DNA of 64,000 nucleotides from Entomortierella parvispora E1425 (Eukaryota; Fungi; Mortierellomycota): positions 496,001-560,000 of the forward strand of contig BQFW01000002.1 of NCBI GenBank assembly GCA_020891255.1, given 5' to 3'. Positions 1-64,000 of this stretch are shown one piece after another (position 1 is the first letter of the stretch; each line of letters begins with the position of its first letter). Position numbers and translations under genes: made by a program. The notes beneath the pieces are model-generated. The model did not search any database. It was not told the origin of the DNA and saw nothing but the letters and a program-made list of their open reading frames with translations.

Positions 1-1880
1 TTGTTCTTCGTCCACATCTTCCTGTCCTTCAGGTTTGAGCTCTTCCATCATGCACGGGTCCATGATGTCTTCCTTGGCTGCCATTGTCGAGCTCGCCAGA
101 AGAGAGCCAATCTTGGTACCACTGACCAGTACATCCGAGAAGAGATAAAGTTGCTAAGAATACGATGAACACCGTCAGTATAGCCGAGAATACCAATTCC
201 AATTGCGTGCCATTCGATGCTGGGAGCCTAAAGTACCATTTCTTCTTGAGAGTCGTCAGTTTCTATCCGCTGGACACTTGCTGAGTGCACTAATATCCTA
301 CCGTTGGCTAGCAGTGGCTAGAGTTGGAGGGAAAAAGTTCAAGCGATCAGGAGACACGTTTTTTTTGAAACACCTGTACGTCAAGGACATGCCTCTCACC
401 CTTTCGCCCTTACCTTGCCCTCGTCAAAACCATATTCGATTTCACAGATCCGATGGAATTCTCCAAAGCGAATGTTGCGGCTCGGACGGTCCTGACGCCG
501 TCCCATTCGATGGGCTGCCATGATCTTGGCTCCACCGTTCTGCTGGAGAGCAGCAATTATTGCAGCTCGTTGCAACACGTCCTTTCGGGCCTGAGACGTA
601 AGCGACGGCAAAGAGGATCGAGGCTGAAGATTTGAGCCTCCCGATATCGTGCCTCCTGACCCTAGTGCTCCACCTACATCACCACCTCCACTGCCACTTT
701 CACCAAGAAAGCCGGAATGGTCTATTCCTAGTAGAGTTCCAGTGCTTCCTGCCACCCCAGCCAAAAAGGCCGAGGAGGCAGATGCAGTCATGGTCAGTCC
801 AGCCGCTAAACTGCCACCGAGTCCACTATTTCCCTCAGACCCAGCGTGACTGCTGTTGCCACCAAGGTAGCTCTTTGCCGACTGGTGATGATGACTGACG
901 ATCGCCAGAGCAGAGGCCATACTTTCTCCTACCATGGCTGCACCGGTGACACCGCTTCCGCTGCTGTTACCGTTGCTATCGATCATGACTAGGTCATTAT
1001 GAGGGTCCTCGAGGTCTAAAAGTGAGATGGCGTCGGATCCACACATGGTTCGGTGAGAGGCACCTTGCCCGTGTTCTCCACCTGTCTCTGATCCTGAAGA
1101 CGAGTCACCGCCTGTTGCTGCTGTCGTTGTTCCTGAGGGGGTCGCAGAAAGACTAAAGTACGAGTTCTGAGATGGTCCGTTCGCATTCAGGAAGGCCAGG
1201 GTATCAGCCCGAGACATGGTCAAAGATGCTCCCGCAGACGCTGGCGGCGAGAGTTGACCAAGGGCTGCTAGATTGAAGCCCGCGTACCGTTGATTGGGTA
1301 GGATATGAGGCGCTGCCAGAGGCGTCGAGGACAGTTTTGAGGTGGACAGAGGTCGGCTAAGGACCTTTCCTGAGGGCGAGCGAGAATCCGGGGCGGCTGT
1401 TGCAAGGGAGGATGACGAAGGAAGAGGGTGGGGTAGAAGATGACTCCGCCGAGGGGCCAATGCAAGTTGGTAACTGCCAGACTCCGTTGAGGGCTGTGCA
1501 GTACCTTGTACTGGAGAACTTCTTCCAGAATTATGACTACGGTCACTTTGGAGGCTCTCTACGGAAGAGGCCATGGAGGTCCCCGAGTCCTTCTTATGAA
1601 GAGTGGCTGCCGATGCCGTAAAAGATGAAAGGCCGTCTTCTTTCTGGACGCCACTGATGGTGCTCTCAGGAGGCGTGATCATCAATGTTGGAGACAGGGG
1701 CAGAGCGGGTGATGCGGACTCAGACACTGTTGAAGCTGCTGTGGAAGTCGTGGCGGTTGTTGTTGTCGTCGATGGGGTGGCAGCTTTGGTCGAGATAGCA
1801 AGTAGTTTGTTTGGTAGCAACGAAGCCTTCAGGATAGCAGCTGAAGACTCCCCAGCCTCATCCAATGTTTGCTCGCCCAT
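1..1880 (-). CDS. PH-domain protein with a long Ser/Gly-rich low-complexity N-terminus; 3' end runs off the window
   Basis: ORF 396-1967 (first ATG at 1880). Manual splicing at GTAAGG and GTACTT donors gives ...RICEIEYGFDEGK|PLLANGRILVHSASVQRIETDDSQEEM|QLYLFSDVLVSGTK, which matches the first strands of a PH fold (LYLFSD motif). Confidence 0.6.
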
Positions 1881-3110
1881 TCTTGTAATGAGAGACGCGA
1901 GACTGTATGAGGAAGTCAAAGGGAACAAGGTGGGTGGAGGAGTTTGACAAAGTTGGGATGATGGCACTGAATCAGTGGCAAGTTGTATCTAGTTGGATTT
2001 GGAATGTATATTTATGGCGGCAAAATGAAAATCGTGGGAACAAGGTCCTTGAACTAAGGAGTCTCGAGGTGGGTATAGTGAGGGTGGATGGGTATACAAA
2101 ATGCAAGTCGGCGAAGAGCGAAGGAGAGAGAAAGAAAAAAAAAACGAGGGAAAAAATTAAAAAGGCGGGATGAGCAGGAAAGGGTGCGTGCCCTGTCAAC
2201 CTTGATGGGTTTTGCTGCAGCACTGCTGCCATGGTCAAAGGACCTCTTTGACCATTGGTGCATTCAGAGATATCAGTGGACAACACCCTCTCTCCTGCTT
2301 CTCTTTGTCTCGACCAGTCTGTGAGCATCCGTCCGTCGAGAGGTGCGTTCTTCTTCCTAAGAGAAGAAACAGTCCAACCCGAGAAGGAAAGCACGCAAGC
2401 ATTGATTTGGCTCAAAAAAAAAAGCGCGTGGATGCTCATGGGGTGAAGGAAGGGTGTGATTGTCTGTCTGTGTGCAACACAGGAAAAAAAAAAGAAAAAA
2501 AAAAGGAGAGACCACCTGTTCAATCTGACCTCGTCGCTTTTGATCCGGTTTTCGGATTAGTGGATGGCGACACACGCACTCTCTCCTTGGCTGCTGACAT
2601 TGCCTGGGCTTCATCTCGTTCAACCCGACTGGCTCAACAAGATTTATTGTTGTCGTTGTGCTGTTCAGGCACGCTCCCACCAGCACCGTCGCCTGGGTCG
2701 CTACTCTCGTTACCTGTCACGCGCGCACTGTTTTCACAATCAAGATCAAAAGAAGTCGAGGCACACGATTAAATATCATCTTGCGACCCTTCTCTGGTGT
2801 TCTTCGATATCGCGGTTGATTGGGGGTGTGTCTCGAGGACGCGGTAAACCAGGACATTGCTGCGTTTTGTAATAAAAGATCCGGATGGACACACGGAGAA
2901 GACCGCTGCCACCTTCAAGTTTTTGGTGCGATTAGATTTCGCGTGATGACAACAGCGGTATATGTCCAAGGACTCTTTCTTTGATCGATCGTACAGAAGA
3001 CAGTGCACATCACTGTTGACACAGCTCCAAACAATGTCCAGGCTCCAGTTCATATAACGAGTTTGAAATGTCGAAAGCGCTGCAGCAAACACAAGGTTGT
3101 GTGTTTTTCT

Positions 3111-5484
3111 TTAATAGTTTAAAAATATGCCACGACGCCTCTCAGCCTCGCGCACCTCAAACTGCATCTGAGCACAGACAAACATGGCGCAGAAACAGCA
3201 ACACATTGTCACCCATCCCTGCGCGGTCGAGAACAGGTCGTAGAGCATTGTCTTCACACCGTCCAATCCTATGCAAAAGCCCACCAAATTGGCAATCATC
3301 ATCAGCATGATGTTTCCAACAGCCCCCACAGCACAGAGGTGGCGGTAGTATGGCCAGCTTCCCCACTATTGTAGAGGAGAGTAAAGATAAGGGTCAGTCC
3401 TTGAACGTACGCTGTCACATGCACCACCTATCGGTGGTCATGGGAATAGTTTCCCATGATCACAAGCAATGTTTTGTGCGTTTGCATGAGCCTGAACTTG
3501 CCTCTTTCTTATTGAAGATCCTGGAGGCGGTGATCTCAGGTACAACAAACAAGGTAATGAGCCACCCCCATGCTAACAGCCTCAAGTTGATATCGTGCCA
3601 AATCGCCACAAAGGTGAACACGACCCAGATATTGTAGATGGCGTACCGTGTGCCTCCAAGGGGGATGTAGATATACCGAAGTGTCCAAAGATTATAGCTC
3701 TTGTGCCAGCTCCGCCAGAATCCCAAGGCCGAGTAGTTGTTGGTGACACAACGCAGCATGTTCTCGGGGGCATCAATGTCATCCAGCAACGCCCAAAGTC
3801 GGAAAAAGCGCCAGATAATCATCAGCTTGAGCCAAATCAGAATCAAGTTGAAGAGTCCAATCATGCAAATTTGAAGGACAGGATCGTCAACCCATGCTTG
3901 ACGTTTGCTGATCGCCACCATGTGCATGTAGTGCATCGTGAACTCCATGGTTAAGTAGCAGAAAATGAAACGTCCGATCCACATGTATTTCGACTTTCTG
4001 GTGATCTCCTTGGGGTATCGCAGCTGATACACATATACACAAGGAAAATAAAAAAATTGTTAGTGCCTAGTTCCTTGACCGGGAGTTATAGTCTGTTATG
4101 TAGCGTTTTGAGTAGAAAGCATTACCTGAGAAATAAAGTCGTTGAAGGTCATAATTGGTCCTGCGACATAAAGAGGTGCATAGAGAGCGAACGCGGCATA
4201 GTACAAAAAGTTGTAGTCCTCAGCAAAGCATGGCCTACTGACACGCTCCTTGTCCGTCAATGATGCTTGATCCCGCTCCTCCTTCTATAATGTTTGTTGG
4301 GCACCGATTAGTGTCCACTGTGGCAGCTGCACATCGATTATTGTCGATAAACTTTGACTTACAGGGATGGGCTCGCGAGACTGTCTTAAAGACCAGTAAT
4401 AGTCCAGGTTGAAAGAGACTAGACGAAGCATGGTGAATTTGAAGGTGACATCCCAGCGAGAGTTCATTCCTGTGTTCGAGTCCTAGTTATACCCAGTGCA
4501 TAAGGAAGCCGTGTCAGGTTGCGATTCAACAAGAGAAGTAGACAAAGACTCTAGACTGGCGGAGCGATTTCTTACCAACCACGACAGAGCTGGGTAAAAC
4601 TGTGCAAAGGTGTATCCTTCATATTTCTCGTTCGCAAACAAGATGGCGACATTAAAAATCCAGGTGAGAACTGGCATCCAACGTGCTGATCCACCAATCT
4701 TTGCGATGGCATAGTTGATTCCAAGAATGGCGCCGATCTTGAACAAACTGTTGCCGCTCATCACATACAAATAGATAACAGAGAAGGCCAAGAAGAAGTA
4801 AGCCCGGTAGAGAGGTTGCAGAGGTGACTTCAGTGGTGACACTGGCACAAAGTACCGTTTGAAGAGATGGCTGAGAGGCAAATAAACACAGATCGCTGCG
4901 ACCAAGACAGGCAAGTTGTTGCGAAAGTTGGCGTATTGTTCATCGCTGTTGTCCTAAAGCCGATGAAGGAAATATGAGCTCTTGCCAGGCGAATGTGGGC
5001 TGTTTCTGTAAAGAATCAGAAACGTTCATTGCTGTTCTCATGGCTTACCACTTTGTATCCGAACCATCCATCCTCAAGAAGATCCTTGAACTTTTCGTAG
5101 TTGGGGTTGCTTTCTATACATACCAGGATGCCGAGGACAAAGAGCCCACCATGTTATTGTTAGCGCTCTATATTTCATCGCCTCTTCTTCCTTTTGGCGC
5201 TGATCAGGTCTGTTACACTTACCCGAGCTTGCATCGTGAGCCGTTTTGAACATGTACGGTACGCATGTGATGAAGACGAAGTAGTAAAAGTAAAACTCCT
5301 TGGTGTTCCAAAGCGAAGGGTTCGTCGTCCGGTCCTGGATCTTCTTCTTGTGGATGTACTCTGCTGGAGCAGTCGATGCATTGCCGTCGGACTGACTCTG
5401 TCCTACAAATGAGGAAATCTCCTCGGCATGAGCCCCGGCCACGGCGCGTCGGCCGGATTCGAGATGTTCATGATGGGCGACCAT
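3111..5484 (-). CDS. GUP1: MBOAT-family O-acyltransferase, glycerol uptake protein 1 / HHAT-like (6 exons)
   Basis: Spliced translation includes [65 protein letters not shown] and the MBOAT catalytic-His segment FVAIWHD. Confidence 0.9.
3366..3501 (-). other. GC-AG intron (last intron of GUP1)
   Basis: AG|GCAAGT donor, CTGAC branch site and ATAG acceptor join FNKKE to [14 protein letters not shown] in frame. Confidence 0.75.
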
Positions 5485-6131
5485 TGGGATGTCGAGTCGT
5501 TCCTCTTTCTTGGCGTAAGACGGATGCAGACGGGCTGATGATGGCGCGGGAGAGGGAAAGGATGAGGGGAAAGAAGGAAGGAAGGAAGGAAGGAAGGGGG
5601 GAGGGAATGAAGGAAGCGGAGCGAGAGACAAAGAAAAGAGACAGGCGACGAGAGAGCACGAACACGAGCCAGGGTGCGATTTTCGCTCCTTCCCTGTGCC
5701 TGTCGGGCTCGCGGGCACAGAACGGGTTTCTGCCCCTGTGCGGCGAATAGATTGTCCGCACCGACAGAGAAAAGGTCCCTTCTTCGATCCCTGGCCGGCT
5801 TCCGTGCCTGCCTTCGTTTTGCTCTCCATCCTCTCCAAGGGCCTCACCTCTTCTTGTCTCCCTTTCTCTCGTTCTCTTTCGTCCTTTGCTTGCTTGCACG
5901 ACCCACCCTCGCCACCATTCTCATGGACGTGCTTCGGTGTGGCAGTCAAAGATCAGAGACAAGCCACCGCTTCCCCCCTTTTCGACTGGTCGCCTGTTCA
6001 CCTTTGACGCGATCCCTCTTTGATCTCTCCATTGCGTTGCCACCATTCCACCAACCGCCAAGCCAGCAGCAAGGATTGCCTTCCGGTCAACTACAGCATC
6101 CCTTGATAGCATTCGCAGCTCTATTCGCCAA

Positions 6132-7484
6132 ATGAACTCAAAGACATTGCTCGCATTCGCTCGGAGAAGAGCATGGACCCCACCTTGCTGCAGAACACCA
6201 CCTATTGTCCGAGCACGATCAACTCTAGCCAACCCGAGCACTGCTGTCGACTGGGAGTACTTTCAGTCGGAGCCAATCCCTGAATTACTAGTCGCATCCA
6301 CCACGAATGCCATCAACTCGAGAACACAATCGCAAAACCTCAAACCAACAGTGGCCCTTGGTCAAAAAACGCCACCAACACCGACGAAGAAGCCAGCAGG
6401 GACAAACTTTGACAACTACTTCACGCCACCACCCACAACATACCAAGAGCACGCTGCCGCCAATATTCCCACGACACACCCAGAGCTGGAGCCAGCGCCT
6501 TTTCCTCGGGATATTCATACCTGCATGCCATATATTAGCCGTAATGTCCAATCCACATCAACATCTGGCGTGAAAGGAAAGCACAACAACCTGGAGAGTT
6601 TTGAAGGGATAGAGCACAATATGGGGAGCACTATCTATCGTGGGACGCTTTTTGAATATCAGACTCAGGAGATCTTAAAGGAGAGTCTTGGAATCTATAC
6701 ACAGCGGTCGGCAGGAAACGGAGATTTTGGAGTGGATCTACGCGGTACTTGGTTCCTACCTCTTAGTGCGTCACCCAAGCCTGGAGACATGGTGCGACAC
6801 CTTCGGGTGATTGTGCAGTGTAAGATGATGCAAGGAAAGATTGGACCGAAATACGTCCGAGAGCTCCAAGGCTCACTTTCATTCGAGACACAACCGACCT
6901 TGGCAATTTTGGCGATCTCATCCGAGTTCACCAGACTGGCTCTTCTCCCTTTCGCAAAGTCACTCTGGCCTATGGCCTTAGCCGTGATTGATACTGAGGG
7001 GCACAAATGCAAAAGACTGATGTGGAACCCGGCTGCAGAGAAAGTGATGCATGGTCTTAAAATCGGGACAAGATGGTCAGAAGGTCCTGAGGGGAAATTA
7101 CAGTGTGATCCTGTCCTTTGCTTTGACGGCAAGGTCGTGGATAGGATGCCGGGCCCTTTTCTGAACGAGACAACTGTTGAAGTAGATATAGCAGAGTCGC
7201 CAAGCATTGGTCATTCCTTAGTAGGCCATGAGATTCCTGATTGGAACATCAACACCGAGCCAGAATATCTATATGTTGTGCCGGATACCACTGAAACCGA
7301 AGGTGAGCCAGGGGAGGATGCTGATGAGTACTCAGGCCATAGTGGCCCAGTGACTTCCAGTCATGTCGAGCTGGTAGCCTGGACACCTGTGACCCAGCTT
7401 GAGCTGAGCACAAGGGCTTGTGTTGATCCACAGGAGATGGTGGAGGAAGAGGACGAAGTGGAAGTCAATGTCAATGCTGAATAA
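6132..7484 (+). CDS. RRG7: RRG7 / DUF2034 family protein (restriction-endonuclease-like fold, probably mitochondrial)
   Basis: Single 450-aa ORF with GTLFEYQT, GDFGVDLRGTW, VIVQCK and GPKYVRELQG motifs; basic N-terminus resembling a targeting peptide. Confidence 0.8.
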   Translation: MNSKTLLAFARRRAWTPPCCRTPPIVRARSTLANPSTAVDWEYFQSEPIPELLVASTTNAINSRTQSQNLKPTVALGQKTPPTPTKKPAGTNFDNYFTPPPTTYQEHAAANIPTTHPELEPAPFPRDIHTCMPYISRNVQSTSTSGVKGKHNNLESFEGIEHNMGSTIYRGTLFEYQTQEILKESLGIYTQRSAGNGDFGVDLRGTWFLPLSASPKPGDMVRHLRVIVQCKMMQGKIGPKYVRELQGSLSFETQPTLAILAISSEFTRLALLPFAKSLWPMALAVIDTEGHKCKRLMWNPAAEKVMHGLKIGTRWSEGPEGKLQCDPVLCFDGKVVDRMPGPFLNETTVEVDIAESPSIGHSLVGHEIPDWNINTEPEYLYVVPDTTETEGEPGEDADEYSGHSGPVTSSHVELVAWTPVTQLELSTRACVDPQEMVEEEDEVEVNVNAE

Positions 7485-7645
7485 AGACTACCGTTTTTAC
7501 CAGTCACGCTCTTTTTTTTTTTTTTTTTTTTTTTTGCGAGTCTCAAAAATATTGTGATGGTCGTGTGTAGGCAGGATAGAGCGCTCCTCCACCCTTTTCT
7601 CCCTCCCCCGCATCCCCACATCGAGGTTCGACAAAAGACAAAGAA

Positions 7646-9218
7646 ATGCATCATCAAAGCTATCAGCAGCAGCGACAGCTACAACAGCCACCTACTGTCC
7701 TTCCTTCTTCATCTTATCCAAACTATGGACACAACGGAGCGTATTATAATGGACAGATACTTCCGCTGGTACAGCAGCAGCAGTACCAGCCTCAGCAACA
7801 TCAGCAACAGCAATTACAGCAACGCCCTTATCCCATTTATCAGATGATACCTTCATCTATGGGTCATCCTCCCCCTCTTCCGCTGCAGCATCATCATGAT
7901 CCATCCCTTGCTCACCAGCAGCCAATGCATCAAGCCCACCAGCACCTCCTCAACGCGTTTTGGTCTAGGCAGATGTATGAGGTTCAGAACGTCGCACAAG
8001 ATTACAAGCTTCATCACTTGCCTTTGGCACGCATCAAAAAAGTCATGAAGACTGATGACGACGTTAAGGTAGAGTGGCCTTTGACGGCTTTATCCATGGA
8101 ATACATCAATTTCTCATTGAGCAATGCTGACGACGAACCTTTTCTTTTTTTTTTTTTTTTTCCTTTGAAACTTGTTCATAGGCCAAGGTAGAGGTCAAAG
8201 AGACTGGTCTTTCCATGTCAAACTCAAGGCTAACCGAACATTTTCTATCATTCGTAGATGATAAGTTCGGAGGTTCCGATGATCTTTGACAAAGGATGTG
8301 AAATCTTCATCACGGAACTCACTTTGCGTGCATGGTAAGAATGTCTCAGGTCTTGAATATTTTTCTCTTTCCTCATTCGAGGGGCAAAACACTCTCCTTT
8401 TGTCCAAATCTCTGTGTGCCTTTATGCACATTGCCTTCTCTATCGGTAGACACTGACTTTTCCACCCTCCTACTTCTCAGGATTCATGCCGAAGAAAACA
8501 AAAGACGAACTCTACAAAGAAGCGATATTGCTGCCGCGATCTCCAAAACTGATCTCTTTGATTTTCTCATCGACATTGTGCCTCGAGAGGAGTACAGGAT
8601 TTCAATTCCCAAGGAGCATCACAAAGCTGCGTTGTTCAAGACGGGCGCTCGACCATCATACTCAGAGGGTGTTCCTTACAACTACGGAGGTAGCGCAGGT
8701 ACAGGTGATAGTAGTAGCATGGGCCTTGTTGGTCGGAAAAGTCTGGATACCATGTTTCAGATACCTATGCCAACTGCCCCGGAATCAGCGACAGGGCCCC
8801 GAGGGCCTAGTGGAGGGGTTGGCTTGGGTGGCTCAGGTCTTTTAGATCCGCTGGAGGACTTTTCCTTACCGTCAGGAGTAGTGACCTCGTCAACAGCACC
8901 GCCATCTTCAGCACCCACTGCAGCTGACGGATCTTCTTCTGGATTGCTGGGATCGTCCTTTCCCTATGATCTGATAAGCGGAGATGGTTCTGGGGAAAAT
9001 TTTGTATTGGTAAGGAGTACAATGTCAAAAGATAGTGGTCGTGTACATGGGTCAAGAGGGAACTAAACCGCGCAATTCATTCTCTCATTCTCATTTAGGA
9101 CAACTCTACCAATGAAGTACTGGAGTCTTTTTCGCAAGAGTCACAACAGCAACAACAACAGCAGCAGAAGCGGCAACAGGAGGGACAGCAGGAGTATGTG
9201 AATCAATATCCTGGATAA
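7646..9218 (+). CDS. HAP5: CCAAT-binding factor subunit C (NF-YC/HAP5); exons 7646-8068, 8258-8334, 8481-9009, 9099-9218
   Basis: Histone-fold sequence [17 protein letters not shown]|[26 protein letters not shown]|[17 protein letters not shown]...[11 protein letters not shown]; all junctions GT-AG and in frame. Confidence 0.92.
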
Positions 9219-9251
9219 AACGTGATAACAACTGTAATAAATGGCTCTATT

Positions 9252-11424
9252 CTACAATACAAGAGCTGCAGGTTGCTCCGACGAGGATTGCTCTTTTCTC
9301 AGTTTCTGCTCCTCCTCATAGCGCCTCGATGGCTTAATTGGTAGAATGTCTATAGTTCCTCTCTTGGGGGCGAGAGGCAGGAAATTCGCCTGGGGTTGGT
9401 AAGCGGCTCCTTTTTGAAAGGACTTGTCCATCACCGACTGGGGAATCCAGTTGAAGGCGATGTATCGAAGAAGGCGCTCCCAAAGAGTCTATTCATGCCA
9501 CAGGTTGTATTATTAATGTCTTTTTTTTTCCTATTCTCGGTTGATTGCCACTGACTGTGATCATTCTCTTACCTGGCCATGAAGAAAAATAGCATTGGCT
9601 TTGGACGTCTTGAATTGTTTTTTCACATTTTCAAAGCGTTGCTCTTTGAAATCCTCCAAGGCCTCCACAATGGATTCATACTTGAGTGACTTCAAATCGT
9701 AGAGACAGTTCGCCAAAATGACAGAATCTAATAAGGCGACCAGTGTGAATAAAGCGGGACGTTTGACATTGAGAATTGAAAATTGGAGGCGGTCCATATA
9801 TTTTTACCTTGCATGGCACAAACAGCACCTTGCCCGGCGCTGGGAAGGAGCTACATATCAAGAAATGGTGATTGTTGAGGGCATGAGATATATAGACGGA
9901 GAGAAGGAAAGAAATAATTAACATGGAGTTGGAGTAGTTACATCCTACACAAACCCCATTTCCAAGTGCTCCATGTCATACCTTGTGGGCTGCATCACCA
10001 ATAAGCACAGTTCGACCGTGAGTCCACGTTTCAAACAGCTTTTCTTCCCAGAAGACGCGTGAGATATTCTCTTTTGGGGTATGGTCGATAAGGTTTCCGA
10101 GGGTTCCGCCTCCAGGGACGCGGAAGTCCTTCACATCGTTGATCATATCTGCATGAGACTCAGATCCCCATGTCGAGTTACGGAATCTTGTCTTCTCAGC
10201 TTCACCAAGTGTCGCCAGTTGAGAAACAACGACCCAGCAGATGCGATTTTCAGGGACATTGAATTCCGCCCACTATTTTCAGTATAATGGAGGTATTTAC
10301 AGTCAGGGCCTTCTTCCATCACCAAGTGAGGAATGAGGTGAAATTCATAGGTGCTTACCGTGTAATGAGTTCCCTTGCCAATCACTTGAGAGAAAATACT
10401 GTCCTCTCTTGCTACAACAGGATACTTGACAGGATCCATAGGGTCAGTTGTACCGACGAGACAATTGAACCCCTTATTCATATCCTCGGCATCTGAGGGT
10501 GGCAGGACCTTCTTTCTCTCCAACATCTTGTAGAGTGACTGCCTCACACCACTGTAAGCACCGTCAGCTCCCACCAACACATCTCCATGGTATGTGGTAT
10601 TGTCGGCACATCTGATCATGACTCCATCCTTGTTTTGCTCCATAGAGAGAACCTTCTTGCTGAAGTGGATTCTTTCTTTCGGGACCTTTGACAAAAGCAA
10701 ATCGTATAGCTTGGGACGAGAAAAAAGCTGGAACTCGTAGCCGAGACTTCCCATTAGAAGAGATCGACAAAGAGAGAGAGAATATAGGGAGAGGAGATAT
10801 CAGTCCCAAAGTAGAGCGGACCTTCCTCACGGATCAAAAGTCGTATAATCCCTCTTACGCATTCTTCTTGTCCGAGTTTGGCAGCTGGCAAATTACACTC
10901 ATATCGCTGTACATGATAGTAGACTCGGTATGGTTGCTTGGATGAGATATTGCCAGCAGTTCCTCATATAGACCGACCTTTTTTTTTTTTGTATTGTTAG
11001 TGGATGTTATTTACTCGTTCATTGACATGTTCGGGGTCAAGGTGTCGACCCATTTCGATCTTATTTTCTTTTCATTCATTCATTCTTCATTCATCTCACC
11101 TGTTCCATCGAGGCCAGGATGGATCCATTCAGGCTCATCACGCTACCTAGTAGAAAGGATCAATTCGGTGAATCGATGCCCGGAGGAGTTGGATGGAACT
11201 CGAGTTCACTTACCGAGAGGCTTGACCTCCTTGGCTCGCTCATAAATCTCATATGGAATTCCTGCTTTGTCAAGGAGAATGGCAAGATAGAGGCCAGAGA
11301 TACCTGCACCCACGATAATTACATTGGGGTTCTTGCCGTCGCTCGTGGGAGGAAGCTGGGACGGGTACTTGAAGGGAGTGTCGTCAAACTCGTCAACAGG
11401 CTTACTAGGGCGATGAGGATTCAT
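9252..11424 (-). CDS. FAD-dependent monooxygenase (FAD_binding_3, group A type), copy A; 8 exons
   Basis: GAGISG Rossmann motif, GADGAYS (DG motif), TVLIGDAAHK|LLPSAGQGA (GD motif); reading frame intact after splicing. Confidence 0.88.
9728..9807 (-). other. Highly conserved 80-nt intron of monooxygenase copy A (counterparts at 20335-20415, 23435-23515, 26094-26178, 28603-28683)
   Basis: GTAAAAAT...CAATTCTCAATGTCAAACGTCCC...TTTATTCACAC...TTAG between codons Q and D; 68 of 81 aligned positions are identical to the copy E intron by hand alignment. Confidence 0.85.
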
Positions 11425-12017
11425 TGTGAATGAACTAGAATGAGAAAATGTTGGGGAATGAGAAGAAAAGAGAGATGAGGAAGACGGCGAGAGATTGAGC
11501 AAAGGACAGTATGCTCTCTCTGTTTTCTTCTCCGCAACCGCTACAGGTGGACACAGAGTCAACAAAAAGCGAGAAAGTCTTTGGTCGTACAGCACAGCAG
11601 CAAATCACCATTTACCATCATACAGTTTTCACGTTCAAGTGTGCTCTGTAGGAGGAGTCTTGAAGGAAGTTCGCCGCCAACTTGGAGTCGGTGGTTGTCC
11701 AAATCAACAAGCTCATTGCATTGGTGATGAATCTGAAAAACTGGAGGAAAGGAAAGAAGACGCGACGCGAACGCGCCTCGAGAAAACGTACGCTGGTCGG
11801 CTGGGTGGCTTAGGTGCTGCGAGAGAGCATGCAACGAATGCTTGCTGGCATGCTTGCATGTTTCCACAGCGATTAATGTTGTATGCATGATGCCCCCTTC
11901 TCCCGTCTGGATCATCATGTCATCTCTTTTGCGCTTTTGTGCCTCTCTTCTCGACTCAGCCTATAGTTAAACAGGCTGCCAAGTCACTCTATCCTGAGCT
12001 CAAAGGACAGGGCGGCG

Positions 12018-12830
12018 ATGAATGCGGCACTTCGATACCTAGGTCGGTGCGGCTTCAAGTGTGTTTTGAAGAACAGAGATGTCCGTAGCATTCTCCAGTA
12101 CGGTAAGAAGGAGAACATACTTTACCCTATCTCACCCAAAAAGCAAACTGACCTTTTCTCGCTCCATATACTCTAGAGCCACGACTGTACTTTTTTTAAA
12201 TCACGTTGGAGGGCTCAGTGGTCACTGATTTCAACCCCGTCGTTGGCTTTCTGCTGGAAGAACCTTGGGCAATGCTCAATCTTCTGTCAGTTGGTATGGA
12301 TTACACCCTACCATCATCGGGGGCCAACCGTCACCAAGGGCCTGTTTAGTCTCTTGTCAGGACTTCAAGGTACTAGGCGCTGGCATTGATAGCGACTTTA
12401 TCCGAAATCATGGACTTCGACAAACCCAATTCCTGAGGTTCTTCACGCTCTCCCAACGGTTTTCAACCATGAGTTTGATTTTTCAGCTGCCGACAGGATT
12501 ATTTGGTACAGTTTTAAAGGTTGCTCTTTCTGAGGCGTACTGGTCACCTTACGCCAAAGCAGCAAAACAGCAACTACACTGGAGGTTCAGAAACTCTCTC
12601 ATGGAAGATCACATTGCGATACATGGAAGTGATCCCAAGGGTTTTGACCTCTTTTACTTTGAAGTGCCAGTTCCATGGTATGGTCTATCGACTACAGTTC
12701 CGGAGGTATCGCAAGGAAGCGACAAATATTAAGCGTCATGGATCAAAAAGGCAAGGGCGTCTATGGAACCGATATCGAGCGTTGTCCCTTTATGATGCGG
12801 TCCTTCAGGACTGACATTCCTTGCTCAGCT
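12018..12830 (+). pseudogene. Possible degenerate gene or element relic of unknown family
   Basis: ATG at 12018, an intron-like GTAAGA...CTGAC...CTAG segment, then protein-like stretches in several frames broken by stops (155-aa ORF at 12265-12732). No family recognised. Confidence 0.25.
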
Positions 12831-13384
12831 TAATCACTAACGCTGTTATAAGTTGATTTGTCCATTACCAATAGAATTCATCGAGTCAGTTGACTTCCCT
12901 ATCAAGAAAATGAAGAGGCCCTCTTAAAGGGGGATCAGGTGTCCCTTGCTATATGCAAGAACTGAAGGACCGATCTTCGTTATGGTAGGATGCCCCAGAA
13001 GAACAAGATAAACAAATAATTGTGTCAAGGCTATTAACGCTGTCTCTTCATGATGTCCGCAGGGCGCAAGTCACATGCGGTGTGAGAGTTGAGAGCACTC
13101 GAGCAACCACATTATTATTGTTATTGCGCTTCCTCTGGACCTATCCTCGAAGGTTCGATCACAATGCTGTGCAACCATGAACTGCTTTTTGTCTCCCTTT
13201 GCTCAAAATTGCAACTCTTCAACTTTTTCCCTTCTCCCATCTTCCAACCCAACCCATCGTAGACATTCCACCAAATTCTCAAAGCGCCTCTTGTAGAGTT
13301 GTTAATCGCATGTGGCGCTGCTCTTGTCATTTGTTCTCTCATTCACTCTCATATATATCTACCCGCTTTAGTCAACAATAATCG

Positions 13385-16300
13385 ATGGTCTGGTACAAAT
13401 GGTCCCTGCCAGCACAGGATGCTCTTAAACGTGCAAAAAAGGATCTCGAGAAAGCTCGTAACGCCCAGGACAAACGAAAAGCTCTGAGATTCTGCGACGA
13501 TGCCAAAGAAGCTCTGGGAAGGATCAATATCTCGGCAAACATCAACGACCTCAGCCAAATCGTTTCTGCATACCGCGAACATGGCCGAGTTCTTGAAACC
13601 CTGGGACATGACGCCAAGGCTAGAGTAAGCTACGGTAAAGCGGACGAGCTGAGGTAATATGGATACCAACGAGACAACTATACGAAGCAGCAATTATAGC
13701 TCATAATAACACTGGTTTTCTCTCTCTCTCATGTTCTGCCTTTACTGTAAAGCACTGGCCTCGATGCAACAGCCTCCCTCCTTACGGCACCATCTACTCC
13801 TCAGCCGTCGACAGTATTAAGGCCCCAGCAATCTGTCGCTCCCTCTGAGGTAGAGATCTTGGCCAGGTCATTCTCCAGCAGCACCATCGCGGGGCGTGAC
13901 AAAGAAACAGTGTTTGCGACAGTGTTTGCAAAAGACTGTCCCCCATCCACAGCACCGTGCGAATTGCCAAGAGCAGATGAAGATCTCAAGAGCACCCAGC
14001 AGCTCGCCAACTGCCTCGGACTTATCCAAGCGTCACCTCTTCCCACAGACATTCTTGACTCCTTGGTCCCATCAGCCCGCAACTGGCTCGAAATCACGAA
14101 AAATGATATAGACGAGCAAGAACGACTCAGTACGCTGGCCACAGACCTAGTCCGTGCTCTCGCACGGGACGAGCTGAAGGATCAAAAAGTCATAGCCGAG
14201 ATCCTGTGCTTGGCCCCAGCGATGAAGAGAAGAGACTTCCAAGCTGTGCTCAAGTTATTTGTCAATGAAATCAAGGATTCAGCCTTACTGGATGTCCCTG
14301 CATTGGATGGGCTTGCGCAATTGATCCAGAGCGCTTCTCCTGGATATATTGATGCGAATGATCTCGTCCAGATCCTGACTCTTCTTAACATCCGATTGCA
14401 AAGCACGTTTCAAAAATCATCCCATCACGTCTACCAACTGACGTTAACGGTCTCCCGTGTTCTTGATGCAATGGTGGACAGCGAGATTGAAGGTCTAGAT
14501 CGAGTCAATCTTCATGAACCACTCCTCGCGTACTTTGAAGACTTGAAAAAGGCCGAGGACCCTTACCTCGTATTTCAAGCGGTGTATACCTATCAAGCAC
14601 TTTTGAGTGTCCCTGACGATGAAGAGATTTGGCGAGCGGCTTTACGGCGCACAGGAGCGGTCATCAAAGGCGTCAGTGGACTTGCAAGCGCAATCAAAGG
14701 ACTCGACATTACTGCGTTTATTGACGGCTTGCAGTCCATTCAAGGTGGACTCCGGGGTGCAAACCAGTTCTTTGGGATTGTCATGGATGCGTACACAGGC
14801 GTCATGGATCTGAAAGAAGGCGGTCAGGGCTTCCTGGAGTCACTCAAAAGCGGTCTTAGTTTCAAGCAAAAGCGCGCTTGGTATCCAGTCCTGCGCGCCG
14901 CCGACGTCTTGGTTCGAAACGGTGAACTGGTCAAGTTCAAAGCGTTAGTCTGGGAAGCACCTTGTCGCCTTGATCAAGCATTTCAATGGGGTCTCTGCCA
15001 ACGTCTCAGGTATTTGGCCGTGGCTCCATATTTGGATGTCGATTCTCAAAAAGACGCTGTGGCGTTCTTGGGCGAGATATACTGCAATGAGCTAGCGTGG
15101 GGCCAGGAACCACTTATCAAGCAGTGCATCCTGGACATTGTTTTGCAATTGGCATCATTACCCGATCGCACTGTTTCAGGTACTTTACGAATTAAGTGGT
15201 GTGCATTGTAGAAGAGATAGGAGCACTTTAGAATTGGCAACTGACCTCGATTTGCTTGATCCATAGGATCGGTGTCCTTCGCTGCTGCAACGCTTCTACA
15301 AGAGCTGAAGAATGATGGCGATAGGTCGAAGCAGGCTCTTTACGAAGCCAGTGTCAAAGTAGGACCTGGCTCTCATCTCTGGAGTATTTCCCAGCCTCTT
15401 CCGGATTCATCCACTGTCCTTCTTGACCGGGTTCAAAACAGAGCTTCCTTTGCGCGCGAGTTACGATTGTATAAACGCCGAAGACAAGAGGAAGCAAAGC
15501 GACACGCGATATACATATCTCCTCAGGCCAAAGCGAGTCGGAAATCACCCGATACTGAGCTCTTTGAATTGGCAGACAAAGTCAACGAGTTTCTGAAAGG
15601 CGAAAGAAAGGCTTTCCTAATCATAGGCGACTCCGGAGCTGGCAAGTCTACATTCAACTTGGAGCTTGAGCTTCAGCTGTGGAAAGATTATGAAAGCGAT
15701 AAGGAGTGGGTCCCGCTATTTGTATCGTTGCCAGAAATTCATGAGCCTGAGCACGATCTTATCCCAAAGCAACTACACAGATTTGGCTTTAAGGACGACC
15801 AGATTCAGGAGCTCAAGGCCCAGAAGAAGTTCATTTTGATATGCGATGGCTATGACGAGTGTCAACGGAGAACCAACCTTTACAGCAGTAATCGGATGAA
15901 CGATCCTAATGAGTGGATCGTCAAGATGATAATCAGCTGCAGAAGCGAATTCCTAGAGCCCGACTATCAACTATACTTCCAGCCCGGAGATCGCAATGAT
16001 AGGACAGGTGCAGTCTACCTTCAGGAAGCTGTGATTGTTCCATTCTCAAGTTCCAAGGTCCAGGACTACATCCAAAGATATGTCGACAAATACGGATCCT
16101 CCAATGACCCAACCTGGAGCATCGACGAATACTGGCGCACGATCCAGAGTATTCCCAACCTTTTAGAACTAGTGACGAATCCTTTTCTTTTGTCGCTGGC
16201 TCTCGATGTTTTGCCAAGCCTGGTGAACCTTCAAGGCCCTATTCCTACCAAAATAGCCAGGGTCACATTGTATGATGAGTTCCTGAAGCATTGGATAGAA

Positions 16301-19141
16301 CGAGGCCAGAAGCGATTGATAGGCAGGAAATTGAGTCCAGAGGATGAGAGGGCCTTTCGAATGCTATCGAGAGACAACTTCTCGCAACGCGCCATTGCAC
16401 TTGTCAAGGAGTTGGCTGTCGCCATGTATTGCCATCAAGAGGGGAGACCTGTGGTCGAGTTTTCTCACTCCAAGGACCAGAGGAACTGGAAGGCAGAGTT
16501 CTTCAGTGATGACTATAGGACAAACCTTCTACGTGAGACAGCTCCCATCGTCTGCAATGGAAACCAGCATCGGTTTATTCACAAATCAGTTCTGGAATAC
16601 GGGCTAGCACGTGCAGTCTTTGAGCCATGGAAAGAAGCAAGTGACGAACAGAGCTTTGTTGATCAATGGAACGGGAACAAAGGATCGGAGCAGGATAACC
16701 CAACAGCAGTGGCTTCTATCCCTGTGTTATTTCGAAAGAGCTTTGTCCAACAGCCATCTATTATTGGCTTCCTGGTCGATCGAGTCTTACAGAGCAAGGA
16801 CTTTGAAAATCAACTTCACGATATTATCCACCTCTCGAAGACGGACCGAGGAGTCAGCAAGGCTGCGGCTAATGCAATCACGATTTTAGTGCGAGCTGGC
16901 ATTCGATTTCATGGAGTCGATCTGAGAGGGATTCGCGTTCCTGGTGCGGACCTGAGCTATGGGCAGTTCGATTCTGCGCAGTTGCAAGGAGCGGATATGA
17001 GTAACACTTTACTCTCCAACATTTGGCTGAGAGAGGCGAATTTGAGCCATGCACAGATGCAAGGGGCGGACTTCGGAGAGTGGCCATTTCTTGCCACAGG
17101 CGGTTACGTGTCTTGTTGCGCCTACTCACCTGCTGTCAAGGAAGCTCCTATCACTAGATTTGCCGTAGGCCTTGCTGATGGCACCTTAACCGTATATGAT
17201 GCCTTGACATGGGACACAGTTTTCTCTGTAACTGAAAGTCTTGCTAGTTTCAATGGTGTGGCCTATTCTCCTTGTGGCGAGAGAATCGCCTCGTTCAGTA
17301 GAGGCAGTAAAGGCACCCCTATTCGCCTGTGGGATGCACAGTCTGGCTCGCCTATACCCATTCCGATTGTCTACGATGGCCTGGTGTCAAGCATAGCGTT
17401 CTCCCCCGATGGCCAATGGATTGTTACAGCCAGCGATGACATGACCATTCGACTCTGGAATGCGCGGACTGGTTCACCCGGGCTTGTTTTCAGAGGCCAT
17501 TCCGATATAGTGTCTTGCGTGGCGTTTTCTCTAGATGGCAAGCAGATCGTCTCTTGCAGCCACGACAAGACGGTTCGGCTATGGGATATCTGGACAAGAG
17601 AGGCTGTTTCTGTCTTTAGCGGCCATGACAGCAAGGTCTCGAGTGTGGCGTATTCTCCTATCGGAAATCAGATTGCGTCCGGTGATTCGCAGGGAACGAT
17701 AAGGCTGTGGGACATCCAAAGTGGCGAAACTCGCCATGTTCTGAAAGGTCATAATGGTCCCATCTCTTGCTTGGCCTATTCCCTCGGAGGTCATCAGGTC
17801 ATTTCGGGTAGTTTAGATTGGACAGTTCGCTTATGGGGCTCCGAGACTGGCGCAGTTGGGCCTGTTCTGAGCGGCCATAAGGGTCCAATTGCCTGTGTAG
17901 CCTCTTCACCAGATGGCCGGCAGATCGCTTCTGGTAGTGGGGACACTAAGGTGCGATTGTGGGATGCACATACTGGGGTGGCCATTTCTAGAGGCCACAC
18001 AAATACCGTTTGGGAAGTGGCACGCTCGCCAAATGGATGTCAGATCGCGTCAGGCGGCGAAGACAACTCTGTTCGACTGTGGGATGCGCAGGCTGGCGTG
18101 CCAGGCCCTGTTTTAATTGGACATACCAATCAAGTTCGACAGGTCATGTATGCACCAAGTGGCAAGCAGATTGCTTCAGGCAGCTGGGATGCCACAGTCC
18201 GACTCTGGGATGCAGGAACAGGAGCACCAGGACCGATCTTGAGCGGCCACAAGGACATGATTATGAGTCTGGCCTATTCGCCCTGTGGCCAATGGATAGC
18301 CGCAGGTAGTACTGATGGGGCCGTGCGGATCTGGGACACACAAACTGGCAAGGAGCGCTATGTTTTAACTGGACACAGATCCTTGGTGACCACCTTGTTC
18401 TTTTCGCGGAGTGGCCAGCAGATCGCTTCAGGGAGCCGAGACAGGACTGTGCGATTGTGGGATGTACAAACTGGTAAACCAGGCCCTATCTACAAGGGCC
18501 ATACTGCGATGATAAAGAGCATTGCCTTCTCGCAGGATGACCAACAGATTGCGTCAGGGAGCGAAGACAGTACTGTCCAGGTCTGGGACACACACACTGG
18601 CAAAGCCAAATTTAGTCTGGAGGGCCAAGACGGCGCGGCGTTGGTCGTGGTTTACTCTCCAAACGGCCTCCATATCGCAGCGGGCAGTTGGAACAGGACC
18701 ATCCGACTCTGGGATGCCCAGACAGGTGAACCTGGTCTGGTTTTAGCTGGCCACAGTGAGTTAATTTGGGCCGTAGAATTCACACCGGACAGCCAGCGGA
18801 TCGCCTCATTCAGTCCCGACAAAACTTTGCGGATTTGGGATGTGACAACAGGGCAGTGTTTGCTGGTCATGGACGATTTCCATGATTCTGTCAGAAGTTT
18901 TGTCTGGGATATTGCTCAGGATGGAATCTGTTTTGTTACTGGCAATGGCGACTTTTCGGTTCAGAAATGGCGGCTGATCGTTGAAAGCGAGACCAAGCAT
19001 CGAGTGCAGCTTGTCTGGAGTTCATCGCAAGATAAGCTTGTCTTGTCAGGAACCTCGTTCCAAGATGTTCAGTCCCTAAGCAAGGCCAACATTCAGCTGA
19101 TAGAGCAACGTGGGGCTCTGAATACTCCAGTGGCGCTTTAA
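13385..19141 (+). CDS. NLR-like STAND protein: helical/ARM-like N-terminus, NACHT, pentapeptide repeats, about 14-15 WD40 repeats; exons 13385-13653, 13753-15179, 15267-19141 (1856 aa)
   Basis: Walker A IGDSGAGKST, Walker B ILICDGYDE, pentapeptide run GVDLRGIRVPGADLSYGQFDSAQLQGADMS, repeated GH...SP.G.QIASGS.D.TVRLWD units. Splice phases checked. Confidence 0.9.
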
Positions 19142-19805
19142 GAGTGAGCTGGCGGCCGAGGTACACATATTTGAAATGAGAAATGAAGACGAGTCTTCAG
19201 TAAATCCAGCAAATACCAAAAGCTATTGATTCATTCTTCCTTAGAGCACAGTCCCCATCTTCATTTTTGCGTGGCCAAAGAGAAAATAAAATAAAATAAA
19301 AACTATCCACCCCATCTCTGAGGATTCCTCGTTCACAATTAGTAGGATCAAGCATCTTACGGAGGCCAAGCAATGTTCGTCTGCTTGTGTACGTCTCTGG
19401 AGATCAATCTTCAGCCGCTTCCCGTCCTTCGTCTGCTACTTGTCCTTCAGAGATATTCCGGGTTGAATTAACAAATCATGTCACGGAGACTGATGAGGTC
19501 ACGGTGTCAGCCAATGCCCCCACCCTCTTCCCCGAAGAACCCAAGTAAGAACACCCAATGAACACTTCAGCTACATGCAAAAGGTCAAATTACCCAATTT
19601 ATTCATATGTTCGAGCTCAGGCATTCAGACTTGAAGGTTTGAGTCTCCAAAAACACCATGACGTAAGAAGCGCGCTCTAAAAAGCAAAAAAAAAAGGCCC
19701 AATATGACGAATGTGGCGCACGGGGTGGTTCGTGCGCAAAAATGTTGCGATCACTCACTCCACCGTTATGTTTTCATGGAAAAACATCTGGACGAAAGGA
19801 GCCCT

Positions 19806-20949
19806 TTAAACCGCCACTGAAGATGTCACCCTGCCCAAGGACGTGTCGTTTGAAGTAGATTGACTCTTAAGGGTCATCTCTTCTCGCTTTTTCCTCTGCT
19901 CTCTTTCATAGCGCTTAGAAGGCTTTTGTAGAAGAATGTCAATTTTGCCTCGTTTTGGGATGGGAGGCAAAAAGGTGACCATTGGTCTATAGGCGGCACC
20001 TTTGCGAATCTCCTTGAGCTTGAGAGACTCAGGAACCCAATTTAACGCTACATGTCGAATGATCCGCTCTTTCAATGTCTATTCATGGAAGGAAAAAAAA
20101 GAAAGACTCCATATTCAGTCAGTCTAGCCCAAAGGCACTGAATGACGCCTGTGCCAGATGTACGCCAACTTCTTCATACTTGACCGTGGAGAACAATCCC
20201 ATTGATCTTACTCCTTCCGTACATCTCAGCAACGTAATGGTAGCGTTGATCTTTGTAATCCAGACACGCTGCTTGGATTGCGTCTCTATCGAGAGATTCC
20301 AGTTCGTACAGGCAGTTCGCCAAGATAACAGCATCTAACAACGCAACCAGTGTGAATAAACATGGGACTTTTTGACATTGAGAATTGGAAATTGGAGGTG
20401 GTCCAGGGATTTTACCTTGGAGAGCGCACACAGCACCCTGTCCAGCACTCGGGAGAAGTTTGTGAGCAGCTATAACCAGTGTATAAATGAAATGCCAACA
20501 GAGTCAGAGAAAGAGAAAATGGCCAAACCTTCACTTCGAAAACATCACAATCATCAATTTCCACAAAAAAAAAAAAAAAAAAAAGGCACCCTACCATCTC
20601 CAATGAGGACTGTCCTTCCGTGCGACCAGGTATTGAAGAGCTTCTCTTCAAGAAAAACCTTGGAGATATTAGCTGCAGGGGTGGCGCTGATCAATTTACC
20701 CAGAGTGCCACCTCCTGGAACTTTGAAGTCTTTGACTTGGTCAATGAACTCGGAATTAGATTCAGAGGTCCATTCCGAGTTACGGAACTTGATTTTTTCA
20801 AAATCGGCAACGGACGCGATCTGCGAAATGATGACCCAGCAGACGCGATTCTCGGACATATTAAACTCTGACCACTACGCAGCCATGAAGAAACAGAGAG
20901 CACATCATTTAGTTTCTTTCTTTCCTTCCTGAAGTTGTGGAAAGCGCGA

Positions 20950-20984
<35 letters not shown>

Positions 20985-21950
20985 TACGCTGAATCTCGTA
21001 CCACGCCCAATGATCTGACTGAAGTTCGAAGTCTGGCTTTTCAGAAATGGATATTGTTCCGGGTCCATTGAATCCGTGGTGCCGACCATCGCCAAGAACC
21101 CGTTGCTCATATCTGTGGTATCCGATGCTGGCAACAGATTCTGTTCTTGAAGAGTCTTGTATAACCCCTGTCTCACACCGCTGTGAGCGCCGTCGGCGCC
21201 AACCAAAATGTCGCCATGGTAAGTGGTACCGTCGGCGCAACGGATCATGACTCCTTCCTTATTCTGGATCATGGACATGACTTTCTTGTTGTAGTGAATC
21301 CTTTCTGCTGGGATCTTGGACAGCAGCAACTGGTGGAACTTTGGACGAGGAAAATTGAAGAAATTGTATCCAAGTCTATTTGTACAAATGAATGGTACAA
21401 CAAGTAATCAGTCTTGGAAGTCATTTTTACCAATGCAAACCATTATCATCGTCATCATCAAATTGCCGCTGGTTCATAAAACTCTTACTCGCTGTCTGTA
21501 CTGGAGTTGTCGAACATGGCAATGACCTCCATGTTTTCATACATGATCTTTGAATTTCCAGCAGGGAAGGAGATGGCCTTGAGCTCATCAAGGAGACCAA
21601 TTTGCTCTATAGCCCCAAGGATGTTAGCGTTCAAGGACATGATGGACCCTATCATTGAGCCAGGAGGGTGGGTGTTAAGGGCGCTGTTGAAGAGAACCGT
21701 TTACTATGATAAGTTGACTTCTACTCCCTTCCATCATACCAAGAGGCTTCACTGTCGAGGCTCTCTCATAGATCTCATATGGGATCCCTGCCTTGTCAAG
21801 AAGGATGGCAAGCAGAAGGCCAGCAAGACCGGCGCCAACGATCATAACGTGCGGGGTCTTTCCATCACTCTTGGGGGGGAGTTGGGATGGGTATTTGACA
21901 GGCGTGTCATCGAACTCGTCAACAGGTTTGCGGGTACGATGGGGATTCAT
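19806..21950 (-). CDS. FAD-dependent monooxygenase, copy B; 7 exons
   Basis: MNPHRTRKPVDEFDD start, GAGLAG, GADGAHS, IGD|AAHKLLPSAGQGA; frame intact. Confidence 0.88.
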
Positions 21951-22153
21951 TGTGAATAAGCTGGGAGGATTGAGGGCTATAAGGGGGTAAGAAAAGACTG
22001 GTGGAAAGGAAACAAAGGGCAGAACGAAGGGTGGGTTGCTTCCTTTTCTTCTTCTCCTTCTTTTTTTTTTTATTTTTTTTATATGAGTTTATATCGCAAC
22101 TGCATCGCTTGAACACAAAGACACAAATGAGAGCAGAACGTAAAGTAGCTGCC

Positions 22154-22171
22154 GGTCACACAGCACAGCAG
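22154..22171 (-). promoter_or_regulatory. Shared upstream motif of the monooxygenase paralogs (plus strand GGTCGCACAGCACAGCA-like)
   Basis: Variants at 11583, 22154, 25130, 27726, 30295 and 32907, each about 110-220 bp upstream of a paralog ATG. Confidence 0.55.
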
Positions 22172-22910
22172 TGGACCATTGCTTTCAGTTTAGCCGCTCA
22201 AGCCAAAGGTGCTTGGGAACTTGATATGGGATGCTTGATACTCTTTGGAACGGACAGTTGCCTAAGACTTCAAGTGCGCCGCATCTGTGAAGAATCAGAG
22301 GGCTTATAACTGAGATGCAGGAAGAGGAAAACGCGACACGAACGCGCCGAACCGTTGGTGGCCATGAACGCCATTCGGGTCATGGTGTGTGATGATTGGT
22401 GACCTCTCAATACGCTTGCCAGAGCACCGTTGAAGCTCAATTGTTGGTGACCAGAGAAAGATTGAGTCTCAGCTGCGTTTGTCCTTGTTCTCCAGTGCCC
22501 CATGGCCAGCTAATAAAGAATGGGTGGATGAACCTCCCTCTTGTACTGTACATGTGCAGTTACCTCCACTCCATAGCCCTTACCAAGAATCATCCTCCTG
22601 TGTGAGGGTTCCAGTCCTGCCGCCCAGCGGCACTGAACCTCATGTGCTGGACCATGAGTTTTCCTCTGATAGACTATTGGGAACTGGGGTTGACTCAAGA
22701 GGGAGCTCTGTCGAGAAACCACCCTCCATTACTCTTCCTTCTTCCTTAAAGTCCAATAACATACGGGGAGGCGGTATGAGCAACTTCTGATGTTGAGTCT
22801 GCCGGATAATCACCATCTGCGCACTTAGAGGAGCCTGACTCAAAATTCCTCAGTATCCTCGGTTTTTATTTTTTTCATCTTGAAGACATGGCTACTCAAG
22901 GAGGAACCAC

Positions 22911-24965
22911 TTAAACAGCCGCCACAGGCAACGTAGCGACTGGTGAAGTGTCCTCCACACGGGATTGGATCTTGAGCGCCTCCTCTTCTTGCTTCTTTTT
23001 TTGCTCTCTTTCGTACCTCTCTGAAGGCTTTTGCGGGAGAAGATCTATCTTGCCTCGTTTGGGGATGGGGGGCAAAAAGGTGACCATTGGTCTGTAGGCG
23101 GCACCTTTGCGAATCTCCTTGAGCTTGAGAGACTCGGGGATCCAGTTAAGGACCACATGCCGAATGATCCTCTCTTTCAACGTCTAGTCGTGGAGCAAAG
23201 ACACAAAGAAAGTTAGAGTATAATCTCCAGTCAATCCAGAGGACGGCTCCAACTCCCTACTCTCCTCGACTTTCCATACTTGGCCGTGGAGAACAATTCC
23301 ATTGATCTTGCTCCTTCCGTACATCTCTGAAACATAGTGGTAACGCTGCTCTTTGTAGTCCAGACACGCGGAGTGGATTGCCTCTCTGTCAAGAGATTCC
23401 AGGCCATACAGGCAGTTCGCCAGGATAACAGCATCTAATAAGGTAACCCGTGTGAATAAACATGGGACGTTTGACATTGAGAATTGAGAATTGGATGAGA
23501 TCCATGTATTTTTACCTTGCAGAGCGCACACCGCACCTTGTCCAGCACTCGGGAGAAGATTGTGGGCAGCTATAGACAGTCAGTGAAAATGGAGCGTTAG
23601 CTTGCTTGAAGATGATGCACACGGTCAAAAAAAAAAAAAAAAAAACACCCTACCATCTCCAATCAAGACTGTCCTTCCGTGCGACCAGGTATTGAAGAGC
23701 TTCTCCTCAAGAAAAACCTTGGAGATGTTAGCTTCAGGCGTGGCGCTGATCAAGTTACCAAGCGTGCCGCCTCCAGGGACTTTGCAATTTTTGACCTGGT
23801 CAATCAGCTCGGTGTTGGATTCAGGACCCCATTCCGAGTTGGGGAACTTTTTGTTTTCGTGCTCTTCAACTGAGTTAATCTGAGAGATGATCACCCAACA
23901 GACACGATTTTCGGGCACGTTCAACTCGGACCACTGAGCCGACGCAGGGTATGAGGTAGCAATAAAACAAGATATTAGCATTTCTGAAGACAAAACGCCG
24001 CAGCAAGTATGAAAATAGAACTCACGCTGAAGCTTGTGCCGCGTTCAATGACCTGACTGAAGTTTGAGGTCTTGCTCTTCAGAAATGGATATTGTTCAGG
24101 GTCCAGCGGGTCAGTAGTACCAACCATCGCCAAAAACCCGCTACTTGGCTCTATGGTATCGTGCGCCGGGAGTAGATTCTGTTCTTGCAGGGTCTTATAC
24201 AATTCCTGTCTCACAGCGCTGTGCGCGCCGTCGGCGCCGACCAAAATATCACCGTGATAGGAAGTGCCGTCGGCACAATGGATCATGACCCCTCCATTGT
24301 TCTGGACTGTGGAAACAACCTTCTTGTTGTAATGAATCTTTTCCGCTGGGACCTTGGACAAGAGCATTTCATGGAACTTCGGACGAGGAAAATTCAAAAA
24401 GTCATATCCAATCCTATTTGCACATGAGCAGGGCAATCAGACTCCATCCTCTTTTGGAGTGAAAAAAAAATGAATACCGCGATAACCATCCGTTCAGAAA
24501 ATATCTTACTCGCTGTCTGTGCTAGAGTTGTCAAACGTGGCAATGACTTCCATGTTTTCATACATGATCTTTGTATTTCCAGCAGGAAACGAGATGGCCT
24601 TCAGCTCATCGAGGAGACCAATCTGGTCTATGGCCCCAAGAATGTTGGCGTTCAACGACAAAATGGACCCTATCATCAGGCCAAGGGAAGGGAGTTAAGG
24701 ACGACGCCGGGAAGAGACGACACACTCCAAAAGTGACCTCTGCTTGATCTTTCATACCAAGAGGTCTGACTATCGAGGCTCTCTCATAGATTTCGTATGA
24801 GATCCCGGCCTTGTCGAGAAGAATGGCAAGAAGCAGTCCAGCGAGACCGGCACCGATAATGACCACGCGTGGGGTCTTGTCATCACTGTTCTTGGGCGAC
24901 TGGGATGAGTGCTTGAAAGGTGAGTTGTCAAAGCCGTCATTAGAGGTGTGGGAATTAGGATCCAT
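22911..24965 (-). CDS. FAD-dependent monooxygenase, copy C; 7 exons
   Basis: GAGLAG, GADGAHS, IGD|AAHNLLPSAGQGA; frame intact; divergent N-terminus MDPNSHTSND. Confidence 0.87.
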
Positions 24966-25567
24966 TGCGAATGAGACCGGTGGATTGAGGGTTGATATGG
25001 AGGGTACGAGAGAGAGAGAGAGTGAAAAAAAGAGAGAAGAAATTGATGGGACGATTCTTTTTCTTCTTTTTTCTTTCTCGCAATTGCACTGTGTGAACAC
25101 AAGAGAGAGCAATGGATAAAATAGCTGCTGGTCGCACAGCACAGCAGTAGACCATCGTTTTCAGTTTAGTCGCTCAAGAGAGAGGCGCTTGGGAACTTGA
25201 CATGGGATGTTCGTTGCTATTTGGGACAGGCAGTTGTCTAAGGCTTCCAGTGCACCGCATCTATGAAGAATCAGAGGGCTGATGACTGAGCTGCAGGAAG
25301 AGGAAAACGCGACACGAACGCGCCGCCATGAACGCCACTCAGGTCAATATCTGTGGCCTCTCGTTTTTTTCTGAGCACCATTGAGCTCTATTGTTTGTGA
25401 CCAAAAAAAATTGAATCCCAGCTGCGGCTTGGCCAGAATGGGCAATGAACAATGCTTCCGCTTCGTCGGCCATACCAGGAATGTAGGATCCAGGAGGGAT
25501 GCCTGAAGTTCTCAGAACTCCCAATTCGTACTTTATTGTTCTCATTCTAAAGCCACGGATGAGGCAT

Positions 25568-27617
25568 TTAAACAACTACCACAGGCGAGTTAGCGGTGAG
25601 TGATTGGTCTTCCGCATTGTATTGGCCCTTGAGTGCCTCCTCATCCTGTTTCTTTTTTTGTTCTCTCTCGTATCGCGCAGATGGCTTTTGAGGGAGAAGG
25701 TCAATCTGTCCTCTTTTGGGGATGGAGGGCAAAAAGGTGACCATCGGTCTATAAGCAGCGCCTCTACGAATCTCCTTCTGCTTAACAGACTCAGGAGCCC
25801 ACTTCAGCGCTACATGTCGTATGATACGCTCTTTCAATGTCTAACCATAGGAACAAAAGGCGGATGTAGGTTTGAAGTTAGCCCTTTACATGATATGAAT
25901 CTACTGGTCTCCTTCTCGCTCTGACTGCTTCTCCATACCTGGCCATAGAGAATGGTTGCATTGATCCTGCTCTTCCCATACATCTCCGCGACGTGATGGT
26001 ATCGTTGCTCCTTAAAGTCTAGACACGCTGCATGGATCGCGTCTCTATCGAGAGATTCCAGGTCATACAGGCAGTTCGCCAAGATAACAGCATCTAGTAA
26101 GGCAACCAGTATGAATAAATATGGGACTGACGTTTGACACTGAGAATTGGAAATCCGGAGTGCTCCATGTATTTTTACCTTGCAGTGCACACACCGCACC
26201 TTGTCCAGCACTTGGGAGTAGCTTGTGGGCGGCTACCAATGGAAAACAGGAAAAGCAATGTTAGATCGATAGAACTTAGGAGGTATTGGTCATACCCAAT
26301 ACGAAGGAACCCTACCATCTCCAATGAGGACAGTGCGACCATGCGACCAGGTCTCAAACAGCTTTTCTTCCAAAAAGACCCTGGAAATGTTGGCGTCGGG
26401 CGTGGCGTTGATCAAGTTGCCCAAGGTACCACATCCAGGAACTCTGAAATCCTTGACCTTGTCAATGAACTCGGGATTGGATTCAGGACCCCATTCCGAG
26501 TTGCGAAACTTGATTTTTTCGAATTCTGCAATCGATGCAATCTGAGAGACAACCACCCAGCACACACGATTCTCGGGCATGTTGAACTCAGACCACTAAG
26601 TAGATTCAATACAAAAGATAAAAATGGAGTCAGCCCATGTCATGTCTTTCAATGGTTCTAAGTGAAGTTAGGTGGAAAAAAAAATATACTTGCATTAAAG
26701 CTTGTGCCAGGCCCAATGACTTGGTTGAATGTTGAACCCTTGTTCTTAACAAATGGGTACTGTTCAGGATCCAAGGGGTCCGTTGTACCGACCATTGCCA
26801 GATAGCCTTTGCTCAGCTCTGCTGCATCTGATGCTGGTAGGAGGTCCTTTTCTTGCAAGGTCTTATATAGCCCCTGTCTGACACCACTGTGTGCACCGTC
26901 AGCGCCGACCAGGATATCGCCATGGTAGGTGGTGCCATCAGCACAACGGATCATGACCCCATCCTTGTTCTCTATCATGGACATGACTTTCTTGTTATAG
27001 TGAATCTTCTCCGCTGGGACCTTGGACAGGAGTAGCTGATGAAACTTTGGACGAGCAAAATTGAAATACTCATAGCCAATTCTAGTTACGTACCACAGCG
27101 GACGTTCAGTTTTCGGTGGTTTCGAATTAACATCATCGTGACATTCCAAAAAAATACCTACTCGCCGTTCTTGTCCACATTGCCAAAGGAGGCAGTGACC
27201 TTCATGTTATCGTACATGATGTTTACTTTATCGCCAGGAAACGAGATGGCCTTGAGCTCATCCAGGAGGCCAATTTGCTCGATGGCCCCAAGGATGTTAG
27301 CGTTCAGGGACATGATGGATCCTAATGTTGGACCAAAAGGTGAGCGTTGAGGACCATGTTGAAAAGAACCGTACAGTAAAAAAGTTGACCTGCACTCCTA
27401 TCATACCAAGAGGCCTCACTGTTGAAGCTCTTTCATAGATCTCATATGGGATCCCGGCTTTGTCAAGGAGAATGGCAAGCAGAAGGCCAGCAAGTCCAGC
27501 TCCGACAATCATCACGTGCGGAGTCTTGCCATCACTCTTGAGGGGAAGCTGGGATGGGTGTTTGATAGGAGAGTCGTCAAACTCGTCAACAGGTTTGCGA
27601 GCACGATGCGGGTTCAT
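25568..27617 (-). CDS. FAD-dependent monooxygenase, copy D; 7 exons, third intron GC-AG
   Basis: Same motifs as the other copies; frame is intact only if the GCAAGT donor at 26693 is used. Confidence 0.85.
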
Positions 27618-28061
27618 GCTGAGTTCACAAGATGGAGAATGTTGGAGATGAGCAGAAAAAAGATGATGGAACGAATGAGATGCTGGAATATCTGGATACA
27701 AAAAAAAAAAAATGAATGGTCCGATGGTCGCACAACAGCGGCGGTTGTTCGACCTGCTCAAGGCTCTCGCAACATGAGGTGCCGATTGCGAGATCCCATT
27801 CGTGTTGAATCCAGAAGAGGGATCGAGTCTTGAGACTCGATGCAGGTGGCAGACACACGGCTAAACACGCTGATCTTGAACAGCCAGGAGGTCAGATCTT
27901 GGTGATCAATGACCTTTCGCAGCCTCAGGACGAACAAGTGGCTGCCAGCATTCATGGCCAGTTGAGCATAGAAAGAGCTTGGACTCCCTTCAAGAGCGTT
28001 GCGTGCTCTACACTTCAACGGTGCAATATTGATTCTTAATAAATAGCTAATAGTTTAATGA

Positions 28062-30149
28062 TCAAACAGCTAGCACAGGAGTTGCTTGAGTAGATGATGC
28101 GGCCTCTGTTGCGGTATGATTCTTGAGGGCCTCTTCTTTCTTTTTTTGCTCTCTCTCATATCGAGCTGATGGTTTTTGGGGAAGAAGATCTATGTTGCCT
28201 CTTTTTGGGATGGGGGGCAAAAAAGTGACCATCGGCCTGTAGGCTGCGCCTTTGCGAATCTCCTTGAGTTTGAGAGACTCGGGGACCCAGTTCAGGATTA
28301 CATGTCGAATGATCCTCTCCATAAGTGTCTAATTATGAGAACATCGATCAAAGGTGAGAGTACAATCTTCAGAGGTCAACTCAAAGGACATCTTACGACC
28401 CTGATCCAAAGGTCCATCTGGTGCACTCCTCCATTTAACTTTCATACCTGACCGTGGAGAATGACTGCAATAAGGTTGCTTTTGCCGTACATCTCAGCAA
28501 CATAGTGGTAACGCTGCTCTTTGTAGTCCAGACAGGCGGAGTGGATCGCGTCTCTATCGAGAGATTCCAGGTCATACAGGCAGTTCGCCAGGATAACAGC
28601 ATCTAATAAGGGAACAAGTGTGAATAAACATGGGACGTTTGACATTGAGAGTTGGAAATTGGATGAGGTCTGTGTATTTTTACCTTGCAGTGCGCACACC
28701 GCACCTTGTCCAGCACTCGGGAGCATCTTGTGGGCAGCTATAGACAGTCAATGCAAGTGGAGCGTCAGCTTACTTGAAGATGATGGGCACGGTCAAAAAA
28801 AAAAAGGTCCCTATACCGTCTCCAATGAGGACTGTCCTTCCATGCGACCAAGTCTCGAAGAGCTTCTCTTCCAAAAAGACCCTGGAGATGTTGGCTGCAG
28901 GGGTGGCGTTGATCAAGTTGCCAAGCGTACCACCACCTGGGACTTTGAAGTCTTTGACCTGGTCAATGAACTCGGAGTTGGATTCAGGACCCCATTCCGA
29001 GTTGCGGAACTTGATCTTCTCGAATTCCGCAACTGAGGCAATCTGAGAAATGATCACCCAGCAAATCCGGTTCTCGGGCATGTTGAACTCGGTCCACTGA
29101 GTAGACGCAAAGAAGGAGACAGAAAAAAAAAAGGAAAAAAAAGTTAAGTTTAGTTCATGATGTCTCTGAGGATGCGGGGACACCCATAGGATATCAAACT
29201 CACACTGAAGCTGGTGCCACGTCCAATAACTTGACTCAAAGCAGAGACCTGGTTCTTCAAAAATGGATATTGTTCAGGGTCCAGTGGGTCCGTGGTACCG
29301 ACCAGCGCCAAGAAACCTTTGCTCATATCTGTGGCATCCGATGCTGGCAAGAGGTCCTGTTCTTGCAAGGACTTGTATAACCCCTGTCTGACACCACTGT
29401 GTGCACCGTCAGCGCCGACCAAGATATCGCCATGGTAGGTGGTGCCATCGGCACAACGGATCATGACCCCTTCCTTGTTCTGGATCATGGACATGACCTT
29501 TTTGCTATAGTGAATCCTTTCTGCTGGGATCTTGGACAGGAGTAATTGATGGAACTTTGGTCGAGCGAAATTCAAAAAGTCATATCCAATTCTACATTCA
29601 TATACGAGCACCACGACAAAAGGTCAGTTTTGGACCTCTGGTGCACAAAGATACATCAAGGAAACTGCCATTCTTTCAAAGTCTTACTCGCTGCTCGTGT
29701 TGTTATTGTTGGTCGTGGCAATGACCTTCATGTCCTCATACATGACGTTTGAGTCACCTGCAGGGAACGAGATAGCCTTGAGCTCATCTAGAAGGCCTAT
29801 TTGCTCTATAGCCCCAAGGATGTTGGCCGATAGCGACATGATGGAACCTATCATCGCACAGATGGGAAACGATCAATTTAGGCACCCTGTTTTACAAGTG
29901 AATGAGGTGCAAGTTCCTCTGCTCTATTTCCGTCTTACCAAGAGGCTTGACGCTGGACGCCCGCTCAAAGATCTTATGCGGGATTCCGGCTTTGTCAAGG
30001 AGGATGGCAAGTAACAGGCCAGCAAGGCCGGCTCCGACAATCATCACGTGTGGATTCTTGCCATCACTCTTGGGGGGAAGTTGGGATGGGTGTTTGATAG
30101 GAGAGTCGTCAAACTCGTCAACAGGTTTGCGAGCACGATGAGGGTTCAT
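28062..30149 (-). CDS. FAD-dependent monooxygenase, copy E; 7 exons
   Basis: GAGLAG, GADGAHS, IGD|AAHKMLPSAGQGA; frame intact. Confidence 0.88.
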
Positions 30150-30753
30150 GCTGAGTTCACAAGATGGAGAATGTTGGAGATGAGAGACTGGGAAATGAGA
30201 AGGAATGAGGAGGGCGAGGGATTGTTCTTTTTTTTTTTTTATTTCTTTCCAGGCATTGAGTGAACACAAAGAGAGCAACAAGTAAAATGTCGTTGGTCGC
30301 ACGGTACTGCACCGCACGAAAACGAGCAAGATCTGGTCAGTCCAGACTGTTGATGCCACACAGTAGATCAAAAGCAGGCAAGGCGCAAGGCACACGTTCC
30401 TTCAGCAGCGAAGGGAAAGGAGCCGTTGTCTTCCAGGCACAATCTTGCACGCCTTCAATTTTCGAGTGGTTGCCTCCACCCTTTACCAACATCTCAACTT
30501 GCGCTCACAATGGTGTCCTCGGCATTGCTTGTGGGCATGCTGTTGTCGCTTGGACAATAGCCTTGAGAGATACTAGCTCAGCTGCAGAGTTCATATCATC
30601 TTTTGAGCAACAGCAAGGAAAATGCTTTCTTGACGACATTTCAGTGATGAGCAGGGTCACCAAAACGAGCCGCCATGTAAAAGAAAAAATAATATTTACT
30701 CAATGGACGGTCCCAACTGTGGGTTGAGGGGATGGCATGTGGATGTCAAGGTA

Positions 30754-32733
30754 CTAGATTGTTGCTGCAGGAGGGCTCTGCTCAGCCAGTGCTTGTTCTT
30801 TGAGAGTCTTCCTTTTCAGCTCTTGCTCTTTCTCATAACGCTTCGAAGGCTTCTGAGGAAGAACCGGTGCAGTCCCTTTTTTGGGAGTAAGAGGCAAGAA
30901 GCTGACTTGGGGGCGGTATTCGGCGGCCTTTGCAAAGTTCTTCATCTGCATGGACTCTGGAACCCAGTTGATGGCGATGTATCGGAAACAACGCTCTAAT
31001 AGCGTCTTTTTTTTTTTTTTTTTTTTTTTTTTCCCCAGAAAAGGGCTCGGTGGTTAGTACCTGCCCGTTATTTGTTGAGAAGCATGGCGGAAGAAGGATA
31101 GTCTCCATATCTGTGCAGTACGTACCTGGCCATTGAGAATCATTGCATTGAGTTTGCTTTGATCGAACTGTGTCTTGACCGGACCATACCGCTGCTTCTT
31201 GTAGTCGTCCAGAGCAGCTTCAATATGAGGTTGCGAGAGGGACTCCAAATCGTAGAGGCAGTTTGCCAAGATAATACTATCCTCCACTGCACAGACTGCA
31301 CCTTGTCCAGCGCTGGGGAGAAGTTTGTGAGCGGCTACTCGGACCAGAAAGGTGGGTTATTACCACTGAAAGAGAAAACGAGAACTTTTCTCATGGATGA
31401 TGAGGAACCTCTTCTTACCATCGCCAATAAGGACGGTCCGACCGTAGTTCCAAGTATCGAACAGCTTTTCTTCAAGATAGACACGCGAGATGCCGTCAGA
31501 CGGTGTCAAATCGATCAAGTTTCCAATGGTACCACAGCCTGGTACCTTGAAATCTCTAACTTGCGAAATGAACTGGTCATTGATTTCAGGTGCCCATTCC
31601 GAATTGCGGAACTTCATCCTCTCGGATTCTTCCAAAGAGGCAAATTGGTTGACGACCACCCAGCAGACGCGTTTCTCTGCAATGTTGAGCTCAGACCACT
31701 AGTGGGCACATGACAAGATAGAATTAGGGTTACAATCAAGTTTGTCAAGATTGAACAGAAGAGTTTTTTTTTTCTCTCAATGAACTTGTACCGTGTATCG
31801 AGTGCCTCTGCCGATTATTTGGCTGAAGATACCAATTTCCTTTTCCACCAAAGGGTACTTTTCAGGATCCAATGGGGACGTGGTGCCAACCAAGCAGGTG
31901 AAGCCCTTTGACATCTCTTTGGCATCGGATGAAGGTAAAACCCCCTTCTCTTTCAGAGTCCTAAAGAGGTTGTTTCTGATGGCGCTGTGGGCGCCATCTG
32001 CACCGCATAGGATATCGCCATGGTAGGTAGTGCCATCGGCGCAACGGATCATAACACCTTCCTTGTTCTGCAAGGCCGAAAGCACCTTTTTGCTGTAGTG
32101 AATCTTTTCAGCTGGGACCTTGGAGAGGAGCAACTCGTAGAGTTTAGGTCGACAAAACAACAACATATCGTAGCCAAAACTTGTGAAAGTGGGCCAAAGA
32201 TTAGAAAGACTTTTCTTGTTTGCCTTTTTGTTCAACGGCTGATGAACGCATGTAAATATGATCTGACTTACACATTGTTGGTATTACCAGCTGGCAACTC
32301 AATGGCGAGCTCGAGGTCTTCATACAAGAGTTGGGCACCTCCTTGTGGGAGAGAAATGGCCTTCAGCTCTTCGTACAGACCCACTTGCTCCAGCGCGGGC
32401 ATGACATTGACACTTAGTGTTAGAATGGAACCTGAGTATCAACAAATGAGGCTTTTTTTTAGAGTGGACTCGACACAATCTTGACTTTACACCTTCACCA
32501 ATCAAAGAGACAGACAACTAACCCAAAGGCTTGACAACAGGAGCACGCTCGTAGATCTCATACGAGATCCCGGCCTTGTCAAGAAGGATGGCAAGGAAAA
32601 GGCCACCGATGCCGGCCCCAACGATCATAACATGTGGGGTCTTGCCATCGCTTTTGGGTGGAAGTTGAGACGGGAGCTTGACAGGTGTGTCGTCAAACTC
32701 GTTGACAGGCTTGTAGGCACGGTGGGGATTCAT
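30754..32733 (-). CDS. FAD-dependent monooxygenase, copy F; 6 exons (lacks the conserved intron)
   Basis: GAGIGG, GADGAHS, IGD|AAHKLLPSAGQGAVCAVEDSIILANCL read without a break at the site where A-E carry an intron. Confidence 0.88.
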
Positions 32734-33497
32734 TGCAAAAGGAAAGGGAGGGGAGGTAGAGGAGCAAGCGAACGAAGGGTGAGAATGAGAAGTTGGGGAG
32801 GGACAAAAAAAAAAGAGAAGAGCAGAACAAATGGAACGAGACAGGTCTTCTCTCGATTGCTGTGGGTGAACACAAAGAGCAATAAAAAAAAAGTGGATAG
32901 GACCAAGAGTCGCACAGCACAGCAACAAGCGCTTCATGGTTGGCTTCCTCAATGCTTGTTTGCAACTCGACCAGTGCTTGAGAGCAGATAACAAAAGTTC
33001 ATGGGTACCTCACTCTTGAAAGAGACAGGCTGCAAGCCTCTCTTTGTCACGTTGAGAATATTGAGATAGGCGGAGCAAAAGTGCGTGCCACCAATTTCAG
33101 CATAGAATCTTCCTGCCACGGGGCTTGAACGGAATCGCTCACGTCTGTACTCCCAGACAGTCATAACAAAAAGAGGGAATAAAAATTGACCTCATCCTTG
33201 AGAACTCACCAGCTTGAATGCCTTCTGTCAATGATCAACAACGCTTTTCACACCAGAATAGACCCAGAAGAGAATAGTTCGATCGTTTATATATAAACTT
33301 GTCGCTGCAAATACATTCACGTCCCCTCTACTCTTGAAGACAAGAGGTATGAAAAACGGAAAAATATGAACAAAATCTGAACGACAGTCGCTTGTTATCT
33401 TCCTCGAATGTTGAATGTGTTGGATGTTGGGTACTGGGGTGGTGGCGATTGGTGGGTGCACAGGAAGAGAGATCCAATGTTGGTCGAAAAGACTAAT

Positions 33498-35201
33498 TTA
33501 CTTTCCCTTGCCCTTCTTGATCAACCATTGGAGCGTGATGTCGATATTGACCTGGTTCTTGGCCGAGATCGAGTAGCACGAAACCTCACGGCTAGCAATC
33601 TGCTTCAAGTTCCTATTTTCCATGAAAATCATAGAATATACATAGTGAATACGACGTTGATATTTTGTTTTCCGGTATCCGTTATTTTGTCCTGATATAA
33701 TGCTCTCCAGAACTTAATTCCAGAAAAACACGAGCTGCTTCCCTTACATGGTCTCAATAATCTGCTCCACGGTAAGAGCTCCTGGAAGATCATTCTTGTT
33801 ACCAAGAACCAACACAGGGATCTCTGCCAGTTGCGGCTTGTCTAGCAAGTTGCGAAGTTCTGTCCTGGCGGCGTCCAGCTTATCATGATCCGCAGCATCA
33901 ATCACAAACCTATTGTTCAAACAAAACAAAAAAATTGGACGTTGGTCAATAAGAGAGCCGATCTTCTCCTTTCTTTTAGGTCAAAGTTAAAGGAGCGAAG
34001 GACAAAAGAAACAAATCCTTGGGCACAGCAACAGCAAATAGCAATGACAGCCACGTACACTATAGCATTGACGCCTCTACAGTATCTCTCCCACATGCTC
34101 CTGAATCGTGGCTGGCCGCCAATGTCCCAAAGCTTCATCGTCACGTTGCCCTTGGTGACCTTGCGCATGTTAAAGCCGACGGTGGGGATCATGTCCTCTG
34201 AAAATTGTCCAGACTATTAAAAGTGGTGTAGACATTGTCCAAGAAAACGGGTTAGTGCACATGCTGTGGACAATGGGCTTTGCCTTCAACCAAACAAGAG
34301 TCAGGAAGTACGAAAGACAATAGGCCAACCAAATAATATGACGCAAAGAAAGAAGAATGACCACCAAGGTTGGCGCGACGTTCCAGAAGAAAAACGTGTG
34401 GTTCAAAAGAGTTGTCACTGAGGGTCGATAGCTATCACCCGACACCAAGCACACAGCAAGGCAGCCGCGGCCATTTTTTTTTTCGGAACAAAAAAAAGGG
34501 GGAAAAGGCCCGCCGGAAGGCAGGGCAAAGAAAGGCAGGTGGCTGTTCCCGTCCAGGACAGCCACAACGTTGCGTGAATCATCCGTGTTGACCGAGCAAA
34601 AAGGGAGAAGGGGCAGACAAAAGGTAGCTCCAAGGCACAGCGTTGCCCTCCATCAGCGGGAAAGCACAGCAGGGAAAGGTGCTTTCTGAAGAAAAGAAAA
34701 AAAAAGTAGGAAGGATCCGGTTTCTCTCGCTCTCCTTGCCCCCTCTTTAGTCCATTGTCCGCTAGTCCTGGTCTCGTGCCGTCCTTGTGCCTCTGTCGAT
34801 TTTTCGAGAAAACGGTTCTCCTGCGCCCGTGTCCAGTTCCTGAGAAACCACAAGGGAGAGAGCTCTTTTTATCCTTCTCTATCTCTTAAGCGACTTACGG
34901 CAATCACATTAACAAGGGTGGTCTTGCCACTGTTCTGCAGTCCCACAAGGGTAAGCTCCATTTCGGTCTAGAAGGGGTATCGAAAGAGAGTCAGTTTGGG
35001 AGTAGCTTCTCACATTTGTCGGTGGACAAGGGTATCGTTGAAATGGAACATGACGCGGCCCGTAATGTCTGTCTGTAGGCGATGCCAATGCTCGTGAGAA
35101 CAATGACAACGCCTTTGGCTGAAGCTATGGCGTAATGTTGTGCATACCTTGAAGAACAGGCTCCTCAACCAATTGAGCAGCGACTGGATAATGGACGCCA
35201 T
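33498..35201 (-). CDS. ARL8: ADP-ribosylation factor-like GTPase 8; 5 exons
   Basis: [18 protein letters not shown]|[23 protein letters not shown]|[53 protein letters not shown], ends [16 protein letters not shown]. Confidence 0.95.
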
Positions 35202-35955
35202 TGGTGGGTTGTTGACGGGTAAATGAGATGAGGGCTGGGCAAGGGTATCAATGCCTTTTGGCGACAATCTAAGGTCTCTGTTGGTTAGAGTCTTTTTGCG
35301 ATAGGTCCTCCTTTTGATAGTGAGAAGGAGAGGAAGGAGAGGAAGAAGAAGAGGAGGGGAAGGGTAATGGGTGCGTGATGAGGGAGAGGTGTGAAAAAGA
35401 ATGAAGGAAAAATAAATAATTCTTTGTCCGTCTGTTCTCTGGTCAAATGGCCCAGGCTCAGAAGGTGCAAACCATGGAAAACCTTTCCTGCGCCTGCTTG
35501 CCTGCAGTGGCTCTCTCTATCTTTCCTTCAATCTCTCTTAGCTCGTCGTCCCAATCTTCCCCCATATCCTCTATTTCCCTTCGCCTTCTTGTGGTTCATC
35601 CCGGCCACTCTCCTGCTACACCCAACCCCGCAATCAAGGTCCCGATGCCCTGCCGCCCTGGTATCTCCTGGGACCAATTTTAGGTCCAGCTGGGTTCAGC
35701 GAGACTGGCCAATGTGGACTGTGCGCTCCCAGATAAGCACATGAATTCATCCCTCACCAGGGCACCCTTGGATATTTACTAAGAATTATGAGTATTATGG
35801 ATAGAATAGGGGGATGGGCATTGACTTGGGAAATAAAAGAAATGATAAATGGTTCGAGTCACGAGTGGCGAGCAATAAACGACCTTTGTCGTTCGTGCCC
35901 CGGTCCTTGACCCTTTGGCGATCAAACATGGAGGATAAGATGAAAAGTCGAGTTC

Positions 35956-38361
35956 TTATTTTGCCTTGAACAGCTTGCTTCCGTTCTTGCTCAGTGTGCT
36001 GGCTCTGGACACGGACATGAGTTCCTCGACCTCCTTTTGCTCAGCCTCGATCATGACCCGATACTGCTCCAATTCCGCCACCATGGCTGCCTTCTTCGCG
36101 TTCAGTTGCTCCTCGCGTTCTCGCAAGGCTACCTCCTTCTCCTGAACCTTTTGGATAAACTGCTGTCGGATATCCTCCTCTCTGCGTTCCATTTCCAGCT
36201 TGTGCGATTGTTTTGTACCTTCAATCTGGCTCTCATAGCTATCATCGCACTCCAAGATTGAAACGGGTCGTCCAACGGACCGAAGGGCATCGGCTCGATG
36301 CTTGTGGTAGTGAACTCCGTGGGTACTGTCTACCAAGTCATGAAGGCATGTCGACATCAAGAGCTCTCGCAAGTACACAAAGTCCGAGTGTTCCGTGTTT
36401 TCAACTATGTTGCAATTCAGCAAAGACTCCTTCAATCGTTAGAACAATTGGGACCACAAATACCGGTGAAAAGCAGGCATGATTCTCAGTGATTTTCAGT
36501 CAAAATGACTACTGCAGGCTTGCATTCATACCTTCGACCCTTCCCCAGCGATACGTTCGGCAGCGAACCTGTCGGTTGCCGACCAAGGCCAAGCTGTCGC
36601 TTCCGATTACACAAAAAGGAACGTGTTGCTAACATCAAGTAGAGTAGATCCCCATGGGTTAATTCCATGGCGCACATGTGTAGATCGCAATATACGCGTG
36701 CGACTTTTTTTCCACCTACCAGAAGTTCATCCGCCCCGTCAATTTGATCTGGGTAATCGGTGGGAAAGGTTTTGATCTGATGTTCCTCAAAGTCGCGCAA
36801 CAGAGTACGCTTGAACGACAGTTTTTCTTCGGCAGTCAACGAGTCGGCCTTTGCGATCAAAGGAATGACGTTCACCTTTTGGGATAAGGTCTTCAATGCG
36901 TTGGCATCCAGCTCTTTCAAGCTAGAGCGAATTAGGGACAAAATAGATGAGCCAAGATGGGAAAATAAACGATATCGGCAGCTGAGCCTCGAGCAAAAGG
37001 CCTCCTTCTTTTTAGCCTGAGGTAGACAATGTCCCGAAACATAATTCTTTTCATCCTGAAGAGCATATTTCCCTTCTACCATCCAAAGGTTCTTACCCGT
37101 GTCCAGTGGGTGCAATGAAATAAAGGACGGCGTGCACACGAGTATCGGGAATCACTTTGCGGAATCCTGGGTGGCGTTCTGCAGTCATATATTCCTGATA
37201 TTGCTGGTCAATGTATTCGATAATAGGAGTCAGGCTTCCAGAGATGAACCGAGTCCAAGTCAAGAACAAAAGGGGTGGCAAAAGGCAATTAGGACAAGAT
37301 ATTGAACAGAGAGATTAATGACAGTGCTCTCAATCCGCGCGCACGCTCAGTCCTTTTTTTTTTTTTCTCAAATCCAAGACAGACGAGCTCTTTCGTTGTC
37401 TTTCAAGCCCTCTTGGTGTGTTGTAGACTTGTAGAGCAAGTCTAGTATCTTCCCGTTGGTAAGGGTAATGGTAACTTACTTGTGCTCTCTGTTCATGCCA
37501 TCAGCAAAGCCTGGAGTGTCGACGACGCAAAGATTCAGAGTAACGCCATCCTCCACAAGTTCTAAAATCAAAAGACAATAGTCGTTTGCCAGATTGAAAC
37601 GTACAGAAATGTTGCATTAGAAGTAAATTCAGGAACAGAGTCATGTCCTGACGATTGAGGGTCGCACCATAGTAGGAAGGCTCGATGTTGACAGTCTCGG
37701 TTGAATGCAGCTTCCTTGGCAAGATATCCTCCTTCAAATCCGTGTTGAAAAGCGTGTTCATGAAGGTTGTCTTTCCAAGACCGCTTTCACCTAGAGGGGC
37801 AAGAAGGTTTGTCGCAAGACCGCATCTTGATTGAATTAGCACCTTGGTCGAGTATTAAAAAAACGTTCTGTATCCACTTTTAGGCCTATTGAGGCGTCAT
37901 ACCAACGACCATGAGGTTTAGACCAAAGACTGCCCGCTTGACCTTGGCAAAACGCTGACCAGGCAGAGATTCAAGGCCGAGAGGTGCGGTGAGATCCAGG
38001 GGCCGTGCTACAGGGTGTTTCCAGGGTCCTGGATCAGGGAACTGACCGCTATTGTTGCCATGAACAAAAACAAAGAAAAGAAAAAAAACAAGAGGGAAAG
38101 GAAGGAGGAACTCAGGTAGTGTCAGGAGAGTATCTTTTGTGCTCCAGCTGGCGTTGGTGAAACAACATTGAAAAAAGTCCGTTACTTGTGTTGGTGAGCA
38201 AACTCCTGCGGAATGAAGACAGAGAAGGATTCAAGACGGGAGACAACACAGAATGAGAAAGCCACTGATACATTAGTGTTTATAGGTGGCAAGACGCAAG
38301 TCGTAATCGGCATTGTCATTTGAATGCATTGCTGTCATGAACAAACTCGTACAAGAGGCAT
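35956..38361 (-). CDS. Septin, Cdc3/SEPT7-like with C-terminal coiled coil; 5' exons tentative
   Basis: NLMVVG|ESGLGKTTFMNTLF (G1), DTPGFAD (G3), RVHAVLYFIAPTG, VNVIPLIAKAD (G4), coiled-coil EMERREEDIRQQFIQKVQEKE. Confidence 0.85.
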
Positions 38362-38625
38362 TGTTGGAGTGATTTAGCGAGAAAGAGCGAGGCAGTTGAG
38401 AAGGTGATTAAGGTAGGAATATGAACGCAGGGAATGGATGGCGAAGAGGAGAGAGGGAATGAGATCAGCAGTAACGAGAGAGGGAGAAGAAGAGGAAAAC
38501 AGGAAGCAGGGAAAGAGAGGGGGGAGTAGGGACGATGGGACGAGTGGCAGGGAGGAGTGAAGAAAGAAAAGGAAGTAAAAGTAGGACGGAACAGCGATAG
38601 AGAAGGCCATTTGGCTGGAGAGAGA

Positions 38626-38626
<1 letters not shown>

Positions 38627-38664
<38 letters not shown>
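38627..38664. repeat. (AC)19 microsatellite in the septin/ANT1 divergent intergenic region
   Basis: Read directly; preceded by a short GA run. Confidence 0.95.
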
Positions 38665-38665
<1 letters not shown>

Positions 38666-39328
38666 AACCAACGGACAACAAACGGAGCAGTAAGAGCAAT
38701 TCAAGCAACAAGTCTAAGCAGGACCAACCTGGCCCCGTCAGCCCTCATCCGTGCAGTTGTGTGCATAGTAATTGCTCCAAGGGTCACCGAAAGAGAAGCT
38801 GAAGGGGGGAGAGTCGAGGGATCCAAGAGGGACTCTTGGCTTCAGGAGGTGAGAAGACGCGACAGACTCGCGCGCGTGATGACAGAGGGAGGACAGATTG
38901 GCCCCGGTTGGTGGCAATTCGTATTCGAGAATAATATTAAGTATCAATGATATTTTATCCAGGGTATTTTATTCGAACAGGCGAGTCTCTCTCGATCGAT
39001 TGCAGAGCAGAGACAGACAGGGACAGAGAGCACAACCCTTCACGCTCCCCGCTTCTTCGCCTCTTCCGCCCTTCACATGCTCGGGCTGCACAAGGACAGC
39101 TGGGGCCACAAACAAAAAAGTTACTTTAGACCGCTCGTGTCGCCACGGACTGATCCCTTCGCTCCATTCATTCCCCTCTCTCGTCAGCCGTCCATTGATT
39201 CTCTCTCTCGCATCGGTTCTTTTTTTCTTCTTCTCTCCTCTCCTCTCTTCTCTACTTCCCGCCCTCTTTTCCTCTTTCGCAATCCAATCTTCCTCTCCGC
39301 TTCTACTCCTCCCGTCCGCACATCTTTC

Positions 39329-40657
39329 ATGGTCTACGAACTTCCTCCCATTGGCCATGCGCTTAGCGGTGGAGTCGCTGCTGCATTGGCCAACTTGGTC
39401 ATCTATCCCCTCGACATGGCCACGACCCGCGTGCAGTCTCAGTCCACTTCCTCCACTTCAGGCTCGGCTTCCTCAAAGTCACTGATCACCCCCGGAAGCA
39501 ACTCACAGGACCAGCAGCAACAGCTTCCAATCGAGTTTAAGCGACCTGGATTGCCCGCCACTTCCTCGTCCTCCTCTTCGTCCTCGGCCACTACCTCCTC
39601 GGTTTCTGCCGATGGTAAGAAAAAAATCACAAAGACCATCGTCACCACAACCACCACCACCAGAACTTTGGCATCCTCTTCCACGTCGGCTTCGGCTCGG
39701 CGTAAGGTTCATTATACCTCGGTCCCGGATGCGATCCGACAGATTTACTTCTCAGAGGGCTTCTCGGCTCTGTACTCTGGCCTCGGATCGGACACGGTTG
39801 CAACCTTGACCTCCAACTTTGTTTACTTTTACGTCTACATGGCTCTGCGTCAGCGAAAGGAGCATCGTCGCAAGTCTGGTCAACTTTCCACTTTCCAGGA
39901 ATTGTTTTTGGGAGCCGAGGCTGGAATTATTTCTAGATTCTTTACGGCGCCCATCCACGTTGTGACAACTCGGCAGCAGGTCATGGGCAAGGATTTGTTG
40001 CAGCAGAAACAAAAACAGCAATTAGCTGGCAACGGAGGCGCCAAGGACATTAAGGCCAAGGTATCGGCCCGCTCCATCATCCGTGAGATCTATGCTCAGG
40101 ATGGTATTACTGGATTCTGGGCTGGATACGCACCGACTGTCATTCTTTCGATCAACCCCTCGATTACCTACTTTTTGTTTGAAACCATCAAGAAGTCGAT
40201 TGTTGCCCGACAGACTCAGGCCTTGGCTAGATCGAACAGCAACCCGTCAAAGTCCTTGCTGGCGGCTGCGGCTTCCCTGACATCGATCCAGATCTTCTTT
40301 ATCAGTGCCTTCTCGAAGGCCATTGCCTCCTTCCTGACCTATCCACTTATTCTCACAAAAACAAAGTTGCAGACCAAGGAAAGGCAGGAACAGAATCAAG
40401 GCAACAATAACATTGACGGTGAAGGGAAGGCAGGCGAACAGACCCAGGAGAAGGGCTTCAATGGCATCTCGGATGTGTTCAAGACCGTGATCCGTGATAA
40501 GGGTATTTCTGGGCTGTACACTGGATGCCAGGGTCAGGTCGTCAAGGGCTTCTTCTCGTTTGGTCTCATGTATATGATCAAGGATCGGGTTGTGGCATGG
40601 ATGCTTACCGTCTTCTTGGCTATCCATAACATGAGGAACCGTGTCACCTCTTCCTAG
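39329..40657 (+). CDS. ANT1: Mitochondrial-carrier-family protein, peroxisomal adenine nucleotide transporter-like; intronless
   Basis: PxD/H carrier signatures IYPLDMATTR, TAPIHVVTTRQQ, TYPLILTKTKLQ; GHALSG start; SINPSITY typical of the ANT1/PMP34 branch. Confidence 0.8.
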   Translation: MVYELPPIGHALSGGVAAALANLVIYPLDMATTRVQSQSTSSTSGSASSKSLITPGSNSQDQQQQLPIEFKRPGLPATSSSSSSSSATTSSVSADGKKKITKTIVTTTTTTRTLASSSTSASARRKVHYTSVPDAIRQIYFSEGFSALYSGLGSDTVATLTSNFVYFYVYMALRQRKEHRRKSGQLSTFQELFLGAEAGIISRFFTAPIHVVTTRQQVMGKDLLQQKQKQQLAGNGGAKDIKAKVSARSIIREIYAQDGITGFWAGYAPTVILSINPSITYFLFETIKKSIVARQTQALARSNSNPSKSLLAAAASLTSIQIFFISAFSKAIASFLTYPLILTKTKLQTKERQEQNQGNNNIDGEGKAGEQTQEKGFNGISDVFKTVIRDKGISGLYTGCQGQVVKGFFSFGLMYMIKDRVVAWMLTVFLAIHNMRNRVTSS

Positions 40658-41729
40658 TAAGACAGTGCTCCTTTTTTAGAAAAACAATTAGTACTGGGAC
40701 TCTAGAGGGTAATAGACGTAACGGGCATGAGTGCAGCGCAATGAAGAGAACACATGCAAACGAGTGGCTTGCAATGACACATGGGGAAAGAGACATTTCA
40801 ATTTTGACCATTCAATTTGTAAGGAGGCGCCATTGCTCGGAAGGAATAGGAATGCCAGAATAAAGGGAGACCAGAAAGGGGGGAACCAGGAACTAAGAGA
40901 AGAAAGGGAGCGTGGCAATAAGAGACTGAGAAGGTACGATTGGAAAACGAGGACGAAGGACGAAAGTACAGAGGACAATGAACTCGTGGAAGAGAGGAAG
41001 GCAAGAAGAGAGGACGGACTTGCATGAATTTCAATTGCTCTTGTAACCAACGTTTTGCAGCTGAGAATGAAAAAGCGCACCACCACAATGACGAAGCGCG
41101 TTTGCACGAACGCGTTGACCAACCATCAAAGGGCCAAACCAAGCCAACAACAACAAGAAGTTCATTTCTTCTCACGGTGGAACGACAAGCGATACCACTT
41201 TTGCTATTCAAAGAATGAGTGGGGAACTCTCTCTTGCGCATCCTCTTGGCCCCACGTAATTTTTTGTGGGGAAACCGTGCACCTGTTTGAACAAGAAGGA
41301 AAGGGGGGCAGGAGTGAAAGGGCATCGTGACTACGGTCGGCCAATTGGCTGGCCAAGCTTCTTCGTCTCTTTTTGCTCCTGCAATAAAGCAATGATGATC
41401 ACGGGTGATTTTTTCCAAGAACGCCTATTATTATCACCCGGGCAGCTTCCAAGCAATGCATGGGGCTCGAGAACGTTCATTTCGGTTGCTCCTCTCCTTG
41501 GGTGAGTTCACGGAGGCTCGCGGGTGTCATTGGCGCCCTTGTGCTGGCAATAGCAGTAGTCTCGCTAATGGTCATCATTGTTCGTGGTCATCACACCAGT
41601 CCTGGACCAGTCATGTCCAGTCCAGTCCAGCCCAGTGCACTTGCGGATTGTGCAGCACGCACCGCTCGAAATTCTCGAAGGGACGTGATGTAGTTGCGCC
41701 TTTTTTGTCCTTACTGCCCTCTCGACAGG

Positions 41730-41736
41730 TATAAAA
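41730..41736 (+). promoter_or_regulatory. TATA box candidate of the Urg1-like gene
   Basis: TATAAAA followed by a pyrimidine-rich leader about 260 bp before the ATG. Confidence 0.4.
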
Positions 41737-41991
41737 GGCACACCTTCGGCCACTTTTTGCTGTTTTCCTCTCCTCTTCTTCTTCTTCTTCTTCTTTTTTC
41801 CCTTTCCCTTTCCCTTTTCCCTTTCTCCCTTTTGCGACCAGCCCACTCCCATCCCTCCCGTCAAGGATCCATATCACTACAAGCTCCAACCCAAAGCCCA
41901 AGTCAAGCACCCATCAAGCGAACTCCGCCCAAGCAAGACCGCTCTCCGCGAAAGCACATCGACGTCCCAAGCCCCAAACCCCTCGTACAAG

Positions 41992-43135
41992 ATGTCCGAA
42001 GCCGTTCTCTCCCAGATTCTCGTTACCCTCGCCGATCTCAAGGCCTCACAGCAGTTGCTCGCTGACAAGGTATGGATATTGCCACATCCACGCCTACACC
42101 AAGATACCAACAGAGGGGAAACCATGCCCGAAAAAACCAGACCTTTGGATACTCTTTTTTTTTCATTTTGTCACAACATACTGATCTGCAGTCTTCTTTT
42201 ATCCAGGTCGACAAGATCCAGAATGACTCTGTTTTGGCCCAGACGGAGCATCACCTCCGCCAGAAGGTTGCCCACTATCATAACAGCCCTGGTACGTGAA
42301 TCAAAAGGGGCAGAGAACCCGACTCGGAGAAGAACGAGTGCTGGTGATTATTGTTTTCCACTCATCATCAAAAAAAAAAGCTAGTTTGGACATGATAGTG
42401 TGGTACTCATCACGCTGCGGATAAGATCTTCTCTCCTTGGCCAGAGGCATTCATTCTTTTCGTGTTTGTTGTGGAACCCTGTCATTTTTTTCAACTGTTC
42501 TCCCTGATTGTTCTTTGTGTGCCCCATCCAATCATCGGGGCTTTGCGTTCCTGTGATTTACACAGCATAAAATACCGTCATGCTGACGCATGCGGACAGG
42601 GATCGCTGCTTTTGTTGTGGTTTTGGAACAGACATGTGGTTGTTGTTTGGCTGTGGCATCATTGACGGCTTTTCGTCTTTTGTTGTTGTTGCTGCTGAGA
42701 TTGTTTCTAACCAATATCGCTGTGTTCCTCCTGTTTTCCACAGGCCACTCCGACTCTGATGGAGACACAATCGTCTCTCCCACGTTCGCGACTGAGCCCG
42801 CGGAGCACATCGGTGTCTACACCGAGAAGCCTGTTCTCACCAGTAAGTTGTTCACTCTTGTGTTTGTATTGTTGGTCCGACTCGATGGAGCAGCAAGGAT
42901 CATGCAGTATATTCAAGGAGTGCTTACAATTCAACCTTCGTTTTCCTGTTTGCAGCGTATCCTGATGACGAAGGTGTCAAGCCTTCCAAGATGAACTGGG
43001 GCGAGTCTGATCCCAAGGCGCGTGGTCCCATTGTTGTTTCTCGCCTCGCCAATTCTATTAGCATCCGGTAAGACTCTTTCCTCTTTGATCCTAGAGCCAA
43101 AAGCACCACGTTCGAGAACAAAGAGACTGATATCC

Positions 43136-43167
<32 letters not shown>

Positions 43168-44870
43168 TATAGTAACGCCATCGGTGCGTATGGTGGTTCT
43201 TACTCGATCTATCGTTCGTTGGCCGTGGCCATGGGTGATTTGCCTGCAGATGTAAGTATAGTTCATCACTGGGTTTTGTTCCAAAATGACCTCGCTTGGT
43301 CACTGTACTTGTCTGCCGCAGATGTACATCCTAAAACCATTACTCACCGACGACCATCTGCTTGACCTTTAGCACAAGCCCAACTTTGAAAACACCCAGC
43401 CCCCCATCAAGATCCGACAGCAGCCCCAGTGGTCCGATAGCTCCAAGATTGTGTCCATGGACCCCTTTGGACATTTGACCAATGAGTACTACAAGCAGGA
43501 GATTAAGGATGGTTTGGATGTTAGACCAACCATTGCTATCACACGCGCCCACATGCTCGTTCCAGAGTTGGTGGCTGAGGTCAAGGCAGGAACACTCAAG
43601 GTGGATGGAAAAGTTGTGGTGAACGAAGCTGCAGAGTTGAACGTCCACAAAGCTGCCATTGACCCTGTCTGGCACCTCCCTGGAGTGGCTGCTCGACTCA
43701 ATGTCGACGAGGACTTCTTACGTCGCTCATTGTTGTAAGTGTTGTTGGTTCCATTTGGACACCATCTAGGCCCTTTCAGCTTCATGGTTACTCACGTTAG
43801 TTCTATTGTCGCTGCTTTTCTATCTAGCGAGAACACTGGAGGCATGTATCCCGAGTTGATCAGCCGGCCAGACCTTAAAATTTTCTTGCCTCCGATCGGT
43901 GGTTTGACAGTGTACATCTTTGGAAACCACGAGCTCCTCTCGGACCCTAACACCCGCCTGACAGTCCGTGTGCACGACGAGTGCAATGGTTCTGATGTTT
44001 TCGGATCGGACATTTGCACTTGCCGCCCTTACCTCGTCTTCGGCATGAAGGAAGCGATCAAGGAAGCGCAGAACGGTGGTGTCGGCATGATCGTTTACTG
44101 TAAGTGAAGGAGCTCAAGCGTCACACGATTTCATTTTGAGCACTACATGGCGACGATCATTAACAGTAATTTTTCTTTGTTGATTTTCTAGTCCGCAAGG
44201 AAGGTCGTGCCTTGGGTGAGGTCACAAAGTACCTCGTCTACAACGCCCGCAAGCGTGAGGGTGACACCGCTGCCAAGTACTTTACTCGAACGGAGAACAT
44301 TGCTGGTGTCAAGGTACTGTCTGACTCTCTGTAGCTCGCAAATTTGATTTGAAAAACGCTCTTTGCAACTTACCTGCTGTTACTTTTTCATCCTTCCTAG
44401 GACATGCGATTCCAAGCTTTGATGCCTGACGTGTTCCACTGGTTGGGAGTTACAAAGATTGATCGATTCATGTCTATGTCCAACATGGTTCGTCTACGTG
44501 TCATTTACGCCTTCCCTTTCATTGAGAACCGAATTGTTTTCTAATAATCGACTTCTTGAAATTGACCTTGATAGAAACATGACGCTCTTATCGACGCTGG
44601 TATCAAGGTATGCTGATTTCAAGCCCTCATTTGCCTTGCTGCTCGTTTCTTTGTCAATGCTAACTACTTTTTTTTTTTTTTTTTTTTTTTTCGTGCGGTC
44701 TTTTGTAGATTCTGGAACGTGTCGAGTTGCCAGACGAGTTGATCCCCGTGGATTCCAAGGTTGAGATGGATGCCAAGATTGCTGCCGGTTACTTCACAAA
44801 CGGTCATATCCCATGTGCGTCCGAGTTGAACAAAACTGTTGGACGTGGCTGGGAAGAGTTCCATGCTTAA
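41992..44870 (+). CDS. urg1: Urg1-type GTP cyclohydrolase II homolog with N-terminal extension; about 11 exons
   Basis: NAIGAYGGSYSIYRSLA, VRVHDECNGSDVFGSDICTCRPYL, RKEGRALGEVTKYLVYNARKR, DMRFQALMPD, KIAAGYFT. Confidence 0.88.
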
Positions 44871-45223
44871 GATCGCTTCAAGATTGAACGATGGCACATT
44901 CTGGATGCGAGAAGGCACAACCTAGACAACTTTCTTAGTGTACAATACCACGTCTTTTTTTCCCCTCTTTCCAGTGTTGCACGGAGTAGCGTGCTCTTTC
45001 AGATACCGAAGAAGGATGTCGCGATATACCGAATACATTATGTTTTTCCTTTGAGTACTGAGCAGGCTGCTCCTGTCTCTGGAACATGTCCGTGCGATCA
45101 TGGGGTGATCCGTCACGTGATTCAGACAGCCCGACCTTTTTTTTTTTTTTTTTTTTTTCCTCAAAAATCCGTGCCCATCTCCCATCTCCTTTCAGAAAAA
45201 CCCATACCATTCCAAAACGCAAC

Positions 45224-46222
45224 ATGGCTTCCCGCATTGCTGCTGCCGCCAAGGGCATTCGCTTCGCCTCCCACTCCACCTCCAACGCTGCCAACCCCTG
45301 GTTGGCTGAGCGCATCGCTGTCAAGGAGCACGCCGGTCGTAAGTATTTTTTTTCTTTTTTTCTTTGTTTTAATGTGCTGTCTAAATCGTCTGGCTTTCAC
45401 AAGTTCGCCATGGAAGAAGAGCCTGATTTTGACGCGAGCATAGGGAGCATGGCCTCTGGAGCATGTGAATTACTACAATGAAGACAGTTCGAAGGTCGCT
45501 TGAAGGCCATTTGAGACGGACAGAGAGAAATCACGTTTAGACTTTGTCGGACTTGAGGCAACATGAAAAGCTGGACAAATGAATCAACAAAACGCCATGC
45601 AGAAGTGCACCTAGTTGAAAACGAAGAGACAACCATAGGTAGAGAATGAAGAAGTAAGAGGCGGGAAAGAAGGTCTCTAATGCCGACTCTTCCGGCTACT
45701 CGGTTTCTCCACAAATAACGCGCAAGCCAGAGAGGGATTTCCGGGGCTCTGACAGGCAGCGGAGTGGGAACGCGTGGACAGTGGAAACCCATCGGGAAAG
45801 GCCGCCAACGCGGTGTGCACGCGCAAGAACTAGAGAAATGGCCCTTTAACCTGACATCTTTTTTCATTTATTTCCTTTTTCTTTACTCGACATTAGCCGC
45901 TGCCGAGACCTGGCGCAAGATCTCGCTCTTTGTCTGCATTCCCGCCATCGTTGCTGCTTCTGCCAACGCTTACAACCTCTATGCCAGGCATCAGGCCCAT
46001 TTGGCCCACGAGCGTCATGAGGGTCATGAGAGGGTCAAGTACCCCTACATGCGCCTTCGTGCCAAGGTAAGAAAACAAAGTGCCCTTAAGAGAGGTGTTT
46101 CTATTCTTTCTGAGATGAAGTGGGGAGAGGACAGTGAGTCTAATTGCTCTTTGTGTCTCTCATTGTAGGCTTTCCCCTGGGGCGACGACTCCCTTTTCTT
46201 CAACCCCGATGTCAACTTTTAA
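45224..46222 (+). CDS. COX13: Cytochrome c oxidase subunit 6A; 3 exons
   Basis: MASRIAAAAKGIRFASH...KEHAG|PAAETWRKISLFVCIP...YPYMRLRAK|AFPWGDDSLFFNPDVNF. Confidence 0.93.
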
Positions 46223-48120
46223 AAGCGATGGGTCTTTGACGATTACCTGCAGGATGACGACGAAAAATTATTGGGGTACACTGGGACTGAAATCTGCCAG
46301 TTTTGGCTCCAGTTGTGCTCCTTCTGTGTTTTGAAAAGAAGATTGTCCCAAGTCGAAGCGAGAGACATGGAGTTGTAGGAGTGATAGACATGGTCTTGGG
46401 ATGCTTTTTGTGAATAAAAAAAAGTAAAGGCTAACTCTTTACCAAAAAAAGAAAGGCTGGGTGATGCAAGAGAGCGGCCTTGAGTCCTGGATCTTGTGGA
46501 AGTCTATAGAGACCATCAAAGGCCCGCTCCCACGCAAAACCAAAGAGAGATGCAACTTGTCGGCAAAAGGCGAATTGGGTGAAGACAAGGAATTTTGGGC
46601 GAGTAAAGGGAGAAATGAAGGACTGCTGCAGCGAATGAGGTCCTATTTTGATCATCGAACGTTTGCCCATTTTTTTTGTTGCTGTTGAAGCAGTTGTTGC
46701 CTGTCTTTTCTTCTCTCGACGTAACACTTGAGGCAACACCAAGATGAGGTTTTTTTATCACCGTGCGCCATTTGGAACAATAAGGGCTCACAAGTCTCCA
46801 TTGTTTGAGAGAGAACATTGACCTTCCTCTTTTGTACTTTGTGAACAAAAGACGGTACTTTTCTGAAGTCGGTGAAGCAATTGGCATTGCTCGAAAAGAA
46901 CCTTCAAAATGCATGAATCCTCTAGTATGAGTGATACAGTCATGGAAGAGGAAGATTACTGAAGGGGGTGGAGGAACATATGGGAGCTTGGTGAGAATCC
47001 AGGGCTGGAGGGAGAAAAAAGTAGAGTAGTTTCTGTTGTTGAAAGACAAGACCACAGCAACTACCAGGGGAACTTTCGCCTTGCGACCACCTAATCAAGC
47101 GGCACGACAGGAAGAACTCTCTTTTGTTTTCTTGTGTGAGGAGAGGCGCCGTAGAGTGTAGGGAAAGGGACTCTTGTTTGCTTATTTGTTTTTTTTTGAT
47201 ACAGTCAAAGACGACGATCCTTAGAATTGATCATCCCTCGAGGCTTTTGCCCAATGAGGGGTGTGTCTGTTTGCTGTTTCACGGACCAAGTTGTCATGTC
47301 GCTGTGTCATCCCACTCAACACACCCTCCTTTTCGCAGGCAAACGAGAGGGGAGAAATAGAGATAGAGAGCGGGCGAGCGGCCAGCAACGAACCCGCAAC
47401 AAGAGGAGCAAAGCGAGCACAGGAGCTGGGATGGTCACAAAAACGCCATTGAGGCCAAGTCGAAGAGAAAGAGGAAAAAAAGAGATGGGCAAGCAAGATT
47501 GGCGCTGAATCAGGGCACACCGGCTCTGTTTCGCGTCGTTCGTTCCACCGAGGAAGAAGGTCGCTCCCTCTCCTCAGGCGCCTGTTCTTCGCTGCATTCA
47601 TTCTCCTCTTCCTTCATCCATTCACTCATTCATTCATCTTCCTTCACCTTCATTCAACGTTGCCCATTTCGCTCATTCTCTCGACTCATCCAGATCCTCT
47701 TCTCTCGTAAGTGGTCCTCTCCTCTGTCGACCTTTGTCTCAAGACAAACTTTATTGCTTCTGCAGCACATGCGCGTTCTTTGGCGCAAATGATGATCCAT
47801 TGACCCGCCCCTCCCTCGGTCTCTTTCCTTGTTTCCAACGGCAACATCAACCAATCAGTCATTTGTTCCTTCCTTCCTTCATATTGCGTCCTTTCGTCCT
47901 TCCATGACCTCTTTTTTGAATTGGTTCATTACTCTCTGCACCTGTCTGGTTGCCTTTTGTTTTGCAATATATTCTTTCCATGTGGTTTTCATCTGCTGCC
48001 TGCATGCTGAACCTCGAGGCTGATGCTTGAAATGGACTCTGGCCAGCGAATCCTTCGTTGGCTATCATTCAGGAGCGCGACGCACATTTCCTAAACGCGC
48101 TTTTTCTGATCTGCTTCCCA

Positions 48121-48193
48121 CTGCCACCTTTCTCCCCATTTCCCACCGCCACCTCTCTCCCCATTTCCCACCGCCACCTCTCTCCCCATTTCC
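48121..48193. repeat. 25-bp minisatellite, about 2.9 copies (CCGCCACCTCTCTCCCCATTTCCCA)
   Basis: Units start at 48121, 48146 and 48171. Confidence 0.9.
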
Positions 48194-48492
48194 TCGGGCT
48201 TGCCTTATGCTCCGGGTACATCTTGTCCCTTTACAAACGGATGATTATTGTCTCTGATCATTCACTTGTTTTTCTACAAAGACTTTGGTCGGGACCTTTC
48301 TTGCTTTTGTTGGCTATTTCCTAATCAATCACATTCTCGGAGACAAAAGCAAAAAAACAAACTAACCGCTGGCCGGGATCCCGATCTTTCTTCTCCCTCT
48401 TCCTTCTCATGTCCCTTTCAGTATCCTCAGATTTGCCACCTGATCGACCCTTTGAAGTGACATACATCAAGGCAATCGTGAAAGAAACCACC

Positions 48493-49351
48493 ATGTCTGA
48501 TCTCTCTGAGCAACAGCAGGCTCTGTTACAGAACAATGTACACCTTCAGCAGCAACTCTACTTTCAGCAAGAACATCAACTTCAGCAATCAACTTCATCT
48601 CCATCCACTCCTCTTGAACATATCAACAGCACCAGCCAAGATGATCAGGGCGGAGGGAGACATAGTATACCACCTGTGACTTACATGGCGAATATGATTG
48701 CGAGTCATTTGATGCGTTCAGGCGCCAGTATGTTTGGAAGAAGATCGGATGCTAATTGCATCCTTCTAGTGGGCACGCGGCGATACTATGTTCATGTGCA
48801 GATGCTGGCGGTAAGCGAGTGCTTTGATCTTTGGGTACCTTCTTGTATCGTTTAAATGCGTCTTGTTCAATGTACTTCCTTATTTGGGTTCACTTTTGCA
48901 CTCTTTTTCTTTTGGAGGAGAGAGAAGAGTGGGAGAAGACCTGTACAAAGAGAATTGTCGCATGCATCGCTATTGTTACCGACATGCAGGATGATGGAAG
49001 TGGGGTCCCAGCACCTGGGATGGCAACGGGCGACTATTTTGATTTGTTGTCTGTGTGTGGGTGTGTGGTGTGTGCCGTGTAACCATCGGCCCATTTCTTC
49101 TATTGTTTCCAAGGCATCTGAGCGTTTGTAAGGAAGGAAAGGAAGGGCTACAGAAAGTATGCTGATTGATATACCATACGCGTCAAAAGGAGGGCTTCAT
49201 TGTCAATTGTTTGCGAGGGCACAAAAAGATGGAGTGGTGTGAACGATGGCCCTTCCTATCTCCTGACTGTTTAAGATAGAACCACCCTCCCTCTTTACCT
49301 GGTGGAATGATAAAGAAGCGAAGTCGGACAAGATGGGCAGATAAAGCTCCT

Positions 49352-49390
<39 letters not shown>

Positions 49391-50583
49391 TGCAAATGGT
49401 GAAAGAGAGAGCGCATTTGGACAAGAGATGATTTGTCTCTGCGCATCGGACTGGGAGCATATTGCAAAGAACATCATGATTTCATGATTAACTGTCAGAG
49501 ATAATCTAACCCTCTCATTCTTCCTGCCATTTCCTCTCTTCCTTTGATTCCTACTTCTGGAAAACCATTGTAGTCTCGGTCCCCGACATTCCGACGGATC
49601 TTTGATGATATGATTGCCAACCAGGCCTGGGGACCCCGTTTTAGTCGTCGGAATACTGTCGATGCTACAGAAGAAACGGGAGGCAACGCATCATCAATAC
49701 TGCAAGGAACAGATCTGGATGAAGAGAGTGGCGCCGAAGGATCAGAGGATATGGAATGCGATAGTTACGACGATGATGTAGACGACGAGTTTGACTATGG
49801 GGAGGAAGGCTGTGATGAGGAGCTCGACTTGTACGACAAATTTGGACAGCCAATAGAGTACACGGATGATGACGAGAATAAGAGAGACCATGCAGCTGGA
49901 GGATTTGGGGCTCTTGGCCTCCCTTCGCTTGCTGAGAGTCCATTCAATGGACATATGGATCAATTGAACACCCAAATGGCGCATGTGTTGCGGATCCAGG
50001 ACGGTGGTCCGCCAAGTGAAAGAGATCAATCGCAATTGCTAGATGGCGCAGCCTTTTCCGGAGTGAGGACAGGAACAGCGGCCCCAGAAACAGAGGCCCC
50101 AGAAACAGAGATCATTGATGACAGCTCACTGCCAGAGCTTTCAGTGACATTTGCGGACCCTGAAGGCAGTCGATTTGACGAGCTGCTATACTGGGTAAAC
50201 GTCCTAGACAGCCCTCTACGTTGGACTGAGACCCAGTTTCTTACACTGACTTTTCTTGCTTTGCCTACCAACCGAATAGCTTTACACAGGAGACAGTGAT
50301 CGGTGGCTCAGGTCCTTCACGGTGGAAAACTACGGGTCTATTTTGCAAAACATCCTCTTTCTGAACATTGTGACGCGAACAGTGCTGGAGATTTGTTTGA
50401 CGTATGAATCAGGGACGAGTGCTCATCTTGGACTGCAAGGAATGGCCCTGGCGGTCCTCTGCTATCATCAGCCAGGCCAGCTGTCTCCCCATCAGCTGTT
50501 GCAACGGCAACAGTTTCAGGAACTACAGATGCAGCAATTGCACTTTCAGCAACTCCAGCGGCAACATCCACATGGGCAAATGC

Positions 50584-50651
<68 letters not shown>

Positions 50652-50913
50652 CTATCACAACAAACGGGAGAGGTGGGTCGCGACTGGACATAATACAATA
50701 ACGAAAATAAAATAAATGAAAAGAAAGGACGTGAGCGTGCTTTGGAAGGTTGTCTTCCAGCAGGGATGCAGTGAAACTGATCACCATGGGGCAAATTATC
50801 CAAATGGAGCCAACAAAGAGAATTGCCCCTTGGGCATCATGCAGGCTCATTCAGGGATAAACACCCAACTCCTTCAACAACAACAAACAACAAACAATAT
50901 CACTGTCATCTAG
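48493..50913 (+). CDS. BTB/POZ-like protein with acidic insertion and polyQ tail; last exon uncertain
   Basis: DANCILLVGTRRYYVHVQMLA|SRSPTFRRIF (BTB N-half) and LSVTFADPEGSRFDELLYW|LYTGD (BTB C-half); exons 48493-48810, 49574-50194, 50280-about 50670, possibly 50761-50913. Confidence 0.65.
50583..50651 (+). repeat. (CAA)23 coding microsatellite (polyQ)
   Basis: Pure CAA run in frame in the BTB protein. Confidence 0.95.
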
Positions 50914-50954
50914 TTCTATTCAACTCATTTCTTTAAATAATAAGAGATATATTT

Positions 50955-53066
50955 TCAATCGTTCAGCGAGAGCAGGCTCTCCGCGCCTGTTTGGACCACC
51001 ATTCGGGCCAAATACGTGGCCTTGAGGTCCTTGTCCTTTGAAATCTTGCGCGCCAGATCCAGCCAGGAGGCAACACTCAGATCCTGCAATCCATAGTCGT
51101 CTCTTGTGTGGTACTCGACTACAAACTCGGGTTTGATGTTATCAGGGTCCAGATTCGCCAAAGTGATGTTGGACCAGTACTGGGTAAAGCTGAGGGGGAA
51201 GCCAAAGGTCGAGACGGGCACAGGCTGAGGATGACGGACTTTTGGAGGCTTCCTCTTGTCGTCATCGTCGTCATCTTGGTCTTCATCCTCGCCGCCCCAA
51301 GTAGGAAAGTCCGAGTTGTCCCAAGGAAGATCCTTGTTCAATTGATCGGCAAAATATTGCTCCAGTTCTTGTTGAAAACGCTCTTCCCGCTTTTCTCGCA
51401 TATCTTCCAGATTGTCGGGCTCTGGTGCGGTCGCATCTTGATCGATCCTATCGGCTCCGAGAAGCTGGTATGAGAACACGCGCAGTGTAGGGTAATAAGT
51501 CGGTATAACGGATGGTGACACCTGGACAATTGCGTATTTGTCCAGCTTGGCCTTCTTGGGAATACTGCTGTACTGTTTCCAGAGATCCTCGAGATAGGTG
51601 CTCAGTCCCAGAGGATGAAAGGGCATGTTGTCCTCCTCTTCCAGCACGTCAATCTTGTCTGACACATCCTCGTTTTCATCCTCCTCCTCCTCCTCCTCAT
51701 CGTCGTCTTCCTCAGAATCTTCATAGTCGATTATCTCTGTCTCGATGTCGCGAATATCTTCGATTTCCTCTTCATCGCCCGAGAGCGTCTCGACCAACAC
51801 TGTCTTCCTTGTCCTCGTCGTCGTAGTCGCTACCACTGCCTTCTTGCTCTTCTTGCCCTTGCCTAGCAAGAAGAAATGGTCGATATTGGCATGTCCGTAC
51901 AAATGACCCACAATCACATCCTGGTACTGAAGAGCCAGCTGGGTATATCGTTTGTAGCAAGTCGGCGAATATGATTTCTTCTCGGGCGGTACGTGGCCTG
52001 TTAAGTAAGCGACCATTCTACGTTTCCTGAGAGAGGCCAACTCATTTTCTAGCCAATCCATCTGTTCCGTTCCTGGTTCGTCCTCGTCCTTGCATCCATC
52101 CACAGCCGCGTTATGAATGTAAAAATACAACGTGTTCAGGCCAAAGACACTGATCTTTCCTGGAATGACTTCAGAGGAATAGTAGCCACCGCGACGGAAG
52201 GTGTTCATCTGACCATCCGGAATAAACTCTGACCAGATATTCGAATAATGTTGAAGGATTGGGTTGGGGCCGGGGTGCATGATGTTGTGGGGGTAGACAT
52301 CATTGTTACCGATGGAAGGAACCAAGGGGATTCGAAGTCCTGTTACGGGCGAAATAGGGAAGGCCTCAAGGAAACGTTTGGCGATGGCATTGTTCATCAT
52401 GTTGATCTGGTCTTGAGTTCGTGGATGCGTATTGTCCGAGTCGTGTCTGGAGAGAGAGTCAAGCAAAGATCTTCGTCAGAAAAAGTTTTCAAGTGAACAA
52501 ACTCCAGGGGGACCATTTCAATTCACCGCCTTTTTTTTTTTTTACCTTGCATTGTCGCCAGTCCAAACAACAAAGTCGATCTTGTCGACTAAGTTCTGGT
52601 CAATCCAGTCGAACGTGGCATTTGCCAAGGCAAAAGGGCTGTCGCAGATGGAGTTAGGTGCACCATAGAATCCGCCCACACCAACAGGCACGGTCGTGCC
52701 ATCATCCAAGGTCATCGATGACAAGACTGACAAAGAGGCAAGGCCAGGGCGTTGCTTGTTGAAGTCTCTCAAATCATCTGGGCTGTCGACGCCTGCATGG
52801 CAAGAGGATGCAATAGCGGCGCCGTCCACATAATGTTCATCCGGGTGAATATCGGTGATTTGTAGGAACCGTCCATGAAGAGGTCTGGAGGAAGACGTTG
52901 CGGCAACACCGGCAGCTGCAGTATGAACGGACAAGAGACACGCCGTAACAGCAACGGAACAGAGCAGGATCCTCCGATGGATGGCTCTTCGTGAACAGGC
53001 ACTGTCCACGTCCTGGCCTTTAGTGCCGAGTCCGAGACGCGTTGGTCCGGCCTTTTGGGCTTGCAT
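50955..53066 (-). CDS. PPN1: Endopolyphosphatase (calcineurin-like metallophosphoesterase); 2 exons
   Basis: LHGRFLQITDIHPD, CDSP, WTGDNAR|HD, SIGNND, GHVPP, YGHANIDHF, SVIPTYYPTLRVF; N-terminal hydrophobic anchor. Confidence 0.92.
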
Positions 53067-53884
53067 TGGTGATAAAGAGATTGGCTGGGTTTGGTGGCAA
53101 ATAGAAGAGTCGGCTTGACGCGGTGCACAGTCGGAGGAGATTTGAGATGGAGGGAGGGGATGAGTGAATGATTGATGAGGAGAAGGAAGGAAGAAAGGAG
53201 AAGAGGGAATTCAATTCGGAAGAGAGAAGAAGGGAAAAAAACCCGCCGGAAGGGCGAGAGCCTGTTCCTCTCTCTTTCTCTCTTCTGGTTGTCCGTCGTC
53301 TGTTCCTGTCCAGGTGTCACCCATGGCTGCATGGTGTGGCAAGGTCAGCCCTGCTGGCTTGTCTCTGCCTGCGTTTGGTTTCCTTCAGGGCTAAATCCTT
53401 TCCCATCACCAACCGCCATTGCCAAGGTCTCATTCATTGACCTTCTTCTTCCTCATCCCCAATCCAACCACCGCGGAGAAGTCTGTTGTGGTCGCCCCCC
53501 AAGCCCAGCCCCCTGTTCCTGCCCTGTGAAGATACAATAAAAAAAAATAAAAAATAAAAAAAATGAGAGCACAAACACGGTCATCGCCTCTTTTCTGCTT
53601 TTTTAGTCGTGTGCCTGAAAAGAGCTCATCTGGACAGCTTTCTGTTTATCCCCGCCAACCCGAACCCGGCTGTTGCCAAGGTCCAGGTTCCCAAAGACAG
53701 TGTAATGCATTCTACTTGCAATTGTGGCCGACTGGACAGCAAAGCTTTCAGTAGGACGTTTTCTTCTCATCACCCTTTGCCTGTGCCTGAATGAAGTCAA
53801 CTCGCTGGAGATAACTTTCCATGCACGGTAACACGACCACGTGCTTTGTCCTAACTTCTGTGGTACTAACCCAAACAGCAGGTT

Positions 53885-55720
53885 TTATTTGCTGAACTGC
53901 ACCATAGGCCATTTACGATGGAGATAAACCTCAGGTTGCTCTATTCGTGGGTCATAAGCCGTCTTGATGGGGATGGCCTCCCCTCCCTCTGCTGGTTCTT
54001 CCTGTGACTCCGTTCTCGCACGCGAAACCATTGCCTTGGTCATATCCACGCGGATTGTTCCAGTAACTTTGCGAAGTCGTGGCCAATGCTCCATCATCCA
54101 CTCCACTTCCTCGACCGTCAATCTGTGATCCATACAACTGAAGTTGAACACCCTCAAATTCTTAAGTGTTTTCAATTGATCCAATCCCGATTGGAGCGTC
54201 AATGACAAGGTCTGTCTTCGGAACCAAGTTGACATGTCATAACCTCCAAGACTGAGGGTCTGCAGCTCCGTTAAAAGTGCCAACTGTCGATACACAAGCC
54301 ATTCATCCGACTTGGATTGTGGTTGGAGATCCTCAGCCGGCCTGTTGACTTCCTGGACGCTGACTTGCAAGAATTGCAATCCGAGACAGACCCACGTTGG
54401 TGACAAGGCGTCTCCTGGTAACCATTTCCCTTGCTCTTGACTTCCGTTTGGTGTTGTTGCGAGTACTCCAGCGGCAATAACTTCAGCTTGGATAGCTGTG
54501 GCTTGGAATCGCCTCAGTCCTCGACAGGAACACAAAAGTCTTTGGACCCAAAGACTGTTATCAGCGATCGGGCCCGACACTGCTGACACATCCAAATCCC
54601 GCAACTTCTCTTTCAGTACCGAGTCTGATCCCGTCAATTGCTCCAATGTCAGATAGTCCATGTTTGTCCTTTGAAGATCGAGAACAGTCAAGTGCGGGAG
54701 AACCTTCAGAAGAGCTGCGAGTTCCTGATCAGTCAAACTAGACCAGGAGACATCCAATGTTGTGATCCAGGGGCAGGCTATCTCCAACCGCATCTTTATC
54801 AATTCCTCTTCGTCAGCCTTCTCAAAAAGTCGCTGGTTCTCCAGGGGTTGCAAGCGGAGTTTGGTCAAGTACTGACAATGCCGTACGAATCGCAGTTCGT
54901 TCAAGAGTGAACTCGTACTATCTTCCCCCGACTCAATGGTGGAAGCGCGGATATGCAACTGTCGCAAGCTGTAAAACACATCGTGATCCTGTTGAGGGCC
55001 ATGAAGCTCGGTACCCTCTAGAAGCAAAATCGAAAGCCGGCGAAGAATTCCATAAAACCGAGAATGCAGTTCTTGAGTCCTGCATTTGGCAGCGGCAATG
55101 TCTGAAGGACTCAGAAGTTCTACGACAACGTTTGAGGTTCTCTTGGCCTGGAGACGCCGCTCTTGCTCCAGAAGCAGAGGGTCCTGGATCTTGAAGGACC
55201 ACAGTTCCAGATGTCCCAAGAATCGACATTCCTCCAAAACCGAGAGTATCTGGTCCAACGACGGTAGGGTCTCTTGAGTACCCTTGCTGTCCAATTGGAT
55301 TATCAGAGTCTGCAGCGTATCCTTATTCTGTTCGATCAAAGGCAGTCCGTCCATGGTCAAGTCGAGGATCTCCAGTTGCGTCAGTTGAGAGCATGCCGGA
55401 ATTAGAGATGAAAGATAGGGGGTAAAGTTCCGGCATCCGATAGATCGGATCAGTGGGGCATGTTTCTTGAGAACCGCGGGGTCGGGGAAGTGTTTCCGCT
55501 CGCTGATCTGCCTTCGCCAGTGCGTCCCAGGCACGTTCAGGGTCTGCCAGAGCAACGGAAGGAGTTGGTTGTTCCATGAACGAGAAACAAGGAGACAATT
55601 CAAAAAGTCATTGCGGGCAAGTTGTCTGCTGATGCCAATAAGAATCTCCGGTACGCCTAGAGCCTCATGTGATTCCTGCGCTTGGTCATGCGATTCGTCC
55701 AGGTCCTGTTCCTGATGCAT
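53885..55720 (-). CDS. F-box-like / leucine-rich-repeat protein; intronless
   Basis: VPEILIGISRQL...LNCLLVSRSWNNQLLPLLW (F-box-like), LRR-like repeats, WVCLGLQFL and LTLQSGLDQLKTLKNLRVF segments that I recall from the expanded Mortierellaceae family. Confidence 0.75.
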   Translation of the reverse strand: MHQEQDLDESHDQAQESHEALGVPEILIGISRQLARNDFLNCLLVSRSWNNQLLPLLWQTLNVPGTHWRRQISERKHFPDPAVLKKHAPLIRSIGCRNFTPYLSSLIPACSQLTQLEILDLTMDGLPLIEQNKDTLQTLIIQLDSKGTQETLPSLDQILSVLEECRFLGHLELWSFKIQDPLLLEQERRLQAKRTSNVVVELLSPSDIAAAKCRTQELHSRFYGILRRLSILLLEGTELHGPQQDHDVFYSLRQLHIRASTIESGEDSTSSLLNELRFVRHCQYLTKLRLQPLENQRLFEKADEEELIKMRLEIACPWITTLDVSWSSLTDQELAALLKVLPHLTVLDLQRTNMDYLTLEQLTGSDSVLKEKLRDLDVSAVSGPIADNSLWVQRLLCSCRGLRRFQATAIQAEVIAAGVLATTPNGSQEQGKWLPGDALSPTWVCLGLQFLQVSVQEVNRPAEDLQPQSKSDEWLVYRQLALLTELQTLSLGGYDMSTWFRRQTLSLTLQSGLDQLKTLKNLRVFNFSCMDHRLTVEEVEWMMEHWPRLRKVTGTIRVDMTKAMVSRARTESQEEPAEGGEAIPIKTAYDPRIEQPEVYLHRKWPMVQFSK

Positions 55721-57296
55721 GCGTAATGGTGGAAACGTGGAAGGTTTGCATGGAGGGAACACGACACAAAAGACATGGCCACAAAAAATGCTAAAAATAA
55801 ATTTAGTGGGCGAATTTTTTCTTATTTTATTCACGATTTCTGAACATGGACTTTTGCTAAGACGCCCGTCATTTCAGCACCTCAAATGCCTGCATAGCGA
55901 TAGATTGGTCCATCAAGGAGCGCACGTTCAAGGGAACGCGAGAAATGTCCAGCTGGATATCGTCTTCTTGTCGTCCATAGCTCTCAAAGGGCCGAAGATC
56001 CCGGCTTCAGGTCGCTGAACCGCGTATGGGAATAAAATGCCGCTGTCCCATTGGCCGGCTAAACAACAATCCCGCACCGCCTATGCGAATCAATCTGGAT
56101 TTTTGGACTATGGCCCAAATCGAAATTGCCTGTTGAGGGTATCGATCTTCTTTCTGATCTTGAAGGGGAGAGATAGACAGAGAGAGAGAGAGAGAGAGGA
56201 GGGTTACAATGACGTAACCTACCAACGCCACTCATTGCTCATCACTTCCCTCTTTTGTTCTCAGAGTCTTTGCAAACCTGTTCCTTTTGTTTTGGCAATT
56301 GGAAGGGGAGGGCTGGAATGTCAGCACTTCTGCTTGGCACGTCTGCTTGGTAAGTCGATACGACCTTGATACCAATCGAGGTCGCATGTACCTCTGAACG
56401 GGTAAGAGTAAGGTCTTTCCGAGGCTATACTATGTCTCCGTATCCAGATAGCAAGATAGCAATGGGGTGTATTCTGCGGCGCACAAACAGACTCCAAGAC
56501 AGGACACCACGTTGAAAATAGAAGGCGCGCAAGTCTCAACTCAAACTCTTCAAAAGATTGGGAACTCATTGGACTACCCAACTGACACAAAATTTCCTTT
56601 GGAAGTCTTTGTAGGGTGGGTGGTTCAGTTACAAAGCTTGAAACGGTGTAGAGGGTATGTAGAGGGGGTTTAGAACAGACAGAGGATCAAATCAGGCTGA
56701 ACAGGTTGTGCAAACGACCATGGATAGAGAAGGATGACAATCTACAGTCGACCTTCGATATAGCGAAATGGTGTTGTTTTCAGCAATTTGCGACGTGTAT
56801 TCTACAGTGCCTTCACTGTATTGAGGTGGATTCTTATATACAGAAATGCAGGTTTTTGTTTTTGGGACTTCACTATAACAGAAGGTTCAGCGGGACTCAC
56901 TCTAACGCCGTTCATTGTATCAAGGGAAGACTATAGCCGAATTAGCCGAATGCCCGGTGCATTGAGAAAAGACTTGGAGAAACCGTAGACGCGGAAATCA
57001 GTTCCTGCCTTGTTTGCTACAGCCAAGACGGACATCGGAGGAGTGGAAGGCAGGATAGCAGCACAGGGGAGATGCTGAAAACAAAAACAGGCAATAACTC
57101 TATTGCGGATATACGTTCTTCACCTGCCGCGGCCCATGGGAGGACGCAGAGACCCATTTTTGGCTCTGTTGCAGCGAGCGCGTCTTTAATTAGGAGCAAT
57201 CAAGCCCAGTTGTGCCATTGGTCAGATCTCTTCCCCTGAACCTGCCCTGAGCGGGTCTCCCGGAATAACAGAGATTCCATCCACGCGCGAGATTCA

Positions 57297-57303
57297 TATA
57301 AAA
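57297..57303 (+). promoter_or_regulatory. TATA box candidate of the MFS gene
   Basis: CATATAAAAGG followed by a CT-rich leader about 180 bp before the ATG at 57479. Confidence 0.45.
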
Positions 57304-57478
57304 GGAACCGCCCCCACACCCTACTTTTTTTTCCCTCCACACTCATTCTTTACTCGCTCTATCTCTCTATTCTTCTCTTGCTCAGATCGACCCTTCACCG
57401 ATCTTGGATACGCAATTGCATACTCCACAGCCATCCTCTTACCTCGGTCTGCATCCTCAACACTCTCTCACATCCACA

Positions 57479-59146
57479 ATGACCTCTGCTGAAAACACCA
57501 CAGTAGTCATGGAAAAGGTCGATGTCGACTCTGCCGTCGTCCTCGACACTGACTCCATCGCCTCAAGCAAGACTGCCAACGCAAATGGCCAACTCGACCC
57601 CGGTCCTCCTCTGATCATGGATCAGGAAGTCGTCACCCTCCCCTTCCGCGAACTTATGGTTGTCTTTGTCGGTCTCATGCTCGGAGTCTTCTTGTCTTCT
57701 CTGGATCAAACCATCGTCTCTGTCTGCACCACCAAGATTGCCAACGATTTCCACGCCCTCGACGAAATCCCTTGGGTCACCACTGCCTACCTCCTCACCT
57801 CGACCTCTTTCCAGCCCATGTACGGAAAAGGATGTGATATCTTTGGTCGCAAGGCAACCTTCATGTTTGCCATCACTGTCTTCTTGATCGGCTCTGCTCT
57901 TTGCGGTGCTGCTCAAAACATGACCTGGATAATTCTTGCCCGTGGTGTTGCTGGTGTGGGTGCCGCCGGCATCATGAGCACTGTCATGATCATCATCACC
58001 GATCTTGTCTCCCTCCGCGACCGTGGCAAGTACCAGGGTATCATTGGATCCGTCTTTGGTTTCTCTTCTGTCATCGGTCCTCTCCTTGGCGGTGTCTTTG
58101 TCGACAAGGCAACTTGGCGCTGGGCCTTCTTCATCAACCTGCCCATTGGCGTCATCACCATGATCACTGTCATCAAAGTCCTGCACTTGCCCCACGCCAT
58201 GGGCTCGTTCAAGGAAAAGATTGGCCGTGTTGACTTTTTAGGTGCCTTGGCTTTGATCTGCGGTCTGGTCTTGATTCTCTTGCCTCTCAACTGGGGTGGT
58301 TCGACCTACGCCTGGAACTCTCCTATTGTCATTGGCATGTTCTGCGCCGGCATCGTTGTCATGGGCTTGTTCTTGCTCGTGGAATGGAAGCAGGCTGCGG
58401 AGCCCATCATCCCCTTCCGCCTCTTTGCCACCCGCACCAACTGCGCCGTCTTTGCCACCTGCTTCTTCTTGGGCATGGGTTTCTTTAGTATCATGTTCTT
58501 CATGCCCTTGTACTTCCAGATTGTCCGCCAGGAAACCGCCACTTCTGCCGGTCTCGAGCTGTTGCCTTTGATTGTCGGCTTGTTGATGGCCTCGATCGGC
58601 TCTGGTTTCTTGGTCTCCAAGTGGGGTCAGTACCGCCCCTTCATCTGGATCGGTCTCTCCCTTGCCACCATCGGCACCGGTCTCTTGTCTCTCCTTAATG
58701 TCGATTCCGGCCGTGGCATGGAAATTGGATTCTTGTTCATCATTGGTCTCGGTATCGGTTTCTCCATGCAGACCTCGGTTCTCGCCATCCAATCTTCGGT
58801 TGCTACCAAGGACATTGCCGTCGCCACTGCCAACGCAACCTTCTTCCGCACCGTTGGATCTGTCTTTGGTGTTGCCATTGCTGGCACCGTCTTCAACAAC
58901 GGAGTCAAGAACAACCTCGCTCCTCTGATTGCGATCAATGCTGATGTGGCCACGGTCATCTCTGACTCTTATTTGGCCCCTTCGTTTGGTGCCGAGATGG
59001 AGGCCAAGATCTTGTCTGCCTACATGATGGCTCTCCGGTCTTCCTTTCATGTCTGCATCCCCTTCATGGGTTTGGCTCTCTTGTCCAGTTTGATGATCGG
59101 AGCACACAAACTTCGCAAGTCTGCTGGCCCTACTCCTATGGAGTAA
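57479..59146 (+). CDS. MFS drug:H+ antiporter, 14-TM (DHA2/EmrB-like); intronless
   Basis: LSSLDQTIVS, YGKGCDIFGRK (motif A-like), RGVAGVG, GPLLGG, WRWAFFINLPIG; about 14 hydrophobic segments. Confidence 0.92.
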   Translation: MTSAENTTVVMEKVDVDSAVVLDTDSIASSKTANANGQLDPGPPLIMDQEVVTLPFRELMVVFVGLMLGVFLSSLDQTIVSVCTTKIANDFHALDEIPWVTTAYLLTSTSFQPMYGKGCDIFGRKATFMFAITVFLIGSALCGAAQNMTWIILARGVAGVGAAGIMSTVMIIITDLVSLRDRGKYQGIIGSVFGFSSVIGPLLGGVFVDKATWRWAFFINLPIGVITMITVIKVLHLPHAMGSFKEKIGRVDFLGALALICGLVLILLPLNWGGSTYAWNSPIVIGMFCAGIVVMGLFLLVEWKQAAEPIIPFRLFATRTNCAVFATCFFLGMGFFSIMFFMPLYFQIVRQETATSAGLELLPLIVGLLMASIGSGFLVSKWGQYRPFIWIGLSLATIGTGLLSLLNVDSGRGMEIGFLFIIGLGIGFSMQTSVLAIQSSVATKDIAVATANATFFRTVGSVFGVAIAGTVFNNGVKNNLAPLIAINADVATVISDSYLAPSFGAEMEAKILSAYMMALRSSFHVCIPFMGLALLSSLMIGAHKLRKSAGPTPME

Positions 59147-59441
59147 ACCCACAACCATGTCAGAAAAACACAACACCTTCACTTGTATAGTAGCCTCCCA
59201 TCCTAATTGACCTATCCCTATGCATCTACCACATGTATAATACCCTACTTTCATTGCATTTCAATAATAACTAAAAACAAAATACAGCAATAACAATCAA
59301 AACATATCTCCAATTGCTTCCTGATTGAAAGCAATAATAATACTGTCTTCCAAGATTGACAACAGAGTAAAAACCAAGCCGGTCAAGGTTGATACATGAC
59401 GATGAATGAGATTTTTAATGCAAAATGGGGGGATATATATC

Positions 59442-61055
59442 CTAAAAGGTGACCTTGGCTCCCTTGAACTCGACAATACCCGTGGGGGCTCTTTGAGCAT
59501 TGGCCAAGGCCAGACCTGGACGTTGATGAGCCTGCATCTTCTTCTCGCCTGGTTGACGTCTCTGTCTCTTGGCCTTCTGTTCCGCATTGAATGCCCTCCT
59601 CTCCTCCTCGGCAGCATCCGCTGCAGCTGCCTCGCTAATCTTGCCATTGGCTCCCTCGGCCAACTGGGAAGGTGGGATCTCGCCACGAGCAATGGCGGCT
59701 GCGTCCTCCTCCTCACGCTTACGCTTTCTGAACTCACGAGGGTTGCCCTTCAATGTGGCCTCAGCAGAGGCGTACTCCAGGTTAATCTTGCGTCCATCCA
59801 AAAAGTGTTTTGCGGGGTCGGTCAAAGCAGCAGTTGCTGATTCCGGTGCCATGTAATCAATGTAGGCGAATCTAAGGATTGTAAAAAAAAAAAAATGTGG
59901 ATGGTTAGGTCCATAAACAAAACAACCAGGTAATACTTCACAACCGCGTCCCTGTATATAAGTTCTTACCCCTTGCACTTTCCAGTATCCTCAAAGGTTG
60001 CCAGACGGACCTTGCGAATCTCTCCAACGTCTCCAAACAACTTGTGCAATCCCTCGCGAGTAGTCTGGAACGACAAGTTTCCAACAAAGAGCGTAGGTGA
60101 CACTGGGTGCTTCTGCTTCATCGACTTCTCAATCGTGGCGCCCTTGGAGACAACGGGGCGACCCTCATAGGATTTGCTCGACTTGATCAAAACCTTTCTG
60201 CCGTCCAATTCATCCTCTGACAACTTGATAGCGTTCCCCTGAGCTTCCACGCTGGAAAAGTCGACATAGGCGAATCCTTTGTTTCCCTTCTTGTTCGTTC
60301 CAGATCCCTTGGGCAAGTTCATACGTGTGATATCGCCGCCCACATTGCGGAAGAAATGACGAAGAGCCTTTTCGGTTGTCAAGAAGGACAAGTTTCCGAT
60401 CCAGATACCGAATTCACCCTTGCGGCCAGGTCCTTCCTTCTTTTCCTTGGTCTTCTTTGCCTTCTTCTTGTCGCCAGTATCATCATCACCCTCGCCGTCC
60501 TCGTTTTCGGGTGCTGCTGCCTCATCATCATCCTCATCGCCATCGGCAGCTCCAGCCTTCTTTTTGTTCTTTTTCTTGTTCTTCTTCTTCTTGGATTTGG
60601 GTGGGGGTTGAGTATCGGGATCGTCCTCCTCTTCTGACGACGATGAATCAGATGAATCAGAGTCGACGGGCTTCTTCTTGATCTCTTTCCTGGCAGCCTT
60701 CTTCGATGCTACTGGTTTTGAGTCCTCCTGATCGCTATCGCTGTCGTTGTCGCTGCTGCTGTCAGCCTTCTTGGTCTCCTTCTTCTTGGATGCTTTTGAT
60801 GATTTAGAATCCTTCTTTGATGATTTTTCCCTGGCTTCTTTCTCGGCCTTCTTTGCCTTTTTCTAATAACAAAGATTCGCGAATGCGATGAACGAGTTTA
60901 GTTTCAAGATACTTTGACAACAGGGTTTATCAGCTACACTAATAAAAGTCTGCATCCTGGGTTGTTACCTTTTCTTTCTTCTCGTCCTTTACAACAGGCG
61001 CGTTGCTGTGCCAGTTGAGAAAGTCATAGGGCTCATCTGCTTCAATGTCTGACAT
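59442..61055 (-). CDS. NOP13: Nucleolar two-RRM protein, Nop13/Rnp24-like; 3 exons
   Basis: K/D/E/S-rich N-terminus, RNP2 GIWIGNLSF, RNP1 KGFAYVDF, second RRM TLFVGNLSF ... KCKG|FAYIDY. Confidence 0.85.
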
Positions 61056-61668
61056 TGTTGTGATGCTAGGTGATGGAATGAATGGGTGAGTGCATGCATC
61101 CAAAAGAAAAAAGAAAAAAGACAAAGAACAACAAAATGGTGGCTTGGCCATGTGTGACTGTCCATGTGAATTCGCCCAAGAGTTCGCGCGCACAGCGAGC
61201 TGCATGCCAGCTCTCTGGGCGGCTTCAACCATGACAGCGATGGTCGCTCTGCGGTCCAGCGCCGTATGTCGAGAGCCTACATTACCTATGACTTTCCACC
61301 GCGGCGCCTCTCGATCGACCTGAGATCCTCTACTGCGTCTGAAGGGCTGGAAGCACAGGCCGTAGGGGTAGACCCATTGGCCCAGGGTTCAGTCGTGCCA
61401 CCCATTACGCGCTCGCTGCGGCGCTCGCCGTCGGCAGCATTGCTGGAAGAAGGACCTGCTGGTCAGGCGCAAGTCGTGTTGGAAGGCGTGGCTGTGAAAG
61501 CGTGTTCGATCCTCATTGCTTGGCTTGGTGATCGAGGAATCTTTGCAATTTTTTGCTTAGCCTAAAGTTGCTTAGCCAAGGTTGGTTAGCCATTCCTTAA
61601 CCAGTCAGGTGATTGAAGGATTTCGATGCATCGTTTGTCTTATTCATCATCCCTTCCACTCTTGACAA

Positions 61669-62481
61669 ATGCAGCAACAGCCACCTCAGAATTCCAACGC
61701 CATGGCTAGATCATCATCGGCATCTGTCTCAGGAACAGGACCAGCATCGGCTTCTCAGGGCTCATTCTCGCAACATCACATGACTACAACAAGTGCAGGC
61801 TCCAGCACTGGTCCCGCTGGGTCAGGTGGATACTATATTCCGCCTGCCTCTGACCTGACGACTTCCAACCATGACAAGGCTCTGGGGGTGATTGACACTG
61901 CTTTTGAACAGACAGACAGAATGCTGGACCAACGGGACATGAAGGCCTTTGGTAAGCATCTCATTCGACCACCATGCATCCCATTAATGGTACCAGGCCA
62001 GTTTATGGAGGCACAAGGAAGGACAGGGGATCTGAGATTTCATATCCTTTTCTCTTCATCTAGGTGACAACTCTGAGAGTATCTTTCAAGAGCTGATCAA
62101 GATCCGGAAAAAACAATTGGCTCTGGCGGCGAAACATATTGGGATCGAGACCATTGCGGACGAAGACAAGTCCTTGGCTCCCGATGGCAAACTCTTGGAT
62201 GCCGCTGACAAGGATGAGATTGACCCCTTGCAGTTCGCGAGGAAGGGGCAGGAATTACAGGATTTGATGGCGAGTTTAGAAGACTTGGGACGATCCATGT
62301 AAGTTTGCTCTTCCCCTTCTTAGCCCTAAAGAGATGTCTTCCCAGGTCGTCGAAATTGCGATATTGACTAGATAGCACTTTCCCGTGAAACATCTGTAGG
62401 TCTGATTTCCACGAGCTGTCCAATTCTCTTAACAAGCAGCCATTCTCAGCGTCATATTTGTCAGGATCTTCCAGGAAATAG
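61669..62481 (+). CDS. Small coiled-coil protein resembling CCDC28A/B (DUF4061); exons 61669-61951, 62064-62298, 62400-62481
   Basis: Spliced core MKAF|GDNSESIFQELIKIRKKQLALAAKH...LQDLMASLEDLGRSM|SDFH parallels the CCDC28B pattern as I recall it. Third exon inferred from GTAAGT...TAG. Confidence 0.55.
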
Positions 62482-62618
62482 TTCTACTCTTTTCTCTACA
62501 TGCCATCTATACCCGCCGTCCTTGAGTCAGTCAGCTCTAGAAATGTGCCATCAATATCCCAGGAGTCAGACGGTCTAGTAAGAAGGGATCAGCCATTGTT
62601 ATTATCTAGTCTATAGCT

Positions 62619-64000
62619 CTATAATGACAAAGATGAAGGGACGGCCATCAATGCAAGGTTCTCGAGCGAGGTCTCCTTGTCAACATAATAGACCAATTCT
62701 GCATCGAATCCGTTTTCCTTAAGGTATCGCACGCGGCCAATATCCAACAGTCGTTTGCATTGAAGACCCAGCTTTTCACGTCCTTGGAAATCCAAAGTTG
62801 GGATATGAGCGCTATCGTTCATACAAAAAAAACAAAAAAAGAAGTCAATGCAAGAAACCAAAAAAAGTGCATCAGAGCGTATAAATCTATAACAATGGCA
62901 CGATTTTTTACCTGAGCTCGTCCAATTCCTTATCAGCGAGAACCTCATGTTCGTCGTCTCCCGCACCGGTGCTATTGCTCGAGTTGGTCGAGGCTTCTTG
63001 GGTATCAGAGGGAGTGGCTGGTCGACTCTCTGTGCGCTCTGCCTGCTTTGTCTGATTAACGCAAACACCCCAACTGCTCATGCGGGTCAAATAAACGAAC
63101 TCCTTGGCACTGATTCCAATCTCCTTCAAATACTCTTGGTTGGGGTACATGTAATGGTGGCAGAGTTGGTGGCAGCAAAGCGCAATGAGAATTCCCTTGA
63201 CGGGTGAATAGAGCTGAGAGTGTTTACGCTCGCTAAGTAGATGTTGAAAAGAGTCAAGCTGTTAGCGATGCCCACAAAGGGGAGTATCGAGGAATGCAGA
63301 TCGAGTACATCCTTGACACTGAGCATACCTGTCTTGGTAGTTGGCTAGGCACTTCAAAGTGATGTCAGTGGCGCCTCCACAGAGATGCTTTGAGACCGCC
63401 ACAACTGGCTTTTTGGCCACATATTCCTGGTCCTTGGCTGACTCGGCTGCTTGTCCTTCGGTAATCTCTTCGGCTACGGCCTCATTCTTTGGGATCTCTC
63501 TCTGGGTCGCTGTGACATCCTGTCGAATTTCTGGTACCTGGGACAGATCTAAGTCCTTGATATCCATGGTATGTCGTTTGACCAAGGATTTGATCTCTTC
63601 CAAACCCAAAAGCGCACTGTCGAATTTGTTCCGGGGTGGGGTCCGGTCTACGAGGACAAACGTGTGCGTTCCATGATCGTCCACAGCAACCTTCAAGTAA
63701 TTTGAAAGTTCTCCTCTTCCTGCTCCAAACTCAACGAAACAAGTCGTTTTGTCGTCCAACATCTTTAGTCGCTCCATATGTCCAATAAGAGAAGCTTGCT
63801 GATGAGCATGCTTGATATTCTTGGTAACTTTCCTATCAAAAGGGAGCGGGCATTAGTAAGCGTTCCTAGTCCTTCTTGCTGATTTTTTTTTCAAAAGTAT
63901 AGGAGGGATCAAACGTACTTGCGTTCATCCAAGGCCGGATGGTCCAGAATCATGGTTTTGATCTCTGGGACATATTTGGCGTGGAGATCCTGAATCTTTT
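62619..64000 (-). CDS. TRM13: tRNA:m4X 2'-O-methyltransferase; 5' part outside the window
   Basis: FVEFGAGRGELS, FVLVDR, VAVSKHLCGGATD, TRMSSWGVC, CKRLLDIGRVRYL, TSLENLAL. Confidence 0.92.

Follow-up and report, generated by a model that had tools for sequence, protein, structure and literature searches.

Why should an intron be more alike between paralogous genes than the exons beside it, and be lacking from one member of the same gene family? This question is raised by a 64-kb stretch of Entomortierella parvispora DNA (the window, which here means the whole stretch analysed), in which six neighbouring minus-strand genes, A to F, encode FAD-monooxygenase paralogs and five of the six (A-E) contain the intron, hereafter called intron e. 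Gene A (9252..11424), an FAD_binding_3-type monooxygenase of 496 aa with 7 introns, has a spliced model with an intact ORF and an ortholog, L013. Genes B (19806-21950), C (22911-24965), D (25568-27617; ortholog L006) and E (28062-30149) form a tandem array (19806..30149) and encode proteins of 504-506 aa, with 6 introns in each gene. Gene F (30754..32733; 499 aa, 5 introns) is without intron e. At the protein level, A, F and the B-E group share about 58-64% of their residues, and the members of B-E share 75-83% with one another.

Intron e lies at 9728..9807 in A (80 nt), 20335..20415 in B (81 nt), 23435..23515 in C (81 nt), 26094..26178 in D (85 nt) and 28603..28683 in E (81 nt), all on the minus strand and exactly where an earlier reading of the letters (the sequence-only reading) had placed it. 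It is a GT-AG intron (GTAAAA...TAG, with GTAAAA...TTAG in A) in phase 1 and interrupts an Asp codon (G/AT, the slash marking the intron position) in the protein context GQGAVCA[LM]Q/D, a motif found in the five window genes and in eight further E. parvispora genes. The copy in D, with a 4-nt insertion, is the most diverged one of the window. The 13 sequenced copies are 78-85 nt long, compared with 67-131 nt for neighbouring introns, and the flanking introns d and f, at distances of 43-54 nt and 155 nt, are both kept. A core 21-mer, for which 0 occurrences are expected by chance, is confined to the intron e copies in the window, and neither motif nor blastn-short searches of the window yielded any further copy. 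In gene F, the homologous site (31280..31281, minus strand, GGAG/ATAGT) is an uninterrupted exon, continuous between 31281 and 31280, which confirms the earlier report of an intron-less sixth copy.

All carrier genes, A-E as well as those at the loci L042 and L043 described below, have intact ORFs of 488-506 aa after removal of intron e, therefore the insert must, judging from these gene models, be spliced. A retained coding insert was considered and rejected: although retention of the 81 nt would be in frame and would leave B, C and E open, the copies differ by frame-shifting indels, that of A ends in TAG and that of D has 85 nt. A search for an origin of intron e in other introns or flanking exons gave a best local score of 22 versus a mean shuffle maximum of 20.9, and the element TTTAT.ACACTGGTT, a striking match between intron e and intron d of B, is within chance.

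Intron e is younger than the exons of its hosts

In all ten pairs of A-E, intron e is 79-89% identical; for A versus E, realignment gave 69/82 (84%), in agreement with the 68/81 previously counted by hand. The six other homologous introns reach 41-60% between paralogs, with a shuffle baseline of 47-50% (±3), apart from a small number of higher values within B-E, for instance 78% for intron d of C and E. The claimed excess over the other introns of A is thus borne out by alignment. At A, synonymous sites are not similarly conserved over a long tract either, as the exons are saturated up to the intron edges (4-fold sites 2/10 upstream; third positions 25-35% downstream). Gene-wide, 4-fold-site identity is 27-32% for A versus B-E, which corresponds to saturation, and 50-64% within B-E. 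The copy in A is nevertheless no more distant from the B-E copies than these are among themselves. With the copies from L042 and L043 included, intron e remains 76-89% identical regardless of how far the hosts have diverged (aa 51-85%, 4-fold 26-64%), whereas the other introns of this wider set are only 48-64% identical. Its JC distance is 0.12-0.21, versus an orthologous 4-fold K of 0.84-0.85, and even its fastest segment is 75% identical for gene pairs with saturated synonymous sites and 68% identical for younger pairs. The ages of intron and host genes do not match: intron e is younger than the host exons and not conserved. Of the earlier description as "more conserved than its exons", the excess identity stands, while "conserved" should read "younger". 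A sequence of which this is said can simply be younger than the exons in question.

The copies do not change evenly along their length. Uniform rates, as suggested by a Poisson test on five copies, were overturned by a 3-fold regional difference when ten copies were used, with the 5′ third decaying about 3-4 times faster than the 3′ two-thirds (16% versus 4-5% per site, Fisher p=3e-6). The slow part includes CCAATTCTCAATGTCAAAC and TTTATTCACAC and is retained in L043_g2-4, which contain a much older, diverged homologue of intron e at the same site, the other 10 copies being alike. The branch point and the 3′ splice region probably lie in this slow part, perhaps together with a central motif of relevance to splicing. 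All copies retain GTAAAA, a non-consensus 5′ splice site. Given the rate heterogeneity and the older homologue in L043_g2-4, intron e is indeed under some constraint and has indeed been present in the genome for a longer time.

As a side observation, the kept GTAAAA and the slow central motif CCAATTCTCAATGTCAAAC are signs, albeit only circumstantial ones, of a Mer1-type regulated intron with a splicing enhancer.

Carriers and intron-less relatives

Intron e is far commoner in E. parvispora than the window alone suggested. At least eight more paralogs, located at L042 and L043, carry it at the identical site, and four paralogs are without it. Altogether, E. parvispora has at least 14 carriers, distributed over three or more genomic regions, and none were found in the other species sampled. 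The copy nearest to that of A is located in L043_g5 (89%). A search with profile R1 across 288 kb (window and loci) returned only the 13 family copies, all at one homologous codon. The core pattern, a strict one with 24 specified bases, had 0 matches in JGI metagenomes, and the intron-containing ORF yielded no match as a protein query.

On the gene trees, the carriers are scattered. A-E as a single clade is rejected (AU test, p=5e-63), while B-E as one clade is not (AU test, p=0.07). At least three changes of the intron e state are found on a 21-row gene tree, and the carriers occupy seven separate places on a 28-row gene tree. Since they form no single clade, one gain followed by vertical inheritance is excluded. 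Gene F groups among intron-less genes of other species on the 28-row tree, and most likely never had intron e, as opposed to having lost it.

The presence of intron e is the derived state, as the intron is absent from the orthologs and outgroups sampled. The site is uninterrupted in L013 and L006, the orthologs of A and D from a related metagenomic fungus, in about 20 further copies of the same fungus, in Gryganskiella L045 and two Entomortierella chlamydospora paralogs, and in L002 and all distant relatives examined. No intron of any kind occurs at aa 364, phase 1, in these sampled non-parvispora genes. The intron-less ortholog also bears on the junction MQ/DSV in A, which the sequence-only reading had taken as a mosaic left by conversion ("Q like B-E", "DS like F"): because L013 likewise reads AMQDSV, this mosaic is no conversion scar.

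Probable transfer between paralogs and its alternatives

Beside intron e, third-position identity is 70-95% in all six B-E pairs, versus about 60% gene-wide, which marks a short co-converted tract. D and E match here at 9-10 of 10 third positions, and for L042_g5 versus D/E, 8-10 of 10 third positions agree within codons -20..+10, compared with 50% gene-wide. Patchy homogenised tracts with raised synonymous identity are also found between neighbouring paralogs (D/E, B/C), and D and E are mosaics in which codons 0-40 and 160-200 have 85-95% of their third positions in common. Exon flanks have thus been co-converted in B-E and L042_g5, therefore DNA-level recombination does move intron e. The flanks of A are unconverted: identity to B-E extends for no more than 6 nt upstream and 2 nt downstream, and third positions are 37-43% identical beside an intron that is 80-87% identical. 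For L043_g5, the flanks give an ambiguous picture.

We consider it probable that intron e is a lineage-specific intron and that gene conversion between paralogs has spread it to at least 14 of them. According to this explanation, a spliceosomal intron would have been gained in the lineage of E. parvispora or of a very close relative, and would then have been copied to the same codon of many FAD-monooxygenase paralogs by inter-paralog recombination, through gene conversion or an SDSA-type process, the "intron transfer" of the literature. After copying, decay would have been about three times as fast in the 5′ third as in the 3′ two-thirds. The copies would be alike because they share a recent template, not because selection froze them. 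We infer that the clean transfer involving A was made by DNA-level conversion as well. Transfer between paralogs had already been proposed in the sequence-only reading and is supported here on a larger scale, in terms of carriers, regions and co-converted flanks; the proposed direction, with B-E as donors to A, is not shown. If anything, the CAA codon preceding intron e is an original feature of the A lineage and a derived one in B-E.

A transfer as clean as that between A and B-E is awkward for ordinary homologous conversion, the genes being only about 65% identical.

Instead of being passively converted, intron e might itself be mobile and aimed at one site, as a family-restricted "homing" spliceosomal intron that moves either by reverse splicing into paralogous transcripts, which are then reverse-transcribed and recombine, or through the repair of a site-specific break at ...TGCAAG/AT.... 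We regard this as rather unlikely. Such mobility would agree with the exactly intron-sized transfer involving A, in which no flank was converted, with carriers in at least three genomic regions whose hosts are down to 51-54% identical in protein, and with the central motif and 3′ part being slow even in the old L043_g2-4 copy. All carriers moreover have CAAG/AT at the site, from which F (GGAG/AT), L044_g1 and most foreign copies (CAGG/AT) differ. However, two non-carriers, L042_g2 and L043_g1, nonetheless have CAAG/AT, the exon flanks of B-E and L042_g5 are clearly co-converted, and introns d and f were not erased, as usually happens in cDNA-mediated events. Neither TSD nor TIR was found (the ends GTAAAAAT and CCTTATTAG do not form inverted repeats and have no more than AG in common with the flank), nor a stable fold, nor a copy at any other site in the 288 kb. 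The stronger form of this idea, a self-propagating "paralog-homing" intron spreading as intron only at ...TGCAAG/AT... by reverse splicing or break-induced copying, is unlikely. A third view, according to which intron e is old in the family, its E. parvispora copies are homogenised by conversion, and the intron-less state of F and of the related species arose by conversion or by repeated precise loss, appears distinctly unlikely. The diverged homologue in L043_g2-4 does indicate that the history goes back further than the 10 similar copies imply, and conversion, which is demonstrably active in the arrays (D/E mosaics), can propagate an intron-less state just as easily as an intron. Still, a hand count on the 28-row tree arrives at about 13 losses versus 7 gains, in four other taxa or sources precisely intron e must have been lost from each gene sampled, with d and f kept, and the position is intron-less in all outgroups.

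Finally, an ancient intron might be held nearly constant by purifying selection as a functional RNA or splicing-control element, which had been the second proposal of the sequence-only reading and is highly improbable in light of the present results. The 3- to 4-fold slower change of the 3′ two-thirds, including CCAATTCTCAATGTCAAAC and TTTATTCACAC, their retention in L043_g2-4 and the non-consensus GTAAAA in all copies would be in line with it. On the other hand, an Rfam scan of 9-33 kb gave no match at E<=10 overlapping the intron e copies, and the covariation check that had been suggested, run with RNAalifold, resulted in a consensus fold of -0.44 kcal/mol with 0 compensatory pairs and no covariation. 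Single-sequence folds had z-scores of -0.5 to +1.3 and thus no stable fold. The absence of intron e from the orthologs in every other taxon sampled already largely refutes this explanation. Furthermore, identity does not depend on gene age, with the copy in A no further from B-E than these from each other, and the variable 5′ third is 75% identical despite saturated synonymous sites, which selection on other positions cannot explain.

Intron e and known systems of intron gain

The origin and spread of spliceosomal introns is a long-standing open question, for which intron transfer has so far rested on a handful of single events. Intron e appears to be an unusually clear multi-copy case that is datable and has left conversion footprints in some recipients but not in others, so that its carriers provide a natural series for studying the frequency, reach and tract length of intron jumps between paralogs. 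It also calls for caution, as an intron position common to paralogs need not be ancestral, which matters when introns are dated by such positions.

Intron transfer is one of seven mechanisms of intron gain, exemplified by the Chironomus globin genes (Hankeln et al., 1997), and three events had been counted by 2012 (Yenerall and Zhou, 2012; PMC3443670). Intron e resembles these cases in being a novel intron which some paralogs share at an identical position while other paralogs and the outgroups lack it, and in its probable spread by inter-paralog recombination, a mechanism that accounts for the spread and not for the first origin. It differs in its at least 14 carriers in three regions, as opposed to the single events of the known cases, in recipients down to about 52% protein identity, and in the lack of a detectable converted flank between A and B-E.

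Introner-like elements of Dothideomycetes were reportedly described by van der Burgt and colleagues in 2012. Introner-like elements (ILEs), as well as the introners of algae and other eukaryotes, are found in unrelated genes by the hundred, exceed regular introns in length and have a stable fold (ILEs) or TSD/TIR (DNA introners), and ILEs in particular have been discussed as occupying the same position in parallel (Collemare et al., 2015, PMC4457414; Gozashti et al., 2022, PMC9860276). In fungi, introners have been reported only in Pezizomycotina, by a pipeline that discards similar introns in paralogous genes (Gozashti et al., 2022, PMC9860276). Like these elements, intron e consists of multiple near-identical, recently multiplied spliceosomal introns in one genome that decay after insertion. 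In contrast to them, its 13 sequenced copies are of ordinary length and restricted to one homologous codon of one family, without fold, TSD or TIR, and several have converted exon flanks. A paralog-homing intron e, if real, would represent a new class of introner, which would be invisible to current screens because these discard similar introns in paralogs. With the concerted evolution of tandem gene families, intron e shares the patchy homogenised tracts between neighbours (D/E, B/C); here, however, the unit is a newly gained intron, sometimes with less than 10 nt of flank, that reaches non-adjacent and unlinked paralogs.

Gene models and excess identity of the intron

The six FAD-dependent monooxygenase paralogs of the window are all encoded on the minus strand. 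B (21950-19806), C (24965-22911), D (27617-25568), E (30149-28062) and F (32733-30754) are arranged in tandem, and gene A (11424-9252) lies apart from them across a gap of about 8 kb. The Pfam domain FAD_binding_3 was found on relatives. Spliced models, built with a protein-guided aligner and then checked by hand, gave intact ORFs of 496-506 aa for all six genes. The five stretches listed in the sequence-only reading were confirmed by these models as exactly one intron each. This intron, called intron e (GTAAAA...TAG, phase 1), interrupts in A-E the Asp codon following GQGAVCA[LM]Q; the same codon is uninterrupted in F, as had been stated.

Identity of intron e was 79-89% in all ten pairs of A-E, including A versus B-E, compared to 41-60% for the other homologous introns of the window paralogs, which corresponds to the shuffle baseline of 47-50%. 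The excess identity claimed earlier is thus real. Protein identity among A, F and the B-E group is about 58-64%, and 4-fold sites of A versus B-E are saturated (27-32% identical) up to both edges of intron e. In B, C and E (20335-20415, 23435-23515, and 28603-28683), the intron has 81 nt and no in-frame stop, and its retention would add 27 residues within the FAD-binding GQG...D motif without truncation. The copy of A has no in-frame stop before the 3′ splice-site TAG; retention of the 85-nt copy of D would cause a frameshift.

Other introns of these genes also vary. Intron d of A (9851-9981) lies 11 nt downstream of its position in B-F (20470-20594, 23570-23653, 26233-26315, 28738-28816, and 31335-31418, minus strand) and is in phase 0 instead of phase 1. 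Since distant relatives and the E. parvispora genes L043_g2-4 contain both introns around an 11-nt micro-exon (L016:363-585, L043:5387-5583), intron sliding was ruled out, and the difference is one of differential loss, of the upstream intron in A and its ortholog and of the downstream one in B-F. Intron c of D (26596-26693, minus strand) has a GC-AG boundary (GCAAGT...TTAG), the other five paralogs having GT at this position, and the ORF of D is intact only with the GC donor. An additional phase-0 intron of A at aa 86 (10978-11099, minus strand) does not occur in B-F, and the distant paralog L044_g1 has an intron at this position (aa 87, phase 0; L044:10439-10543); it could therefore be an ancestral intron that B-F have lost.

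Distribution and age of intron e

A full-length search identified further annotated E. parvispora proteins, the loci of which were retrieved and analyzed. Genes g1, g3, g4, and g5 of L042 and g5 of L043 contain intron e at the codon interrupted in A-E, and their copies are 76-90% identical to those of the window. L043_g2-4 contain a much more diverged homolog at this codon, with significant homology (local score 32; shuffles scored 13.5 ± 2.4, and the best of 88 real non-e introns scored 21). In these three genes the old acceptor is mutated (TCATTAT) and an AG 14-19 nt further on is used; with protein identities of 93-98% and near-identical introns, the tandem (L043:4031-12253) seems to have arisen very recently in E. 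parvispora by triplication. Four paralogs of this species (F, L042_g2, L043_g1, and L044_g1) lack intron e, and a profile built from the sequences of the 13 copies alone found no further match in 288 kb comprising the window and these loci. As all 13 carriers keep intact ORFs once intron e is removed, despite indels inside it, the intron is probably spliced in each of them.

A peptide-seeded scan of metagenome contigs, together with fragment-protein look-ups, yielded many contigs of one related fungus (orthologous 4-fold K to the window 0.84-0.85). Intron e is absent from its ortholog of A (L013; 83-86% aa identity, sharing the A-type intron d), its ortholog of D (L006; 89% aa identity) and all its other copies, about 20 in total, in which the flanking exons are fused (209 or 198 nt) and GQGAVCA[LM]QD[AS]... 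runs continuously across the site. A Gryganskiella cystojenkinii member of the gene clade, two E. chlamydospora paralogs and all more distant relatives sampled have no intron at this position either; among the assemblies sampled, intron e was found in that of E. parvispora only. In the related fungus, the ortholog of A directly follows B-E-type genes in the same orientation (L034:2406-7152, L035:2187-6933), and the roughly 8 kb between A and B in the window (11425-19805) contain a long plus-strand ORF (15272-19141); this spacing points to an insertion in the window or a deletion in the related fungus. A divergent fourth paralog of the related-fungus array has an in-frame stop in its gene model and is followed by a Tc1/mariner-type transposase (DDE_3, HTH_Tnp_Tc3_2; L031:8825-9855).

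In a 28-row ML tree, carriers occupy seven separate places: L043_g5 (sister L044_g1, without intron e), L043_g2-4, A (sister L013, without it), L042_g5, L042_g4, B+C+E+L042_g3, and D (sister L006, without it). A tree constrained to unite A-E is worse by 251 log-likelihood units (AU p=5e-63); B-E as a single clade is not rejected (p=0.07). Vertical inheritance of intron e is excluded. By hand count, the tree requires seven gains or, if the intron were old and repeatedly lost, about 13 losses, each of which would have to take intron e alone and spare the adjoining introns d and f. Furthermore, copies of intron e show a level identity of 76-89% in all carrier pairs, for which protein identity is 51-85%, 4-fold identity 26-64% and identity of other introns 48-64%, and the copy of A is no more distant from those of B-E than these are from each other. 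These sequence comparisons suggest that intron e is young and not frozen by selection.

The alternative offered initially, a functional RNA under strong selection, did not hold up. No Rfam match overlapped the five window introns, the consensus fold (-0.44 kcal/mol) had no compensatory pairs, and single-sequence folds of the five window copies gave z-scores of -0.5 to +1.3, ruling out a structured or known RNA. Divergence from the consensus in ten copies was 16% per site per copy in columns 9-31, 5% in the centre and 4% in the last 26 nt (Fisher p=3e-6), a regional difference which suggests some constraint on the 3′ two-thirds. These contain TTTATTCACAC, with the likely branch point, as well as the 3′ splice region and a central CCAATTCTCAATGTCAAAC, and the old L043_g2-4 copy retains the same slow parts. 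The fast 5′ third is nevertheless also alike, being 75% identical where host synonymous sites are saturated and 68% identical between younger gene pairs. This likeness cannot come from selection on other positions; a recent common template can produce it.

Mechanism of transfer and comparison with known systems

In all six pairs of B-E, third-position identity is 70-95% in a 20-codon window around intron e, close to the identity of the intron itself, compared to about 60% gene-wide; between D and E, 29 of 30 third positions are identical in codons -10 to +20. The deep-branching L042_g5 shares 8-10 of 10 third positions around the site with D and E (50% gene-wide) and 41 of 42 nt with D in one upstream stretch. 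Footprints of DNA-level conversion are present at intron e in B-E and L042_g5. D and E (25568-30149) are conversion mosaics: codons 0-40 and 160-200 have a third-position identity of 85-95%, the remaining codons one of 45-65%. The D protein is nevertheless closest to L006. Beside intron e of A, third-position identity is 37-43%, without a conversion footprint, no more than 6 nt of the upstream and 2 nt of the downstream flank are identical, and the flanks resemble those of the intron-less ortholog. A long tract with synonymous sites as conserved as the intron, which would have indicated ordinary recent conversion, was not found in A, and in B-E it covers only about 30 codons.

From these unconverted, ortholog-like flanks of A, it follows that at least one of the transfers was limited to the size of the intron. 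Such a transfer is compatible with the repair, by an SDSA-type process, of a break in this place, and also leaves room for an intron-specific route. CAAG|AT is found at the site in all carriers and already in the ortholog of A, compared to CAGG|AT in most foreign B-E-type copies, which weakly hints that the B-E group might have received intron e from an A-like donor. The intron itself had no significant similarity to other introns, its own flanks, or other sequences compared.

Of the two routes of gain initially considered, transfer between paralogs is favored and an introner-like unit is not. Introner-like elements fit poorly, since intron e is of ordinary length and lacks both a stable fold and TSD/TIR, and since its known copies, unlike theirs, all occupy a single homologous site, flanked by converted sequence. 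Fungal introners were reported in Pezizomycotina only, by a screening pipeline that discards similar introns in paralogs (Gozashti et al., PMC9860276). In contrast, the pattern of intron e, including the converted flanks of B-E and L042_g5, shows every defining feature of intron transfer, of which only three events had been counted by 2012 (PMC3443670).
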